This document shows positions 1-55,735 of a stretch of DNA of 55,735 bases, in pieces. The stretch is from an uncultured Planctomycetales bacterium. GTDB taxonomy: Bacteria > Omnitrophota > Gorgyraeia > Gygaellales > Profunditerraquicolaceae. Below the pieces are notes generated by a model, which was not told the origin of the DNA, did no database searches, and saw only the letters and a list, made by a program, of their open reading frames with translations. Positions within the stretch are counted from its first letter, which is position 1. The number at the start of each line of letters is the position of its first letter. A program made the translations under genes and the position numbers. The stretch lies in assembly GCA_964582765.1 (NCBI GenBank), contig CAZOSW010000002.1, positions 15,041 through 70,775 on the forward strand, in the 5' to 3' direction.

Positions 1-72
1 CGCTGGATAAAATCTTTAAGGTGCTCAAATTATTCCTTGAAAAACAATGTATTTTAATATAGAATACCAAAC

Positions 73-999
73 ATGATTAGAAGGTACATTATTGGGATAG
101 ATTTAGGCGGCACAAATTTAAAATGCGCACTTCTTGACAGCAGTTTAAATATTAAAGCCAAAAACTCTTTTAGCACAAAGAGTTTCAACAATAAGCAAAA
201 ACTAATCCAGTGTATCGCCAATTCTATAAATAGTTTTATTTTAAGTCAGGGGTTAAGTAGGACTGCAATTTTAGGAGTAGGCATAGGCATGCCCGGACTG
301 ATAGATACCTTTAAAGGCATTGTGCATTTTCTGCCGAATATCCCGGGATGGAAAGAAGTAAACATTAAAAAAAATCTAGAGCATAAGACAAGCCTGCCAA
401 TTTTTATCGATAATGACGCTAAATTAATGTGTTTAGCGGAAAGTAAGGCGGGGGCAGCAGTAGGATATAGCAATGTTTTGTGCTTAACCTTAGGAACTGG
501 TGTTGGAGGAGGATTGATTATTAACAATTCCCTTTACCGTGGAAGCGATAACGCTGCCGGAGAGTTTGGCCATGTTCCGATTAATGAAAAAGGCCCGCTT
601 TGTGTTTGTGGCTCTGAAGCTTGCCTTGAAACTTATATTGGAAATAACGCAATTATTAAAAAAGCGGTTAAGGTTTTTGGCCCGGAAACTTCTCTTGAAG
701 GAATTAGTAATTTAGCTAAGGAAAATGAGCCTCGTGCCATAAAGTTCTGGAATGAAGTTGGAGAAAGGTTAGGTTTAGCTTTAAGCGGGGTCATAAATCT
801 GCTTAATCTCGATGCAGTTGTAATTGGGGGAGGTTTGTCCGGTGCAGGTAAATCATTATTTGAAAGCGTCAAGGCTACTATTCGAAAGCGCTCGATGAGT
901 ACCCAGGCAAAAAGAGTGAAGGTATTTAGGGCTAAATTAGGGGTTGATGCTGGCATAATCGGGGCAGGGTACCTGGTTAAAGAAAGGTTAAAGAAATGA
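73..999 (+). CDS. ROK-family glucokinase / sugar kinase
   Basis: 308-aa ORF with N-terminal ATPase motif IGIDLGGTNLK and ROK zinc-cysteine motif GHVPINEKGPLCVCGSEACLE. Confidence 0.85.
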   Translation: MIRRYIIGIDLGGTNLKCALLDSSLNIKAKNSFSTKSFNNKQKLIQCIANSINSFILSQGLSRTAILGVGIGMPGLIDTFKGIVHFLPNIPGWKEVNIKKNLEHKTSLPIFIDNDAKLMCLAESKAGAAVGYSNVLCLTLGTGVGGGLIINNSLYRGSDNAAGEFGHVPINEKGPLCVCGSEACLETYIGNNAIIKKAVKVFGPETSLEGISNLAKENEPRAIKFWNEVGERLGLALSGVINLLNLDAVVIGGGLSGAGKSLFESVKATIRKRSMSTQAKRVKVFRAKLGVDAGIIGAGYLVKERLKK

Positions 1000-1072
1000 A
1001 TCCCGTGTCTTCTATAAATTTAGCTACTAGAGCCATGCGATTTAATAAATTAAATAAGAAAGTGGGTTTGGG

Positions 1073-1732
1073 GTGAAGATTTTTATTGATACGGCAAGTA
1101 TTAAGGAAATAAAAGATGCTTCAGCTCTTGGCCTTATTGATGGAGTTACTACGAATCCTTCTCTAATGGCGAAAGAAGGGCGCAATCCCGAAGAGGTTTT
1201 AAAGGAGATATGTGATTTAATAAGCGGGCCGGTAAGCGCTGAAGTTATAAGCCTTGATGTTAAAGGAATGGTAGCGGAAGCGCGTCAGTTGGTTAAAATT
1301 GCCCAGAATATCGTTATCAAGGTCCCGCTTACCAAAGAAGGATTAAAGGCAGTAAAGATTTTATCCGCAGAAGGAATTAAAACCAATGTAACGCTTTGTT
1401 TCTCTGCAGCGCAGGCATTGTTGGTAGCCAAAACAGGGGCGACTTACGTTTCTCCTTTTATAGGCAGGCTTGATGATATTGCTCAAGAAGGAATGGATTT
1501 AATTAACGATATAAAAAAAATTTACTCAAATTACAATTTTAAGACACAGATAATTGTGGCTTCTGTACGCAATCCTATGCATGTAGTTAATGCTGCGCGA
1601 GTTGGAGCAGATATTGCTACGATTCCATTTTCAGTAATCGAGCAATTGATTAAACATCCGCTAACAGATAACGGTATAAAAAGGTTTTTAGAAGATTTTA
1701 AGAAAATCCCACAGGGAAAGAATGCCAAATAA
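1073..1732 (+). CDS. tal: Short-type transaldolase / fructose-6-phosphate aldolase family
   Basis: 219 aa with GTG start. MKIFIDTA...GVTTNPSL and the catalytic-Lys region IKVP are typical of the ~220-aa Tal/Fsa subfamily. Confidence 0.9.
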
Positions 1733-3929
1733 ATTTTCAATCCTCACCAAATTTAGCTTACTAACATTTTTTTTAGTAATTAGTTTTGTTTTAAGCGGAA
1801 ATTTAATTTTTGCCGAGGAGATTAAGGAATCGCCGATAATTATTAACGGCGATAATGTTGAATACTCGACTGATAATAAGGAGGTTATTGCAACCGGTAA
1901 TATTAAAGTTACCTATAAGGGTTCGAAGCTAACCTGTAAAAAATTAAAAGTAAACATGCAGACAAAGGAAGGTGTTGCTGAGGGTAATGCGCGCCTTGAG
2001 GATCAAAAGGGAGTAGTTACCGGAGAAAAGATTGTATATGATTTTGCGAATAAGACTGGTGTGATTTATAGCGCTGATTTTCGTGCTAATCCGTATTTCG
2101 GAAAAGCAAAAAAAATGGAAAAGGTAAGCGATACCGAATTTATGGCTAAATCCGGTTATTTTACTACTTGCAGCATGGACCATCCTCATTATCGTTTTGC
2201 TGCAAAGAAAATAAATATGTTCCCCGGAGATAAAATGCAGGCACAAAGAGCCACCCTTTATCTGGGCGCTATCCCGCTTCTTTACATTCCTCGTTTTAAT
2301 TATTCGATGAAAGAGCCGATTATGCATGTCCAGGTTGAGCCAGGGAAAAGCAAAGAATGGGGTTTGTACCTCTTAAGTATCTGGCGGATGAACCTTACGG
2401 ATCATCTAAGCGGTAGGGCTTTTCTAGATTATCGTAGTAAATTAGGCTGGGCAGAAGGTTTTGGGCTTAATTATACGGATTCGGGATTTGGAAAGGGCGA
2501 TTTCAAATATTATTTTACTAGGGAAAAACAGCAGTTTAAGCAGTTTATAAGCGGAGAATCATTAAACTCTACCCGTTATTTTTTACGTTGGCGTCACAAG
2601 TGGGATATTGATCTGCGTACAAATTTTAGTTCTGAGTTTTATAAAATTACAGACCAGAGAAGGAAGAAAGAGCTGGACCATAGTATTCTAAAAGATTATT
2701 TTTTCCGCGAGTATGAAAGAGATAGCCAGCCGTTAAGTTACGGCCTGCTCCATCATGCTTTTAATTATTCTAGTCTTGATATTCTTCTGCAGATGCGCAC
2801 TAACCATTGGTTTGACCAGATTCAAAAGATGCCGGAAGTAAATTATAATTTGCCAAGTTTAGAGCTTGGGCAAAGTCAATTTTATTTTGAAAATATCAGC
2901 CAATTGGGAAATTATGATAAAAAGGGTTCGATGATGTCCCCTGTAGTTGAAGATGCTGTTACGGTGATGCGGTTGGATACTAAGAATACGTTGTCACGCC
3001 CGATGAAGGTTTCTTTCATAAGTTTTAAGCCATTTCTTTCAAGCCGCCAGACACTCTATGATAAAGGCGCAAACGGCCAAACTGGAATCGTACGCACAAT
3101 TTTTTACAGCGGCGCAGATTTAAGTACTAAGTTTTACCGTATTTTTAATGTAAAAACTAATTTTCTAAATCTTGATATTAATGAGCTTAGGCATATTATT
3201 ACTCCCAGCATCGGATATTTATATACCCACCCGGCTACAATCCCTATTAGGAATATAAAGCAGATTGATACCGTTGATTCTATAAATAGGGGGAATACAG
3301 CATCGTTAAGCCTTTCTAATAAATTGCAAACTAAGCGTAACGGGCAAAGCATAGATTTTCTAGATTTCTTAGTAACTGCCGATTATGTAATCGACCCTAA
3401 GACCGGCGATAATGCCATTTTAAATAATACCGGCAAGAAGTTGACTGGCCAGCTTGCGGATATCCTGTTTAAATTAAAGATATTACCTTATTCTTGGGTG
3501 CATTTTGAAAGCGATGTTACATATGAACATTCGGATCACGATAACGTCAACTATAATAAGTTTTCTTTGGTTAACTATGATTTAAGCTTTGACTTAGGCC
3601 GCGAGCGTACATTTTCAATCGGCCAGCGTTATGAAAGAAAGGGAAAGAATGAAATTACTTTTGGTTTTGATTGGCGCCTAAACTCTAAATGGAAGTTCGG
3701 AATTTATCAGCGCTATAACCTAAAGAAGACAGATACGATTATGGCTGGCTCGCAGGAGCAGCAGCTTACTTTAACTAGAGACCTTCATTGTTGGGAAATG
3801 GAAATCAGCATAGACAAAACAAAGAATGTCGGCTCGAGTATATATGTTACCTTCAGGCTTAAAGCATTTCCTGAAAATGAATTCGGATTTGATCAAACAA
3901 CGGGCAGAAAGAAATCCGGAGCGCAGTAA
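1722..3929 (+). CDS. lptD: LPS-assembly outer membrane protein LptD (OstA family)
   Basis: 735 aa. Signal peptide [19 protein letters not shown], an OstA-like N-terminal region, then a long aromatic-rich region consistent with a beta-barrel. Overlaps the tal stop by 11 nt. Confidence 0.7.
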
Positions 3930-3960
3930 TATAGTAAAAATCACCTAGAGGCAAGAATAA

Positions 3961-5259
3961 ATGAATATTTCTATCATAGGTTCAGGTTATGTAGGATTAG
4001 TCAGCGGCGCTTGTTTTGCTGAGCTGGGAAATCATGTGATCTGCGCTGACAATGATACAAAAAAAATAAGCGGCCTGAAAAAAGGAATCGTCCCTATTTA
4101 TGAACCCGGACTAGAGGAACTGATTGTCAGTAACCTTAAAAATAAACGCCTTAAATTTACCTCAAGTATTAAATATGCGGTAAAGTCAAGCGAGATAATT
4201 TTTATTGCCGTAGGCACTCCTGCCCTTGAAAATGGTGATGCCGATTTAACCGGAGTAGAAGATGTTGCTAGGCTAATTGCGGAAAATATGGATGGCTATC
4301 GGCTGATTGTTGAGAAATCTACGGTACCGGTTGAAACCTGTGCATGGATTAAAAAAACCGTTTCTATTTATAATAAAAATAAGCATAAATTTGATGTGGT
4401 TTCTAATCCGGAGTTTTTGCGGGAAGGTTCGGCAATAAATGATTTTACCCATCCTGACCGGATTGTAATAGGAGTTGAAAGCCAAAAGGCAAGGCAGATA
4501 ATGGTGCAATTATATCAGCCTCTAAACCGGCCAATTCTGGTTACTAATATAAAATCAGCAGAATTAATCAAGCATGCTTCCAATGCCTTCTTAGCCACTA
4601 AAATTTCGTTTATTAATGCCTTATCGCGCATTTGCGATAAGGCTGGCGCGGATGTAAAAGAAGTGGCTCAGGGAATGGGCTTAGACAATCGTATTGGCCG
4701 TTATTTTCTGCATGCAGGCATTGGCTATGGCGGTTCCTGCTTTCCTAAAGACTTAAATGCTTTTATAACTATTGCTCAGAAGTTGGGATATGATTTTAAA
4801 ATGCTCAAAGCGGTCAGGGATACAAACGAAGAGCAGAAGGAATTTGTTTTACAAAAAATTAAAGAGGCACTTTGGATTATAAAAGATAAAACCATTGCTG
4901 TTTTAGGGCTTGCTTTTAAACCCAATACTGATGATTTAAGAAATTCACCTAGCATTGATTTAATTGATGATTTAATAGGTGAAGGCGCTAAAATTAGAGT
5001 ATATGACCCTAAAGCAATGGATAAGGCTAAAGATATCTTAAAAAATGCAACTTTTTGCAAGGATTCATATCAGGCAGCTAAAGGGGCTGATTGCCTTATT
5101 GTTGCCACCGAATGGAATGAATTTAAGGAGCTTGATTTTTTAAAATTAAAAAATATACTGCGGCGTGCCCTTATAGTTGACGGAAGGAATATTTACGAAC
5201 CTAAATATCTTAAAAAAATAGGTTTTACTTATATAGGGGTAGGGTATGGCAAAGAATAA
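3961..5259 (+). CDS. ugd: UDP-glucose 6-dehydrogenase
   Basis: 432 aa with Rossmann motif IIGSGYVGLV and catalytic-Cys region GYGGSCFPKD. Length and architecture fit UDPG dehydrogenase. Confidence 0.9.
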   Translation: MNISIIGSGYVGLVSGACFAELGNHVICADNDTKKISGLKKGIVPIYEPGLEELIVSNLKNKRLKFTSSIKYAVKSSEIIFIAVGTPALENGDADLTGVEDVARLIAENMDGYRLIVEKSTVPVETCAWIKKTVSIYNKNKHKFDVVSNPEFLREGSAINDFTHPDRIVIGVESQKARQIMVQLYQPLNRPILVTNIKSAELIKHASNAFLATKISFINALSRICDKAGADVKEVAQGMGLDNRIGRYFLHAGIGYGGSCFPKDLNAFITIAQKLGYDFKMLKAVRDTNEEQKEFVLQKIKEALWIIKDKTIAVLGLAFKPNTDDLRNSPSIDLIDDLIGEGAKIRVYDPKAMDKAKDILKNATFCKDSYQAAKGADCLIVATEWNEFKELDFLKLKNILRRALIVDGRNIYEPKYLKKIGFTYIGVGYGKE

Positions 5260-6562
5260 AATATTAGCGGATATACGCGGGAAAATAAAAAATAAAAAAG
5301 TAAAAATTGCCGTTATAGGTTTAGGGTATGTGGGTTTTCCGTTAGCATTAGAATTTGTTAAAAAAGGCATTAAAGTGATTGGTATTGAGATAGACCAAGG
5401 CCGCCTTAAATCTATTGCGAGCAGGATATCCTATATTAGCGATATTACTAATGACGAGTTAAAAAAGGCATTAACTTGCGGAAATTTTAAGGCTAGCGGA
5501 AATTTTACAGATATTAAAGATGCCGATGCTGTTTTAATTTGTGTTCCTACGCCGCTCAAAGGTAAATATCTCCCAGACATCTCTTTTATAAAGAATGCCG
5601 TAGAAGAGGTGGCTATTCATACAAAAAACATGGCGTTAGTAGTTTTAGAAAGCACTACTTATCCGGGTACTACAGAAGAAGAGATTCTGCCGATCTTTGA
5701 AAAGCGCGGTTTTAAACACGGAAAAGATTTCTTTCTTTGTTTTTCACCTGAAAGGATTGATCCGGGTAATAAGAAATTTCCTGTTCAAAAGATCCCCAAG
5801 GTTGTAGGTGGCTTTAGCCCGTTAGCCACTAAATTGGCTATGGAGGTCTATCATATTATTATTAAACAGGTTATTCCGGTATCGAGCGCCCGTGCTGCTG
5901 AAACAGTAAAACTTCTAGAAAATACTTTTCGTCTGATTAACATCGGATTAATCGATGAGTTGTCTATGATGGCCCATGAGATGAACATTGATATCTGGGA
6001 GGTAATTCAGGCTGCCTCGACCAAACCATTTGGATTTATGCCTTTTTATCCCGGCCCCGGAGTTGGAGGGCATTGTATCCCTAAGGATCCTTTATATTTG
6101 CATTGGAAGGCAAAAAGCTTTGGTTTTCATTCGCGGTTTATTAAATTAGCTTCAGATCTTATAAATTATATGCCAGAATACGTTGTAACAAGGGTTAATC
6201 ATGCTTTACTCGCGCGTAATTGTAAGCTTAAAGGAGCAAGAATATTAGTTATTGGGGCAACTTATAAAAAAGACATTAAGGATTTGCGTAAATCTCCAAG
6301 CATTGATGTAATTAACAGTTTAAAGAAGCAAGGGGCAAGAGTTGCATATTCAGATTCGATCATTCCATTTTTAAGGATAAGAGGATTAGATTTGGAATCA
6401 GTCCGGTTGACTGATAAGAATATTAAAAAATTTGACTGCGTGGTAATTGCGACAGACCACTCCAGGGTAAACTATACCAGATTATTAGAAAACGCTAAAT
6501 TAATTTTTGATACAAGGAATGTTTATAAGGGAAAACATAAAGAAAAAGTAGAAAGATTATGA
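5246..6562 (+). CDS. Nucleotide-sugar dehydrogenase (UDP-GlcNAc / UDP-ManNAc 6-dehydrogenase family)
   Basis: 438 aa with [12 protein letters not shown] Rossmann motif and [11 protein letters not shown] catalytic-Cys motif. Substrate cannot be assigned from sequence by eye. Confidence 0.8.
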
Positions 6563-7497
6563 TACGGAATAAGGGAAGAGTCCTAATTACCGGTGGAGCA
6601 GGTTTTATTGGTTCGCATTTATGCGAGAAGCTGCTTTGCGAAAATTATTCGGTAATATGCCTTGATAATTTTATCACTGGTTGCTTAGGAAATATTAAAT
6701 CATTCTTGAATAATAAGAATTTTCGTTTAGAAGTTTGTAATGTTTCAAATTATATTGATATCCCGGGTAAAATAGATTATGTCTTGCATTGTGCTTCACT
6801 GGCTTCCCCGAATGATTATTTAGATTTTCCGATACAAACATTAAAGGTTGGTTCTTTGGGTACGCATAATGCCTTAGGATTAGCTAAACAGAAGAAGGCT
6901 GTTTTTATTCTTTTTTCAACTTCTGAAGTTTATGGGGATCCTTTGGACCACCCGCAAAAAGAAACTTACTGGGGGCATGTTAATCCTGTCGGCGTGCGAG
7001 GCTGTTACGATGAATCCAAGCGCTTTGCCGAAGCTATCACTATGGCATATCATCGTGTGCATAAATTAGACACAAAAATCGTACGTATTTTTAATACATA
7101 TGGTCCTAAGATGCGCCATAATGATGGTAGGGTGGTTCCTAATTTCATTGATAATGCTTTAAAAAATAAACCATTAATGGTCTATGGGAAAGGCCTGCAG
7201 ACCAGGAGTTTTTGCTATATAGATGATCTAATCGATGGGTTATTGCGGTTGATGCTGATCCGGGAAAATGAACCGGTGAATTTAGGTAATCCTGATGAGT
7301 CTACTATTATGCAGTTAGTAGGATTAATTTTAAAATTAACTGGTTCTAAAAGCAAGATACTATTTAAGAAATTACCCCAAGACGATCCGCAGAAACGTCG
7401 ACCTGATATTACAAAAGCTAGGAAAATTCTTGATTGGAAGCCAAAAGTACCATTAAACGAAGGCCTCAGGCGGACCATTTCTTGGTTTAAGGGCTAA
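6559..7497 (+). CDS. uxs: UDP-glucuronate decarboxylase (UDP-xylose synthase), extended SDR
   Basis: 312 aa with [13 protein letters not shown] motif and YDESK catalytic motif. Located next to ugd. Confidence 0.85.
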
Positions 7498-7527
7498 ATT
7501 ACCCCATTTTTAAGATTGAGGGTAGGG

Positions 7528-7555
7528 TTGACAATCTTCGCCTATATGTTATACT
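7528..7555 (+). promoter_or_regulatory. Sigma-70-type promoter upstream of cvpA
   Basis: TTGACA (7528-7533), 16-nt spacer, TG-n-TATACT extended -10 (7547-7555), in a 124-nt intergenic gap. Confidence 0.6.
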
Positions 7556-7621
7556 TTTTGATAAACCAAAATAACTTAATTAAGGTAATTCTACTGCCAA
7601 AAGACATTTGGGAGGGTAAAA

Positions 7622-8203
7622 ATGATTCTTGATATTTTTAATCAAACTAATTTTATCGATATTATTATTGTAATTATTTTATTCAGAATATGTTACATTG
7701 CTGCTAAAATGGGTTTAGCCATTGAATTTTTTAAATTTTTAGGAGTAATATTTGCAACGTATGTTTCTTTGCATTATTATACTAAGGTATCGGATATTAT
7801 TCAGCGGAGTTTACTCCCAAAAGGAATGCCGTTGGAGTTTGCTGATTTTGTAATTTTCCTTGTTTTAGCCCAAGTCATTTATCTGGGGTTTGTTGTTATA
7901 CGCAACATTTTTTGTCATTTTATAAAATTAGAAGCTGTTCCTGAAATTAGTAAATTCGGGGGACTTCTTTTGGGGCTAATAAGAGGTTTTCTTGTTGTAG
8001 GGCTATTGGTTTATACGTTAAGTATTTCGAGTATAAATTATCTAACTAATTCCGTAAAAAATTCGTATCTAGGGAGCAGGGCGTTTTTAATCTCACCGAA
8101 TACTTACAGTTGGTTGTGGAATAATATTTTTTCTAAATTCTCTGCTACAGAAAAGTTAAATTCTACTGTAACCGAAGTAATAGATAGGTTTAATTCCAAA
8201 TGA
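7622..8203 (+). CDS. cvpA: CvpA-family integral membrane protein
   Basis: 193 aa with several hydrophobic helices. N-terminal pattern resembles the colicin V production protein family. Confidence 0.6.
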   Translation: MILDIFNQTNFIDIIIVIILFRICYIAAKMGLAIEFFKFLGVIFATYVSLHYYTKVSDIIQRSLLPKGMPLEFADFVIFLVLAQVIYLGFVVIRNIFCHFIKLEAVPEISKFGGLLLGLIRGFLVVGLLVYTLSISSINYLTNSVKNSYLGSRAFLISPNTYSWLWNNIFSKFSATEKLNSTVTEVIDRFNSK

Positions 8204-9078
8204 AATTAATTAATTTCTATAATCAGGTACTTTATTTTGGCCGCAGGGCTGATCCTCGGAAAAATAAATCGAAAATAAAAAATTTTACTGATTCGGCGAT
8301 TCTTTTTGGTAGTCCGAATACAGAAGTGAAGAAAATAATGGTGGGAATTGATATTGAAGTTGCTGAGCTTCTTCTCGCTGACCGAATCCGCCAGCAAGAA
8401 GGCCTCGATTTAGTAATTGCACATCATCCTGAAGGAAAGGCTTATGTAGGCTTAGCAGAAGTAATGCGGTTGCAGATTAATTTGTTAACTAATATGGGGG
8501 TTGCCCAAAAAACGGCTACTAGGCTTATTGAAGAAAGGATGCAAGAGGTAGAACGCAGGGTGTTACCGCAAAACCATACCCGGCCGGTTGACGCAGCACG
8601 CTTATTGAACATTCCTTTTATGAATATGCATACGCCGGCGGATAATCATGTTTATAGTTATTTAAACGCTATTTTTAAACAAGAAAAACCCAGTTTGCTT
8701 GAAGATATCCTTAAAATATTAAATACTATACCTGAGTATCAAATTGCCACTAAATTTAATGCAGGACCGCGTATAATTTTAGGGTCGCCTAGAAGGGGAG
8801 TAGGAAAGATTTTGCTGGAAATGACTGGCGGCACAGAAGGCTCAAAAGATGTTTTTAATAAATTATACAATGCAGGAGTAAGGACCCTGGTTTCCATGCA
8901 TTTAAGCGAAGAACATCTTAAGAAAGTAAAAGATGCTAATCTTAATGTCGTTATCGCAGGCCATGTCTCATCAGATACTTTAGGTTTAAACCTGCTTTTG
9001 GATAATATAGAAAAATTTTCAAAAGAGAACTTTGATGTGGTTGCCTGTTCTGGGTTTACTAGAATTAAAAGAAAATAA
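8200..9078 (+). CDS. NIF3-like (DUF34) dinuclear metal-centre protein, divergent
   Basis: 292 aa with metal-ligand-like motifs VIAHHPE, MHTPAD and AGHVSSD in the NIF3 order. Assignment is tentative. Confidence 0.5.
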   Translation: MKLINFYNQVLYFGRRADPRKNKSKIKNFTDSAILFGSPNTEVKKIMVGIDIEVAELLLADRIRQQEGLDLVIAHHPEGKAYVGLAEVMRLQINLLTNMGVAQKTATRLIEERMQEVERRVLPQNHTRPVDAARLLNIPFMNMHTPADNHVYSYLNAIFKQEKPSLLEDILKILNTIPEYQIATKFNAGPRIILGSPRRGVGKILLEMTGGTEGSKDVFNKLYNAGVRTLVSMHLSEEHLKKVKDANLNVVIAGHVSSDTLGLNLLLDNIEKFSKENFDVVACSGFTRIKRK

Positions 9079-9080
9079 AA

Positions 9081-10847
9081 ATGGCTGGAAGGATACCTGA
9101 AAATTTATTGGAAGATATTTTGAGCCGCTTGGATATAGTCGAGGTTATTTCCAGCTATATACCGCTTAAGAAAGCCGGCCGAAACTTTAAGGCTAATTGC
9201 CCATTCCACCATGAGAAGACCGCATCCTTCATGGTTTCTCCTGAGCGCCAGATTTACCATTGTTTTGGCTGCGGTGAATCAGGCAATGCCTTTAAATTCC
9301 TCATGCGCCAAGAGAGAATGGAATTTCCTGAGGCAGTAGAGACATTGGCTAAAAAAACCGGAGTTATTTTACCGCAGCAGGATAAACCCGAGGCAGCAAA
9401 AGCTGCTAGTGTTAGCAGCCAAATATATAAAATTAATGAATTGGCAGTAAGTTTCTATGAGAATAACTTACTGGCTGCCAGCGCACAATCCAGCCGGGAG
9501 TATCTGCTAAAAAGAGGGATTAAGCTCCAGACGATAAAAGAATTTCATTTAGGCCTGGCAACTTCTGGTTGGGATAGCCTGATTAATTTCTTAAGGAGCA
9601 AGAATATCCCTCTTTCGCTTATGGAGATTGCAGGCTTAGTTCTGACTAAAGACGCAGGCGGCTATTATGACCGCTTCCGCAATCGTATCATTTTTCCGAT
9701 TTTTGATATTCGCGGCCGCATAATTGGATTTGGCGCCCGGGTATTGGATAATGCTTTACCTAAATATATTAATTCACCTGAGACTCCAGTTTACACAAAA
9801 GGAAAAAATCTTTTCGGCCTTAATTTATCCAAAGATTCTATACAGGATTCTGACTGTGCGGTAATTGTTGAAGGTTATCTTGATTTTATGATTCCTTATC
9901 AGGAAGGTATAAAAAATATTGTTGCTTCCCAGGGCACCGCGCTTACTATAGAACAAATTAAATTATTTAAACGCTATACTCATAATGTAGTAATGATCTT
10001 TGACGGGGATACGGCAGGAGAGATAGCTACCTTAAGAAGCCTAGATATTCTTATTGATGAAGGTATAAACGTAAAGATTGTCCCGCTTCCAAAAGGTATG
10101 GATCCCGATGTTTTAGTTAGGCAGCAAGGGGTCTTAAGCCTTAAGGCTAAGATTGAACAGGCCATCAGTTTTTTTGATTATAAGCTTGACCTTTTAAAGA
10201 GCCGTTATGACATAAACGATATTCACGGGAAAAGCAAGATTGCTTCTGAAATGCTTATTACTATTAATAAATTTGACAACGCTATTCTTAGAAGCGAATA
10301 TACCAAGAGGCTGTCTGAAGAGATTAAAGTACCCCAAAATCATATTTTAGAGGAGTTAAATAAATTAAAGCCTACTTTGAGTAAGCATGAAGTCAATCAT
10401 ACGGTTTTACAGAAAAGGCAACCCGAAATTAATCCGGCTGAAAAGCTTTTAATTAAATTTATGCTTGAGGAAAAAGGTCTTATTGAGAAAATCATGCAGG
10501 AGCTTACGCCTTCAGATTTTCAGGATAACCGTACCGCAAAAATTGTTTCAGTAATGCAGGATCTTGTTTTACGGGGTAAAAATATCCAGCCCAGCTTGCT
10601 GATGAATTATTTTAACGAAGATGATGCAAGCCAACTAGTCAGTGAAACTATGTTCATGCCGGAGTTAGACAATCAGGAAAGGGAAAAAGCCCTTAGCGAT
10701 TGTATTACGCGTATTAAGGTAAATAGATTAAAATCAAAGCGGGAATATTTACATGTGCAGATAAAAAACGCTCAATGTCTTGGCGATGAGCAAAAATTGA
10801 GTAGTCTTATTCAAGAATTTCATAATCTTATAAAGAAAGGCGATTAG
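9081..10847 (+). CDS. dnaG: DNA primase
   Basis: 588 aa with zinc finger [26 protein letters not shown] and TOPRIM EGYLDF...FDGDTAG. Confidence 0.95.
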
Positions 10848-10848
10848 C

Positions 10849-12405
10849 ATGAAGAGGAAAGAGCAGCAGCCAACTAAAGACATGGAGAAGTTAATTGCCC
10901 TTGGAAAACAAAAAGGGTTTTTAACTTATGATGAAGTAAATGATCTTTTGCCTGAAGACCTTTCAAGCACGGTGGCAATCGACCACCTTTTTGAATTATT
11001 AGGCAATGAAGATATACAGGTAGTTGAAGGCGAGGAAAACGCTGGATTATCTGCAAATAGAGTTCAAACGGATAAACAAAATTTAGTTACGCAGCGTGAA
11101 GAATTACTTGTTGAGCAGTTAAAAAGTGAAGAGCGTTTTATGCCATTGGATGATCCGGTAAAGATGTATCTTAAGCAGATGGGTTCAATTTCTCTCTTGA
11201 GCCGTGAAAACGAGATTGAGCTAGCTAAAAAAATCGAGGATGCAGAAGATAAATTTAAGCGTTCAGTACTGGTAACTAAATTTTCCAGAAATGAAGTTTT
11301 AATTGTTGCCAATAATATTCTGGAAGATAAAATTAACATGGAGGAGGTAGTTAAGGAGGATATTAGGATAAAGAAAAGTAGCGCCCTCGGCAGGTTTAAG
11401 CGCCTCTTGATAAAGATTAAGCAAACGCGCAGCGATAACAAAGCTATTAATTTAATATTACAACTTAATTTTACTACTTCCGTAATTGAAGCAGCGGTAC
11501 GTAGATTGAGCCTTTTACTTCGTGAACTTGATTATATGAAACGCTCCGGGAAGAGTAATTACGCACGCCGACGTCAGATACTAAAGGAAATCGCTGAACC
11601 CTATATTAAAATTAAGGAGCAGATGAAATTAATTAAATCTGCACATCTTAAGTTTAACCGCACAAAGAAAAAGTTAGTTGAAGCAAATTTGCGCCTTGTA
11701 GTCAGTATTGCTAAAAAATACACTAATCGCGGGTTATCTTTTCTCGATTTAATTCAAGAGGGCAACATCGGTTTAATGCGCGCTGTTGAGAAATTTGAAT
11801 ATAAAAGGGGTTATAAATTTTCTACTTATGCTACCTGGTGGATTCGTCAGGCAATAACCCGCTCTATTGCTGATCAGGCGCGCACCATAAGGATACCCGT
11901 GCATATGACCGAAACTATTAATAAAATAATCCGTTTTTCAAGGGTGTTTGTCCAGAAAAACGGCCGGGAGCCTACTCCTGAGGAGATTGCGTACAAGATG
12001 CGTTTTCCGCAGGGTAAAATAAAATCTATACTAAAGATTGCCCAGGAACCCATTTCTTTACAGATGCCCATAGGTGATGAGGGGGATACGCATTTTGGGG
12101 ATTTTATCCAGGATAAAAAAGCGGTTTCTCCGGCAAATGAAACCGTACGTTTAATGTTAAAAGAAGAAATGAATTCTGCTTTAAGTACATTAACAGAAAG
12201 GGAGAAAAAGATCTTGGTTTTGCGTTTTGGCATCCTTGACGGTTCCGCACGCACCTTAGAAGAGGTAGGCAATGTTTTTAAGGTTACCCGTGAGAGAGTC
12301 AGGCAGATTGAAGCTAAAGCCTTAAAAAAGCTTAGGCATCCGTCACGTTCGCGTAGATTACGCACCTTTATGGACATGACACTGGCGCACCAAAGAGAAT
12401 ATTAA
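10849..12405 (+). CDS. rpoD: Primary RNA polymerase sigma factor
   Basis: 518 aa with region 2 [17 protein letters not shown] and region 4 [30 protein letters not shown]. Shows dnaG-rpoD synteny. Confidence 0.95.
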
Positions 12406-12460
12406 ATTTTACACAGCCAAAGGCGTTTATAATGATTTGTTTAGCAGGTAAACCACAAAA

Positions 12461-12504
12461 AGGCAGCCTCTTTTTAGAAAAGAGAAGCTGCCTTTTTTAT
12501 TTTT
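12461..12504 (+). terminator. Rho-independent terminator after rpoD
   Basis: aggcagc-ctctttt / aaaagag-(aa)-gctgcct hairpin, 14 bp with a 2-nt bulge, followed by a T-run at 12493-12498. Confidence 0.7.
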
Positions 12505-12507
12505 AAA

Positions 12508-15189
12508 ATGCAAAACGAAAAACAAAAGAAAAAAATACTTACGGTTGAGGAACTGCGCAATATAGAGTTTCAACAAAAAGCTATATTAGATAATATCCCA
12601 GATATGGCCTGGCTTAAAGATAGCCAAAGCCGGTTTATTATGGTTAATGAGCGTTTTGGCTGCAGTTGCGGTTTCAAGCCTGAGGAGATTATTGGTAAGA
12701 CCGATTTAGATATTTGGCCAAAAGATTTAGCAGAAAGTTACCGCGCTGATGACCAAGAGGTAATGAAGAGTAAGAAGCGTAAATGCGTGGAAGAAAGATT
12801 GGCTGATAGCGAAGGCAAGATTCAATGGCTTGAAACTATTAAAACACCGGTTTTTGATGATCAAGGTAAAGTAATTGGTACTACCGGTATAGCCAGAGAT
12901 ATTACGCTGAGAAGGAAGGAAGAAGACAGGGTAAAAGATATTCGTGCGGAGCTTGAGCTGCGTGTTAAGGTTAGGACAGCGGAATTGACAAGCCTTAATG
13001 AAGAGCTGTGCAGAGAGATAAAAGAACGCTCAAAGATTGAAGAGGCTTTACGTTTTAGTGAAGAAAAATTCCGTACAGTAGCTGAATTTACCTATGATTG
13101 GGAATACTGGCAAGACACGGATAATCGAATGATATATGTATCCCCCTCATGTGAAAGGATCACAGGGTATAGTCGAAGCGATTTTATAAACGATCCCTCT
13201 TTAATAGAGAAAATAGTGCATTCTGACGATATCAGTTTGCTTCGTAAAGAAATTAAGAAGGCAATTCATGATTGCGCTAAATTGGAGTTAGATTTTCGAA
13301 TCATTGATAAAGCTGGCAAGTTGCATTGGATTAGCCATATATCTATTCCTGTTCATAATGCTGAAGGTAAGCTTACCGGCCGCAGGGCAAGTAACCGTGA
13401 TATTACCGAAAAAAGGGGATATGAATTTGAGTTACAAGGTTATCGAGATAAACTGGAATCCTTAGTTGAACAACGTACAAAATTATTGGAATCAGAAATT
13501 GAAATTAGGAGAGCTGCTGAATTAAGGGTAAATAATTTAAATAAACAGATTGAGTTTATTTTAGGTACAACTAAAACCGGTTTGGATATTATAGATAAAG
13601 ATTATAATATCCGCTACATTGATTCCGAATGGGCGCGTCAGTATGGAGAGTGGAAGGGAAAGAAATGTTTTGAGTATTTTATGGATCGTAAGAGCTGTTG
13701 CCCCGGATGCGCTATTGAGGAGGCGCTCAAGACAAGAAAGGTCGTAATTAGCCAAGAAGTCTTACTTAAAGAGGGTAATCGTCCGGTCCAGGTGACTACA
13801 ATACCTTTTCAGGATGAGAAAGGTGAGTGGTTAGTTGCTGAAATAAACGTTGATATAAGCCAGAAGAAAAAAATTGATGAAGAATTGCAGCGTTATCGGG
13901 ATCATCTGGAGCAGCTTGTGGCGGAGCGTACGCAAGAGCTCTTGCAGGAAACAGTGCGCTATAAAAATTCAGAATTAGAAAAAAGTAGGTTAAATAGTGA
14001 ACTGATTAAAATTAATGAAAAATTAAAGAGTGTTTCGCTGATTGATTCACATACAGGTTTATATAATTACCGTTATTTGCAGGAGGTCATTGAAGCTGAA
14101 TTCCATCAGGCACGAAGATATGCCCAGAATTTGGCAATAATTATGCTTGATATTGATTATTTTAAGTCCATAAATGATGTTTATGGAATTGCTTTTGGTG
14201 ATTTGGTTTTAAAGCAGTTTTCAAAACAACTTAAGCGCGTGGTGAGGCGTTATGATATCCTTATTCGTTATAGCGGAGAGGAATTTATAATTATATCTCC
14301 AAGATTAGACCGTAATGCAGCTTTTAATATGGCACAAAGGCTACTGGAATCTTTAAATTTTATTAATTTTGGAAATAAAAACCATACTGTTAAATTGAAA
14401 ATAAGCTTATCTGTAGTTTCTTTTCCCGGGGATAGGGCAAAAAACGGAATAGATCTAGTGAATCTGGCTAACAAAGTACTTAACAAGGTTAAGGAGAGCG
14501 GAGGTAATCGAGTCTACTCTGTGTTAGATACCAAGAGTTTTTTAAACAAAGGTATGGAAAAGTTTTCTAAGGCTGTAGGAGTCAAATCGTTAAAGAAAAC
14601 GATAGATAAACTGCACAGGCAGTCAAAGCAGGGTTTAACTGAATCAATTTTTGCGTTTGCTAAAACTTTGGAATTGAAAGATCACTATACCGGTGAGCAT
14701 GTTGAAAACACAGTACATTTTGCGACAGAAATTGCTAAGGGATTAAATCTGCCCAAAGAAGATATTGAATTAATTAAACAAGCGGCAATGCTGCATGATT
14801 TAGGTAAAATAGGCGTAAGTGAAAGTATTTTACTAAAAAAAGGTAAACTTAGCAAAAGGGAGTTTGAGGAAATTAAAAAGCATCCTCAGATTGGTGCGGA
14901 TATTATTAGGCCTATTCAGTTTTTGCATGGTTTAATCCCGTTTATCTTTTACCACCACGAACGCTGGGACGGTAAAGGATATCCTAGCGGAATAAAAGGA
15001 GAGGATATACCTCTTGGCGCTAGAGTGATTGCTATTGCTGACGTATATCAAGCCCTGATTAGTGACCGGCCATATCATAAGGCGTTTACTAAAGAAGAGG
15101 CAGCGGATATAATTAAAAAGGCTTCTGGAACTCAATTTGATCCTCGCATTGCAAGTATCTTCCTAAAGATTATCGATAAAAGAGATTAA
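12508..15189 (+). CDS. Multidomain c-di-GMP signalling protein: PAS/PAC repeats, coiled coils, GGDEF (SGEEF variant), HD-GYP
   Basis: 893 aa. PAS-like blocks (DITLRRK, NRDITEKR ends), an RRYD I-site 5 aa upstream of SGEEF, then HDLGKIGV and HHERWDGKGYPSG. Confidence 0.85.
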   Translation: MQNEKQKKKILTVEELRNIEFQQKAILDNIPDMAWLKDSQSRFIMVNERFGCSCGFKPEEIIGKTDLDIWPKDLAESYRADDQEVMKSKKRKCVEERLADSEGKIQWLETIKTPVFDDQGKVIGTTGIARDITLRRKEEDRVKDIRAELELRVKVRTAELTSLNEELCREIKERSKIEEALRFSEEKFRTVAEFTYDWEYWQDTDNRMIYVSPSCERITGYSRSDFINDPSLIEKIVHSDDISLLRKEIKKAIHDCAKLELDFRIIDKAGKLHWISHISIPVHNAEGKLTGRRASNRDITEKRGYEFELQGYRDKLESLVEQRTKLLESEIEIRRAAELRVNNLNKQIEFILGTTKTGLDIIDKDYNIRYIDSEWARQYGEWKGKKCFEYFMDRKSCCPGCAIEEALKTRKVVISQEVLLKEGNRPVQVTTIPFQDEKGEWLVAEINVDISQKKKIDEELQRYRDHLEQLVAERTQELLQETVRYKNSELEKSRLNSELIKINEKLKSVSLIDSHTGLYNYRYLQEVIEAEFHQARRYAQNLAIIMLDIDYFKSINDVYGIAFGDLVLKQFSKQLKRVVRRYDILIRYSGEEFIIISPRLDRNAAFNMAQRLLESLNFINFGNKNHTVKLKISLSVVSFPGDRAKNGIDLVNLANKVLNKVKESGGNRVYSVLDTKSFLNKGMEKFSKAVGVKSLKKTIDKLHRQSKQGLTESIFAFAKTLELKDHYTGEHVENTVHFATEIAKGLNLPKEDIELIKQAAMLHDLGKIGVSESILLKKGKLSKREFEEIKKHPQIGADIIRPIQFLHGLIPFIFYHHERWDGKGYPSGIKGEDIPLGARVIAIADVYQALISDRPYHKAFTKEEAADIIKKASGTQFDPRIASIFLKIIDKRD

Positions 15190-15342
15190 TCCCTGTGGTT
15201 AACCATTTTGGAAAATAATAGGTACGTTAAGATTTTGCCTCGTTACCTACGGCAACAGAAAAGATTTCTGCAGCTGTGGTGTTTGCTGGATCCTGTCTTC
15301 TAACAAGTTTTAAAATCTTCAAAGAAGATTTTAATGTACTCG

Positions 15343-15405
15343 ACAGGATTAATTCGGCCAACAACTTATGTCGCTTGCGCTCCATAAGCTGTGGCCTCAT
15401 TAAAT
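15343..15405. repeat. REP-like palindromic element, copy 1 (imperfect)
   Basis: Arms ggccaacaacttatg (15356-15370) and cataagctgtggcc (15383-15396) around the loop tcgcttgcgctc. Flanks match the reverse complement of the copy at 48483-48555. Confidence 0.7.
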
Positions 15406-15409
15406 TTAC

Positions 15410-15438
15410 TTGCCAAAAATCACTAAAAATAGTATTAT
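15410..15438 (+). promoter_or_regulatory. Candidate promoter for the tRNA pair
   Basis: TTGCCA (15410-15415), 17-nt spacer, TATTAT (15433-15438), about 15 nt before the tRNA 5' end. Confidence 0.45.
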
Positions 15439-15453
15439 ATTGTATTGTTTTTA

Positions 15454-15527
15454 GGGCCCATAGCTCAGTCGGTTAGAGCAGTTGACTCATAATCAATTGG
15501 TCCGGGGTTCGAGTCCCTGTGGGCCCA
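15454..15527 (+). tRNA. tRNA with CAT anticodon (elongator Met, or Ile2 if lysidinylated)
   Basis: 74-nt cloverleaf drawn by hand: acceptor GGGCCCA/TGGGCCC, anticodon loop CTCATAA, T-loop TTCGAGT. No encoded CCA. Anticodon arm resembles ileX-type tRNAs. Confidence 0.9.
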
Positions 15528-15646
15528 GTTGATAAATTAAAGGCTCATAGTTTTACGCCCGGACCAAAAGGGGTGTGGGGAAGTATTCCCCACGTATTTG
15601 GGGTAACAGCGAAGCGTTGGGGAGCGACGAGCTGGCGAGGAGCGAC

Positions 15647-15677
15647 AGGTCCGGGGTTGGAGTTCCTGTGGGGCCCA
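15647..15677 (+). repeat. Decayed copy of the 3' end (T-arm plus acceptor strand) of the tRNA at 15454
   Basis: aggtccggggttggagttcctgtggggccca versus the genuine tggtccggggttcgagtccctgtgggccca (15498-15527): three substitutions and one inserted g. Confidence 0.75.
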
Positions 15678-15694
15678 GTATTAATCAGGCTTTT

Positions 15695-15771
15695 GGGCGC
15701 ATAGCTCAGTTGGTTAGAGCGCTACATTCACATTGTAGAGGTCATAGGTCCGAGTCCTATTGCGCCCACCA
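15695..15771 (+). tRNA. tRNA-Val (CAC), CCA encoded
   Basis: Cloverleaf with acceptor GGGCGCA/TGCGCCC and anticodon loop TTCACAT. T-loop reads TCCGAGT, with C at position 55. CCA at 15769-15771. Confidence 0.9.
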
Positions 15772-15790
15772 ATTTCTTTAAGGAGATAGA

Positions 15791-16510
15791 TTGGCAATAA
15801 ATAATTTAAAAGCGCAATTAGATAGTTTAATAAAGCTGCAGGAAGTGGATAGCGAGATTTACGCCCTGGGAAACGAAAAGACAGCTAAACCTTTTGAGAT
15901 TAAGACAATTGAATCTTTTTTTGAAACTAAAAAACAAGATTTAGTTAACCTTGAGAACCAGTCATTGGAATTGAAAAAAAAGCGTAAAGAGAAGGAGCTT
16001 GAGCTTGCAAGTAACACCGAAGCTGTAAAGAAGCTGCAAGGCCAGCTCTATTCTTTAAAGACCAATAAAGAATTTCAAACTATGCAGCAGCAGATCGCAG
16101 ATACTAAAGCAGATGGATCGGTTATAGAGGAGAACATCCTGATTTCTTATGAAGAATCAGATAAAATTAAAGCGCAGATTGATCAGGAGAATTTAAAGTT
16201 AAAGGAAGAAGAAAAGATTTTTCTTGATAAAAAAAATAAGATCCATGAACGTATAAAAGAAATCGATAGCCGGTTAGTGGAATTAGAGGCTCAGAGAAAG
16301 CAAATAATCCCATGTATTGATCAAAAGATGTTGCTTGAGTATGAGAGAATCCTGCATAGCCGAGAAGGATTAGCAATTGTTACTATTAAGGACAACTCTT
16401 GCGGAGGTTGCCATATGTTATTGCCGCCTCAGGTAATAAATTTGATTAAGATGTATGAAAATATTATTACCTGTGAAGTATGTAACCGTATTCTTTTCCT
16501 CAAAGAATGA
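15791..16510 (+). CDS. Coiled-coil protein with C-terminal C4 zinc ribbon (COG1579-like)
   Basis: 239 aa. TTG start 5 nt after AGGAG, long heptad-rich region, then CGGCHM...CEVCNRIL. Confidence 0.7.
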   Translation: MAINNLKAQLDSLIKLQEVDSEIYALGNEKTAKPFEIKTIESFFETKKQDLVNLENQSLELKKKRKEKELELASNTEAVKKLQGQLYSLKTNKEFQTMQQQIADTKADGSVIEENILISYEESDKIKAQIDQENLKLKEEEKIFLDKKNKIHERIKEIDSRLVELEAQRKQIIPCIDQKMLLEYERILHSREGLAIVTIKDNSCGGCHMLLPPQVINLIKMYENIITCEVCNRILFLKE

Positions 16511-16968
16511 ATCATTTAGAAATTTATATCGATGGCGCCTCAAAAGGTAATCCAGGTAAAAGCGGAGTTGGTGTTGTAATTTATTGCGATAATCAGCTGA
16601 TTAAAAATATTTCAAGTTATATAGGCTTTACTACGAATAACGTAGCTGAATATACAGCTCTTATATATGCTCTTGAAGAAGCACTACTATTAAAAGCTAA
16701 TAGTTTAAAGATTAACACAGACAGTCAGCTTTTAGCTAGGCAACTTAATAAAATCTATAAAGTCAAGAATGAAGGTATAATAAATTTATATAATAGGGCA
16801 GTACATCTTTTATCGGGTTTCGAGAAAGTATTGGTCAATCATATTCCGCGGGAGAAAAATGCCTTAGCGGATAAATTAGCAACAGAGGCAATTAAAAAGC
16901 AGGCAGAATGTGGCTGCCCGCCACGATTAGTGGCGGGAGGAAAGTCCGGGCTCCAGAGGATAACGTAA
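16507..16968 (+). CDS. rnhA: Ribonuclease HI family protein; the last ~23 codons read into rnpB
   Basis: 153 aa with IYIDGASKGNPGKSGVGVV, NNVAEYTALIYALEEA and DSQLLARQLN in the order of the RNase H catalytic motif blocks. The homologous part appears to end near ...ATEAIKKQ. Confidence 0.8.
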   Translation: MNHLEIYIDGASKGNPGKSGVGVVIYCDNQLIKNISSYIGFTTNNVAEYTALIYALEEALLLKANSLKINTDSQLLARQLNKIYKVKNEGIINLYNRAVHLLSGFEKVLVNHIPREKNALADKLATEAIKKQAECGCPPRLVAGGKSGLQRIT

Positions 16969-17345
16969 CGGGTAACTCCCGTCTTTCGGCGTAAGCCGAA
17001 ACGGATTAGAGCCACAGAGACGAGTAACAGTCTTAGGTTGTGATGAGTAAGAGCTCAAGTCCCACTACCGTGGGTTTTGGGGTCATCTCGCAGCCTTTGG
17101 CTGTGAGATGAAACGAGGCAATCTCTGCGTGGAGCAAGGTAGAATAAGGGATGAGTGCTGATCCGGCACGATTCTTGCCAGTTATTAGGTATTCTGGCGG
17201 GATCCCGTTTTTTCGGGATGAATCCCGGGTAAACTGCTAAAGTTTTCGCGGTAACGCGAGAATTGAGAGGAATGGCCACTGAGATATGGTATTCGCCTGC
17301 CTGCCGGCAGGCAGGTATCAAAACAGAACCCGGCTTATTCTGCCT
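16901..17345 (+). ncRNA. rnpB: RNase P RNA, bacterial type A
   Basis: P1 aggcagaat/attctgcct, P3 cccgccac-gatta-gtggcggg, universal GGAGGAAAGTCCGGGCTCC and 3' ACAGAACCCGGCTTAT. Followed by a T-run. Confidence 0.9.
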
Positions 17346-17416
17346 GTTTTTTGATTTTATTTAAAATTTAGTTTTTTAAATTTAGAATTAATGTTTAATT
17401 AAGGAGGGGTAATCAA

Positions 17417-18172
17417 ATGTCAGGTCATTCAAAATGGAAAACGAATAAAGGTAAAAAGGGCATAGCCGACGCTAAAAGAGGGGCAGCCTTTACTAAAATT
17501 ATTAAGGAACTTGTTGTAGTTGCTAGGGACGGGGGAGGTAATCCTGATTCCAATCCCCGCCTGCGTGCTATAATGCAGAAGGCTAAAGAAGCGAATATGC
17601 CTTCAGATAATGTAAAGATGGCAATTAAGCGTGGAACCGGTGAACTTCCTGGGGTAGTTTATGAAGCGGTAATGTATGAAGCCTATGGCCAGGGTGGTGT
17701 TGCTATTTTAGTTGATTCGCTCACGGATAATAAAAATCGTACTACCGCAGAGTTACGCAACCTTATGTCAAAAAGGGGCGGTAATATGGCAGGTGCAGGC
17801 GCAGTCAGCTGGATGTTTACGCAGAAAGGCTACATCTCGGTATCTAAAGATAATGTAAAAGAAGATGAGCTTATGAATATTGTTTTAGACGCCGGGGCTG
17901 AAGATATGAAACACGAAGGTAATAGTTATGAAATTTATACTTCCGTCCAAGATTTAGAAAAAGTTAAGGCGGCACTCGTTGAAAAAGGAATCAAGTGGGA
18001 TGATGCTGAGTTGACCATGATTCCCTCTTCTACTATTAAAGTTACGGGCAATGAAGCAAAACAGGTTTTAGCTTTAGTTGAATCATTGGAAGATCATGAT
18101 GATGTGCAGCAGGTTTATGCGAACTTTGATATTCCGGATGAGATTTTAAATGAGGTTGCTTCTGGCGAATGA
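17417..18172 (+). CDS. yebC: YebC/PmpR-family transcriptional regulator
   Basis: 251 aa. MSGHSKWKTNKGKK...NPRLR...AKEANMP is the canonical family N-terminus. Confidence 0.95.
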   Translation: MSGHSKWKTNKGKKGIADAKRGAAFTKIIKELVVVARDGGGNPDSNPRLRAIMQKAKEANMPSDNVKMAIKRGTGELPGVVYEAVMYEAYGQGGVAILVDSLTDNKNRTTAELRNLMSKRGGNMAGAGAVSWMFTQKGYISVSKDNVKEDELMNIVLDAGAEDMKHEGNSYEIYTSVQDLEKVKAALVEKGIKWDDAELTMIPSSTIKVTGNEAKQVLALVESLEDHDDVQQVYANFDIPDEILNEVASGE

Positions 18173-18651
18173 TTATCCTGGGTATTGATCCTGCTTTAGC
18201 TACTACCGGTTACGGTGTAATTCAGGTTAAGGGGCCAATGTTAGCTTTAGTCGAGGCAGGGATAATCCAAACTTCAGCCAAGGATACTACTGCCAAAAGG
18301 CTAGATAAAATATATCGCGGTGTAATTAAACTAATCAGTGATACGCATGCGGATTGTTTAGTGCTTGAGAAAATATATTCACATTATAAACATCCGGTTA
18401 CCGCTTGTATTCTAGGCCAAGCCAGAGGAGTTATATGTTTAGCGGCTTCAACCGAAGGAATACCTTTGGTTGAGTATGCGGCTACGCGTATAAAAAAAGC
18501 AATAGTAGGAAAAGGCCTAGCTTCTAAAGCTCAGGTACAGAGAATGGTTAGCCATGTATTGGGATTAGTGGCTATGCCGGCCTATATGGATGTTACTGAT
18601 GCTTTGGCGTTAGCGATTGCGCACAGCTATATCAGGAAGTCAAAAATATGA
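18169..18651 (+). CDS. ruvC: Holliday junction resolvase RuvC
   Basis: 160 aa with ILGIDPALATTGYGVI and C-terminal DVTDALALAIAH. Confidence 0.95.
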   Translation: MIILGIDPALATTGYGVIQVKGPMLALVEAGIIQTSAKDTTAKRLDKIYRGVIKLISDTHADCLVLEKIYSHYKHPVTACILGQARGVICLAASTEGIPLVEYAATRIKKAIVGKGLASKAQVQRMVSHVLGLVAMPAYMDVTDALALAIAHSYIRKSKI

Positions 18652-19274
18652 TTTCTCGGATTACCGGAAAAGTTATAGAAAAAGGGTTAAATTATCTTAT
18701 TTTAGATTTAGGGGCTTTGAGTTACGAGGTTCTGATACCTGCCTGCGTTATGCAGGGCATAGATAATTCGGTGGATTGTGATGATAAAATTTCCCTCCTA
18801 ACTTATCATTACTATCAGGTCGATCAAGCAAAAAGTATACCGATATTAATTGGATTTTTAAATCAGGTTGAAAAGGATTTTTTTGAAATATTTATCACGG
18901 TTTCCGGTATCGGCCCGCGCGCAGCACTTAAGGCTTTGAATAAACCTATTTCGTTAATTGCAAAAGCCATTGATGAGGGAGATTTAGCTTTTTTAAAGTC
19001 ACTGCCCGGCATAGGCGAACAAAGAGCCAAAGAGATAGTAGCTAAACTGCAGAATAAAGTAGGTAAATTCGGCTTAATTCAAGATCGGAACCTAGAAGGA
19101 AAAATCGTAGCTAAAGATATAACCGAAGAAGCTTTGGATGTATTACTGCAGCTGGAGTATAGAAGGCCAGAAGCTCTGGGGATGATTAAGAAGGTTTTAG
19201 AAATGCATTCGCAGGTTAATACCGCAGAGGAATTATTAAATTTAGTATACAAACAAAAATTGGTAAGAAAGTAA
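18648..19274 (+). CDS. ruvA: Holliday junction branch migration protein RuvA
   Basis: 208 aa with HhH motifs GIGPRAALKAL and LPGIGEQRAKEIV. Shows ruvC-ruvA synteny. Confidence 0.9.
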   Translation: MISRITGKVIEKGLNYLILDLGALSYEVLIPACVMQGIDNSVDCDDKISLLTYHYYQVDQAKSIPILIGFLNQVEKDFFEIFITVSGIGPRAALKALNKPISLIAKAIDEGDLAFLKSLPGIGEQRAKEIVAKLQNKVGKFGLIQDRNLEGKIVAKDITEEALDVLLQLEYRRPEALGMIKKVLEMHSQVNTAEELLNLVYKQKLVRK

Positions 19275-19276
19275 AT

Positions 19277-19888
19277 ATGGAAGAAAATAATTTAAAATCG
19301 GCTGTTGAGGCGCTAATTTTTGCTTCAGAAAAACCGATCACAATTGACCAAATAAAAAAGGTATTAGGGAATCTTGATACGGCAGGTGTCAAAAAAAATA
19401 TCGATGAGTTAAGAAATGAATATGAATCTGCCAATCGCGGTATTCGCATTATAGAGATTGCCGGTGGGTTTCAAATGATTACCTGTAATACTTTTTCGCC
19501 TTTCTTAAAAAAACTTTTTAAGAATCGCTATAACGATAAATTATCTAGGCCTGCACTTGAAAGTTTGGCGATTATCGCTTACAAACAGCCGCTAACTAAG
19601 GCAGAAATTGAGTCTTTAAGAAACGTTAACGTTGATGGAGTAATGCGAAACTTGATTGATAAAAATTTAATTCGAATCTGCGGTAGAAAAAAAATCCCCG
19701 GCAGGCCTTTTGTTTTTGGGACCACTCGGGAATTTCTAGAACATTTTGGTTTAAAATCGCTTCAAGATCTACCGAAGATGGAGGATTTTACTGCAATGGC
19801 CCAAGACAAAGAGCTTAAAGATGATATCGAGCCGATTGCACAAACTTGCCCGGAGGAAACAAAGAATGAGCTTAAAGAAATTGCGTAA
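19277..19888 (+). CDS. scpB: Segregation and condensation protein B
   Basis: 203 aa with ALIFASEKPITIDQI and LSRPALESLAIIAYKQPLTKAEIESLRNVNVDGVMRNL. Confidence 0.85.
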   Translation: MEENNLKSAVEALIFASEKPITIDQIKKVLGNLDTAGVKKNIDELRNEYESANRGIRIIEIAGGFQMITCNTFSPFLKKLFKNRYNDKLSRPALESLAIIAYKQPLTKAEIESLRNVNVDGVMRNLIDKNLIRICGRKKIPGRPFVFGTTREFLEHFGLKSLQDLPKMEDFTAMAQDKELKDDIEPIAQTCPEETKNELKEIA

Positions 19889-20927
19889 TAAGATTGATCT
19901 GCTTGACCGTAAATTGATTAACATATTAAATTTACGTGCTGAGGCAACTAAAAAAATAGGTAAAATAAAACTGGATACCGGCAAAAGTATCTATGCCCCG
20001 GAAAGAGAGATGCAGGTTTTGCGTAAAATCTCAAGCCTTAATAAAGGCCCTTTAAAGAAAGGTGCACTTGAGGCGATTTATCGTGAAGTTATGTCAGCCA
20101 GCCTTGCTTTGGAAAAACCTTTAAAAATTGCTTATCTTGGCCCTGCGGCAAGTTTCACTAATCTGGCGGCGATAAAGAAATTTGGTTCTCAAGTAAATTA
20201 CGTAGCCTGCAATAGCATTGCCGAAGTTTTTCTTGAAGTAGAAAAAGGCACTGCTGATTATGGAGTTGTGCCTATAGAAAACTCCGTCGAAGGCGCGGTG
20301 AGCCACACCTTAGATGTTTTTGTAGATTCAGATTTAAAGATCTGTTCGCAGATAATTCTGGATGTGTCTCATAATTTGCTGGCTAACTGCAAAAAGAATA
20401 AAATCCGCAGGGTTTATTCTAATCCACAGGTTTTTGGCCAATGCCGTATTTGGCTTCAGAAGAATTTACCTGATGCAGAATTAGTTGACGTATCTAGCAC
20501 GACGCGTGCTGCGGAAATGGTAAAAAAAGAAAAATATAGCTCAGCAATTGCTTCTCTTCTGGCTTCTAAAATTTATGGCCTTAAAGTTATAGCTTGCGGG
20601 ATTGAGGATTCTTTACATAACATTACGCGTTTTTTAGTAATCGGTAGAAATGTTGTGGATAGGACAGGGAAGGATAAGACATCTTTGTTATTTTCGATAA
20701 AAGACCACGTGGGAGCTTTGTATGAGCTGCTTATGCCTTTTCGTAAATACAGGGTTAACCTGACTAAAATTGAATCCCGTCCTTCAAAAAAGAAGGCTTG
20801 GGAATATTATTTTTTTGTAGACATTTCCGGGCATTATGATGATGAAAAAGTAAAGAAAGCACTAAAAGAATTAGAGCCTAAATGTAATTACTTAAAGATT
20901 TTAGGTTCTTATCCTATTGGAGAATAA
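19866..20927 (+). CDS. pheA: Bifunctional chorismate mutase / prephenate dehydratase (P-protein)
   Basis: CM_2 helix LRNKIDLLDRKLINILNLRAE, PDT domain (AYLGPAASFTNLAA, TRFLVIG), and ACT domain. Start moved to ATG 19866; the track start 19821 lies inside scpB. Confidence 0.9.
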   Translation: MSLKKLRNKIDLLDRKLINILNLRAEATKKIGKIKLDTGKSIYAPEREMQVLRKISSLNKGPLKKGALEAIYREVMSASLALEKPLKIAYLGPAASFTNLAAIKKFGSQVNYVACNSIAEVFLEVEKGTADYGVVPIENSVEGAVSHTLDVFVDSDLKICSQIILDVSHNLLANCKKNKIRRVYSNPQVFGQCRIWLQKNLPDAELVDVSSTTRAAEMVKKEKYSSAIASLLASKIYGLKVIACGIEDSLHNITRFLVIGRNVVDRTGKDKTSLLFSIKDHVGALYELLMPFRKYRVNLTKIESRPSKKKAWEYYFFVDISGHYDDEKVKKALKELEPKCNYLKILGSYPIGE

Positions 20928-20932
20928 ATCAA

Positions 20933-22018
20933 GTGAAAGAATTAATACGCAAGAGTGTATTAAACATTAAGCCTTATATTTCCGGTAAACCCATTGATGA
21001 AACTAAAAGGCAGTTAGGGCTAAAGAAAGTAATTAAGCTTGCTTCCAATGAGAATCCTTTGGGGCCATCACCGAAGGCTGTATCTGCAATGAAAAAATGT
21101 TTATCTATAGTTAATCGTTACCCGGATAAGCAGGGATTTTATTTAAAGAAGCGTCTAGCTAAATATTTTGGGTTATCTCCGGAAAATTTCGTCCTTGGCA
21201 ATGGTTCTGATGAGCTTATCGATGTTGTGGTTAGAACTTTTGTCCAACCGGATGAAAATATTATTACTGCAGATATTACTTTCTTAGAATATGAGATTAT
21301 CGCTCAAGTTAATGACCGTAAAGTTAAAAAAGCCCCACTTCGTTATTTTAAGTATGATTTAGGGGCAATTTTAAAGCTGGTAGATAAAAAAACCAAGTTA
21401 ATATTTATTGCTAATCCTAATAATCCAACCGGTACTTATGTCTCTAAGTATGAGGTGACGGAGTTCCTGGACTCCCTGCCTGCGCAGATTGTGGTGGTTT
21501 TTGATGAGGCATATGATACTTTCATTGATGTTGATGATTATCCGGCTACCTTAAGTTATTTACGTAAAAAAAAGAATATTATCATTCTTAAGACATTTTC
21601 TAAAGGGTATGGTTTAGCCGGATTGCGCTTGGGATATGCTATTGGTCAACCGGAATTGGTAACTTACATGGAACGAGTCAGGCAGCCGTTCAATGTAAAC
21701 ACTATGGCTCAGGTCGCGGGTTTAGCTGCGTTAGATGACAAGGCTTTTCTTAAAAAGACACGCCAGTTGGTTTTAAGAGGCAAGAATTTTATTTATCAGG
21801 AACTGTCCCTGTTGGGATTAGGTTACCTGCCTTCAGTTGCTAATTTTGTCCTGATAGATGTCGGACGTGACAGCAGTGATATTTTTAAAGCGATGCTTAA
21901 ATTTGGAGTAATCGTGCGGGATATGAAACAGTATGGATTAGATAATTTTATTCGTCTAACTATTGGCACGCAAAATGAGAATATAAGAGCTATGCGTGTT
22001 TTAAGAAAAGTTCTTTAA
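20933..22018 (+). CDS. hisC: Histidinol-phosphate / aromatic aminotransferase
   Basis: 361 aa with LASNENPLGPSP, NPNNPTG, and PLP-Lys region TFSKGYGLAGLRLGY. Confidence 0.9.
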   Translation: MKELIRKSVLNIKPYISGKPIDETKRQLGLKKVIKLASNENPLGPSPKAVSAMKKCLSIVNRYPDKQGFYLKKRLAKYFGLSPENFVLGNGSDELIDVVVRTFVQPDENIITADITFLEYEIIAQVNDRKVKKAPLRYFKYDLGAILKLVDKKTKLIFIANPNNPTGTYVSKYEVTEFLDSLPAQIVVVFDEAYDTFIDVDDYPATLSYLRKKKNIIILKTFSKGYGLAGLRLGYAIGQPELVTYMERVRQPFNVNTMAQVAGLAALDDKAFLKKTRQLVLRGKNFIYQELSLLGLGYLPSVANFVLIDVGRDSSDIFKAMLKFGVIVRDMKQYGLDNFIRLTIGTQNENIRAMRVLRKVL

Positions 22019-22133
22019 TGTCCCCGTTGATAAAGGCACCTAGCGTTAATCAGCACCTAGCCCAGCGTAAGGCACCAACGCTAAAGAGGAATTGCGTTGG
22101 TATTGTCTGAGGTGGATAAGGAGAAAAACTAAA

Positions 22134-23153
22134 ATGATTATTGTTTTAAGGCCTGAAGCAACAGAAGCGCAAGTTAATCATATTATTGATAAAGTAAAGG
22201 CATTGGGTTTAACTCCGCATGTTTCTAAGGGTTCGGAGAGGACGATTATCGGAGTTATTGGTCCGGAGGATGTCTTACGAGTTACGCCGCTAGAAGTTTA
22301 CCCGGGAGTAGAAAATGTTATTCCTGTTCTCTCTCCGTTTAGACTAGTTTCTCGTGAGTTTAAGAAAGAAGATTCTGTAATTGATCTTGGTAAGGGGGTT
22401 AAAATCGGAGGCAAAGAAATAGTTGTTATGGCAGGTCCTTGTACTATTGAGAATATTGATAGTTTGTTTGAGATTGCTAGAGAAACAAAAAAAGCAGGTG
22501 CGACAGTGTTGCGTGGTGGCGCTTTTAAGCCGCGAACATCTCCTTATAGTTTTCAGGGCTTGGGTAAGGCGGGATTGCAGATGCTTAGGGAAGTGGGAAA
22601 TGAATTAGGTTTGGTCACGGTAAGTGAAGTAATGGATAGCCGAGACGTTAGTTTAGTTGCTAATTATGTGGATATCTTGCAGATTGGATGCCGTAATATG
22701 CAGAATTTTAATCTTTTAAAAGAAGTAGGTGCTACTAAGAAACCGGTACTTTTAAAGCGCGGGATGGCTTCGACAGTTAAAGATATGCTTATGTCTGCTG
22801 AGTATATATTGAGCGGAGGTAATTTTTCGGTAATTCTTTGTGAAAGAGGGATTCGGACTTTTGAGGATTCTACGCGTAATACTTTAGATATAAGCGCGGT
22901 TCCGGTAGCTAAAGTACTTTCGCATTTACCGATTATAGTGGATCCTTCGCATGCTGCAGGAAAGTGGGGTCTAGTTCCTGCTTTGGCCAGGGCGGGTATT
23001 GCCGCAGGCGCTGATGGCTTGATTATTGAAGTGCATAATCATCCTGAAGAAGCAGTTTCTGACGGTGCGCAATCACTCATTCCGGATAATTTCTCTACCC
23101 TTATGAGTGAAATTAAGGCCATTGCTAATTCTATAGGAAGAAAACTCTCATGA
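22134..23153 (+). CDS. aroF: 3-deoxy-7-phosphoheptulonate (DAHP) synthase, type I-beta with N-terminal ferredoxin-like regulatory domain
   Basis: Start at ATG 22134 after [19 protein letters not shown] regulatory domain, then [19 protein letters not shown] and VDPSH catalytic motifs. Confidence 0.9.
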
Positions 23154-23980
23154 AAATGTTTAATAAAGCTGTAATCATCGGCACAGGTTTAATCGGCGGA
23201 TCGCTGGGATTAGCCTTAAAAAAGAAAAAATTGGTCCAGACTATTTTTGGTCTTAGTTTTCATCAGAAAAATGCTCGATTAGCTAAGAAAATCGGTGCAA
23301 TAGACTTAATAGCTAAAGATCTGGAGGTAGTCCGGGATGCTGACCTGGTTATACTTGCTACACCTGTTGAATCAATTATTGATATTGCCTGGAGGATTAA
23401 AGATAAATTGCAAAAGGATTGCATTGTTATAGATGTAGGCAGCACTAAGGAAGAAGTTGTGTCTAAATTAAACTCAGTTATTTCTAATTTTATCGGTTGC
23501 CATCCTCTGGCTGGTTCGGAAAAAAGAGGAATTGCTAATTTAGAAAGTGATATTTTTAACGGTTCAGTTTGTATCCTTACGCCTACAGCTCTAACTAATA
23601 AAAAAGCATTAAATAAAATTAAGGCTTTTTGGACAAAATTAGGCACAGAGATAGTTATTATTTCTCCAGAAAAGCATGATCAGGCTCTCGCCTGCACTAG
23701 CCACTTGCCGCATGCAATCGCGTTTACTTTAATAAACTCGATACCTGAGAAGTTTTTAAGTCTAAGTTCAAAAGGGTTAAGAGATGTTACTAGGATTTCC
23801 AGTTCTGACGCTAACCTTTGGGCCCAGATATTTTTAAGTAACCGCAATAATTTATTGTCTGCGATATCTTCCTTCCAGAAAAAATTTACTGTTCTAAAGC
23901 TCGCCATGAAAAATAAAGATAAAGCACTTTTGAAAAAAATTCTAAAAGAAGGCAATAAAAAAAGAAAGAGATTGGGATGA
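23150..23980 (+). CDS. tyrA: Prephenate dehydrogenase
   Basis: 276 aa with [15 protein letters not shown] Rossmann motif and [10 protein letters not shown] active-site region. Confidence 0.85.
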
Positions 23981-24630
23981 TTATAGCTATTGACGGGCCG
24001 GCTGGAGCTGGAAAAAGCACGGTTGCTAAGATGCTGGCTCAACGGCTCGGCTTTCTTTATATAGATACAGGTGCAATGTATCGGGCCCTAACATTAAAAG
24101 CCTTAGAAAATAATGTGCCTATAGGTGATGAACGAAAGATTATTCAGCTTGCGCGCGACGTAAAGATAGACTTGATTAATAATGCTGACGGATCATTAAG
24201 CGTTATTTTGGACGGTAAGGATGCTTCCTTGGATATTCGTAAGGGGCGAATTACGCAATTTGTTTCAGAGATAGCTAAAATCAAAGAGGTGCGCCAGGTA
24301 TTGGTAAAAATGCAAAGGGAACTCGGGGCAAGAGGGGATTGCGTCTTAGACGGCAGGGACATAGGTACAGTGGTTTTTCCAAACGCAGAAAAGAAATTTT
24401 TTATCGATGCTTCAGCAGAGGAGCGGACAAGGCGGCGTTTTAAGGAGTTAAAAGGATTAAAACAGAATATATCGCAAGATGATGTTGCTCGTGATTTATC
24501 TAATCGGGATAAAATTGATTCAACCCGAGAGACTTCACCTTTACGTAAAGCGCCTGATGCGATTTACATCGATACGACTGATCTTTCCATAGAAGAAGTT
24601 GTAGATAAAATGTTAGGTTTTATAAAATAA
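23977..24630 (+). CDS. cmk: Cytidylate kinase
   Basis: 217 aa with IAIDGPAGAGKST P-loop, YIDTGAMYRA and DGRDIGTVVFP. Confidence 0.95.
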   Translation: MIIAIDGPAGAGKSTVAKMLAQRLGFLYIDTGAMYRALTLKALENNVPIGDERKIIQLARDVKIDLINNADGSLSVILDGKDASLDIRKGRITQFVSEIAKIKEVRQVLVKMQRELGARGDCVLDGRDIGTVVFPNAEKKFFIDASAEERTRRRFKELKGLKQNISQDDVARDLSNRDKIDSTRETSPLRKAPDAIYIDTTDLSIEEVVDKMLGFIK

Positions 24631-26430
24631 ATGGATAGGACTTTACTTAGGAATTTTTCAATCATTGCGCATATCGATCATGGTAAATCTACTTTGGCTG
24701 ACCGGATATTAGAAATAACCGGCGCTGTTGATGTGCGACATAAAGGAGACCAGCTGCTTGATGATATGGATCTTGAGAAAGAAAGAGGTATTACCATTAA
24801 GGCCTCAATGGTAAGGCTTAATTATTTTTCCAAAAAGTTTAATAAAGAGTATGTCTTAAACCTTATTGATACTCCCGGCCATGTTGATTTTACTTATGAA
24901 GTATCTAAATCTCTGGCTGCTTGTGAAGGGGCAGTGTTGATAGTTGACGCCGGCCAAGGCATTGAAGCCCAGACTGTTGGAAATTATTATCTGGCTTTAG
25001 AAAATAATCTTCAAGTTATTCCGGTAATTAACAAAGTCGATTTAATTTCTGCAGATGTACCCCGCGTTAAATCGCAGGTAGAAACTGTTTTGGGTTTTAA
25101 AGATGAAGAGATTATCTTGGCTTCAGCAAAAGAAGGCAGGGGGGTTGTTGAAATTTTAGATAGGATAGTCCAAACCGTTCCTGCACCTGGCGGAGAAGCC
25201 GCAGGCCCGCTTAAGGCCTTAATTTTTGACTGCCGTTTTGATGCTTTTAAAGGAGTAGTTGTTTTTGTGAAAGTTATAGACGGAGAAATTACGTCTAAAA
25301 CTCAATTAAAGATGTTTCATAGCGGGAAAATTTATAAAATTGAAGAGCTTGGCGTGTTCAAAGATTTAAAATATTGTGCTGTTGATATTTTGACCTGCGG
25401 AGAAGTGGGTTATTTTACTGCGAATATGCGTGATCCCCGGGAAGTAGTAATCGGGGATACGATTACTGATCCTAAAAATCCCTGCGTTCAAGCATTGCCG
25501 GGTTACCGTAAAGTAAAACCTTTGGTCTTCTGTGGTATTTATCCGGTTAATTCTGCGGATTTCCCAGAGTTACGCGATGCCATGGATAAATTAAAACTAT
25601 CGGATGCTTCTTTTGTGTTTGAGCCGGAAAATTCACAATCATTTGGGACAGGTTTTCGCTGCGGTTTTTTAGGTCTCCTGCATATGGAGATTGTTCAGGA
25701 GCGGCTTGAACGCGAATATGGCCTGAATTTAATTCTTACCGTACCTAATGTTGTTTATCGCTTAAAAACAAAATCCGGCGAGCTTATTGAAGTTGATACT
25801 CCCGCTAAACTTTGCCCGACACAGGATATTGAAGAGGCCCTTGAACCATATTCAAGCCTACTTATGATTGTGCCAGTTGATTCTATCGAAGCGATTTGCG
25901 ATTTTACCAAATCGCGCAGAGGAATATTTGTTTCAAACGAGTACTTAGGTGAAGATCGAGTAAAGGTAATTTTCCAGATCCCTCTTTCTGAAATAATCGT
26001 TGATTTTTATGACCGCATGAAATCAATTACCCGGGGTTACGGTTCCATGGATTATGAGGTTAAAGAATATTTACCGACAAAATTAGTAAAACTTGATATA
26101 TTGCTTAACGGTCAGATCTGCGATGCTTTTTCGTCCTTGATGTTTAAAGACAAGGCTATGTCAAGGGCGCATATTTTAGTTTCTAAATTAAAGGAGTTAA
26201 TTCCCCGTCAGCTGTTTGAAGTGGCTATTCAGGCGGCCGTGGGAAATCAGATTTTAGCTTCGCAAAAGGTGCGACCAGTAGGAAAACATGCTACCAGTAA
26301 ATGTTCTGGAGGAGATATTACCCGAAAGCGTAAACTTTGGGAAATTCAGAAAAAGGGAAAGAAACGCTTAAAACAATTTGGTAAGGTAGAAATACCACAA
26401 GAAGCATTCCTGGAGGTATTAAAGATATGA
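24631..26430 (+). CDS. lepA: Elongation factor 4
   Basis: 599 aa with NFSIIAHIDHGKSTLADR, DTPGHVDF, NKVDL and the LepA C-terminal domain. Confidence 0.97.
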   Translation: MDRTLLRNFSIIAHIDHGKSTLADRILEITGAVDVRHKGDQLLDDMDLEKERGITIKASMVRLNYFSKKFNKEYVLNLIDTPGHVDFTYEVSKSLAACEGAVLIVDAGQGIEAQTVGNYYLALENNLQVIPVINKVDLISADVPRVKSQVETVLGFKDEEIILASAKEGRGVVEILDRIVQTVPAPGGEAAGPLKALIFDCRFDAFKGVVVFVKVIDGEITSKTQLKMFHSGKIYKIEELGVFKDLKYCAVDILTCGEVGYFTANMRDPREVVIGDTITDPKNPCVQALPGYRKVKPLVFCGIYPVNSADFPELRDAMDKLKLSDASFVFEPENSQSFGTGFRCGFLGLLHMEIVQERLEREYGLNLILTVPNVVYRLKTKSGELIEVDTPAKLCPTQDIEEALEPYSSLLMIVPVDSIEAICDFTKSRRGIFVSNEYLGEDRVKVIFQIPLSEIIVDFYDRMKSITRGYGSMDYEVKEYLPTKLVKLDILLNGQICDAFSSLMFKDKAMSRAHILVSKLKELIPRQLFEVAIQAAVGNQILASQKVRPVGKHATSKCSGGDITRKRKLWEIQKKGKKRLKQFGKVEIPQEAFLEVLKI

Positions 26431-27002
26431 GTTTAAAAAAGAAATCAGTATTACGTGATTGGGTTGAATCACTTATAATTGCTTTTGTTATGGCTATGTT
26501 TATTCGCGCATTTATAGTGCAGGCTTTTAAGATCCCTTCCGGGTCAATGCGCATGACTTTAGTTGAAGGAGACCTGATACTTGTAAATAAATTTATTTAT
26601 GGAGCGAAGGTTCCTTTTACCGGCTTTCGTCTTCCTGCTTTAAGTCAACCAAAAAGAGGGGATGTAATAGTATTCATTTATCCTGAAGATAAGAAAAAAG
26701 ATTTTATTAAAAGGTTGGTTGGGTTGCCGGGTGAAACAGTTGAAATTAAAGGTGGTTCGGTCTATATTAATGATAAGCCGGCTCCTGAGACGATTTTTAA
26801 TCAGATTTATTATTTTAACAAAGGTAATTTTGGCTTATTAGATCAGAAAATAGTCGTGCCAAAAGACAATTATTTTGTTTTAGGAGATAATTCTGTTTCT
26901 TCCAAAGATAGCCGCTACTGGGGTTTTGTGCCGAAAGAAGATATCCTCGGACAAGCAATGATTATTTATTGGCCCCTGCAAAGGATGAGGGTAATTAAAT
27001 GA
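26427..27002 (+). CDS. lepB: Signal peptidase I
   Basis: 191 aa with one TM helix, catalytic Ser box PSGSMRMTL, Lys box KRLVGLPGE, and GDNSVSSKDSRYWG. Confidence 0.95.
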   Translation: MSLKKKSVLRDWVESLIIAFVMAMFIRAFIVQAFKIPSGSMRMTLVEGDLILVNKFIYGAKVPFTGFRLPALSQPKRGDVIVFIYPEDKKKDFIKRLVGLPGETVEIKGGSVYINDKPAPETIFNQIYYFNKGNFGLLDQKIVVPKDNYFVLGDNSVSSKDSRYWGFVPKEDILGQAMIIYWPLQRMRVIK

Positions 27003-27070
27003 AACCCGTTAGGACTCTTGGTGGCGCTCATTACGGCATGTCTAAAAGATAAGAAAGGATTTATTGCGGT

Positions 27071-27634
27071 ATGAATGTAGCGAATAAAATTTCCACATTT
27101 CGTATTTTGAGCGTTCCTTTTTTTATTGCCTGCCTGCTATATTATTCTCCGGAAACAATGTTTCTAAAAAATTTAGCTTTAGTAATATTTATTTTAGGCG
27201 TAATTTCTGACGGTTTAGATGGTTTTATCGCTAGAAAAGCTAAATTGCAATCAAAGGCGGGATTAATTTTAGATCCATTAGGAGATAAGCTTTTATTAAT
27301 GAGTGCTTTTATATTTTTATCACCGATAAGCAGGCTGGAATTAAAATTTCCGCTGTGGGTTGTTTTTATCGTAATTTCGCGGGATTTGATTATAATTATG
27401 GGGGCTGTAGTCATTTATATGGTTAAACAGACTATTGATGTTTATCCGACAAAGTGGGGTAAACTTACAACAGTATTTCAAATGCTCTCAGTTATTTGTG
27501 TTTTACTGCAATGGAAGCAGGCTTTGTTTATCTGGTGGCCGGCAGTAATTTTTACAATTATTTCAGGAATAGATTACGTAAAGAGAGGATTTAAGATTCT
27601 ATATGCTTTGGACAATCGCCGCACTACTTGCTAG
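27071..27634 (+). CDS. pgsA: CDP-diacylglycerol--glycerol-3-phosphate 3-phosphatidyltransferase
   Basis: 187 aa with CDP-alcohol phosphatidyltransferase motif DGLDGFIARK...GLILDPLGDK. Confidence 0.9.
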   Translation: MNVANKISTFRILSVPFFIACLLYYSPETMFLKNLALVIFILGVISDGLDGFIARKAKLQSKAGLILDPLGDKLLLMSAFIFLSPISRLELKFPLWVVFIVISRDLIIIMGAVVIYMVKQTIDVYPTKWGKLTTVFQMLSVICVLLQWKQALFIWWPAVIFTIISGIDYVKRGFKILYALDNRRTTC

Positions 27635-28244
27635 CTATTTATTAGGCAGTATACCTACAGCTTATCTTTTCGGAAAAATCCTTAAAGGTATAGATATTCG
27701 TAAGGTAGGTTCTGGAAATGTCGGTGCGACCAATGCTATGCGTATTTTGGGCAAAGGGCCGGGAATTACGGTTTTACTTTTTGATATTTTAAAAGGTTTT
27801 GTTGCGGTGATATTTCTAGGAAATTATTTTGTAAATAAACCTGTTTTATTGCAGGAAGAGAACTTATTTATCCTCGTGGGGATATGCTGTATTTGCGGCC
27901 ATAACTGGAGCATATTTTTACAATTTAAAGGAGGCAAGGGGATTGCAACTTCTTTTGGCGTATTATTGGCACTTTCCATGAAAATATCCGGTTTGAATAT
28001 AGTGATGGGATTGATAGTTTTAACCTGGTTTACTGTTTTTATAATTTCAAGAGTGGTTTCTTTGTCTTCGATTGCTTCGGCCGTAGCTCTTCCGATTTTT
28101 TGCTTTTTCTTTAAACTACCAGTTTCGGTTTTATTTTTAAGTTTATTGCTTAGTGTTTTTGTAATTATCCGTCATAAAGCTAATCTCTCCAGAATGTTTA
28201 AAGGTGAAGAACCTCGCCTGTATTTTAAGAAAAAAGCCAATTAA
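27603..28244 (+). CDS. plsY: Glycerol-3-phosphate acyltransferase PlsY
   Basis: 213 aa with YLLGSIPTAYL, SGNVGATNA and HNWSIFLQFKGGKGIAT. Confidence 0.95.
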   Translation: MLWTIAALLASYLLGSIPTAYLFGKILKGIDIRKVGSGNVGATNAMRILGKGPGITVLLFDILKGFVAVIFLGNYFVNKPVLLQEENLFILVGICCICGHNWSIFLQFKGGKGIATSFGVLLALSMKISGLNIVMGLIVLTWFTVFIISRVVSLSSIASAVALPIFCFFFKLPVSVLFLSLLLSVFVIIRHKANLSRMFKGEEPRLYFKKKAN

Positions 28245-28272
28245 TTTATAAAGCAAACGCTTTCTTTTTTAA

Positions 28273-28301
28273 GCCAAATCCTATTGATTTGGCCTTTTTT
28301 T
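28273..28301 (+). terminator. Rho-independent terminator after plsY
   Basis: gccaaatc-ctatt-gatttggc hairpin (8 bp) followed by a 7-nt T-run. Confidence 0.7.
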
Positions 28302-28392
28302 GGTTGCATACTTAGCTTGATAATAAATTCCCACTAGTCACAAAGGGGAGCCTGGTTGCCTTGCGGGAATCCGGCTAATTATAAAGGATAAC

Positions 28393-28731
28393 ATGCGAGA
28401 TTTATTCTATAAGAATTTAACTTCATTGGATAGGGGCCGTAAGATAATCGCTAGTTCCGAGGTGGTGGATAAAGAGGGCATACATAGCGTGGTGCACCGT
28501 CATTTTGCTTATATCATAAAGCAGGTTCCCGCAGCTTCTTCTGAAAAGCCAAAACCATACCTATATGTTTTAAAAGAAATAAATTCTAAAGAGAAACGAG
28601 AGCGTTTCTTTTGTAAAATCAAAGGGAGTATTGTTATTGTGCATAATGGAAAAATATTGCTTGTTACTTTTGTGCATACTTTGAGAGTCCAGCTTACAGC
28701 TTCTGCGAAATTAAGCGAGCAAATCGGCTAA
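28393..28731 (+). CDS. Hypothetical protein, no family recognised
   Basis: 112-aa ORF with a weak SD (aaagga) 5 nt upstream. Convergent with the large minus-strand gene. No motif I can name. Confidence 0.4.
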   Translation: MRDLFYKNLTSLDRGRKIIASSEVVDKEGIHSVVHRHFAYIIKQVPAASSEKPKPYLYVLKEINSKEKRERFFCKIKGSIVIVHNGKILLVTFVHTLRVQLTASAKLSEQIG

Positions 28732-28786
28732 TTCGAATAAATAATAGAAAAAAAGCGCATGCTTTTTAAGATGTCGGTCCTAGTTT

Positions 28787-31700
28787 TTATTCTAGGAAGA
28801 TATCGATTTGCTTGATTTGGCGTGACCTTATTTTTTGTGCATAAGGTTGACTAAGGATGGCGGAGTTAACTTCTATAGGTTGGTTGTTTTCAAAAATAAT
28901 TATTTTTTCTATCCGGGCGCAACCTTTGCCGAAAGTATTTTTTCTTTCGGGATTATGATAAGTTACCCGGATTTGGCTTAGGAAATTGAAACAGTATTTT
29001 CCCTTTCTATCGAATAACCATCCCGCTAAATTGGGTTTAAAGGTTAAGTTAAGCTGCCCAGTTTTATCTAATGAAAATGGATGTAGGCCTGCGTTCATTA
29101 TTAGCCAAATCTGGAGAAATTCAGCGGTTGACCCAGAGAGCCTGGCTACGAAACCATTACCATGTAATTTTTTATCGGCAAATGCACTACTAACTAAGAA
29201 AGATGAATTTTCCAATATGCTTCGGCCGTATCTTTGAGGATTCTGAAAAGGGATAAGCACATTTTTGAATTCTGCATAAAACTCTTCAATTAATCCTCCT
29301 TTAAGTAATTCTAGGATATATTTATATTCCATGTGCAACCAGATGGATTGATTTTCAAGCCAGCCGGGTGTAAATATGCGGCATCGGCCGATTTCTTCCG
29401 GCATTGTGTCAAGAGGGGCAGTTACTTTGTACATCTTTAGGTTTCTGTCGAAAAGCTGGCTTTTTTTAGTCGATTTATGAAGGGTCAAGAACTGCTGCTT
29501 ATCTTCGCAAAGCCTTAACGCATGCATTTGGCCTTCAAGGAAAAGGGGCAATGGGCGTTGAACAAATTTTTTAGGGTGTATATAATGATCCTTAACTAAA
29601 TCATATTCAGTAACTTCATTAATAAAGTATGAGTTGTAGACACCCAGTGATTTGTTAAAGGCCTTATTTAATCCCGAATCAACTTTTTTTAAAGCGGCAT
29701 CCAGGAATGGAATAAGACTGTGAATAGGCAGGCTAGCTAGGGTCCCGGAAAAACCCAGGTGAGTCTTATGCCGATAATCTTCTTTTACGGCACTACTCTT
29801 ATCCCAATATTCCAACTCGCACTCCGAAAATAAAACAGAGAGTTGTTCGATAAATATAGATATTTCTTCAGCAAGCTCAATTCCGTCAGATGGTGATTTT
29901 TCCAAAGCCTGTTTTATCATTTTAAGCAGGCGTTTTAATTCAAAGGTTTCACAGATAGATGATCCAAAAAGAGCAGGTAAGCCGTTAAGAGAATCAAACC
30001 AGTTCGGTTTATTCGCCTCCATTTCGATCCCTACCCCAAATGGATCAAGGGAGGCTAGTTTATTTGCCGCCAGACACAAAAGTTTGGCGATTAGCGTAGT
30101 GTAATGAATCTCACCCATGCCAAACTGATTTCTCAAAAGGTGGGGATTGTTTAAGCGCTTGCGCAGCATTTCTTTCTTTGGAGTATCAAACATAAGAGAA
30201 TGAAGTTGACGCGGAGCGCCGTTATAAAGGATATATTTTTCGCTGCGCGGCTTAACTAACTCCGTATTATCGTAAAAAGAAAAAACTCTTTTGCCAAAAA
30301 ATAGCTCACTAAACTTTTCCGGATAAATCCCCAGATAACTATCAATTAGATCCAAATTATAAGCCCAGTGATCTGTCCAAAAACCTTCCCCGTGCTCAGC
30401 TTCTTGTATCTTTGAGGCAGAACGGAGTAGTAGCTCTAGGAAATCATCATAAGAACATTTGAGTTTAATCCTGTTATCTTCGATGAAAAAGATGAGCTCT
30501 CCGGGTGTAAAAGATTTCTCAAAGAAGGATTTAAGTTTATTAATATCATTTATTTCAATCATCATCCCCGATAGTTTAAATAGGTCTAGATCATCCTTGA
30601 GCAGGAAACTTTCACCTTTTATAATTAAAGGATTAAAACCATCCGCTTGAATTAAATTCATAAAGAAGATAATATTCTCATCCTGGATCGCAGGATTAAA
30701 CCAGAGGTCACTGCGCCGGTTTTGGTTTGTATCGCGATAGTTACCGTTACCTTGCGAAAAATATGTCGGTTGCAGCTGAAATTTATTGTAATCTCTTTCT
30801 AAATCACCGTGTTTGCGCGCGTAAAGGTAAAAAACGGCTCCCGATTTAAAAACTTTAGGATAACCGCCGCGCATAATGTTATCTAAATAAGTTTGTCCCG
30901 CATAGAGGTTAAACGGTTCAGAGCTGCTTTTAGTCAGAATGTCATCTTTTAATTTACGAATTAGTTCTGAATTTTGAGCAAGTTTATACTCTATATAGCC
31001 GTACTTTGTAATTTTATTAATCGAATTATTGAGTGTTTCGGTGTCGCGGGCATGTCCGATTATTGTATAAAATGTTTTTTGCTCTTTTGGTTTTAATTCA
31101 AAGCTTAGTAAAAGTAAAGCGCTGGGAGTCTTACTCTTGGTTAATTGCCAAGCGGGATATGAAAATTTTTGTTTTGATAAAAACTTAAGAGGATAAGAAA
31201 AATCGGTTACTGCCCCGAAGACAGTTTCCGGATCAACAATCGGCCGTATCTTTTTGGGTTTAGTGCCCTGGAAATGGAAACCAAGATAGAAGTTTCCGGA
31301 ATCAATATGTACTACTTCAGGCCTGTCAGACGGGTCAACTGTTAGCCTGTAAAACGGAACATCTTTATCTAGATTATCAATATTCATCCAGGCTTCGATA
31401 GTGCGCCCCAGTTTTTTTAAGAAAAAATTATTTACGCCAAAAGGGACGATTTGGCTCAGGCCGTCAATAATTTCTATAGATCGGTGTTTCTTACCCGTGT
31501 TTTCAATCGATACTGTCCTACTTAAACCGGCAAAGCTATCATTTGGAATATTAAAATATTCTACGCGAGTTTTAATCCCTAGGGTGAAATTGTTTTCTTC
31601 TATGGTAAGTTTCGCGGAATCTATATACATCGAATTAACTGTTCGGTATTTTAGATTCATATAGCCATTATGAAATGGTTCGTAATATATAGTTTCTTTT

Positions 31701-31987
31701 GAGGATTTGATTTTAATAAATGTGCGGAACCCATGGCTTGATACAAACTGCCAGGATTTGTTTGCAGGGAAAAACTCTAGAATTGCCTGGTCCTTATCTT
31801 TGGTGCCAAAGCTACAAATACATTGGCCGCGGTTAACATAGAAGACCCACATCGGGATTCCGTATTTTCCGGCAATCCCCGGGAAGAAATTAGCAAATGG
31901 CTTGGCGTAGTTATAATTTTGGATAACAAATTCGCCTTGCTTATTCAGATAATACTTTACTTTAGTTTCCTTAGTTTTTATTGCCAT
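28787..31987 (-). CDS. Large GH94-clan-like glycoside phosphorylase family protein (GH94/GH149/GH161-like)
   Basis: 1066 aa, uninterrupted. Motifs resemble GH94 signatures: GNYRDTNQN (YRDxNQD-like), KPNWFDSLNG (DWNDxLN-like, Asp retained), SIWLH, SGSTAEF. The ORF itself is secure; the function is tentative. Confidence 0.5.
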   Translation of the reverse strand: MAIKTKETKVKYYLNKQGEFVIQNYNYAKPFANFFPGIAGKYGIPMWVFYVNRGQCICSFGTKDKDQAILEFFPANKSWQFVSSHGFRTFIKIKSSKETIYYEPFHNGYMNLKYRTVNSMYIDSAKLTIEENNFTLGIKTRVEYFNIPNDSFAGLSRTVSIENTGKKHRSIEIIDGLSQIVPFGVNNFFLKKLGRTIEAWMNIDNLDKDVPFYRLTVDPSDRPEVVHIDSGNFYLGFHFQGTKPKKIRPIVDPETVFGAVTDFSYPLKFLSKQKFSYPAWQLTKSKTPSALLLLSFELKPKEQKTFYTIIGHARDTETLNNSINKITKYGYIEYKLAQNSELIRKLKDDILTKSSSEPFNLYAGQTYLDNIMRGGYPKVFKSGAVFYLYARKHGDLERDYNKFQLQPTYFSQGNGNYRDTNQNRRSDLWFNPAIQDENIIFFMNLIQADGFNPLIIKGESFLLKDDLDLFKLSGMMIEINDINKLKSFFEKSFTPGELIFFIEDNRIKLKCSYDDFLELLLRSASKIQEAEHGEGFWTDHWAYNLDLIDSYLGIYPEKFSELFFGKRVFSFYDNTELVKPRSEKYILYNGAPRQLHSLMFDTPKKEMLRKRLNNPHLLRNQFGMGEIHYTTLIAKLLCLAANKLASLDPFGVGIEMEANKPNWFDSLNGLPALFGSSICETFELKRLLKMIKQALEKSPSDGIELAEEISIFIEQLSVLFSECELEYWDKSSAVKEDYRHKTHLGFSGTLASLPIHSLIPFLDAALKKVDSGLNKAFNKSLGVYNSYFINEVTEYDLVKDHYIHPKKFVQRPLPLFLEGQMHALRLCEDKQQFLTLHKSTKKSQLFDRNLKMYKVTAPLDTMPEEIGRCRIFTPGWLENQSIWLHMEYKYILELLKGGLIEEFYAEFKNVLIPFQNPQRYGRSILENSSFLVSSAFADKKLHGNGFVARLSGSTAEFLQIWLIMNAGLHPFSLDKTGQLNLTFKPNLAGWLFDRKGKYCFNFLSQIRVTYHNPERKNTFGKGCARIEKIIIFENNQPIEVNSAILSQPYAQKIRSRQIKQIDIFLE

Positions 31988-32009
31988 TTGTATTGAGTTA
32001 ATTAGTAGT

Positions 32010-32037
32010 ATTGTACATATTTTACTGAATTTGTCAA
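32010..32037 (-). promoter_or_regulatory. Near-consensus sigma-70 promoter for the 1066-aa gene
   Basis: On the minus strand: TTGACA (32037-32032), 16-nt spacer, TACAAT (32015-32010). No obvious SD before ATG 31987. Confidence 0.6.
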
Positions 32038-32105
32038 CCGTAACAATGACTTAACGCGGGTTTCGGCAGGCCCTTAGGTAAGTGCTGAAGGATGCTGTGT
32101 ATGTG

Positions 32106-32134
32106 TTGACTTTTAGAAAAAAGAATGTTAATAT
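32106..32134 (+). promoter_or_regulatory. Sigma-70 promoter for gatCAB
   Basis: TTGACT (32106-32111), 17-nt spacer, TAATAT (32129-32134), divergent from the promoter at 32010-32037. Confidence 0.6.
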
Positions 32135-32153
32135 AAAAAAATTGGAGAGAGTA

Positions 32154-32441
32154 ATGTCGATAGATAACGAAACAATTAAACATGTTGCACATTTAGCGCG
32201 TATCGAACTGCAGCCTAATGAGTTAGAAAGATTATCAGGCCAGCTGCATGATATATTGGGTTTTATTGATAAAATAAGCGATCTAAATATCGAAAATGTT
32301 GCCCCTGCAAGTCATATTCTACCCATAAGTAATGTGCTGCGGGAAGATAAGCCTCATACTTCATTAACTCCGGAAAGAGCCCTGGAAAATGCCCCAAGCA
32401 AAAAAGGGAATTTCTTCAGTGTTCCCAAAATAATCGAATAA
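32154..32441 (+). CDS. gatC: Asp/Glu-tRNA amidotransferase subunit C
   Basis: Start at ATG 32154 after [25 protein letters not shown] is the canonical GatC N-terminus. The track start 32082 overlaps the promoter. Confidence 0.9.
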
Positions 32442-32442
32442 T

Positions 32443-33876
32443 ATGGAATTAAACCAACTGACTGCCCACGAATTATTGGCTAAGCTTAAATCGGGTTTGG
32501 TTAATTTTAATGCTATCCGGGATTCGCTTTATACTCGTATACAAAATATTGATTCTAAAGTTAATGCTTATGTTAGGTCTGGGGGTGCAAAAAAATCTGA
32601 TTCAAAAGCTGACCCGCAAGGGATGCTTAATGGATTGCCCATTACTATTAAAGATAATATCTGCACAGAGGGGCTGAATACTGAGTGCTGTTCAAAAATC
32701 CTTCAAGGTTTCTGCCCGCCATATGATGCAACAGTTATTAGTAAGCTAAAAAAATGCGGTGCGGAAATTTTCTCTTTAAAGGCAAATATGGATGAGTTTG
32801 CTTTTGGTTCCTCTACTGAAAATTCATATTTTGGGCCGACGCATAATCCTTGGAATTTAGAATGTGTTCCCGGAGGCTCTTCCGGAGGTTCGGCTGCTGC
32901 CGTTTCTTGCGATGAAGCGATTTGGGCGTTAGGATCTGATACCGGAGGGTCAATTCGCCAACCGGCATCTTTTTGTGCCGTTGTAGGATTGAAGCCTACT
33001 TATGGCCGCGTTTCGCGTTTTGGATTAATTGCTTTTGCTTCCAGCCTTGATCAAATTGGCCCGATTACCAAAGATGTTCAAGACGCAGCAATCTTGACTC
33101 AGATTATTTCAGGTTACGATCCCAATGATTCGACATCAGTAAATAAGGATGTGCCTGATTACACCAAAAGCCTCACCAATGATATTAAGGGCTTAAAGAT
33201 CGGTATACCTAAAGAATATTTTATCGAAGGCCTGGATCCGGAAGTCAAGTCTATTACAGAAGAGGCAATTAATAAACTAAAAACTTTAGGCGCATCTGTA
33301 AGCCAGGTATCTTTGCCTCATACGGAATATGCGGTGCCGGTTTATTACATTATTGCAACTGCTGAGGCCAGCTCAAATCTGGCAAGGTTTGATGGGGTGC
33401 AATATGGATACAGGGCTAAGTCGGATAATTTAGTCCAAATGTATAAACAAACGCGTGCAGAAGGGTTCGGAGATGAAGCTAAGCGTAGGATTATCTTGGG
33501 GACATTTGCCTTATCTCACGGATATTATGATGCGTATTACTTACGTGCCCTAAAAGTTCGCACGCTTATAAAACAGGATTTTGAGCAAGTTTTTAGTGAT
33601 TTTGATTGTATCGTTGCGCCTACTTCGCCAACCGCGGCTTTTAAAATCGGCGAAAGGACAAGTGATCCTTTAAAAATGTATCTTTCCGATATATATACTA
33701 TTTCTGTAAATTTAGCCGGGATTCCCGCAATATCAATCCCCTGCGGTTTTACTAAAAATACGCTTCCGGTCGGTTTACAGATTGCAGCAGGGGCATTTAA
33801 TGAGGAGATGCTTTTTAGGGTTGCGCATACGTTTGAACAAAATACGCAATGGCATAAACTTAAACCAAGGCTATGA
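32443..33876 (+). CDS. gatA: Asp/Glu-tRNA amidotransferase subunit A
   Basis: 477 aa with amidase signature [11 protein letters not shown]...[12 protein letters not shown]. Confidence 0.97.
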
Positions 33877-35306
33877 AATATCAGACGGTTATCGGCTTAG
33901 AGGTTCACCTGCAGTTAAGTACTAAGACTAAGGCATTTTGCGGGTGCGTTATTGATTTTGGAAAGGCCCCTAATTCTTGCGTTTGCCCGGTATGCCTGGG
34001 TTTTCCCGGAACCCTTCCGGTTTATAATATGGAGGCATTGAATCTCGCGATTAAGGTAGCTCTGGCTTTTAATTGCCAGATACAAGAGTATACCAAATTT
34101 GACCGAAAAAATTATTTTTATCCTGATTTACCAAAAAATTATCAAATTTCACAATATGATTTACCTTTGTCTCGAAACGGCCACTTATATATTTATAGCG
34201 AAAATAAACCTAAACGCATCGGCATTACCCGTATACATTTAGAAGAGGATGCGGGGAAACTTATTCATGAAGCTGAGCATAGTTTGGTAGATTTTAACCG
34301 CACGGGAATTCCGCTAATCGAGATTGTAAGTGATCCGGTTTTAAATAGCCCCCTGGAGGCTTTTGATTATCTGACTAACTTAAAAAGCATAGTCCAATAT
34401 TTAGATGTATCTGATTGTGATATGGAAAAAGGTTCATTGCGTTGTGACGCTAATATTTCGCTTCGGCCGGAGGGCGCAGAAGAATTAGGAGTAAAAACGG
34501 AATTAAAAAATATGAATTCTTTTAAAGGAGTAAAAGATGCCCTATCCTTTGAGGTGAAGCGTCAAACTGAACTACTTAAAAATAATGACCCTATGATTCA
34601 GGAAACACGGCTTTGGGATGCGGAAAAAGGAGTAACTGTGTCAATGCGTAGCAAAGAAGGCGCAAAAGATTATCGATATTTTCCTGATCCTGATTTAGCT
34701 CCTTTTTATATCAATCAGCCTATGGTCGAACGACTTAGGGCTCAGTTACCGGAGTTACCGCAGGAAAAAATGCGCCGCTTTATGAGTAATTATTCATTAT
34801 CAGAGTATGATGCTAAAATTTTAGTTAGTTCAAAAGAGGATGCTCAGTTTGCAGAGGGATGTATTCAGGGGTACTTGGGTAAGGATAAAAAAGTAATGGT
34901 TAACTGGTTAATCGGACCATTGCTATCAGAAGCTAATTTAAGAAAGGTTAAATTAAATGAATTGAATATTAGTAAGGATGAGTTAATCAGTTTAATTGGT
35001 TTTGTAGAAAGGGGAGATATTTCTGGCCTTGCTGCTAAAGGTGTATTAAACCAAATGATTGATTCTGGGAAAACCGCTCAAACTTTAATTAAAGAAGGCA
35101 ATCTTTTGCAAGTTTCGGATACAGCGGAGTTAGAAAAGATAATCGAGGTAGTTGTTACTGAGAATGTAAAATCGGTAGGTGATTTTAAGTCAGGGAAAAC
35201 AAATGCGCTTATGTTTTTAGTAGGCCAGGTTATGAAAAAAAGTTCCGGTAAAGCTAATCCCAAAGTTGTTGGAGAGTTAATCAAGCGGAGGCTAACTGAT
35301 GCGTAA
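33873..35306 (+). CDS. gatB: Asp/Glu-tRNA amidotransferase subunit B
   Basis: 477 aa with [22 protein letters not shown] and LEEDAGK. Confidence 0.97.
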
Positions 35307-36549
35307 GAATATATTTATCGGTATTTTGTTTTTGGTGATTTTATTTTTCGGCTCAAAAATAAGTTTTTCCGATAATAAAAATAAAGATAATGACCAGCTA
35401 TATAAACAAGTTGAGCTGTTTAGCGATACCTTGGCAGTTATTCAAAAAGAGTATGTTAGCGAAACAAAAATTAAAGATTTAATCTATGGGGCCTTAAAAG
35501 GGATGCTTGCTTCACTTGACCCGCATAGCCAGTTTATGGATCCGGATACTTATAATGAATTAAAAGTGGAAACTCGGGGAAAATTCGGCGGGCTCGGTAT
35601 CGAGATTACTATTAAAGACGGCCTACTAACAGTAATTACTCCTTTAGAAGATACGCCTGCATGGAAGGTGGGCATAAAACCAGGAGACCATATTGTAAAA
35701 ATTAACGACGACCTAACTCGTGATATGACCTTAACCGATGCTGTCAAAAAAATGCGCGGTTTACCTCAAGAGGCAGTAAATATTACGGTCTTAAGGGACA
35801 ACGAGAAAAAACTCCTAGAGTTTAAGATTATAAGGGATATTATAAAAATTAAAGACATTAAGTATGTGCGTATTTTAGAAAACGGAATTGGCTATATCCG
35901 ACTGATTGAATTTCGTGAAAATACATTACAAGAATTAAATAATGCTTTAAGTGTTCTCTCTAAGCAGAAAATGAAGGCTTTAATAATTGACCTGCGTAAT
36001 AATCCCGGAGGGCTCCTTGATGTTGCGGTAAAGGTAACAGGCAGGTTTCTTCCTCCGAATAAGATGATCGCTTACACTAAGGGCAGGCAAAAGAATCAGG
36101 ATTTAGAATTTTCCTCTGACGCAAAAAATGCGATACTTGATTTGCCTCTTGCAATACTGATTAATGAAGGCTCTGCTTCTGGCAGCGAGATTGTCGCGGG
36201 GGCCCTGCAGGATTATAAACGCGCCATAATTATTGGAACCAAATCTTTTGGCAAAGGTTCAGTACAGACAGTTGTTCCTTTAGGTGATGGTTCAGCCTTA
36301 CGCCTGACTACCAGCCATTATTTTACCCCTTCCGGTAAAATTATTCATGGTAAAGGAGTTATACCTGATATTTTAGTTTCAAGGGAAAAAACGGATAGTG
36401 AGGAGGAAGACAATAAGGCTAAACAGTCCGAAAAGTTACCCGGAGGAAAGAAGGATTTCGATTACAAAGCAGATGAGCAGGTTCTGCGCGCTGTAAATGC
36501 CTTAGAGGCAATTGAATTCTATAAACAATCTGCTAAAAATGAAAAATAG
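35299..36549 (+). CDS. ctpA: Carboxyl-terminal processing protease (S41)
   Basis: 416 aa with signal/TM helix, PDZ domain (GGLGIEI...GDHIVKIND), GSASGSEI and FGKGSVQ. Confidence 0.9.
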   Translation: MRKNIFIGILFLVILFFGSKISFSDNKNKDNDQLYKQVELFSDTLAVIQKEYVSETKIKDLIYGALKGMLASLDPHSQFMDPDTYNELKVETRGKFGGLGIEITIKDGLLTVITPLEDTPAWKVGIKPGDHIVKINDDLTRDMTLTDAVKKMRGLPQEAVNITVLRDNEKKLLEFKIIRDIIKIKDIKYVRILENGIGYIRLIEFRENTLQELNNALSVLSKQKMKALIIDLRNNPGGLLDVAVKVTGRFLPPNKMIAYTKGRQKNQDLEFSSDAKNAILDLPLAILINEGSASGSEIVAGALQDYKRAIIIGTKSFGKGSVQTVVPLGDGSALRLTTSHYFTPSGKIIHGKGVIPDILVSREKTDSEEEDNKAKQSEKLPGGKKDFDYKADEQVLRAVNALEAIEFYKQSAKNEK

Positions 36550-37309
36550 ATTTTTAATTTTTATTCTAATTTTTTTACTTTTTTTTGTATTTATTGCATT
36601 GATTTTAATGCCAATACATAAGAAAGCTGAGGTCAAAAGAGCACCTATATATAAAGGCCGGATCGCCATTGTAATTGATGATTGGGGATATCGCTTAGAT
36701 AATTTACCGATTATCAGGGGGATTAAGCAGCCTTTGACCTGCGCAGTTTTACCCAATCTTAGAAATTCCGCCTTAGTTGCGCAAAACTTAAATAATCTTG
36801 GTTTTGAAATCATATTACATCTACCGATGGAACCTAAAGAAAAGTATAGGCTAGAAAAGAATACTATTACTTTAGGCATGAATGCTGATCAAATACGTAA
36901 TATCATTGACACGGACCTGGCTTCTGTAATTTTTGCAAAGGGAGTGTCGAATCATATGGGTTCGGCCATTACTGTAAACGAAAGATTAACCTTTATAGTT
37001 ATGAATGAAGTAAAAAAACATAGGTTATATTTTTTAGACAGTTATGTTAGCATTAAATCAGTTTGCCAAAAAATAGCAAAAAAAATGGAGTTAAAGTTTG
37101 CTAAAAGAGACGTGTTCCTTGATAATCAAAACGATCCTGAATATATAAAGGGGCAGTTGATAAAACTAAAAAACTTAAGCAAAAAAAATAAGGCAGCTAT
37201 CGGCATAGGGCATGACCGCAAGACGACTTTAATGGTATTAAAAGAAATGCTTCCGCAATTAGAGGAGCAGGGTTATAAATTTGTCTTTGTTTCTGAGATA
37301 GTAAAATAA
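36539..37309 (+). CDS. Divergent polysaccharide deacetylase family protein (YibQ-like)
   Basis: TM helix, then IAIVIDDWGY, HLPMEP and NHMGS motifs. Either ATG 36539 or 36512 is a possible start. Confidence 0.75.
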   Translation: MKNRFLIFILIFLLFFVFIALILMPIHKKAEVKRAPIYKGRIAIVIDDWGYRLDNLPIIRGIKQPLTCAVLPNLRNSALVAQNLNNLGFEIILHLPMEPKEKYRLEKNTITLGMNADQIRNIIDTDLASVIFAKGVSNHMGSAITVNERLTFIVMNEVKKHRLYFLDSYVSIKSVCQKIAKKMELKFAKRDVFLDNQNDPEYIKGQLIKLKNLSKKNKAAIGIGHDRKTTLMVLKEMLPQLEEQGYKFVFVSEIVK

Positions 37310-37367
37310 ATCTTCGAATTATTTCTTTTGTTTTGGCGATATTAAGAATTATTAAAAAGGATTAGCG

Positions 37368-38345
37368 ATGATTGTTCTAGGGGTTGAAAGCTCTTGCGAC
37401 GAAACTTCTGTTGCAGTGGTTAAGAATGGCAAAAAAATTCTTTCTAATATAATTGCCAGCAGCCTAAAACTACACAGTAAACACGGCGGGGTTATACCTG
37501 AAATTGCTTCCCGCGCCCAGCTTGAGAGTATAGTCGATGTATTTAACCAGGCAATAAAAAAAGCTAAAATAAAACTTAAGCAGATTGATTTGATTAGTGT
37601 TACTTCAGGGCCTGGACTGCCGGGTTCACTTTTGGTTGGGATATCATTTGCAAAGGCGTTGGCATTAAGTTTAGGTAAACCTTTAATCGGTGTTAACCAT
37701 ATTTATAGCCATGTTTACGCCAATCTGCTTTGCCATAGTAATATTAAATTTCCAGCCGTAGCATTGGTAGTTTCAGGAGGGCATACAACCCTTTTCTACA
37801 TCAAGGATTTTACTAATTTTCGGGTATTAGGGCAGACTCGGGATGATGCATGCGGGGAAGCCTTTGATAAAGTGGCTAAGATTATGGGGCTGGGTTATCC
37901 CGGAGGCCCTTTAATTGAAAAATTAGCCAAAAACGGAAATAAGCATAAAATTAAATTTACCTGCTCAGGTACAAACATCGATATGGATTTTAGCTTCAGC
38001 GGCATAAAAACAGCAGTTTTCTACTATTTGAGAGATAAGAAATGCGGCCCCGGACTAAAAAAAGATTTAGCCGCTTCTTTCCAGGAGTGTGTAATTAATA
38101 CTTTAATGCGAAAATCTTTAATTGCTTGTAAACATAAAAAAACCTCAAGCCTTTTAATCGGGGGAGGTGTAGCCGCGAATGCATATTTAAGGCAGAAAAT
38201 TTCTACTAGGGCGAAAGAAACAGGGGTAAATTGTTATTTTCCTGATATTAATTTATGTATGGATAATGCGGCAATGGTTGCTGCATTAGGGGGTTATCTT
38301 TATAAAAAAGGCCAAAGGAGCAATTTATATTTAAATATGAATTAA
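37368..38345 (+). CDS. tsaD: tRNA N6-adenosine threonylcarbamoyltransferase
   Basis: 325 aa with LGVESSCDETSVAV, HSHV-type metal site (NHIYSHV) and GGGVAAN. Confidence 0.95.
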   Translation: MIVLGVESSCDETSVAVVKNGKKILSNIIASSLKLHSKHGGVIPEIASRAQLESIVDVFNQAIKKAKIKLKQIDLISVTSGPGLPGSLLVGISFAKALALSLGKPLIGVNHIYSHVYANLLCHSNIKFPAVALVVSGGHTTLFYIKDFTNFRVLGQTRDDACGEAFDKVAKIMGLGYPGGPLIEKLAKNGNKHKIKFTCSGTNIDMDFSFSGIKTAVFYYLRDKKCGPGLKKDLAASFQECVINTLMRKSLIACKHKKTSSLLIGGGVAANAYLRQKISTRAKETGVNCYFPDINLCMDNAAMVAALGGYLYKKGQRSNLYLNMN

Positions 38346-38408
38346 TTAGGGACAGCGACTATTTTTTACTAGCTACACGCTTTTAAAAAATAGTCGCTGT
38401 CCCTAATT
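38344..38408. repeat. Perfect 24-bp inverted repeat (hairpin) between tsaD and mgtC
   Basis: aattagggacagcgactatttttt (38344-38367) and its exact reverse complement (38385-38408), with a 17-nt loop. Starts inside the tsaD stop codon. Confidence 0.85.
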
Positions 38409-38424
38409 AAAAGAAGGAGAAAAT

Positions 38425-38871
38425 ATGCCTACCGATTTAGAAATAATTACACGTTTACTGCTTACTTTAGTTTTAAGCGGTTTGATCGGCCTTGAACGTC
38501 AAGTCCATCGCAGAGACGCCGGTCTACGTACCCATATACTTGTGGCTTTGGGTTCAGCTCTTATAATGTTGACATCCTTATATGTTTTTGATATACATAA
38601 AGGGCAGGTTTCATTAGACCCGGTGCGTATGGCAGCCGGCGTGGTTACAGGTATCGGTTTTCTCGGTGCCGGCACAATAATCCGTTCTGCCGACGGTGTA
38701 AAAGGATTAACTACAGCTGCCAGCTTATGGGTGGTTGCAGGTATTGGGCTAGCAGTGGGTGTCGGTTTTAATAGAATAGCTATTTATACTACGGTTTTAG
38801 TTTTAATCGTTTTGCATTTTTTACGTTACGTAGAAGGAACTCTTACAAAGGAGGATAAAGATGGCATTTAA
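38425..38871 (+). CDS. MgtC/SapB-family membrane protein (membrane domain only)
   Basis: 148 aa. LSGLIGLERQVHRRDAGLRTH and GIGFLGAGTI are family hallmarks. Confidence 0.85.
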   Translation: MPTDLEIITRLLLTLVLSGLIGLERQVHRRDAGLRTHILVALGSALIMLTSLYVFDIHKGQVSLDPVRMAAGVVTGIGFLGAGTIIRSADGVKGLTTAASLWVVAGIGLAVGVGFNRIAIYTTVLVLIVLHFLRYVEGTLTKEDKDGI

Positions 38872-39364
38872 AAAGAATTTAGAGGAAAAAATTCTAGATG
38901 TTGATGCCGCAATGCAGGGAACTTTAAGTTTTAAGGATCCGGTTAATCTGCGTATTAATGGAAAATTTGAAGGCAATCTTGATACTCGCGGAAACCTTAC
39001 TATTGGTACAACAGCTGTAATTAATGCGGATATTGTCGGGGATAACATTATTATCGGCGGCCATATTAAGGGCAAGATTACTGCTAAAGAGCGGCTTACG
39101 CTTCTGCCGCAGGCTGTTGTAGAAGGACATATCTATCCGGCCAGGCTTAATATTACGGAAGGGGCGATTCTGCAGGGTCAGTGCACTATGTTGCACGATT
39201 TTCTTAACTCTGAACAGCTGGCAAAATATTTAGAAGTGGAATTAAGTTCGATAACGGAATGGGCTAATTCCGGAAAAGTGCCGGCAAATAAAGAAAATAA
39301 TGAATGGAAATTTGAACGTAAGGCGATAGATGCCTGGGTAGCTTCAGGAAAAATCGCCAAATAA
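38861..39364 (+). CDS. Bactofilin-domain protein fused to a C-terminal excisionase/MerR-type HTH
   Basis: 167 aa. Beta-helical repeat region (INGKFEGNL..., IVGDNIIIGGHIKGKI, VVEGHIYPARLNITEGAILQG), then EQLAKYLEVELSSITEWANSGKVPANKENNEWKF. Confidence 0.7.
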   Translation: MAFKKNLEEKILDVDAAMQGTLSFKDPVNLRINGKFEGNLDTRGNLTIGTTAVINADIVGDNIIIGGHIKGKITAKERLTLLPQAVVEGHIYPARLNITEGAILQGQCTMLHDFLNSEQLAKYLEVELSSITEWANSGKVPANKENNEWKFERKAIDAWVASGKIAK

Positions 39365-39414
39365 ATTTATCCCGCATTTACTAATCTCGGGCGGGATAAT
39401 TATCGCTGTTTGAA

Positions 39415-39436
39415 ACCTAAATGATATCATTTAGGT
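39415..39436. promoter_or_regulatory. Perfect 22-bp palindrome, candidate operator
   Basis: acctaaatgat|atcatttaggt, 28 nt upstream of the HTH gene start and next to TATAAA/TATATT -10-like hexamers. Confidence 0.5.
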
Positions 39437-39464
39437 ATAAAGGTATATTTGGGAGTAGTTTTTC

Positions 39465-39776
39465 ATGATTGAAGATAAAATGCTTACAGTTAGGGATGTA
39501 TCTATTATTTTGGGAGTTTCTGAAAAGGATGTTTTAGATTTAGCAGAAACAGGGGCCATCCCGGGTTATAAGGTCGGTGGGGTATATTTGAGATTTAAAA
39601 AAGAGCAGGTTGATCAATACAAAAAAAATCATGGCCACTTACATCCAAAAGCCGCTAAAGCAGGACCGGTTGGGATAAAAAACAGGATTCATGATTTTTT
39701 TTATTTTAATGATTTTTATATTTTTGCAATAATTTTTTTAATCATTTTGGGTTATCTGCTTTTCCGGGGTTTATAG
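39465..39776 (+). CDS. Excisionase-family HTH protein with a C-terminal transmembrane helix
   Basis: 103 aa. LTVRDVSIILGVSEKDVLDLAETGAIPGYKVGGVYLRFKKEQV, then hydrophobic FYIFAIIFLIILGYLLF. Confidence 0.65.
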   Translation: MIEDKMLTVRDVSIILGVSEKDVLDLAETGAIPGYKVGGVYLRFKKEQVDQYKKNHGHLHPKAAKAGPVGIKNRIHDFFYFNDFYIFAIIFLIILGYLLFRGL

Positions 39777-39780
39777 ATCA

Positions 39781-40458
39781 ATGCCACAAAGACGCGGTTT
39801 CTGTGACTTGGGTTTTGCCAAGTTTGACACGGATAGAAAAAATCGAAAAGGTTTTACTGAAATAATTTATTGTCCGGGAAAAGAACTCAGGCATCTTAAG
39901 GCAATTGCTAAAAAGGTCATTAAGCTAAAAGAAGACCTCATTTTAACCAAATTAGATAAGGGTACATTTTCTTTTCTAAAAAAAGTAATTCCTGTTTTAA
40001 AATATAATCCCCTGGCGAAAATCGGTTATCATTTGGCTAGGCCTAAAGTCATCCCCAAGGGGATGGTTTTGGTAATTTGCGCCGGTACAAGCGATGTGCC
40101 TATAGCTGAAGAGGCGGCATTGACGTTGCAGATTATGGGTAATCGTGTTGAAAAATTATATGATGTGGGCGTAGCCGGAGTGCATCGCCTGATGAGCAAT
40201 ATAGATAAATTAAAAAAGGCTCAGGTGATTATTGTAGTAGCAGGGATGGAGGGAGCGCTTCCCAGTTTGGTCAGCGGTTTAGTTAAGGCACCGATTGTTG
40301 CAGTGCCAACGAGCTGCGGATACGGTTCAAGTTTTTCGGGGTTGGCTGCTTTATTGACTATGCTAAATGGTTGTTCGCCGGGAGTAAGTGTTGTAAATAT
40401 CGATAATGGTTTTGGGGCAGGATACTTTGCGAGTTTAATCAATAACACCCCGCGCTGA
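39781..40458 (+). CDS. larB: LarB-type PurE-like carboxylase (nickel-pincer nucleotide cofactor biosynthesis)
   Basis: 225 aa. N-terminal extension plus PurE fold (VICAGTSDVPIAEEA, GVAGVHRL, VVAGMEGALPSLVSG). Confidence 0.8.
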   Translation: MPQRRGFCDLGFAKFDTDRKNRKGFTEIIYCPGKELRHLKAIAKKVIKLKEDLILTKLDKGTFSFLKKVIPVLKYNPLAKIGYHLARPKVIPKGMVLVICAGTSDVPIAEEAALTLQIMGNRVEKLYDVGVAGVHRLMSNIDKLKKAQVIIVVAGMEGALPSLVSGLVKAPIVAVPTSCGYGSSFSGLAALLTMLNGCSPGVSVVNIDNGFGAGYFASLINNTPR

Positions 40459-40464
40459 TAGCAG

Positions 40465-40522
40465 CTGGCCCAGATTGGAATTGGGCCAGTGCCGCCTTAT
40501 GGCGGGTGTGCCCTTGCGGGCA
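40465..40522 (+). promoter_or_regulatory. Three consecutive GC-rich hairpins abutting the acsC ribosome-binding site
   Basis: ctggccca-9nt-tgggccag (40465-40489), gccgcc-ttat-ggcggg (40491-40506), tgccc-ttgc-gggca (40509-40522). The SD aggag follows at 40523-40527. Confidence 0.5.
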
Positions 40523-40533
40523 AGGAGTTAATT

Positions 40534-41865
40534 GTGGCACTTTCAGGGTTGGATATTTATAAATTATTACCAAAAACAAATTGCCGCCAGTGCGGGGTTA
40601 CTACCTGCCTTGCTTTTGCTATGCAGCTAGCTAAGAAAGCGATGGCAATTGAAAAATGCCCTTTTATTTCGCCGGAGGCTAAAAGTATTCTAGAGGCGCA
40701 GGCTTTGCCTCCAATAAAGCCGATTATTTTAGGCACAAATGAATCAAAATTTGAGATTGGCAATGAAACAGTAATGTTTAGGCATGAAGAGAAATTCCGC
40801 AACCCTACTGGTGTAGGTTTTATTCTTGATGATAGCTTAACTGATACTGAGATAAAAGCGCATCTTGATCAGATTAACCAGTTAAAGTTTGAACGCGTGG
40901 GCCAACTGCTTGAAGTTAATCTAGTTGCTTTAAAGCAAAATAAAGATATCAAAAGGTATTTAGAAGCAACTAAATTAATTTTAAATCATACGGCTATGCA
41001 GATAATCTTAGTAGCTTCTGAGCCTTTAGCTTTAAGGGAGGCTGCGAAAATCGCAAAAGAGCGTATTCCGCTGCTTTATTGTGCAACAGAAGATAACTTT
41101 ATGCAAATTGGAGCTATTGCCAAGGAGTTTGGGTTACCCCTAGTGGTGGTTGCGCAGAAGCTTGATACTTTGGCCAGGCTTACTAAGGAACTTAATGCGA
41201 TAGGGGTAAATAAACTGATTTTAGATACTGGGTTAAAACCGATTGCTGATAAAATTTGGGATTTAACGCAAATTCGCAGGCTTGCGCTTAAGAAATCAAA
41301 CCGGGCGCTAGGATACCCAACTTTAGCTATCGTTGATAATAGCGACCCTTATGAAGAAGCTATGGAGGCAACTGCTTATATTGCTAAGTATGCGGGGATT
41401 GTTTTAATTAAGGGCATTGAAGCTTGGGAGGCTATCTCCATTTTAACTCTAAGGCAGAATATCTTCACTGATCCGCAAAAACCTCTGCAAATTGATCCCA
41501 AGCTTTATCCGATAGGTAATGTAGATGGCAGTTCTCCGCTTTTAGTTACTACCAACTTTTCCTTAAGTTATTATACTGTTTTAGGAGAAGTAGAAGCGAG
41601 CAAAATACCTTCGTATATTTTGAGCGTGGATACTCAAGGCATGTCTGTGCTTACAGCATGGGCTGCGGAAAAATTCAACGCTGAAACAATAACTAAGTCA
41701 CTGGAAAGTAGCGGGGTTAGAGATGTTCTTAAGCATAAGAATTTAATTATTCCTGGTTATGTAGCGATGATGAGCGGGGATCTCCAGGATCAGTCAGGAT
41801 TTAATGTCATCGTAGGCCCCAAAGAAGCTGCCGGGATTCCCGCGTTTTTAAAAAATCTGAATTAA
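40534..41865 (+). CDS. acsC: Corrinoid iron-sulfur protein large subunit (CdhE/AcsC)
   Basis: GTG 40534 lies 6 nt after AGGAG. ALSGLDIYKLLPKTNCRQCGVTTCLAFAMQLA...KCPF carries the N-terminal 4Fe-4S motif. The track start 40489 is a likely overextension. Confidence 0.9.
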   Translation: MALSGLDIYKLLPKTNCRQCGVTTCLAFAMQLAKKAMAIEKCPFISPEAKSILEAQALPPIKPIILGTNESKFEIGNETVMFRHEEKFRNPTGVGFILDDSLTDTEIKAHLDQINQLKFERVGQLLEVNLVALKQNKDIKRYLEATKLILNHTAMQIILVASEPLALREAAKIAKERIPLLYCATEDNFMQIGAIAKEFGLPLVVVAQKLDTLARLTKELNAIGVNKLILDTGLKPIADKIWDLTQIRRLALKKSNRALGYPTLAIVDNSDPYEEAMEATAYIAKYAGIVLIKGIEAWEAISILTLRQNIFTDPQKPLQIDPKLYPIGNVDGSSPLLVTTNFSLSYYTVLGEVEASKIPSYILSVDTQGMSVLTAWAAEKFNAETITKSLESSGVRDVLKHKNLIIPGYVAMMSGDLQDQSGFNVIVGPKEAAGIPAFLKNLN

Positions 41866-41992
41866 AACTTTTACCTTGTGGCTTAAAAATCGTGCACCTT
41901 AAGGCGTAGATAAATTGCGACTACTTTAAGCCATTTCGCCTGAATGATAAGGATAAGGAAGCTTAGGGTTTAATACTGAGGGGTTTAAATTT

Positions 41993-43924
41993 ATGCAAAA
42001 ATTTAAAATTACTTTTTTACCGGAGAATAAAACTATCAACGTTGAGAAAGATAAAACCATTCTTTCTGCGGCGGTCTCAGCCGGAATCTATATTAATTCT
42101 ACCTGCGGAGGAGATGGAATCTGCGGAAAATGCAAGGTAATAGTTAATAAAGGGCGCCCGATAAGCCAGCCAAATGGCATAATTACACCGTTTGAGAAGG
42201 CGAATAATATATATTTAGCTTGTTTATCGAGCATTCAGAGTGATTTAGAGATAACGATTCCTGATAGCTCGCGGCTTAATTTCGATAAACTCACTCCTGA
42301 AGAATTAGAGGAGCGTCTAGACGGGTTATATTCAAAAGTTGAAGATGTCCGTCCGGCAAAAGCAAAATTTGATAATAGTGTTTTTAAGCATTCTCCTTTT
42401 GCCACAAAATTATATCTGGAACTTTCTAAGCCGACGATTGAGGATAGCGTAAGTGATTTAGAGAGGCTATACCGGGCCATTCGTAAAATTGAAGATTTCA
42501 CTGTGATACAGACAGGGCTATTTAATATCCGTCAATTAGGCCAGTTTTTGCGGGATTACGATTGGAAAGTTACCGTTACATTAGGAAAACGTGATAATAC
42601 GGTTGAAATTGTTTTAATTGAGCCGGGCGATACAAGTGGAAAAAATTTCGGCCTCTGTTTTGATATTGGTACAACTACAATTTCCGGCCAGCTGGTAAAT
42701 TTAAATTCAAAGAAAATCCTGGGGACAAAGGCAGCTTATAATCAACAGGCTGCTTTCGGAAGCGACGTAATTACTCGTATAGTCCATGCGGCTAAACCTG
42801 ATGGCCTTAAGCAACTGCATAATGCCGTTTCGGATACAATGAATCAGATTATTAAAGAATTGATTCTTGAGCATAGTACTGACCTCAACGATGTTAACTG
42901 TATTGTTTGTTCGGGTAATACTACGATGATTCATCTCTTGTTAAATATGGACCCGGCGCATATCCGTAAAGAGCCGTATGTTCCAACGGCAAATTTTTTA
43001 CCGGTTTTACGGGCCACAGAAGCAGATATAAATATCAATTCGAGGGGGTTGCTTAGTTGTGTACCGGGAATCTCTAGTTATGTAGGGGGAGATACTACTG
43101 CCGGGGTTTTATCCAGCCTGATATATCAAAAAGAGGAGCTAAGTATATTGATTGATATCGGAACAAATGGCGAGATTGTTTTAGGCAATAAAGATTTTCT
43201 GGTTGCCTGTGCTGCATCAGCCGGTCCTGCTTTTGAAGGCAGCGGAGTAACTAGCGGTATGCGCGCAAGTAGCGGGGCAATTCAGAGAGTAAGCATAGAT
43301 AAAACAGATTTTAGCGTTAAATATTCTACGATTGCGGATAAAAAACCCCGCGGGATCTGTGGTTCAGGTTATATTGATTTATTGAGTGAAATGCTGGAGG
43401 CGGGAATAATTGATAAATCCGGTAAAATCAAAATTCAGGATAGGCGAATACGTCAAACAGATTTCGGCAATGAGTTCGTAGTTTGTTTTAAAGAAGAAGC
43501 TGAAGGAGACAATGATATTGTAATTAACGAAGCAGATATTGAAAATCTTAAGCGCTCAAAGGGGGCGATATATTCTGCCGCATCAATATTAGTTAAACAT
43601 TTAGGGTTAGAATTTTCACTAATACATAAAATTTATATCGCCGGTGGTTTTGGTACTTATTTAGATATTGATAAGGCAATAAAGATTGGATTGTTGCCAG
43701 ATTTAGAGCGTTCTAAATTTGTTTTTATCGGTAATAGTTCTTTGGCAGGTGCAAGGGAAATACTTCTATCCGCCCAAGCTATGGCTATGGCGGATAAACT
43801 CGCATCTAAAATTACATATTTTGAATTATCAGTTGATCCGGGGTATATGGAAGAATATAGTCAGGCACTATTCTTTCCGCATACAGATTTATTAAAATTT
43901 CCTACGGTGAAATTTAATGGGTAA
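41993..43924 (+). CDS. acsV: Reductive activator of CoFeSP (RACo/AcsV): 2Fe-2S ferredoxin plus ASKHA ATPase
   Basis: 643 aa. N-terminal CGGDGICGKCKV ferredoxin, then ASKHA blocks (FDIGTTTISG, IDIGTNGEI, AGGFGTYLD). Confidence 0.85.
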   Translation: MQKFKITFLPENKTINVEKDKTILSAAVSAGIYINSTCGGDGICGKCKVIVNKGRPISQPNGIITPFEKANNIYLACLSSIQSDLEITIPDSSRLNFDKLTPEELEERLDGLYSKVEDVRPAKAKFDNSVFKHSPFATKLYLELSKPTIEDSVSDLERLYRAIRKIEDFTVIQTGLFNIRQLGQFLRDYDWKVTVTLGKRDNTVEIVLIEPGDTSGKNFGLCFDIGTTTISGQLVNLNSKKILGTKAAYNQQAAFGSDVITRIVHAAKPDGLKQLHNAVSDTMNQIIKELILEHSTDLNDVNCIVCSGNTTMIHLLLNMDPAHIRKEPYVPTANFLPVLRATEADININSRGLLSCVPGISSYVGGDTTAGVLSSLIYQKEELSILIDIGTNGEIVLGNKDFLVACAASAGPAFEGSGVTSGMRASSGAIQRVSIDKTDFSVKYSTIADKKPRGICGSGYIDLLSEMLEAGIIDKSGKIKIQDRRIRQTDFGNEFVVCFKEEAEGDNDIVINEADIENLKRSKGAIYSAASILVKHLGLEFSLIHKIYIAGGFGTYLDIDKAIKIGLLPDLERSKFVFIGNSSLAGAREILLSAQAMAMADKLASKITYFELSVDPGYMEEYSQALFFPHTDLLKFPTVKFNG

Positions 43925-44660
43925 GATTATTGCAATGGCAGGAAAAGGCGGAACCGGAAAAACCACAATCGCCGCCTTAATTGTTCGCTGTATAAAAGAA
44001 AAAAAACTGGGCTCGGTTATAGCCATAGATGCTGACCCGAACAGTAATTTAGCAGAGAGTTTAGGAATAAAAAGTCAATTCAGTATAGGAGAAATTCTTG
44101 ATAGCATTGCTGATAAAGTTCCACCCGGAATGACTAAAGACCGTTTTATTCAGCATCAGGTGCAAACAGCTATCCACGAGGAAGAAGGTTTTGACTTATT
44201 GAGCATGGGCAAGCCTGAGGGACCCGGCTGTTATTGCTATGTAAACAACGTATTAAGGTCAGTTATGGTTAACTTAATTAAAGATTATGATTATATTGTA
44301 GTTGATAATGAAGCGGGATTAGAGCATCTTTCTCGGAGGACTACACGTTTAGCCGATATACTTATAGTCGTATCAGATACTTCGGTCGTAGGTTTAAAAT
44401 CAGCGAAAAGGATCATTGAATTAGTAAAACAATTAAAATTTGAAGTAAGAAAAAGTTTCCTCTTAATAAATTGTTTTAATAATAATGTCGGAAATGAGAA
44501 GATCAAGGAAACGGGACTGGATTATTTAGGAAGCCTGCCGCATGATTTAGAGATTGAGAAGCTAAGCTTAGAAGGAAAATCGGTTTTTGAGCTCAAACCA
44601 GACGCAGAGATAATAAAAGCACTTAATTTATTGGGAGATTCTATATGGAAACGCAATTAG
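43917..44660 (+). CDS. cooC: CooC/AcsF-type Ni-insertion accessory ATPase
   Basis: 247 aa with deviant Walker A AMAGKGGTGKTT and CxC metal motif GPGCYCYVN. Confidence 0.85.
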   Translation: MGKIIAMAGKGGTGKTTIAALIVRCIKEKKLGSVIAIDADPNSNLAESLGIKSQFSIGEILDSIADKVPPGMTKDRFIQHQVQTAIHEEEGFDLLSMGKPEGPGCYCYVNNVLRSVMVNLIKDYDYIVVDNEAGLEHLSRRTTRLADILIVVSDTSVVGLKSAKRIIELVKQLKFEVRKSFLLINCFNNNVGNEKIKETGLDYLGSLPHDLEIEKLSLEGKSVFELKPDAEIIKALNLLGDSIWKRN

Positions 44661-45580
44661 TGCTTGAAAAATGGCCGGGAGAAATATCAACGGTAATTAT
44701 TGGGGCAAAGAAAGAGGACGGAGGTTCTCGTAGCAATATAGTTAATATCGGTGGACAAAAATCATTGCCCTTATTATTTAAAGAAGGAGAAATCCCTAAT
44801 AAGCCTAAGATTGCCTTTGAAATCTGGGACATCCCGCCTGTCGATTGGCAGGATGAGATTGTTTCTGCTTATGGAAAATCAGTGAATGACCCTTTTGCCT
44901 GGGCAGAAAAATGCGTAAATGAATTTAAGGCGGAATTGCTTTGCGTAAAAATGCAGGGAGCACACCCTGATTTTGGTGATAAGGGGCCTGGCGCGTCGGC
45001 TAAATTTATTTCGGCCTTATTGAGTAGAGTTGGCGTACCTTTAGTTATCATAGGAAGTGATGACGATACTAAGGACAATTTAATTATGCCGGCAGTTTCA
45101 GAAGCGGCTAAGAAAGAACGCTGCCTAATCGGCTCTGCTCTACAGGATAATTATAAAACATTAACAGCTAGCGCTTTAGCTGATAGCCACAGTATTATCG
45201 CTTCGAGTCCTATAGATATTAATATTGCAAAACAGTTAAATATATTAATTTCTGATATGGGATTAGCGTTCGAACGTATTGTAATGGATCCGACTATAGG
45301 GGCTTTAGGTTATGGGCTTGAATATGCTTATTCTATTATGGAAAGAGCCAGGCTTGCTGCTTTAAGCGGCGATAAAACTCTTGCCTCTCCGTTTATCTGT
45401 TTTGTGGGACAGGAGTCATGGAAAACTAAAGAAGCAAAAGCAAGCGCCAAGCAGGGGATTATTTGGGAGACGATTACTGCATCTAGCCTCATACAATCAG
45501 GTGCGGATCTTTTAGTTATGCGCCACCCTAAAGCAGTAGAAAAAGTTAATAATTTTATTGAAACGTTATACAGGAAATAA
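44645..45580 (+). CDS. acsD: Corrinoid iron-sulfur protein small subunit (CdhD/AcsD)
   Basis: 311 aa TIM-barrel-like. The pattern (VKMQGAHPDF, MDPTIGALGYGLEYAYS) and position between cooC and acsE fit AcsD. Confidence 0.8.
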   Translation: METQLVLEKWPGEISTVIIGAKKEDGGSRSNIVNIGGQKSLPLLFKEGEIPNKPKIAFEIWDIPPVDWQDEIVSAYGKSVNDPFAWAEKCVNEFKAELLCVKMQGAHPDFGDKGPGASAKFISALLSRVGVPLVIIGSDDDTKDNLIMPAVSEAAKKERCLIGSALQDNYKTLTASALADSHSIIASSPIDINIAKQLNILISDMGLAFERIVMDPTIGALGYGLEYAYSIMERARLAALSGDKTLASPFICFVGQESWKTKEAKASAKQGIIWETITASSLIQSGADLLVMRHPKAVEKVNNFIETLYRK

Positions 45581-45582
45581 AT

Positions 45583-46371
45583 ATGTTTATTATCGGTGAA
45601 CTGATTAATGGGATGTATCCAAATATCGCATCAGCAATTTCTAGACGCGATAAAAAAGTAGTGCAAAAGTGCGCACTGGAGCAAATTGCCTGCGGGGCTG
45701 ATGCTATAGATATAAATTGCGGGCCGGATTCTAAAGATCCGCTGATTGATTTACCGTGGCTTGTAGAAACCATCCAGGAGGCTACTGATAAGCCGCTTTG
45801 TCTTGATTCTAGTAAGCCACGGGTCATTGAGGAAGGTTTGAAGGCATCGAGAAATAAAACTATTATTAATTCTACGACAGCTGATAAGGAAAAGTTGGAT
45901 ATTCTTGTTTTTTTGGCTAAACAGTATAAATCCAAGTTAATCGGGATTACAATCAGCCAAAAGGGTATCCCGCAAAATAAAGACCAGCGCGTGGAATTAG
46001 CCGCAGTCATTGTTGCTTATTGTCAGGATAACGGATTCCCTGTTGAGGATCTTTATTTAGACCCAATAGTTTTACCGATTAATGTGGCTCAGGAGCAAAT
46101 AAGCGATATTTTAAAATCTATCTACGAGTTTAAAATATTATCCGAGCCTAGTCCAAAAACTGTGCTGGGTTTAAGTAACATTTCTCAAGGTATACAGGCC
46201 CATAGCTTAATTAATCGCACGTTTTTAACTATGGCTGTTGCTTGTGGCTTGGATTCTGCTATACTTAATCCTAAAGATAATGAACTAATGAACTCATTGA
46301 TTACCGCAGAGCTTATTTTTAATAAAAATATTTACTGCGATTCGTATTTAAAAGCTTACAGAAAAAAATAA
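45583..46371 (+). CDS. acsE: Methyltetrahydrofolate:corrinoid/iron-sulfur protein methyltransferase
   Basis: 262 aa pterin-binding domain (IIGELING, GADAIDINCG, CLDSS, LGLSNISQG). Confidence 0.85.
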   Translation: MFIIGELINGMYPNIASAISRRDKKVVQKCALEQIACGADAIDINCGPDSKDPLIDLPWLVETIQEATDKPLCLDSSKPRVIEEGLKASRNKTIINSTTADKEKLDILVFLAKQYKSKLIGITISQKGIPQNKDQRVELAAVIVAYCQDNGFPVEDLYLDPIVLPINVAQEQISDILKSIYEFKILSEPSPKTVLGLSNISQGIQAHSLINRTFLTMAVACGLDSAILNPKDNELMNSLITAELIFNKNIYCDSYLKAYRKK

Positions 46372-46416
46372 ATTTAAGCTGCAAGTGAAATTCTTGATAA
46401 GTATTGAATAAAAGTC

Positions 46417-46430
46417 TTGGCGGAGTAGCT
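46417..46430 (+). repeat. Orphan copy of the tRNA(CAU) 5' end
   Basis: ttggcggagtagct is identical to 46585-46598 (2 leader nt plus tRNA positions 1-12), 168 nt upstream of the genuine copy. Confidence 0.8.
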
Positions 46431-46586
46431 TGAGCATGCTCCCTGCCTGCCGGCAGTCAGGGAGCATGCGGGCCTGTCCCCTATGCCTGCGGCTTAGGGG
46501 TATTGCGCCGCAGAAGATAAAAATGTTGCGGCTTGATACCTAAACAAGCCGCGTGTACAAGTAATCGATAAAATCAAAATTGATTT

Positions 46587-46660
46587 GGCGGAGTAGCTCA
46601 GCCTGATAGAGCACGCGGCTCATACCCGCTTGGTCGGTGGTTTAAATCCACTCTCCGCCA
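46587..46660 (+). tRNA. tRNA with CAT anticodon (elongator-type Met or Ile2), non-canonical A19/U56
   Basis: 74-nt cloverleaf with acceptor GGCGGAG/CTCCGCC (G1-C72, so not an initiator), C11-G24, anticodon loop CTCATAC, D-loop AGCCTGATA, T-loop TTTAAAT. No encoded CCA. Confidence 0.85.
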
Positions 46661-46903
46661 CTTTAATTATACAAGAGTGGAACTTTCCACTTCGTGGTTT
46701 TCCCGCCTAAAGAACGGGCGGGATTTCGCTAGATGTCTGCCTTCGGCAGACGGTGGGTCCTCAAAAATCCACTCTCCGCCACTTTAATTATACAAGAGTG
46801 GAACTTTCCACTTCGTGGTTTTCCCGCCTAAAGAACGGGCGGGATTTCGCTAAATGTTTGCCTTCGGCAGACGGCGGGTCCTCAAAAATCCACTCTCCGC
46901 CAC
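46644..46903 (+). repeat. Two tandem 121-nt units plus a terminal 18-mer, each boundary being the tRNA 3' end
   Basis: aaatccactctccgccac occurs at 46644, 46765 and 46886. The intervening 103 nt differ at only 3 positions (46732/46853, 46737/46858, 46754/46875). Confidence 0.95.
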
Positions 46904-46935
46904 CAAATATACTGAGTAAGTGGCGCTGTATCTAT

Positions 46936-47018
46936 AGAGGCAGTCCTATGGAGTAGGACCACTCTCCGTCACCAGTGTCACGAGAGGTAGCACCCGGATT
47001 TCTAGGGGGGCTGCCTCT
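46936..47018 (+). other. Structured element closed by an 8-bp helix, containing a diverged fourth copy of the tRNA 3' end
   Basis: agaggcag (46936-46943) pairs with ctgcctct (47011-47018). Inside are the hairpin gtccta-tggag-taggac and ccactctccgtcacca (46959-46974). Confidence 0.55.
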
Positions 47019-47173
47019 TTATCATTAGTTATTCTAAAATTTGTTTAGCAGCGGAGGGACTTGTCATGTTTCAGAGAGTGCATAGATAAGGCTATCATGG
47101 GTAAAGACGGAAAGATAAACGAGATTTTGTGCATTGGTAATAAAGTTATTTAAATTCGGTAAAGAATTTAGGT

Positions 47174-48448
47174 TTATCTTCCTGAGTATTTCTTGGCCAG
47201 TCTTTCGACAACCAGCGATGTAATAATAAATATTCCTGCCTCAGTCAATACTGTTGCAAACGCGGCACCTACGTAAGAGAATTGATAGATCAATATGAAT
47301 ATAAGCGGTAAACCGATAAGCGCGGCGATAACGTGAATTTTTGCGTATAAATCCTGTTTTCCGCAGACGAGCAGAAACTGTATCTTAAAGTTATTTGCAC
47401 CGATAAAGAACACCGCGGCCAGCAATAGCCTCAAAGTAAACACTACTTCTTTATAAGCTACTCCGCAGGCAATCTTAATAATCCAAGGGGCTATAAAGTA
47501 GGCAATAGGCAGGCTGACTATAAAACCCAAGGTAATCCTATCCTGGATCCTATACATTATAGCTATTGCCCTCTGTTTATTCTTTGCAAAAACATTGCTA
47601 ATCCTGGGGAATACTGCACGGGTAAAGGAATCCATAGGGAATGTTTGGATATAATTAGCGATTTTCTCAGCAAGTGAATAATAGCCGGTAATTACATTAT
47701 TGGTAAGTAATCCTACGGCAAAAATCCTGGTGGTAGTATAGGCGTTAATAGATAGAATAGAAATAAAAATATCCCAACCTGTCTTGAGCTCTCTTTTTAT
47801 GGAAGCGTATTTCTGTAAAATAAATTTAATGCGGAATCTCCTGAAGGCAATATATAGACCAAGTATTCCGCTTATTATTGAGAAGAGCGAATTTAACAAA
47901 GGAACCAATAGGAAGTCTTTGGGGCCATTTATAAAGATAAAAATACAAATCGCATAAATTAAACCGCTGATTGCGTTAACCACGGCAATATAGCTCATTT
48001 TTTCTTTGCCCTGAAAAAACCAGACGGGAAATAATGAGCTGCCGATTACTGAACCGAAACTTAAAATATAAACCAGCCAATCTGCTTTGAATTTTGGCAC
48101 AAGATATAATATAGCGCAGAGAATTAAAAAGCTGATCGCGGAGAATATAAGCTTTACCGTCATTACCGAAGAGAACACCTCGTTAGTTTTCTGTTTATGA
48201 TCCCCTATAAGAGAAATAGTTTTTGTTGCCGATAGGCTAAAACCATAGTCCGTCAAGATCATGAAATATTGCACAAGGCTTTGAGCAAAAGCAATTAACC
48301 CGAATTTTTCCATCCCGATTACTCTAATAAGGTAAGGCAGAACAACTAGGGGCAGGATATAGTTAATGCTTTGAAGGCTGGTAAGAGAAACAAAATTCCC
48401 AAGGACTATTTTTCTTTCCTTGTGCGTTATGATCCGTTTTGAACTCAT
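47174..48448 (-). CDS. Wzx-like oligosaccharide/polysaccharide flippase (MOP superfamily)
   Basis: About 424 aa from ATG 48448 (MSSKRIITHK), polytopic with 12 or more hydrophobic helices. N-terminal pattern is typical of polysaccharide biosynthesis proteins. The track start 48502 lies inside the REP-like element. Confidence 0.7.
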   Translation of the reverse strand: MSSKRIITHKERKIVLGNFVSLTSLQSINYILPLVVLPYLIRVIGMEKFGLIAFAQSLVQYFMILTDYGFSLSATKTISLIGDHKQKTNEVFSSVMTVKLIFSAISFLILCAILYLVPKFKADWLVYILSFGSVIGSSLFPVWFFQGKEKMSYIAVVNAISGLIYAICIFIFINGPKDFLLVPLLNSLFSIISGILGLYIAFRRFRIKFILQKYASIKRELKTGWDIFISILSINAYTTTRIFAVGLLTNNVITGYYSLAEKIANYIQTFPMDSFTRAVFPRISNVFAKNKQRAIAIMYRIQDRITLGFIVSLPIAYFIAPWIIKIACGVAYKEVVFTLRLLLAAVFFIGANNFKIQFLLVCGKQDLYAKIHVIAALIGLPLIFILIYQFSYVGAAFATVLTEAGIFIITSLVVERLAKKYSGR

Positions 48449-48482
48449 TCCATATAATTTACACTTTAAGCCCAAAAAAGTC

Positions 48483-48555
48483 AATTTAAATGAGGCCAAC
48501 AACTTATGTCGCTATCGCTCCATAAGTTGTTGGCCGAATTTAATCCTCGCAAGCA
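48483..48555. repeat. REP-like palindromic element, copy 2 (perfect 15-bp stem)
   Basis: ggccaacaacttatg (48494-48508), loop tcgctatcgctc, cataagttgttggcc (48521-48535). Flanks are the reverse complement of those of copy 1. Confidence 0.75.
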
Positions 48556-48623
48556 AGGCGAGCAAGGATTATCACAAAATCAAACTATAAATTTTATAAT
48601 TATTATGGTAAAATAAATCAATA

Positions 48624-49583
48624 ATGGATAAAATCACTGAAACGATTAAAAAATACGGCCTGATTCAGAAAGGGGATAAAATTCTACTTGGGGTTTCTGG
48701 TGGGCCGGATTCCCTAACCTTGCTTTTAAAGCTCGCCGGTTTAAAATCCAGGATGGGTTTGGTTCTCCATATTGCCCACGTTGACCATAATTTACGTCAG
48801 GATTCAGGAGCTGATGCTTCTTTTGTGAAAAAGTGGGCTAAAAAATTAGATATACCGTTAAGCTTAAAAAAACTGAGTGCCAATTTTATCAAAAAAAATG
48901 GTTCTCTCGAAGAAATATACAGAGAGGCAAGGCTGGATTTTTTTATTAAGACCGCTAAAGAGATCAAAGCTGATAAGGTTGCCTTGGGCCATAACCTTGA
49001 TGACCAAGCGGAGACTATTCTGATGCGCCTATTGCGGGGGACCGGTTTATCAGGATTAAGCGGGATATCCGCAAAAAGAAATATTCGGGGAGTAATTTTT
49101 ATTAGGCCTCTTTTGGAAATTCCCCGTTGCCAAATTGATGATTTTTTAAGAAGGAAAGGAGTTAAACCGCGTATTGACTCAACTAACCTAGAAGATTTAT
49201 TCCTGCGCAATAAGATCCGGCATAATCTAATTCCTTTACTTAAAAAAGAATATAATCAAAATATTGTGGAGGGATTGGCTAATTTAGCTGAAAGCGTTTC
49301 CTACGATTACGAATACTTAGACCAGGTTGCCAGGCGTAGCGCAAAGGGAAACATTTTACGGCTTAATCTAAATAAAATTATGAGATTATGTCCTGCAATC
49401 TTACGCCTTAAACTCAGGCAAAGCATAGCATATATCCAGGGTGACACGCGTAGAATAGGTTTTGCCCATATTAAAGAAATAGAGGATTTACTTACCAACC
49501 GGCCAATCGGCTCTATAGTTGATTTACCAAAGAGGATATCCGTACAGAAAACCCGTAATTGCCTGCGTTTCTTTAAGCGCTAA
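48624..49583 (+). CDS. tilS: tRNA(Ile)-lysidine synthase
   Basis: 319 aa with PP-loop LGVSGGPDSLTLL and HNLDDQAETILMRLLRG. Confidence 0.9.
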   Translation: MDKITETIKKYGLIQKGDKILLGVSGGPDSLTLLLKLAGLKSRMGLVLHIAHVDHNLRQDSGADASFVKKWAKKLDIPLSLKKLSANFIKKNGSLEEIYREARLDFFIKTAKEIKADKVALGHNLDDQAETILMRLLRGTGLSGLSGISAKRNIRGVIFIRPLLEIPRCQIDDFLRRKGVKPRIDSTNLEDLFLRNKIRHNLIPLLKKEYNQNIVEGLANLAESVSYDYEYLDQVARRSAKGNILRLNLNKIMRLCPAILRLKLRQSIAYIQGDTRRIGFAHIKEIEDLLTNRPIGSIVDLPKRISVQKTRNCLRFFKR

Positions 49584-49659
49584 ATCCATAAAATGCTTGA
49601 TTTTACGCTCTTTTAAAGATATAATAAGTCTCTTAATTAACATTAAATGGAGAAATAAA

Positions 49660-51516
49660 ATGAATTCTCAAAATAAACCTAAATCTGACAAAAATAAAAA
49701 ATTTAAACGTTTTCCGTTCGGCTGGTTGTTTGTCTTTTTTTTATTCATTATACTGATAAACTCATTCGGCAATATTCCTATAACCGGCATTCCTAAGGAG
49801 ATTACATACAGCCAGTTTTATAAGCTCCTAAAGGATAATCCCGACAGTATAAAAAAAGTTACCAAAACCGAGACTATCCTGCAAGGTGATCTTTCAGATA
49901 ATTCCAAGTTTTTTGTCAATATTCCAGAAAATGACCAGGAATTACTTAGCCTTATGCGCACTAATTTAAACAATTTTGAAGTAAAGCCAGCGCGCACATT
50001 TTGGATTACATTGCTCTTTAACTTAGGACCGATATTGTTGCTTATTTTCTTTTGGTGGATGATGGCAGCTCGCGGAGAACAACTTGGCAGTAAGATCATG
50101 ACTTTTGGAAAAGTCAAATCTAAAATTCAGAGCAATACTGAAAAAGCTACTTTTGATGATGTTGCCGGAGTAGACGAGGCAAAAGAAGAATTAAAAGAAG
50201 TAATCGAATTCCTTAAAGACCCAAAGAAATTCCAAAAACTAGGGGGAAAGATTCCTAAGGGTGTTCTTTTGGTCGGCCCTCCGGGATGCGGAAAAACACT
50301 TATTGCCCGTGCAGTCGCAGGGGAAGCTAATGTGCCATTTTTTAGCATATCAGGCTCTAATTTTGTAGAAATGTTTGTAGGGGTGGGTGCTAGCCGCGTG
50401 AGAGATTTATTTGACCAGGGCCGGAAAGCCGGAGTAGTCTCGGGCAAAGGAGCAATAATTTTTATTGATGAAATTGATGCTGTGGGACGTTTGCGTTTTT
50501 CCGGGATCGGGGGAGGTAATGACGAACGCGAACAAACTCTTAATCAGTTATTAGTTGAGATGGACGGATTTGACGGCCAGCAGGGTTTAATTCTTATTGC
50601 GGCGACTAATCGTCCGGATACTTTGGATCCGGCGCTTATGCGCCCGGGGAGATTTGACCGTACTATTATTGTGAATCTTCCTGATATTAAAGGCCGCGAA
50701 GAAATAATTAAGGTTCATACCCGCAAGATCAAGGTTGCTTCTTCGGTTAATTTTAAATCCGTGGCTAGTCAAACTCCAGGTTTTTCCGGGGCTGACCTTG
50801 CCAATCTTTGCAATGAGGCAGCGCTTATGGCCGGACGCAATAATAAGGAGGCGGTTGAAGAAATCGATTTCGATAAATCGGTGGAAAGAGTCCTAATGGG
50901 GCCGGAGAAAAAAAGCCATATTATGTCGAGTAAGGAAAAGGAAATTACCTCTTTGCATGAATCCGGACATGCGCTTCTTTCATTATTGTTGCCTGAGGTG
51001 AATCCTTTAAAAAAGGTTTCTATCATTCCCAGAGGATTGGCGGGAGGTTATACTTTTACTCCGCCGTTAGAAGACAGGCATTATTGGACCAAAAAAGAAT
51101 TGCTTGCTGAAATTACTATGATACTTGGAGGCAGGGCTTCGGAAGAGATAAACCTAGATGAAGTAACTACCGGTGCACAAAATGATTTAGAGGTAGCAAC
51201 GACAATGGCAAGGCGTATGGTTACTCAATTCGGCATGTCTGAGAATTTGGGAAATTTAACTTTAGGTAAAAGAGAAGGCTTAGTATTTTTAGGCCGCGAT
51301 ATCATGGAGGAAAGAAATTACAGCGAGCAAACAGCGCGTTTGATTGATGAAGAAGTTAAAAAGATAATAGACGATGCCTATGGTAAAGCTATAGGCATGT
51401 TAAAAAATAATCAGGATAAGCTCAAGCTTCTTTCAAACAGCCTCCTAGAAAAAGAAGTCTTAAGCGGTGAAGAAGTAAAGAAGATACTTGGGATTGAAAA
51501 AAACGATCTGGCCTAA
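49660..51516 (+). CDS. ftsH: ATP-dependent zinc metalloprotease FtsH
   Basis: Start at ATG 49660 after GGAG, with two TM helices. Walker [31 protein letters not shown], and HESGHAL zinc site. Confidence 0.95.
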
Positions 51517-51521
51517 AAATA

Positions 51522-52724
51522 ATGCGGATCTTTAGCTTTAACAATCAAAATGAAATAAAAAAAATTATGCATGATATTGGTGTTGACCCTTATGGGGCCA
51601 AGATCATGCTGTCCAAAGCTTTAAATTTTTTAATTTTCATAAAAAATGTTAATAATATTGCCGCTAATATTCTTAAGCAAGAAATGCTTTCTCTGGGAGG
51701 GGATGCGGCAATAGCCCGGGGGGCACTTACAGGGAAAATCAAAAAAACCGATATTCTTATTATCGGTTCCCTTGGACAATTTAATTCTCTTAAATATAAA
51801 TTAAAATTCCAGCCGTTTGGCCTTAAGAATGTTAGTGAAAAGTTAGGAGAAGGAATTAAAAACTATTTAGGAGATAATTTTATTTTACATTTAAGGAAAC
51901 GCTCTTTGAATCTTAGTAAAAAAACGCACATCATGGGTATTATTAATTTGACTCCGGATTCGTTTAGCGGTGATGGTTTATATAGAAAGGGCAGCGATAG
52001 CTTTATTAGCTTAGCTCTTAAAAAAGCGGAGCAAATGGCAGAAGATGGAGCAGATATTATTGATCTTGGCGGGCAATCCAGCCGTCCGGGTGCCAAAAAT
52101 ATAAGTATCAAAGAAGAATTACACCGGGTTGTGCCGGCGGTTAAGCTATTGGCTAAGCGGATTAATTTACCTATTTCTATCGATACTTTAAAACCGGAAG
52201 TAGCTAAGGCTGCATTAGATTCCGGCGCCCAAATAGTTAACGATATCTCAGGATTAAGAAGCAGGCAGATGATTAAAATGGTTGCTAAATACAAAGCGGC
52301 GGTAGTTATCATGCATATGCTTGGCAAACCGGTTAATATGCAAAAAATAATTTCTTATCAATCTTTGATTGAGGATATTGCTGTTTATTTAAAGAATGCA
52401 ATTTGCTCGGCGCATTCTTTGGGGGTAAAGAGCGACAAAATTATTATAGACCCCGGTATTGGGTTTGGTAAGAATCCGGCTGATAACCTTCAAATAATTA
52501 AAAGGCTGGCGGATTTTAAAGTTTTAGGGAAACCTGTTCTAATAGGCCTTTCGCGCAAATCTTTTATCGGTAATGTTTTGGGAAATAGTTTAGGAAGCAA
52601 GCTTACCGGCACGCTTGCAAGTTGCGTGATCGCTGCGCAAAACGGCGCGAATATAGTTCGCGTTCATGACGTAAGAGAAGTAAGTCAATCTTTAAAAATG
52701 GTTGAGGCTGTAAGAAAATGCTGA
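51522..52724 (+). CDS. folP: Dihydropteroate synthase with a ~125-aa N-terminal extra domain
   Basis: 400 aa. The pterin-binding domain starts at IMGIINLTPDSFSGDG, followed by DIGGQSSRPG and DPGIGFGK. Confidence 0.9.
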   Translation: MRIFSFNNQNEIKKIMHDIGVDPYGAKIMLSKALNFLIFIKNVNNIAANILKQEMLSLGGDAAIARGALTGKIKKTDILIIGSLGQFNSLKYKLKFQPFGLKNVSEKLGEGIKNYLGDNFILHLRKRSLNLSKKTHIMGIINLTPDSFSGDGLYRKGSDSFISLALKKAEQMAEDGADIIDLGGQSSRPGAKNISIKEELHRVVPAVKLLAKRINLPISIDTLKPEVAKAALDSGAQIVNDISGLRSRQMIKMVAKYKAAVVIMHMLGKPVNMQKIISYQSLIEDIAVYLKNAICSAHSLGVKSDKIIIDPGIGFGKNPADNLQIIKRLADFKVLGKPVLIGLSRKSFIGNVLGNSLGSKLTGTLASCVIAAQNGANIVRVHDVREVSQSLKMVEAVRKC

Positions 52725-53485
52725 TTAATAATCTAATTCTATACTGGAAACCCGCTATAGAGATTGTTATCCTATGGTTTTTTATTTACCATATTATGCT
52801 TTTCTTTGAAGGCACCAAGGCATTGCAGGCTTTACGCGGAATAATCGTACTTCTGTTTGCTTTTTTAGTTTTTCAGAAATTTGATTTTCTTGTATTAAAC
52901 TGGTTGATTAATAAACTTTTTGGAATCAGCGTTATTGCAATATTAATTATTTTTCATTCAGAGATTAGGCAGGGATTGGCTTCATTGGGGAAACGGCAGA
53001 TTTTCAGGTATAATTTAAATGAGGAAGATGCGGATATTTTTGTCAAGCAAATTACTGTTGCCTGTGAAAACCTTGCGCAAAATAAACTTGGAGCCTTAAT
53101 TGCTATTGAGAAAATGGATTCTTTAGCTGAATATATCAAAAACGGTGAAGCTATAGATTCGCGTATTTGCGCGGATTTAATTCAGGCAATTTTTACTCCC
53201 AATAATCCGCTTCATGACGGTGGCCTGATTATTGTCCGTGGAAGGATTGCCGCAGCCGGTTGCATATTTCCTTTAGCTACAAGTTGGGACTTAAGCCGAC
53301 TTTTCGGAACGCGCCATCGTGCGGCTTTAGGTTTAAGTGAAGAAACCGATGCCGTATTAATTGTGGTATCGGAAGAAAGATCTGATATATCCATAATTTA
53401 CCGCAAGAAATTTTATAGAGATTTAGGCGGCGGTCAGCTGGAACTAAAAATAAAAGAATTACTTAAAACAAATAATGATGAATAA
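52718..53485 (+). CDS. cdaA: Diadenylate cyclase CdaA (membrane-anchored DAC domain)
   Basis: 255 aa with three N-terminal TM helices, then LHDGGLIIV, GTRHRAALGLSEETDA and VVSEE. Confidence 0.9.
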   Translation: MLINNLILYWKPAIEIVILWFFIYHIMLFFEGTKALQALRGIIVLLFAFLVFQKFDFLVLNWLINKLFGISVIAILIIFHSEIRQGLASLGKRQIFRYNLNEEDADIFVKQITVACENLAQNKLGALIAIEKMDSLAEYIKNGEAIDSRICADLIQAIFTPNNPLHDGGLIIVRGRIAAAGCIFPLATSWDLSRLFGTRHRAALGLSEETDAVLIVVSEERSDISIIYRKKFYRDLGGGQLELKIKELLKTNNDE

Positions 53486-53606
53486 GAATAAAAAAGATAC
53501 CCTTTCCCGCATAGTAAGCCTTATTACTACTCATCCTTGGCTAAAACTTGTATCTTTACTCCTGGCAATTATCGTTTGGTTTTATGTGAAAGGTGAAGGC
53601 CTGTAA
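53478..53606 (+). CDS. 42-aa ORF resembling only the N-terminal membrane anchor of CdaR/YbbR
   Basis: MNKNKKDTLSRIVSLITTHPWLKLVSLLLAIIVWFYVKGEGL. Overlaps the cdaA stop by 8 nt, in the position where cdaR normally sits. Below the ORF-track cutoff. Confidence 0.4.
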   Translation: MNKNKKDTLSRIVSLITTHPWLKLVSLLLAIIVWFYVKGEGL

Positions 53607-53614
53607 AATCAAAT

Positions 53615-54328
53615 ATGCCTAAATTAGGAGTAAATATCGATCATGTAGCTACTTTACGCCAGGCTCGGCGGGTTAATGTCCCCGATCCGGTTCATGCGGC
53701 ACTTCTATGTGAAAGAGCGGGAGCTGATAGTATTGTAGCACATCTGCGGGAAGACCGTCGGCATATTCAGGATAGCGATATTAAAAATCTAGGCAAGAAA
53801 ATTAAAACTAAATTTAATCTTGAAATGTCCATAGCTCCGGAAATTTTAAAAATTGCCTGTAAAATAAAGCCTTTCCAGGCTACCTTGGTGCCTGAAAAAA
53901 GAAGAGAGCTGACTACTGAGGGCGGGTTGGATGTTGCCGCTAATTTTAGAAAAGTAGTGGTTGCTTTAAAAAAACTTAAGAAAGCCGGCATACGGGTAAG
54001 TTTATTTATTGATCCAGACAAGAATCAGATTGACTCTGCCTATCGAGCCGGAGCCAAAATTATCGAGTTGCATACCGGCCGTTACGCAGAGGCAAAGAAT
54101 ATTAAACAAAGAAACAAATTTTTTAATCAAATGAAAGTTGCCGTAAAGTATGCTTTATCTAAAGGTTTAATTGTTAATGCCGGCCATGGACTCGATTACG
54201 CTAATGTCAGGCGTATTGCCGGTATCCGGGGAATAGAAGAGCTTAATATTGGTTATTCCATAATAGCTAAGGCGATTTTTACGGGCCTATCCAAAGCAGT
54301 TAAAGAGATGCGCCGACTTTTAAGATAA
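53615..54328 (+). CDS. pdxJ: Pyridoxine 5'-phosphate synthase
   Basis: 237 aa with LGVNIDHVATLRQAR, HLREDRRHI and ELHTG. Confidence 0.95.
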   Translation: MPKLGVNIDHVATLRQARRVNVPDPVHAALLCERAGADSIVAHLREDRRHIQDSDIKNLGKKIKTKFNLEMSIAPEILKIACKIKPFQATLVPEKRRELTTEGGLDVAANFRKVVVALKKLKKAGIRVSLFIDPDKNQIDSAYRAGAKIIELHTGRYAEAKNIKQRNKFFNQMKVAVKYALSKGLIVNAGHGLDYANVRRIAGIRGIEELNIGYSIIAKAIFTGLSKAVKEMRRLLR

Positions 54329-54684
54329 TGATAATCGGAACCGGTGTTGATATAACCGAAGTTCGCCGTATTCGTCAGGCAATTCAGAAATGGGGGGATG
54401 ATTTTTTAAGCCGCGTCTTTACTGAAACCGAATTAGAAAATGCTAACACTCGAGTTTCTTTTTATCAGCATCTAGCCGGAAGATTTGCCGCCAAAGAGGC
54501 GGTTTTTAAAGCAATGGGGGACAGTAAACTTTCTTGGCAGGATATTCAAGTATACAATAATCATGAAGGTAAACCAATTTGCCAATTTTTAAACGGAAAA
54601 TATAAAGATATTAACGTGTATATTTCTATTTCACATGTCAAAACTTATGCGGTTGCCAACGCGCTTATTACTAAGAAAAGCTGA
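54328..54684 (+). CDS. acpS: Holo-[acyl-carrier-protein] synthase
   Basis: 118 aa with IGTGVDITEV, AGRFAAKEAVFKA and ISISH. Confidence 0.9.
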   Translation: MIIGTGVDITEVRRIRQAIQKWGDDFLSRVFTETELENANTRVSFYQHLAGRFAAKEAVFKAMGDSKLSWQDIQVYNNHEGKPICQFLNGKYKDINVYISISHVKTYAVANALITKKS

Positions 54685-55501
54685 TTCTCATAAAAGCGAC
54701 TATGGGCATATATTGATTCTGGCCGGCTCAAGCAGATTTTCTGGAGCGGCCTTACTTTGCGCAGAAGCAGCCCTACGCGCAGGTGCCGGGTTAGTAACAT
54801 TAGGCATACCTAAAGGAATAAATCTTGCGGTAATTAAAAATAAGGCAAAAGAAGTAATGACTTTGCCTTTTCCAGAAACTAAAGATGGCACTCTGAGTAA
54901 AGCGGCTTTTATTAAGATCAGGATTTTTCTTGAGAATGTTGATGTGCTGATAATCGGCCCTGGACTTGGAAAGCATAAATCAACTTATGCGTTAATAAGG
55001 AAAATTATAGCAGAATCAAATCTTCCTACCGTTCTTGATGCCGACGGCCTTAACGCTCTGAATAAACATTTAAAGATTCTAGAAGTACATAGGGGAGAAT
55101 TAATCTTGACTCCTCATGAGAAAGAGATCTCTCGACTCTTTGGGATAAGCTCTGGTTTTGTAAATAAAAACAGGAAATTGGTTGCGGAAAAGTACGCTAA
55201 ATACTATAATAGTGTAATTATACTTAAAGGGCATAATAGCATTGTAACTAGTGCCAGGGGAAAATGTTATATAAATAGGACCGGTAACCCAGGAATGGCA
55301 ACTGCTGGAAGTGGAGATGTGCTTAGCGGGATTGTTGGTGCGTTTCTGGCTCAAGGGTTAGATAGTTTTACGGCTGCTAAATACGCAACATATATTCACG
55401 GCTTAGCCGGAGATATTGCAGCAAAAGATAAAACACAGATGGGATTAATCGCATCCGATATTATTAACCGGATTCCGGATGCGATTAAGAAATGTAGTTA
55501 G
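54635..55501 (+). CDS. nnrD: ADP-dependent NAD(P)H-hydrate dehydratase (YjeF C-terminal family)
   Basis: 288 aa with SHKSDYGHILILAGS, GPGLG, LTPHEKE and GSGDVLSG. A start at 54635 or 54647 overlaps acpS by about 40-50 nt. Confidence 0.85.
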   Translation: MSKLMRLPTRLLLRKADSHKSDYGHILILAGSSRFSGAALLCAEAALRAGAGLVTLGIPKGINLAVIKNKAKEVMTLPFPETKDGTLSKAAFIKIRIFLENVDVLIIGPGLGKHKSTYALIRKIIAESNLPTVLDADGLNALNKHLKILEVHRGELILTPHEKEISRLFGISSGFVNKNRKLVAEKYAKYYNSVIILKGHNSIVTSARGKCYINRTGNPGMATAGSGDVLSGIVGAFLAQGLDSFTAAKYATYIHGLAGDIAAKDKTQMGLIASDIINRIPDAIKKCS

Positions 55502-55502
55502 T

Positions 55503-55575
55503 GCCGGCGTAGCTCAGTTGGTAGAGCAATTGTTTTGTAAACAATGGGTCGGGGGTTCGATTCCTCTCGCCGGCT
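55503..55575 (+). tRNA. tRNA-Thr (TGT)
   Basis: 73-nt cloverleaf with acceptor GCCGGCG/CGCCGGC, anticodon loop TTTGTAA and T-loop TTCGATT. Confidence 0.9.
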
Positions 55576-55680
55576 TTATAAGTTAAGATATAAAGGTCGA
55601 TAGTCTATGGCCTACGGTCTATAAAATCTGTTTTATAGACAATAGTCTATAGTACATCGTCGCTGAATTTTTAGCAATAC

Positions 55681-55735
55681 GGGCAGGTACCCAAGTGGCC
55701 AAAGGGGACAGACTGTAAATCTGTTGCACCTGTGC
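55681..55735 (+). tRNA. tRNA-Tyr (GTA), truncated by the window end
   Basis: GGGCAGGTACCCAAGTGGCCAAAGGGGACAGACTGTAAATCTGT... has a class II D-arm, anticodon loop CTGTAAA and the beginning of a long variable arm. Confidence 0.8.

Follow-up and report, generated by a model that had tools for sequence, protein, structure and literature searches.

The trailer that follows an elongator-type tRNA(CAU) gene at positions 15528 to 15694 of the window (the whole stretch of 55,735 nucleotides that was analysed) is most probably a copy of a conserved, non-coding, structured element of Omnitrophota that has lost one of its hairpins (P4). We place the probability of this reading, in which the element has a fixed layout, would be released as RNA and would spread by recombination, at about 0.8. 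Judged by comparison with its relatives, the window copy is a truncated member of an Omnitrophota family of trailers, each of which lies at the end of a stable-RNA gene and carries a second copy of that gene end.

Layout of the trailer behind tRNA(CAU)

The trailer and its surroundings present the following features, where T denotes the 3' part of the host tRNA and T' its inverted copy.

15410 to 15438, + strand: promoter-like site TTGCCA-17-TATTAT upstream of tRNA(CAU), from a consensus scan
15454 to 15527, + strand: host gene tRNA(CAU), elongator type (ARAGORN; Rfam tRNA, 73.5 bits)
15499 to 15527, + strand: proximal copy T, the 3' part of tRNA(CAU) with variable loop, T arm, acceptor 3' strand and discriminator
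15528 to 15557, + strand: spacer, whose 3' half aggctcatagttttacg (15541 to 15557) represents the outer portion of the inverted copy T', now diverged
15558 to 15565, + strand: inner T' cccggacc, the 5' strand of the closing helix P1, complementary to 15648 to 15655
15566 to 15573, + strand: junction J1/2 aaaagggg, near-invariant family-wide (invariant columns of alignment A1)
15574 to 15594, + strand: P2 hairpin gtggggaa-gta-ttccccac plus a closing U.G pair
15595 to 15608, + strand: junction J2/3 tatttggggtaaca, near-invariant, with consensus YWTTYGGGGTRACA (alignments A1 and A2)
15609 to 15615, + strand: P3, reduced to a GCGAAGC mini-hairpin; longer hairpins stand at the same place in other copies
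15616 to 15617, + strand: position of the P4 hairpin (CCATAGGGGCAGAGCCCCT, 19 nt), which this genome has lost by deletion relative to the orthologue L002
15621 to 15646, + strand: P5 region GGAGCGAC-gagctggcgag-GAGCGAC, a G.A-rich hairpin between the copies of a direct repeat
15648 to 15677, + strand: distal copy T of the tRNA 3' end, its first 8 nt being the 3' strand of P1
15678 to 15694, + strand: probable native spacer between tRNA(CAU) and tRNA(Val), gtatt..., which begins like the element-free spacers of L019 and L020 (gtatg, gtata)
15695 to 15771, + strand: tRNA-Val(CAC), CCA encoded (ARAGORN, Rfam)

The window therefore presents the order T (15499 to 15527), spacer (15528 to 15557), T' (15558 to 15565), core (15566 to 15646) and T (15648 to 15677). 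The coordinates that the sequence-only reading had assigned to the tRNAs, the repeat, the helix and the hairpin hold. Its pairing of cccggacc with ggtccggg (15648 to 15655), its 8-bp hairpin at 15575 to 15593 and its direct repeat of ggagcgac (15621 to 15628 and 15639 to 15646) are all present. It had described the distal repeat as carrying three substitutions and one inserted g; the insertion is there, but the substitutions number only two, the third being the base that precedes the repeat. Positions 15648 to 15677 are identical to 15499 to 15527 at 27 of 29 bases, and the changes comprise C56 to G, one further substitution and the G inserted in the acceptor strand. The C56-to-G change is old, because it is common to the orthologues L002 and L009.

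The resemblance does not reflect a T-arm consensus matched by chance, since the copy scores 23 against the end of its own tRNA and at most 14 against any other. A blastn-short search of the 1.33-Mb assembly with the 29-mer retrieved one match besides the tRNA itself, namely the distal copy (E value of 0.001), and the next-best matches are words of only 11 to 13 nt. The GC content of the 167-nt trailer reaches 0.60 to 0.63, versus approximately 0.35 around it. The fold energy of the trailer is unremarkable taken alone (z of −1.8), and the evidence for an element comes from its relatives.

The minimum free energy (MFE) fold pairs the 3' half of the spacer (15541 to 15557) with 15656 to 15675. 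At other loci (L032, L065, L084 and L044) the T' arms are longer or perfect, and T' is there a near-full-length inverted T. The inner arm varies with the host gene among the relatives, being CCCGACCC for Thr and CCTGACCC for Ala, and it is GAGAACC or TCGAACC where the host sequence was copied from the T loop.

A scan of 15150 to 16000 found no terminator-like site, including before tRNA-Val. Together with the promoter-like site upstream, this makes it plausible, from sequence features, that tRNA(CAU), trailer and tRNA-Val form one transcript. The tRNA-Val(CAC) gene is the sole CCA-encoding gene among the 23 tRNA genes detected in the assembly. In the related loci, CCA is encoded by 27 of 124 distinct tRNA genes (22%), with tRNA-Val(CAC) as top contributor (7 of 16). 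Further along the window (16899 to 17351) lies a class A bacterial RNase P RNA of 453 nt, which, against a model of 367 positions, implies sizeable insertions.

A folded core at many stable-RNA gene ends

Of 61 related genomes, 60 contain the core stretch (approximately 15558 to 15616 of the window), often in several copies. The fetched loci place it directly behind many different tRNAs, each time ending in a copy of the 3' end of the host tRNA. A core pattern matched 78 loci among 185,579 species genomes, nearly all of them labelled Candidatus Omnitrophota or PVC/Planctomycetes MAGs. A covariance model of the core built in this analysis (R1), composed of P2, the closing pairs of P3, P4 and the junctions, had matches in 51 of the 301 genomes sampled from the phylum, at 1 to 11 copies apiece, all of these genomes being in the class of the window genome. 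The idea that the arrangement marks a recurring process or element, and not a one-off, is borne out by the presence of the core at many stable-RNA gene ends across this one class. At gathering and at relaxed thresholds, no Rfam 15 family matched the trailer or the full-length copies, and a literature search found nothing on Omnitrophota trailers.

The consensus of the family runs P1, AAAGGGG (J1/2), P2, YWTTYGGGGTRACA, P3, P4, GGA and P5 and closes with the repeated end of the host gene. P3 has the consensus GCGA...GAGC with G.A pairs, P4 is CCAKAGGGG-CAGAG-CCCCTWTGG, and P5 is GCGA...GAGCGA; the GAGCGA...GAGCGAC frame of P5 is conserved in the family, and the same motif occurs in unit 1 of the E. 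coli rtT repeats. Across 93 distinct copies, all nine pairs of P2 show compensatory changes (for example, UA in 60 copies and CG in 27, or AU in 50 and GC in 25). The closing pair of P3 (CG in 72, UA in 14) and the outer pair of P4 (CG in 78, UA in 11) also covary. Paired cells amount to 94.7%, versus 48 to 66% with the partners slid, and double changes occur in 16 of 20 pairs, a number reached by 0 of 500 shuffles. The alignment was fitted to the model, so that the counts lean towards structure, and the slid and shuffled controls are the safeguard. Since G.U pairs are frequent on the strand shown, it is this strand that folds, as RNA or as single-stranded DNA. The helices P2, P3 and P4 of the core are supported by covariation and correspond to no Rfam 15 family.

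The order T, spacer, T', core and direct T is present in approximately 75 of some 90 distinct copies. The partner of T' is always the opening bases of the distal T, whether that copy starts in the variable loop of the tRNA (as in the window), at the T stem or inside the T loop. Stems of at least 7 bp are formed by 57% of arms within elements versus 24% of arms across elements, a control that separates only modestly because the T-loop sequence is common to all tRNAs. Differences between the proximal and distal copies cluster at T-loop positions 56 to 59, with 12 events, and the 3' strands of T stem and acceptor hold 5 differences in 455 cells. In many copies, the distal T is split by a small hairpin at these same positions. 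Many T' arms, in Omnitrophota and in E. coli, carry a conserved tandem G.A mismatch opposite the centre of the T loop.

The hosts of the family include at least 20 tRNA species, tmRNA, tRNAs with group I introns and 5S rRNA. The tRNA-associated copies (approximately 65) all lie downstream on the same strand, and antisense-upstream placement at tRNAs occurs in 0 of 95 copies examined. At 5S rRNA, sense copies are found downstream of the gene (L063, L107), and antisense copies that duplicate its 5' end are found upstream (L078, L063), with the same layout on the other strand. In L063 (2950 to 3520), one 5S gene is flanked on both sides, by an upstream antisense element with a copy of the 5' end and a downstream sense element with a copy of the 3' end; the spacer between 23S and 5S holds the antisense copy of L078. 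Element sizes are tightly grouped, at approximately 110 to 190 bp. Group I introns (Rfam RF00028, 65 to 103 bits) are common in these loci (L012:2197-2487, and also L032, L048, L050, L064, L065 and L095), several of them just upstream of the trailer element and apparently inside a tRNA gene missed by ARAGORN.

An inventory of tRNA genes that have their own 3' end repeated behind them returned, in the window genome, 3 of the 23 genes detected by ARAGORN plus a tRNA-Arg(ACG) gene cut by the start of contig C61. Four tRNAs thus have the layout, namely the two CAU tRNAs, Arg-ACG (C61) and Arg-TCT (C15). The earlier view of the arrangement as a feature of CAU tRNAs falls, since Arg-ACG and Arg-TCT carry it as well. 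The parallel that had been drawn with the locus at 46.6 kb stands for the architecture, with a T' agagtgga (46674 to 46681) that pairs with tccactct (46768 to 46775), but not for the core sequence, which differs. Model R1 finds two copies only in the genome, none of them at 46.6 kb; the second is full-length and lies behind tRNA-Arg(ACG) (C61:71-200, 113 bits). Two other trailers in the genome, the 46.6-kb tandem units and that of tRNA-Arg(TCT) on C15, combine the same layout with unrelated inner modules. The latter (genome G000, C15:19990-20221) is composed of a ccgggcc inverted arm, a hairpin-rich module of approximately 60 nt and the tRNA-end copy ttcggcccaggcgca; in the related genome G023, tRNA-Arg(TCT) carries a copy of the R1-type element family instead. 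A short palindrome, CCTGCCGGCAGG, recurs in the window (46436 to 46466) and in L044, L067, L116 and L125; the L044 palindrome sits within the T loop of a distal copy of a tRNA end, resembling a REP-type mini-insertion.

R1 matches the window copy at 15557 to 15655 (C2:30597-30695) with 67.2 bits (E value of 1.2e-15), versus 95 to 130 bits for full copies. P4, which is kept in L002 and in nearly all other copies, was lost by one deletion of 19 nt, as alignment with the orthologue in G023 shows. The tRNA(CAU) genes of G000 and G023 are identical at 74 of 74 positions, and the trailers are 89% identical at aligned sites outside the P4 deletion; tRNA-Val reaches 84%, the intergenic region upstream 73% and the gene downstream 77%. 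The excess of the trailer over its flanks (89% versus 73 to 77%) indicates that the window copy is still constrained and is no freely decaying scar. The word "decayed" in the sequence-only reading therefore fits the one deleted hairpin but not the remainder, which is more conserved than the flanks. With its P4 hairpin gone and an insertion in its spare tRNA end, the window copy may be inactive.

Evidence for movement and alternative explanations

Within one genus, the spacer between tRNA(CAU) and tRNA(Val) occurs in four states: with a full element (L002, L003), with the P4-less copy of the window, with a remnant lacking P2 to P4 (L009) and empty (L019, L020). These states include a deletion series, in which L001 is without P4 and L009 without P2 to P4. 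Tandem arrays are found at L010, L021, L044 and L098, and the same P3 variants recur at different host tRNAs. Genome G042 has a classical MITE of approximately 190 bp whose body is the core, with terminal inverted repeats (TIRs) TGCWCCGTTAA, a target duplication CTAN and at least 15 copies (L111 to L127); deletion derivatives of this MITE and one copy with a different cargo were also observed. Family-constant TIRs and a target-site duplication of 2 to 10 bp occur only in the G042 variant; the window copy, with its host-derived arms and its repeat of 29 to 31 bp, was rejected as a MITE.

Behind the distal copy, the flank is similar to the spacer found at empty sites. At L013, the distal copy and its flank match the element-free tRNA-Thr end and flank of the window, and the proximal spacer is one shared among elements of other genomes. 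This pattern fits an insertion by recombination within T that would have left the native gene end behind the core. It is ambiguous as proof that the element brings its own tRNA end, since the distal copy may instead be the fossil of an ancestral tRNA. To judge from the sequences of empty and occupied sites, tandem arrays, the deletion series and the MITE-borne form, the family is mobile on an evolutionary time scale. The analysis establishes membership in the family, a folded core, a fixed layout and a patchy distribution with rearrangement.

For the function and the insertion mechanism of the family, we infer the following from sequence comparison. The element would be transcribed by read-through within the tRNA(CAU)-tRNA(Val) precursor, starting at the promoter-like site (15410 to 15438). 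Processing of the tRNA 3' end and cleavage by RNase P would release an RNA of approximately 160 nt, bounded by the RNase P site at the 5' end of tRNA-Val. By analogy with E. coli RttR, the T':T helix would close this RNA and shield the real tRNA from mispairing with the spare end. New copies would arise by recombination within T, between the gene end carried by the element and the gene in the chromosome, which would stay intact while its displaced native end came to lie behind the core. It counts against this proposal that T and T' must be re-made for each new host gene, and no helper recombinase was identified for the trailer family. Because the core also lies antisense at 5S 5' ends, once in a 23S-5S spacer, co-transcription cannot explain every copy.

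It is possible, though unlikely, that the trailers are instead host-serving spacer RNAs of tRNA operons (processing platforms, insulators or regulatory RNAs like RttR), inherited vertically, sometimes lost and not mobile, in which the spare end only closes the fold and sets the 3' end. Such a role would account for the uniform downstream, same-strand placement of the tRNA copies (all of approximately 65), for junction bases that are near-invariant across the class, for an orthologous trailer more conserved than its flanks and for RttR being a discrete RNA with the same ends. It does not account for the same core and the same P3 variants at more than 20 host genes with the arms re-made to match each, for the antisense copies at 5S 5' ends, or for the MITE-borne version with its TIRs and CTAN target duplication. 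Presence and absence within one genus and the tandem arrays argue against it in the same way.

We consider it rather improbable that the family is a miniature integrative element whose active form would be a small circle, possibly single-stranded, with a T':T stem that mimics the duplex target and a core that serves a DNA life cycle, any RNA being a by-product. A circle of the order a, T', loop, T, b, exchanged on one strand within T, would yield chromosome, T, b...a, T', loop, T, chromosome, which is the order observed. The orientation at 5S, which follows the gene end and not the direction of transcription, is in keeping with such a circle, as are the tandem arrays, the conserved tandem G.A mismatch of many T' arms, the concentration of proximal/distal differences in the T loop and the GCGAAGC-type mini-hairpins. 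A preprint, which we take as a lead and not as evidence, reports exonuclease-resistant "mobilome" coverage over tyrT-rttR that is raised under stress (10.1101/2024.07.17.603846). Against a circle, no such molecule, recombinase or replication function was identified, and the targets differ so widely between hosts that a sequence-specific recombinase would not accept them. Nothing similar was found in viral contigs, where a scan with two core patterns gave no matches, and a circle would give no reason to expect the strong same-strand bias at tRNAs.

Integration classically leaves direct repeats of a tRNA 3' end as its footprint. An attL/attR scar, produced when a large island or prophage entered the 3' end of the tRNA gene and was later deleted to approximately 120 bp, would explain these repeats as well as a distal copy and flank that look native. 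This origin is very improbable, however, as the same conserved, covarying core stands between the repeats at dozens of unrelated genes and genomes. The roughly 120 bp are non-coding, with no integrase remnant or variable cargo and with frames overlapping the tRNAs as the only ORFs, and the sizes of the elements are tightly distributed. A decayed tandem tRNA duplicate, suggested by the likeness of the spacer ggctcatag to the tRNA 5' end gggcccatag, or a chance T-arm match is hardly credible given the family evidence: the 5'-like segment is T', the complement of the acceptor 3' strand, 15528 to 15694 holds no D or anticodon arm and no tRNA-model match, and the copy is far nearer to its own tRNA than to any other. 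The reading as a second tRNA copy was rejected on the first of these grounds.

An origin by reverse transcription was also considered. The ends of the repeats fall on RNA termini, which is suggestive of such a route, yet reverse transcriptase genes do not co-occur with the element: PF00078 is found in 4 of 25 element-positive versus 6 of 20 element-negative genomes, and this origin is not supported. Some solitary copies with a hairpin-interrupted T loop (L018, L049, L088, L096 and L065) carry on the distal copy a CCA that is absent from the proximal gene, a sign that is ambiguous because 22% of the tRNA genes in these loci encode CCA; the window copy has no such extra CCA on its distal end. 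Genome G000 holds two PF00078 matches (C37:7567-8157 and C77:2966-3235).

Comparison with known systems

By sequence comparison, the Omnitrophota trailers are rtT-like elements, whose relation to E. coli rtT is one of design and short motifs. To our knowledge, the rtT repeats of E. coli have been without explanation since the 1970s and are known only at tRNA-Tyr in enterobacteria. Like the Omnitrophota trailers, the rtT/RttR units of E. coli tyrT-tyrV (RF00391) follow a tRNA gene directly and on its strand. The 3' end of the tRNA is repeated at the end of every unit, the fold is closed by an inverted copy of the T arm upstream, and tandem arrays occur in both systems. As annotated, rttR begins 7 nt after tyrV, ends on the last base of the T copy and folds into a structure closed by T':T. 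The E. coli T' is GGGGAAGGATGAGAAGCTTCGA, a reverse-complemented T arm in which GAG stands in place of TCG at the loop centre, which gives tandem G.A pairs. This GAG variant is common to both systems, as GGATGAGAAGC in E. coli and as GGAYGAGAACC in many Omnitrophota copies. Unit 1 of rtT shares CGAGCGAAAGCGAG and the 17-mer GAGGAGCGAAGCGACGA with Omnitrophota copies (motifs of 14 and 17 nt), and a shared 15-mer between this unit and Omnitrophota is reached by 8 of 2,000 shuffles. In the tyrT-tyrV spacer of E. coli K-12 (L128, 1287066 to 1287622), unit 1 keeps GAGGAGCGAAGCGACGA, and units 2 to 4 have diverged there.

The Rfam RtT model (gathering threshold of 45 bits) found no match in the window (E values up to 10), in the loci of eight relatives or in 41 related genomes, and it detected E. 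coli as a positive control; the trailers therefore do not belong to RF00391. The E. coli units are without P2 and the GGGG junctions and place their module within the distal copy, in its T loop, and the Omnitrophota family differs further in using more than 20 host genes.

With integrative elements that target tRNAs and with CIMEs, the trailers share a direct repeat of the 3' end that brackets the insert, an intact gene, a native end displaced distally and tandem accretion. They differ in their size (approximately 110 to 190 bp), in having no integrase, in their conserved structured content and extra T', and in the use of 5S rRNA 5' and 3' ends. The attP(+) site of CTXphi (IMEX) and the attC sites of integrons offer an analogy in their stem of inverted arms around a loop, in a one-strand exchange that would predict the layout and in conserved stem mismatches. 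The analogy would end where the stems of the trailers copy many different targets and no recombinase, circle or phage is linked to them. Small RNAs from tRNA 3' external transcribed spacers, such as 3'ETS-leuZ of E. coli, are released from a tRNA precursor by tRNA processing enzymes, as the Omnitrophota element would be. We know of no tRNA-end copy, conserved multi-helix core or multi-locus family among them.

A wider reading takes the modules described here and E. coli rtT as one widespread, unrecognised class of protein-less mobile elements that would home to the ends of stable-RNA genes. Each would have a target-derived stem with the core as its loop, and the folded hairpin, re-programmed for each tRNA or 5S gene, would act as a recombination substrate or guide; we offer this tentatively and think it unlikely. 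For annotation, tRNA-end repeats of the rtT-like kind should not be called attachment scars of islands or prophages. The rtT design now appears as a large and diverse family with a covariation-supported core, dozens of host genes, occupied and empty sites and a MITE-borne form, which provides comparative material on two questions: whether trailers of this type are functional RNAs set free by tRNA processing, and whether they represent a new route by which tiny non-coding DNA spreads while sparing essential genes.

Follow-up and report, generated by a model that had tools for sequence, protein, structure and literature searches.

A relic tRNA-Met(CAU) half carrying a covarying two-hairpin module upstream of the functional gene in a Candidatus Omnitrophota genome

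Introduction

The acsC–RACo–cooC–acsD–acsE cluster of a lake-water Candidatus Omnitrophota bacterium (a metagenome-assembled genome of 1.33 Mb, 39.5% G+C) ends with acsE at position 46371 of the 55,735-nt stretch of DNA analysed here (the window). An 800-nt gap separates acsE from a flippase gene on the other strand. Within this gap the sequence TTGGCGGAGTAGCT is found both at 46417–46430 and at 46585–46598, its second copy leading into a tRNA-Met(CAU) gene, and the 154 nt bracketed by the two copies are G+C-rich (57–59%, against 25–36% in the flanks and 39.5% in the genome). What is this block, and how did a tRNA start come to stand on both sides of it? The initial annotation, which had recognized both the repeat and the unusual composition, offered two answers: an insertion with a 14-bp target duplication, or a truncated older copy of the tRNA. 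We find that the upstream repeat is the tip of a copy of tRNA nucleotides (nt) 1–35, and that a member of a conserved, covarying module family is set into the anticodon loop of that copy.

Results

A duplicated tRNA start between acsE and the flippase gene

The functional tRNA(CAU) belongs to a group that we call type A, which is 100% identical across many genera; it is not an initiator, because the G1–C72 pair is present. A 14-mer repeated within 200 nt is expected by chance only ~0.04 times in the whole window, and shuffled versions of the leader fold less stably than the leader itself (z = −5.3). Independent lake-water metagenome runs yielded contigs that span 46250–46612 with zero differences, so the block is not an artefact of genome assembly. 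An empty allele of the window's species was sought in lake-water DNA runs and none was found. The sole difference in a lake-water contig is one 121-nt unit fewer in the trailer, where repeated units follow the gene (Table 1); the T-loop inserts of these units open with a shared type of hairpin, TCCCGCC/GGCGGGA. On the leader side, a comparison of relatives sets ...TTGATAATTTAAATTGATTTT (followed by GGCGG) in G020 against TTTAAATTGATAATTTGATTTT (followed by GGCGG) at the empty site of G008.

Table 1 Features of the acsE–flippase gap, in window coordinates
Feature	Coordinates	Strand	Basis
Upstream copy of the 14-nt repeat (TT + tRNA nt 1–12)	46417–46430	+	Exact repeat of 46585–46598
Relic 5′ half of tRNA(CAU), nt 1 to ~34, interrupted by a palindrome	46419–46474	+	Alignment with G027, G020, G022 and G136, and with the intermediates G004, G003 and G015
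REP-like palindrome, family core CCCTGCCTGCCGGCAGTCAGGG at 46441–46462, extended by GCATGC arms	46434–46469	.	Dispersed family in the genome
Two-hairpin module M1, ~58 nt, between relic C34 and A35	46477–46535	+	Covariance model R1, match 46477–46536, 65.5 bits, E = 6e-14
Hairpin hp1, CCCCTATGCC-TGC-GGCTTAGGGG (the initially annotated ccccta/tagggg helix, extended to 10 bp)	46478–46500	+	95.5% paired, 3 compensatory pairs, 7 species
Hairpin hp2, GCCGCA (46507–46512) with TGCGGC (46527–46532), A-rich loop	46507–46532	+	4-bp core GCCG/CGGC invariant, 7 species
Hairpin B, 8 bp, GCGGCTTG/CAAGCCGC	46528–46552	+	94.6% paired, almost invariant
Possible sigma-70-type promoter, TTGATA, 17 nt, TACAAG	46533–46561	+	TTGATA-N15-18-TAnnAn kept in 6 species; consensus scan silent
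ATACC, tRNA nt 35–39, remainder of the relic anticodon loop	46536–46540	+	GGCTTG/ATACC junction common to all upstream (X) units
AT-rich leader adjoining the functional tRNA	46553–46586	+	Resembles the native leader of empty sites
Functional tRNA(CAU), tRNA-Met, type A	46587–46661	+	ARAGORN and Rfam, 59 bits
Downstream trailer units, each closing with a copy of the tRNA 3′ end	46644–46972	+	Repeat comparison

The repeat is the tip of a relic tRNA half

We searched 61 relatives by DNA and then read their loci individually. The duplication proved longer than 14 nt: the upstream copy in congeners comprises tRNA nt 1–35, ending at C34. In G027, G020, G022 and G136 every relic position matches the tRNA (35/35), while elsewhere in the unit these four genomes are just 70–79% identical to one another. 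The window holds the most decayed form, with nt 1–12 intact, a degenerate or scrambled D-loop that bears a palindrome, and nt 25–35 surviving as GCATGCGGGCC at 46464–46474, which matches the tRNA (GCACGCGGCTC) at 8 of 11 positions. In G004 the same relic is interrupted by a 20-nt palindrome, precisely at the A21/G22 junction; G003 and G015 are similar, and all three are intermediates with the palindrome in the relic D-loop. Longer copies also exist. In G005 the pseudo-tRNA is almost complete: its anticodon loop and its T-loop each contain an insert, and past the module it continues as ATACCCGACAGGTCGGTGGTTT. Two members of another genus (G123 and G065) carry a pseudo-copy of nt 1–57 with a T-loop insert.

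On the far side of M1 the window reads ATACC, then an inverted copy of tRNA nt 25–34, then a duplicate AT-rich leader. This accounts for GGCTTGATACC, since its TTG is the end of M1 and its ATACC is tRNA nt 35–39. Relic and functional gene are of the same type here. Given the 35/35 relics of congeners and the tRNA-derived sequence within the block, the second of the two initial answers, a truncated older tRNA copy, was the right one. Other copies of the whole block were sought in the genome and none was found, only the palindrome and, separately, M1 recurring; the upstream unit occurs once and is therefore no dispersed repeat.

A dispersed palindrome has landed in the relic D-loop

The 36-nt palindrome described in the initial annotation is real, its 18-nt arms being 94% complementary. 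It is a copy of a dispersed REP-like family rather than a local feature: the family, CCTGCCTGCC/GGCAGGCAGG, has at least 22 hairpin loci genome-wide with arms of 1–3 units, five of them less than 100 nt from tRNA genes (0.1 expected, P = 6e-8). The palindrome landed in the relic D-loop in the window's lineage. The same D-loop site, TA/GAGC, is palindrome-occupied in G004, in G003 and in a tRNA-Thr relic standing upstream of tRNA-Thr on contig C11. REP and REPIN sequences go with RAYT (Y1) transposases. The 36-nt palindrome likewise belongs to a dispersed extragenic family, G+C-rich as in REP/REPIN systems, and the window's genome encodes four Y1_Tnp genes; three of the listed palindrome loci are on Y1-bearing contigs, the nearest ~1.7 kb from the gene (C25).

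M1 is a conserved, covarying two-hairpin module

The insertion point of M1 in the relic is exact, with C34 of the anticodon loop on one side and A35 on the other; both this anatomy and the membership of a family are demonstrated. The downstream trailers of G102 and G149 showed an hp1-ACUGCGCCGC-loop-GGCGGCUUG arrangement, after which covariance model R1 was built from nine sequences. Searches with R1 place M1 in 34 of the 201 genomes of the family. Across 27 distinct copies M1 is 97.7% paired with compensatory changes at 8 of 12 pairs, a level reached in 0 of 500 shuffles, the counts being taken from an alignment fitted to R1 and leaning towards the model. All six pairs of the hp1-equivalent helix are compensatory, and hp2 is 98% paired with two compensatory pairs across the family. 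A conserved TATTGCG precedes hp2 on its 5′ side, equivalent to ACUGCG in the M1 family. G·U occurs 18 times and A·C 4 times, an excess that points to the sense strand.

Several helices had been drawn for this region from the start, and both ccccta/tagggg and gcggcttg/caagccgc are present; the former lies within the conserved, covarying hp1. The H-type pseudoknot that was proposed with it is not conserved, its interleaved helix ctgcgg/ccgcag being 71% paired, with four of six pairs broken in three of seven species. The 8-bp hairpin (hairpin B) is conserved but competes with the conserved hp2 of M1, and the two are mutually exclusive because both use GCGGC. Together with 46553–46555, the 3′ arm of hairpin B is the inverted copy of tRNA nt 25–34; it may instead pair with the relic at 46465–46471, which would close a three-way junction.

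M1 occupies fixed loop positions in spare tRNA copies

In the window and its congeners, M1 is flanked as ..GCGGCTC–M1–ATACC.., between nt 3 and 4 of the anticodon loop. Outside the genus it lies almost always in the T-loop of partial 3′ tRNA copies beside an intact gene, again between nt 3 and 4 of a 7-nt loop (flanks ..GGTT(C/T) and AAATCC..). The partial copies derive from tRNA-Glu (G026, G120, G129, G231, G199, several metagenome contigs and the start of contig C85 of the window's own genome), from tRNA-Met(CAU) (G062, G100, G182, G102 and G149) and from tRNA-fMet (G014, G021, G136, G027 and metagenome contigs). M1 is always on the inner side of the partial copy, facing the intact tRNA, and the intact tRNA-fMet, tRNA-Glu and tRNA-Met genes carry no M1, which is confined to the adjacent partial copies.

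We considered M1 as a T-loop intron of a functional initiator tRNA and rejected this, as the M1-bearing copy in G136 and in G014 lies downstream of an initiator gene that is intact. Archaeal tRNA introns (Thermoproteales) occupy non-canonical D-, anticodon- and T-loop positions. M1 resembles them in that it, too, is inserted into tRNA loops and at more than one position; unlike them, it is found in bacterial hosts and in redundant or partial copies, the intact tRNA genes being uninterrupted. The group I intron model RF00028 has no match in the genome. A split initiator gene on contig C11 resembles a group I intron case, the contig ending inside it.

The unit is scattered among congeners, and some loci are mosaic

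In most congeners the acsE stop codon is followed 5–25 nt later by the tRNA. Of the 28 congeners on an acsE tree, about 8 have the whole unit and ~20 lack it, in a scattered pattern (alignment A1 shows filled sites next to empty ones); G005 and G231 are further carriers. On the acsE tree the filled state requires at least five changes, its clustering does not exceed that of shuffled labels, and two hp1 subtypes are each confined to one well-supported clade, on a tree that is of one gene and may differ from the species tree. With the subtypes following the clades and the filled state scattered, old inheritance with repeated loss fits best. Unequal exchange does occur, as shown by the tandem arrays of two or more units in G022, G136 and L043.

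Other loci mix tRNA types. G231 has a type-C relic beside a type-A tRNA, whereas type-A relics (39/39) carrying another hairpin module, X′, stand beside a type-B tRNA in G102 and G149, with type-A 3′ ends downstream as well in G102. The order in G126 is type B, trailers, a ~150-aa open reading frame (ORF) and then a type-A 3′ part; by eye, the ORF looks like a zinc-ribbon protein, not a nuclease. The relic breaks off at C34 within the genus but only behind nt 39 in X′ units, and the pseudo-copies of G005, G123 and G065 are longer.

The block probably lies in the pre-tRNA leader

A consensus promoter scan from 46372 to 46586 returned nothing. The initial annotation saw no convincing promoter separating the insert from the tRNA. 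A conserved candidate does lie inside the insert (Table 1), and if used it would leave most of the block untranscribed. Promoter-like hexamers were seen by eye upstream of the relic in G231 (TTGCGT-16-TATAAT, ~30 nt away) and in G123 and G065 (TTGATT-16-TGcTAAACT). In a wetland metatranscriptome, a 151-nt contig (depth 11.7) covers a G004-like relic with its palindrome and leaves acsE uncovered; a contig from a sediment run reads tRNA nt 1–57 and then the start of an M1-like hairpin. These RNA contigs derive from relatives and may contain DNA. The proposal that the insert belongs to the tRNA precursor leader is plausible, favoured by the upstream hexamers and contigs of relatives and opposed by the internal TTGATA candidate, and we regard the block as probably part of that leader.

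Discussion

We favour, with a probability of roughly 0.58, the reading that the block is an upstream tandem pseudo-tRNA(CAU) with M1, old and co-transcribed as a structured leader. The history and transcription that we infer would run as follows. The unit would be old in the genus and vertically inherited, with repeated loss through recombination between the 35-nt repeats, and the relic half would stay gene-identical through conversion from the adjacent gene. The unit would be transcribed with the tRNA as a structured 5′ leader, to be removed by RNase P. M1 would persist only in redundant tRNA copies, as insertion in a single-copy tRNA would be lethal; M1 itself could be a selfish insert, could serve RNA stability or processing, or could act as a small RNA. 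The mosaic loci of G231, G102, G149 and G126 count against simple vertical tandem duplication and point to horizontal replacement or a mobile cassette.

A comparable arrangement is known from the tyrT–tyrV operon of Escherichia coli, where the rtT repeats are 178-bp units, each ending in the tRNA-Tyr 3′ end, associated with the rtT/RttR RNA. They were reportedly described by Egan and Landy in 1978 and by Bösl and Kersten in 1991. The units studied here are likewise gene-free and tandem, stand beside a tRNA, hold a partial copy of that tRNA and vary in copy number; tandem units with one tRNA end occur upstream in G022, G136 and L043, and downstream in the window. Co-transcription with the tRNA, as for rtT, is proposed for the window units from the hexamers and RNA-seq contigs of relatives. 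Unlike rtT, the window unit lies upstream with a 5′ half, and it holds a covarying M1 that is precisely placed and recurs at several tRNA species. The rttR gene is mentioned in a recent preprint (bioRxiv 10.1101/2024.07.17.603846).

For M1 itself we raise, tentatively and at well under even odds, that it is a mobile module of a new, miniature kind that travels either as single-stranded DNA or by way of RNA. In tRNA genes such a module would target 7-nt loops, entering exactly behind their third nucleotide (YTY^A), at T-loop nt 56/57 and anticodon-loop nt 34/35, and would survive only in redundant or partial copies; a third site may have left its footprint in several relics, whose D-arm shows a GCT-TG-AGCC variant; M1 and cassettes with a replacement tRNA might then drive the turnover of type A, B and C alleles in Omnitrophota. 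Palindrome-associated elements (PATEs) belong to the IS200/IS605 family. M1 resembles these in its two hairpins, the lack of a target duplication and a fixed insertion point in a hairpin loop, and its flanks (..TT(C/T)–M1–AAATCC and ..CTC–M1–ATACC) are compatible with insertion of the IS200/IS605 PATE type. Unlike recent transposition copies, M1 copies differ by compensated changes. Candidate mobilizers are Y1 (IS200/IS605-type) transposases or small hairpin-led GIY-YIG genes. The genome has two small GIY-YIG genes, neither near the window locus. The hairpin that leads a small GIY-YIG gene on contig C68 of this genome nearly matches the X′ hairpin, which, like the mosaic loci, does not fit a purely vertical history.

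We think it unlikely that M1 with its closing stem is the functional RNA itself, the tRNA fragments being a retained scaffold rather than debris and M1 acting as a leader or trailer processing or stability element, or as a small RNA. Both hairpins covary over the 27 distinct copies, as such an RNA would have it, and conservation extends to ACUGCG and GGCUUG, both of them unpaired. The excess of G·U over A·C favours the sense strand as the one transcribed. One M1 copy on contig C85 stands alone, without a tRNA fragment, behind TTGACT-17-TATAAA hexamers (seen by eye). Relics stay 35/35 or 39/39 identical while their neighbourhood diverges, even beside another tRNA type, and RNA-seq contigs of relatives cover such units. 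Against this, ~20 of 28 congeners do without the upstream unit, the window relic is decaying and split by the palindrome, and M1 is not known to have a target, a partner protein or a phenotype. Palindromes in DNA may, moreover, keep their pairing through repair templated on the opposite arm. Gathering and permissive searches of the block against Rfam 15 gave no family, only the tRNA itself scoring (the best non-tRNA match was HgcG, at 24 bits against a threshold of 77), and searches of six other M1 loci gave none.

We hold it improbable that the locus is the scar of a site-specific integration at the anticodon loop, with a crossover at ~GGCTC/ATAC. An element would have brought a tRNA 5′ half or a whole replacement tRNA, leaving the resident 5′ half as an attL-like remnant, and would, just as improbably, have shrunk later to ~110 nt, with M1 as its att-proximal end. 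Tyrosine-integrase islands and prophages do leave partial tRNA duplications as attL and attR (Islander, PMC4383910; tRNA fragments, PMC9897764). The likeness lies in a direct repeat of part of a tRNA, a break in the anticodon loop (a classic integrase sublocation) and a presence that varies between congeners; M1 always facing the intact tRNA would also fit, as would the mosaic type A/B/C loci. In G021, a gene for a 412-aa tyrosine integrase ends ~40 nt before the M1-bearing tRNA-fMet fragment, and G136 and G014 have an ORF standing between an intact tRNA-fMet and, further downstream, the M1-bearing partial copy. A precedent for replacement exists in the tRNA-dependent lysogeny of actinobacteriophages, in which an element disrupts the host tRNA gene and supplies its own (PMC10865867). 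In like manner G102, G149, G126 and G231 keep the resident tRNA only as fragments beside a functional, different allele of the same anticodon, but there are no phage genes here, and the resemblance is confined to these relatives, relic and gene being of one type in the window.

Several observations oppose this history. Because the G005 pseudo-tRNA runs on after M1, past the supposed break point, M1 is an insert in a whole tRNA copy, not the end of an element. The leader is duplicated as well, and the duplicated part is the 5′ half, not the 3′ part as in attL/attR. Repeats of the window type stand ~110–150 nt apart with no element or integrase between them; no integrase gene was found between or beside the repeats in the window, the four of this genome being on other contigs, and an integrase match adjoins M1 in only 1 of the 15 genomes checked. 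A search for the M1 pattern in viral contigs found none, and the sequence of hp1 varies while its pairing is kept, unlike an arm site bound by a protein.

Last, a small transposon or miniature inverted-repeat element (MITE) inserted upstream of the tRNA, the first of the initial answers, has in its favour the exact 14-nt direct repeat around a G+C-rich block but next to no likelihood, and the 14-bp target duplication is rejected because relatives have a longer repeat, of 35 nt or, in G123 and G065, of 57 nt, the G005 copy continues beyond the insert and the AT-rich leader is doubled, to which add the tRNA-derived sequence inside the supposed insert (46464–46474 and 46536–46540), its single copy in the genome and its want of terminal inverted repeats.

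Partial tRNA copies near tRNA genes are usually read as integrase scars; here, a relic on the 5′ side holds a precisely placed, covarying, RNA-like module, and across this phylum of uncultivated bacteria of very small size the same module is found in the T-loops of spare copies of at least three other tRNA species. If M1 is mobile, its way of choosing targets would be new, aimed at loops in the most conserved genes known, and lineages would have a means of exchanging tRNA alleles. As a functional RNA, M1 would instead be an undescribed family on a natural tRNA scaffold. Either way, the sequence model R1 and a fixed insertion coordinate can be tested by others.

REP-like palindromes and hairpin modules at tRNA genes

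The genome holding the window contains 22 REP-like palindrome loci (table), whose arms are built from one to three CCTGCCTGCC units; one subfamily of these palindromes sits within a longer repeat (GAAACAGTTTC..CGCAGCCAATCGGGAA). The neighbourhood of tRNA genes is strongly enriched for them (5 of 22 loci, P = 6e-8), and in two cases the palindrome occupies the identical position, TA|GAGC, within the D-loop of a relic tRNA copy.

The covarying two-hairpin module M1 (~58 nt), found in the window at 46477-46535 in the anticodon loop of a decayed upstream tRNA(CAU) copy, is also present on contig C85 of the same genome. This contig starts with the 3' end of a tRNA-Glu, followed by a partial copy bearing M1, and additionally carries a stand-alone M1 immediately 3' of promoter-like hexamers (TTGACT-17-TATAAA, judged by eye), with a small membrane-protein gene downstream. 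The D-arm of the window relic (46428-46436) reads GCT-TG-AGC where the tRNA itself has GCTC-AGC, a variant shared by at least five lineages (the window, relatives G015, G005 and G003, and the distal unit of locus L043). Because M1 ends ..GGCTTG and inserts after ..CTC, the variant may mark a third CTC^A site, from which an inserted M1 would since have been lost.

The other CAU tRNA of the window is followed by a spacer that ends in a degenerate copy of the T-arm and acceptor 3' strand of that same tRNA (GGTCCGGGGTTGGAGTTCCTGTGGGGCCCA). Both CAU tRNAs (15454-15527 and 46587-46661) have downstream sequence ending in a copy of their own 3' portion. Exactly one 121-nt trailer unit 3' of the latter tRNA (window 46643-46765) is missing from one lake-water contig; trailer copy number therefore differs between samples.

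Coordinates of tRNA-associated features in the window, its genome and relatives
Feature	Location	Strand	Context
Initiator tRNA gene, interrupted	C11:1-511 (own genome, outside window)	minus	CGCGGGGTGGAGCAGCC..GCAAGGCT
G+C-rich, hairpin-rich spacer	window 15528-15694		3' of other CAU tRNA (15454-15527)
Stand-alone M1 copy	C85:575-639 (own genome)	minus	no surrounding tRNA fragment
REP-like palindrome loci	C2 (window 46434-69); C11:11756-96; C22:14370-14578; C46:7924-44; 18 others
412-aa tyrosine integrase gene and M1-bearing partial tRNA-fMet	L148 (G021:C108) 250-1640	minus
383-aa tyrosine integrase gene	C49:2680-3374 (own genome)		directly adjoins tRNA-Lys(CTT)
104-aa GIY-YIG ORF	C68:3000-3400 (own genome)		upstream hairpin CCTTGCGAGCAACGCTAGCAAGG
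Mosaic tRNA(CAU) loci	L108 (G102); L107 (G149); L111 (G126); L137 (G231)

Interrupted and mosaic tRNA loci

The initiator tRNA gene on C11 is broken after GGCT of the anticodon loop by a stretch of at least 460 nt, inside which the contig ends. By eye, this stretch holds an apparent ORF and GTCAAATTCGGTGAAGCC, a sequence typical of group I introns; the Rfam group I intron model RF00028 has no match in the genome. The gene is uninterrupted in relatives G136 and G014.

At L148, a locus in a relative, the integrase gene is followed after ~40 nt by a partial tRNA-fMet copy, which extends from the anticodon loop to the 3' end and carries M1 in the T-loop. Beyond this copy lies a hairpin plus T run resembling a terminator. 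The integrase gene beside tRNA-Lys(CTT) represents an ordinary island-type arrangement, from which the window tRNA(CAU) locus differs. The hairpin of the GIY-YIG ORF is nearly identical to that of X', a different module lying upstream of type-B tRNA(CAU) in relative G102. Four loci in relatives are mosaic, a functional tRNA(CAU) gene of one allele (type B or A) being flanked by fragments of another (type A or C), an organization that recalls tRNA-dependent lysogeny or a replacement-tRNA cassette.

What the first reader, a model, noticed from the sequence alone, without database searches (positions are those of the whole stretch)
46644..46903. Two near-identical 121-nt hairpin-rich units, each ending in an exact copy of the tRNA(CAU) 3' end
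The 18-mer aaatccactctccgccac recurs at 46644, 46765 and 46886, exactly 121 nt apart. It covers the T-loop 3' half, the T-stem 3' strand, the acceptor 3' strand, the discriminator and one more base. The 103 nt between copies are identical apart from 3 substitutions. Each unit draws as three local hairpins: agtgga-actt-tccact (6 bp), tcccgcc-9nt-ggcggga (7 bp) and gtctgcc-ttc-ggcagac (7 bp). These are followed by a T-arm-like ggtgg-12nt-ccact joined to the acceptor strand. The c->t difference at 46858 turns a C-G pair of hairpin 3 into U-G, which preserves the structure. Two alternative pairings exist. First, agagtgga in the unit can pair either with tccactct of the preceding 18-mer (8 bp) or with the downstream tccact. 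Second, ggcggga is a near-copy of the acceptor 5' strand ggcggag, so the unit can also be drawn as an anticodon-less tRNA-like cloverleaf. I see two readings. One is scars of site-specific integration at the tRNA 3' end, amplified by unequal crossing-over. The other is a co-transcribed array of tRNA-like structured small RNAs released by RNase P and RNase Z. I do not recognise this as a described RNA family or repeat class.
Basis: partly seen in the sequence, partly recalled or inferred. Interest (0 to 1): 0.8.

Follow-up and report, generated by a model that had tools for sequence, protein, structure and literature searches.

The report
Conserved tRNA-trailer repeat modules in Omnitrophota
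The two 121-base repeats after this tRNA gene are real and belong to a conserved family of structured "trailer" modules found after the same tRNA in many Omnitrophota bacteria; they are built like the poorly understood rtT repeats of the E. coli tyrT operon and do not look like scars of virus or island integration.

Summary
In detail: 2.1 copies of a 121-nt unit, each ending in the last 18 nt of tRNA(CAU) 46587-46660. The repeats are one part of a larger tRNA-derived region (46417-47026). That region holds a pseudo 5' half, the intact tRNA, two "M1" units, one "type B" unit and a terminator-like hairpin.

The organism is a Candidatus Omnitrophota bacterium. A relative with the same gene order has only the plain tRNA. 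M1 and type B modules recur after the same tRNA in 15 and 28 of 119 species genomes. Every one that could be placed relative to a tRNA lies on the tRNA strand.

M1 is a copy of the tRNA's 3' part. Its T loop is split by a ~65-nt cassette containing an invariant hairpin.

Module interiors are 80-97% identical between species whose linked acsE gene is saturated at third codon positions (40-60%). Helices covary and show sense-strand G.U bias. This indicates selection, most likely on RNA.

No integrase, phage attP or Rfam family matches. The cloverleaf reading fails a covariation test.

The E. coli tyrT/rtT repeats have the same architecture. The most likely explanation is rtT-like, co-transcribed trailer RNAs amplified by unequal crossing-over. 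Their function is unknown.

The parts
46417..46430 (+). Upstream copy of the tRNA's first 12 nt plus 2 leader bases (TTGGCGGAGTAGCT)
   Evidence: the repeat finder family D3, two exact copies 168 nt apart. An extra 5' 12-mer lies upstream of the tRNA in 16 of 108 homologous loci.
46419..46584 (+). Upstream 'U' module: a pseudo 5' half of the tRNA. It holds the palindrome GCATGCTCCCTGCCTGCC/GGCAGTCAGGGAGCATGC (46434-46469) in the D-loop position, followed by further hairpins.
   Evidence: Inverted repeat I1. BLAST homologues sit upstream of the tRNA in L034, L108, L018, L113, L038, L039 and L012. Read against L156, L163 and L017.
46587..46660 (+). Intact tRNA(CAU) with no encoded CCA. It has an unusual D loop (AGCCTGATA) and T loop (TTTAAAT).
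   Evidence: ARAGORN. Rfam tRNA 59 bits. The same tRNA occurs in at least 119 Omnitrophota genomes.
46662..46782 (+). M1 unit 1. Parts: leader with hp1 (46675-46692); T-stem-5'-like TTCGTGGTTT (46691-46700); hp2 TCCCGCC..GGCGGGA (46701-46723); linker ATTTCGCT; hp3 (46735-46751); GGTGGGTCCTCAAA; then the 18-mer 46765-46782.
   Evidence: Profile built from 22 homologues.
46783..46903 (+). M1 unit 2, with 3 substitutions relative to unit 1 (hp1 46796-46813, hp2 46822-46844, hp3 46856-46872). It ends in the 18-mer 46886-46903, which is followed by CA, so CCA is encoded.
46904..46974 (+). Type B module, long form: AGTGGCG.., hairpin GTCCTA-TGGAG-TAGGAC, then CCACTCTCCGTCACCA.
   Evidence: Degenerate fourth copy of the 18-mer. 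BLAST homologues in L030, L015, L052, L074 and L083. Row WIN_B of alignment A3.
46982..47026 (+). Terminator-like hairpin AGAGGTAGC..GCTGCCTCT followed by TTTATCATT, at the end of the tRNA-derived region
   Evidence: Terminator-like site 47004-47018. Fold -22.5 kcal/mol, z = -3.3.

Best explanation
The two units are 'M1' modules. M1 is one of at least two conserved families of trailer modules (M1 and type B) that follow one particular tRNA(CAU) gene in Candidatus Omnitrophota.

Anatomy (shown). An M1 unit is a 5'-truncated copy of the tRNA's 3' part with a split T loop. It reads: ..T-stem 5' strand + TTT | ~65-nt cassette | AAAT + T-stem 3' strand + acceptor 3' strand + discriminator. The cassette holds the invariant hairpin TCCCGC./.GCGGGA, the linker ATTTCGCT, a variable hairpin, and GGTGCTCAAA. 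Many units also carry, in their leader, an inverted complement of the T-stem/acceptor 3' strand (AGAGTGGA).

Origin of the tandem copies (inferred). They arose by unequal crossing-over or slippage between the 18-nt tRNA-3'-end repeats, not by integrase action.

Expression (inferred by analogy with the E. coli tyrT operon, where the first repeat is annotated as the 171-nt sRNA RttR). The modules are transcribed with the tRNA as its 3' trailer. Cutting at each tRNA-type 3' end would release RNAs of about 121 nt (M1) and about 70 nt (type B). Each would be a compact helix-junction body with a single-stranded ..CCGCCA(CCA) tail.

Function. Module interiors are under purifying selection, so they do something. 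My best guess is that they modulate folding or 3'-end maturation of the tRNA(CAU) precursor, or titrate a factor that reads the tRNA 3' end. This last step is speculation.
For: Family membership and linkage to the tRNA:
- BLAST of the 103-nt interior finds homologues only next to the same tRNA in other species.
- The nhmmer census gives M1 52 hits in 39 loci (15 of 119 GTDB species) and type B 47 hits in 34 loci (28 of 119). All 95 hits that could be placed relative to a tRNA are on the tRNA strand, and 93 of them lie downstream of it. Four further M1 hits are in loci with no detectable tRNA.
- 31 of 108 tRNAs have an extra 3' 13-mer within 500 nt downstream.

Split T loop:
- Full tRNA nt 1-56 joined directly to TCCCGC.. 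is seen in L022, L043, L155, L156, L071, L098, L076, L078 and L130.
- The 10 nt before TTT in units are 63% identical to the host tRNA and follow species-specific T-stem variants in L032 and L051.
- hp2 plus the split T stem are 94% paired. The covariation score is 0.113 against 0.060 in shuffles (0/500).

Selection:
- M1 interior identity to the window is 91% (L156), 85% (L138) and 80% (L116). The linked acsE gene is 69-77% identical in protein and only 44-47% at third codon positions.
- Across 45 species pairs, the type B interior averages 81% identity (85-97% within the main subtype) against 50% at third codon positions.
- Module identity tracks host relatedness: Spearman 0.81 for M1 and 0.47 for type B.
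- The type B helices are 87% paired, with 5 pairs changed on both sides. Covariation is 0.257 against 0.133 in shuffles (0/500) and at most 0.084 in slid controls.
- Sense-strand G.U outnumbers A.C by 34:14 (type B) and 16:4 (M1).

Precedent: E. coli K-12 tyrV is followed by 3.1 repeats of 178 bp. Each ends in the last 19 nt of tRNA-Tyr, starting in the T loop. Each also holds the inverted complement GGGGAAGGAT and the T-arm 5' half AAGGTTCGA ahead of a hairpin insert. rttR is annotated on the first repeat (PMC3318445; bioRxiv 10.1101/2024.07.17.603846).

Dispensability: relative L005 has the same gene order with only the plain tRNA and a terminator.
Against: - No transcript data exist. Co-transcription and processing are inferred only.
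- The strict terminator scan was uninformative: most loci have no intrinsic terminator within 900 nt. hp1 itself is flagged as a weak terminator-like site, which could stop transcription before the cassette.
- Only hp2 is structurally universal in M1. Its stem is almost invariant, with 1 covarying pair. That pattern fits a protein- or enzyme-recognition site on DNA as well as on RNA.
- A global alignment of the tRNA against the unit is no better than shuffles outside the 18-mer.
- The distribution is patchy: M1 occurs in 15 of 119 species.
- The function of the E. coli analogue is itself unresolved.
- Shuffle controls ignore relatedness of the sequences.
Confidence: 0.5

Rival explanations
1. 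Selfish DNA cassette. The hairpin cassette (hp2 and its flanks) is a small non-autonomous mobile element that inserts precisely, without target duplication, into the T-loop coding DNA (TTT|AAAT) of tRNA(CAU) genes, and related cassettes insert into the anticodon and D loops. It sometimes carries a complete replacement tRNA. The 121-nt units are decayed, duplicated products of such insertions. An enzyme that recognises hairpins and is encoded elsewhere in the genome would move it.
For: Junctions are precise, with tRNA nt 1-56 | TCCCGC.. and ..GGGA | AAATCC. Some loci are nested, with a whole inner tRNA inside the cassette (L076, L078, L130, L152). The hp2 stem and its flanking blocks are nearly invariant in sequence. 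A related cassette occurs at the anticodon-loop position in upstream pseudo-copies. The small palindrome CCTGCCTGCCGGCAGGCAGG is inserted at several positions. Distribution is patchy.
Against: No transposase or recombinase family appears among the 25 most frequent Pfam families matched by the nearest downstream ORFs of 104 loci. All placeable copies are linked to this one tRNA, and none is dispersed in the window. Module identity tracks host relatedness, which points to vertical descent. An element confined to one locus per genome has no element-level selection to keep it 85-97% conserved. The sense-strand G.U bias points to RNA.
Confidence: 0.2
2. Neutral by-products. These are partial tandem duplications of a highly transcribed tRNA gene (replication slippage, unequal crossing-over) that merely persist. 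The hairpins are incidental.
For: Any tandem duplication with one breakpoint inside the gene yields an intact gene plus a 3' fragment downstream or a 5' fragment upstream, which is exactly the polarity seen. Units within an array are 97-100% identical. Close relatives lack them. A second tRNA in the window shows a similar trailing partial copy.
Against: Non-tRNA interiors are 80-97% identical between species whose synonymous sites are saturated. Helices keep pairing through changes on both sides. The same module types recur in dozens of species.
Confidence: 0.12
3. Integration scars. These are attL/attR remnants of tyrosine-integrase elements that target the T loop to 3' end of tRNA(CAU), later deleted down to about 100 nt and amplified.
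For: The duplicated segment starts in the T loop and runs to the 3' end, which is the classic identity block for integrases that target the T loop (established knowledge). All repeats are direct.
Against: No integrase lies in the window's flanks. No Phage_integrase family appears among the 25 most frequent Pfam families from 104 loci. In IMG/VR the 18-mer has one chance hit inside a 702-aa ORF, and the cassette pattern has no hits. Units are conserved and covary. Junctions of tRNA nt 1-56 to the cassette are not what attL looks like.
Confidence: 0.05
4. tRNA-like cloverleaf small RNAs. Each unit folds as an anticodon-less tRNA mimic (ggcggga as the acceptor 5' strand) and is excised by RNase P and RNase Z (the specific form of the reader's reading 2).
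For: In the window, ggcggga can pair 6 of 7 positions with ctccgcc. A T-arm-like hairpin is in the MFE.
Against: Across 22 homologues this acceptor pairing is 76% paired but no better than shuffles (268/500) and has no real covariation. The ggcggga strand is always paired in hp2 instead, at 98%. The Rfam tRNA model gives no hit to the units even at E<=10. In species with other T-stem variants, GGTGC does not covary with the T-stem 3' strand. The 46875 substitution breaks the T-arm-like hairpin in unit 2.
Confidence: 0.08

Closest known systems
rtT repeats / RttR sRNA of the E. coli tyrT-tyrV operon (Rfam RtT, RF00391; Bosl & Kersten 1991 as cited in PMC3318445)
   Same: Both are tandem repeats directly 3' of a tRNA gene on the same strand. 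Each repeat ends in the tRNA's last 18-19 nt, starting in the 3' half of the T loop. Each unit also holds an inverted complement of the T-stem/acceptor 3' strand, and the T-arm 5' half ahead of a hairpin-rich insert. In E. coli the first repeat is annotated as an sRNA lying 7 nt after the tRNA and ending at CCA.
   Different: There is no sequence or covariance-model similarity. The tRNA differs (CAU versus Tyr), as does the phylum. Units are 121 nt (48-121 nt in relatives) versus 178 nt. Omnitrophota have several module types, upstream pseudo 5' halves and nested tRNAs. No small ORF like tpr is conserved, since unit lengths are not multiples of 3. Expression is not shown here.
3' external transcribed spacers of tRNA operons acting as RNA sponges (3'ETS-leuZ of E. 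coli; from my own knowledge, not tested here)
   Same: Both would be a functional RNA made from the trailer of a tRNA transcript by the tRNA-processing machinery.
   Different: 3'ETS-leuZ is a single short spacer with no copy of the tRNA 3' end and no repeats. No target sRNA is known here.
tRNA-gene att duplications left by integrative elements (attL/attR; CIME-like remnants)
   Same: Both show direct repeats of the T loop to 3' end segment of a tRNA gene.
   Different: Here there is no integrase, no element cargo and no attP in viral collections. The interior is conserved and structured, and units are far too small.
Archaeal intron-containing, split and permuted tRNA genes
   Same: Both show insertions placed exactly in the D, anticodon and T loops of a tRNA gene, and gene halves separated by other sequence (L076, L130, L152).
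   Different: By inspection the junctions form a symmetric internal loop (TTT/AAAT) rather than a bulge-helix-bulge. An intact copy of a tRNA(CAU) is always adjacent. These are bacteria with no known splicing endonuclease. The interrupted copies often lack a matching acceptor strand.

Membership tests
rtT-type tRNA-operon trailer repeats (E. coli tyrT) | Tandem repeats immediately 3' of a tRNA gene, on the same strand | tested here: met
   TRF 46644-46903, 2.1 x 121 nt. Every homologous module that could be placed relative to a tRNA is on the tRNA strand, and 93 of 95 lie downstream. E. coli reference: 3.1 x 178 bp after tyrV.
rtT-type tRNA-operon trailer repeats (E. coli tyrT) | Each repeat ends in the tRNA's 3'-terminal ~19 nt, beginning in the T loop | tested here: met
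   18-mer AAATCCACTCTCCGCCAC x3. E. coli 19-mer AATCCTTCCCCCACCACCA x6 in the locus.
rtT-type tRNA-operon trailer repeats (E. coli tyrT) | Sequence/structure match to Rfam RF00391 (RtT) | tested here: not met
   No RtT hit at E<=10 in 46300-47250, and none at E<=0.5 in 7 related loci.
rtT-type tRNA-operon trailer repeats (E. coli tyrT) | A repeat is released from the tRNA transcript as a discrete RNA | not testable with these tools
   No transcript data. In E. coli, rttR is annotated on repeat 1.
Integrase att scars at a tRNA 3' end | An integrase or element genes lie next to or between the repeats, in this or homologous loci | tested here: not met
   The flanks are acsE, flippase, tilS and ftsH. 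Across 104 loci, flippase appears 33 times and TilS PP-loop 28 times, and no integrase family is among the 25 families listed.
Integrase att scars at a tRNA 3' end | A matching attP is carried by phage or integrative elements | tested here: not met
   In IMG/VR the 18-mer gives 1 hit inside a 702-aa ORF, and the cassette pattern gives 0 hits. Only viral contigs were searched.
tRNA / tRNA-like cloverleaf (Rfam RF00005) | Scores with the tRNA covariance model | tested here: not met
   Only 46587-46660 scores; the units give no hit at E<=10.
tRNA / tRNA-like cloverleaf (Rfam RF00005) | The acceptor stem is maintained across homologues | tested here: not met
   ggcggga x ctccgcc: 76% paired, equal to shuffles (268/500).
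MITE / REP-like dispersed repeats | Many dispersed copies in both orientations, with terminal inverted repeats or target duplications | tested here: not met
   No other copy in the 55.7-kb window. All placeable copies in about 160 loci are tRNA-linked and on one strand. Junctions are precise with no duplication. Whole genomes could not be scanned.
Archaeal-type tRNA introns / split tRNAs | A bulge-helix-bulge motif at the exon-intron junctions | not tested
   By inspection only: TTT|TCCC..GGGA|AAAT forms a symmetric loop plus helix, not staggered 3-nt bulges.

The most novel reading that the evidence does not exclude
Omnitrophota carry a phylum-wide system of 'tRNA genes in pieces'. Cassettes sit precisely in the T, anticodon and D loops of tRNA(CAU) gene copies, sometimes enclosing a complete second tRNA. 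One possibility is a new class of mobile element specific to tRNA genes that replaces the resident gene. The other is bacterial two-piece or intron-like tRNA precursors whose halves are held together by the cassette helices. Under either reading, the 121-nt units of this window are the 3'-half products.
Probability: 0.15. Interest if true: 0.85.

Novelty: new variant of a known kind. Interest (0 to 1): 0.6.

Why it matters
Repeats that end in a tRNA's own 3' terminus have essentially one textbook example, the E. coli tyrT/rtT locus, and its function is unresolved after four decades. This work finds the same architecture independently in an uncultured phylum. There it occurs in dozens of species, with strong sequence conservation and compensatory changes. 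That argues the architecture is selected rather than accidental. It also supplies a comparative data set (two module families, about 100 copies) on which hypotheses about processing of tRNA trailers and control of tRNA maturation can be tested.

The nested and split tRNA(CAU) copies in related loci are unusual for bacteria and deserve a separate study. For annotation, these modules explain assembly breaks and spurious ORFs next to this tRNA.

Tried and rejected
- Rfam at gathering and at relaxed thresholds, on the window region and on 7 related loci: only the intact tRNAs score. The weak speF and HgcG hits are chance.
- Integrase census of the nearest downstream ORFs in 104 loci: none among the 25 most frequent families.
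- IMG/VR scans for the 18-mer and for the cassette: one chance coding hit and no hits.
- Cloverleaf acceptor pairing: no better than shuffles.
- Global alignment of the whole tRNA to the unit, and of tRNA-Tyr to the rtT unit: not better than shuffles outside the terminal repeat. Homology upstream of the T arm is therefore not claimed.
- Strict intrinsic-terminator scan to prove co-transcription: uninformative, since most loci have none.
- Coding potential: ORF 46753-46956 (67 aa, GTG start) spans unit boundaries. Unit lengths in relatives (48, 81, 109, 121 nt) are not multiples of 3, so it was rejected as a gene.
- Metagenome scan with the hp2 pattern: about half of 41 hits are chance matches in GC-rich coding DNA or a 16S rRNA helix. 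A few hp2-like intergenic hairpins without a tRNA (L129, L136, L160, L162) lack the rest of the module.
- Control with other tRNAs in the fetched loci: too few (6) to say whether the phenomenon is specific to this tRNA.
- The original rtT paper (PMC329039) is not held.
- Identity of the tRNA (elongator Met or lysidine-Ile2): not resolved. Linkage to tilS is suggestive only.
Full report
OBSERVATION. The repeat is real. TRF reports 46644-46903 with period 121, 2.1 copies and 97% matches. The repeat finder gives two 121-nt copies at 98% identity. The 18-mer AAATCCACTCTCCGCCAC occurs three times against 0.05 expected. ARAGORN and Rfam place a tRNA(CAU) at 46587-46660/61. The 18-mer is the 3' half of its T loop, the T-stem 3' strand, the acceptor 3' strand, the discriminator and one more base. 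Two of the three substitutions between units lie in helices. The change at 46858 keeps a pair (C-G to U.G). The change at 46875 breaks the U-A pair of the T-arm-like hairpin.

THE WHOLE INTERGENIC REGION IS tRNA-DERIVED. The 803-nt gap between acsE (45583-46371, +) and a flippase gene (47174-48502, -) holds the following features:
- a copy of the tRNA's first 12 nt at 46419-46430, followed by very stable hairpins, the 'U' module (46419-46584);
- the intact tRNA;
- the two 121-nt units;
- a 71-nt 'type B' unit ending in CCACTCTCCGTCACCA (46904-46974);
- a terminator-like hairpin at 46982-47026.
The neighbouring genes are Wood-Ljungdahl genes, tilS and ftsH. None is an integrase.

ORGANISM AND BASELINE. 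AcsE homologues are named Candidatus Omnitrophota. A relative with 82% AcsE identity and the same order acsE-tRNA-flippase-tilS-ftsH (L005) has only the plain tRNA. That tRNA ends in CCA and is followed by a terminator, in a 141-nt gap. The extras in the window are therefore additions around a conserved tRNA.

A PHYLUM-WIDE FAMILY. Nearly all are Omnitrophota MAGs.
- 31 of 108 of these tRNAs have another copy of their own 3' 13-mer within 500 nt downstream. 16 of 108 have another copy of their 5' 12-mer upstream.
- The window's 103-nt interior, its upstream module and its type B unit all have BLAST homologues. These homologues lie only beside the same tRNA in other species.
- Profiles built from 22 M1 and 30 type B units (A1, A3) find M1 in 39 loci (15 of 119 GTDB species) and type B in 34 loci (28 of 119). 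All 95 hits that could be placed relative to a tRNA are on the tRNA strand, and 93 of them lie downstream. Four more M1 hits sit in loci with no detectable tRNA.
- Arrays of 2-4 units are common: L021 has 4 x 48 nt, L139 2 x 81 nt, L006 at least 2 x 109 nt and L030 2 x 70 nt.

ARCHITECTURE: A SPLIT T LOOP. In L022, L043, L155, L156, L071, L098, L076, L078 and L130, a complete tRNA 5' part (nt 1-56, through GGTGGTTT) is joined directly to TCCCGC... The cassette ends ..GGGA or ..CTCAAA, followed by AAATCC and the rest of the 3' end. In the downstream units only the T-stem 5' strand survives before the cassette. The 10 nt before TTT are 63% identical to the host tRNA and follow species-specific T-stem variants in L032 and L051. 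An M1 unit therefore consists of:
- a variable leader, often with an inverted complement of the T-stem/acceptor 3' strand such as AGAGTGGA;
- the T-stem 5' strand plus TTT;
- the cassette, made of hp2, the linker ATTTCGCT, a variable hairpin and GGTGCTCAAA;
- AAAT, the T-stem 3' strand, the acceptor 3' strand and the discriminator.
In L076, L078, L130 and L152 the cassette, or the gap between the halves, encloses a complete second tRNA(CAU).

STRUCTURE TESTS.
- RNAalifold keeps only hp2 as universal in M1, with 7 bp and one covarying pair.
- hp2 plus the long-range split T stem is 94% paired. The covariation score is 0.113 against 0.060 in shuffles (0/500) and at most 0.057 in slid controls.
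- The two type B helices are 87% paired, with 5 pairs changed on both sides. Covariation is 0.257 against 0.133 in shuffles (0/500) and at most 0.084 in slid controls.
- The outer type B helix changes together with the tRNA type: GAGAG/CTCTC, GCGAG/CTCGC and GCGAC/GTCGC.
- hp3 of the window subtype changes GTCTGCC/GGCAGAC to GCCTGCC/GGCAGGC in L138 and L116.
- G.U pairs on the sense strand outnumber A.C pairs 34:14 in type B and 16:4 in M1, as expected for structure in the transcript.
- The shuffle controls ignore relatedness, so these are indications and not proofs.

CONSERVATION.
- The M1 interior, excluding the tRNA-derived 18-mer, is 91%, 85% and 80% identical between the window and L156, L138 and L116. 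The adjacent acsE gene is 69-77% identical in protein and 44-47% at third codon positions.
- Over 45 species pairs, the 38-nt type B interior averages 81% identity (85-97% within the main subtype) against 50% at third positions.
- Module identity rises with host AcsE identity: Spearman 0.81 for M1 (10 pairs) and 0.47 for type B (45 pairs).
- This pattern fits vertical descent under purifying selection better than neutral debris or recent spread.

INTEGRATION HYPOTHESIS. The nearest downstream ORF in 104 loci is a flippase in 33 and a TilS-type PP-loop protein in 28. No integrase or transposase family is among the 25 most frequent of the 47 families matched. In IMG/VR the 18-mer has a single match inside a 702-aa ORF, and the cassette pattern has none. 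The junction of tRNA nt 1-56 to the cassette is not an attL. I therefore reject integration scars as the main explanation. Unequal crossing-over between the 18-mers remains the simplest way to make and lose tandem copies.

KNOWN PRECEDENT. In E. coli K-12, tyrV is followed by 3.1 repeats of 178 bp. Each ends in AATCCTTCCCCCACCACCA, the last 19 nt of tRNA-Tyr, beginning in the T loop. The annotated sRNA rttR is the first repeat minus 7 nt. The unit also holds GGGGAAGGAT, the inverted complement of ATCCTTCCCC. It holds AAGGTTCGA as well, which is T-stem 5' strand plus the first five T-loop bases, ahead of a ~66-nt hairpin-rich insert (read directly from the sequence). That is the same grammar as M1. 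[quoted passage not shown] There is no sequence or model similarity to Rfam RtT. This is an architectural analogue and not a family member.

MOST LIKELY MECHANISM.
- Shown: the anatomy; membership in two conserved, tRNA-linked, strand-specific module families; selection on their interiors and helices; absence of integrases.
- Inferred: the modules are the 3' trailer of the tRNA(CAU) transcript. Each tRNA-type 3' end is a processing point, so RNAs of about 121 nt and about 70 nt are released, as for rtT. Each would have a compact body and a single-stranded ..CCGCCA(CCA) tail. The type B consensus folds this way at 91% ensemble frequency.
- Further inference: the inverted complements can pair with either the preceding or the following 3' strand. 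A perfect complement of at least 6 nt to the tRNA 3' strand occurs in 30% of 107 distinct trailers against 12% of shuffles. This suggests a role in precursor folding or 3'-end maturation.
- The function is not known. I put 0.5 on this package.

RIVALS.
- A selfish T-loop-targeting DNA cassette (0.2). It would explain the precise junctions, the nested tRNAs and the invariant hp2 sequence. It lacks an enzyme, dispersal, and a reason for long-term conservation at a single locus.
- Neutral duplication debris (0.12).
- Integrase scars (0.05).
- The cloverleaf/RNase P-Z version (0.08).

CAVEATS.
- All sequences are metagenome assemblies, and the copy number in the window is not independently confirmed. 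L003 breaks at 46661.
- The metagenome scan pattern forced parts of hp2, which inflates apparent invariance there.
- Whole genomes could not be scanned for dispersed copies or for other tRNAs.
- No expression data are available.
- The main Omnitrophota genomics paper does not mention these features.

Noticed in passing
window 15454-15680: The window's other tRNA(CAU) (15454-15527, with canonical D and T loops) is followed 149 nt later by a 28-nt, 89% copy of its variable loop, T arm and acceptor 3' strand (15648-15675), just upstream of tRNA-Val. This is the same 'trailer ends in the tRNA's 3' part' theme at a second tRNA.
   Followed up: partly
window 46587-46660; L005-L124: This tRNA(CAU) has no GG in its D loop (AGCCTGATA) and has the T loop TTTAAAT (no C56). 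The odd combination is kept in at least 119 Omnitrophota species. Whether it is elongator Met or lysidine-Ile2 is not resolved.
   Followed up: partly
L076 (about 7147-7510), L078, L130, L152: Nested tRNA genes. A complete inner tRNA(CAU) of the GGCGGCG type lies inside the T-loop cassette (between TCCCGCCC and GGGCGGGA), or between the 5' and 3' parts, of an outer GGCGGAG-type copy.
   Followed up: partly
window 46443-46460; L017, L156, L087, L140, L163, L076: A small palindrome CCTGCCTGCCGGCAGGCAGG recurs as an insertion at different places in tRNA(CAU) copies: the D-loop position in upstream pseudo-copies, and inside the T-stem 3' strand in some M1 units.
   Followed up: no
L011, L041, L152, L156 (upstream pseudo-copies): The 5' tRNA copies are interrupted right after the anticodon loop (CTCATAC|TTAAATGAGGCC..) by about 100 nt of hairpins. 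The first bases of the insert can pair with the anticodon loop. The insert is too short for a group I intron.
   Followed up: no
86 of about 161 loci; 104 loci in the Pfam census: The neighbourhood acsE - tRNA(CAU) - (flippase) - tilS - ftsH is conserved. The tRNA follows the acsE stop codon within a few bases in many species. The nearest downstream ORF is a flippase (33) or TilS (28). In L152 the module array lies directly upstream of tilS.
   Followed up: partly
L091, L104, L019: The trailer module carries the 3' end of the other tRNA(CAU) sequence type than the resident tRNA (for example CCACTCTCCGCC after a ..CCAGTCGCCGCC tRNA). This implies exchange or replacement of either the tRNA or the module.
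   Followed up: no
L129 (about 1475-1515); L126/L164: An hp2-like hairpin with its flanks (GGTTTTCCCGCC..GGCGGGATTTCGCT) also lies between rplM and rpsI in one metagenome contig, and in a 16S rRNA helix in two others. These are probably chance matches or a generic hairpin.
   Followed up: no
window 16899-17351: Bacterial RNase P RNA class A (163 bits) lies about 1.1 kb downstream of the tRNA-Met/tRNA-Val pair.
   Followed up: no
L003 (ends at window 46661), L002 (ends at 46612): Independent assemblies of the same species break inside or exactly at the end of the tRNA. This is consistent with the repeat array confusing short-read assemblers.
   Followed up: partly
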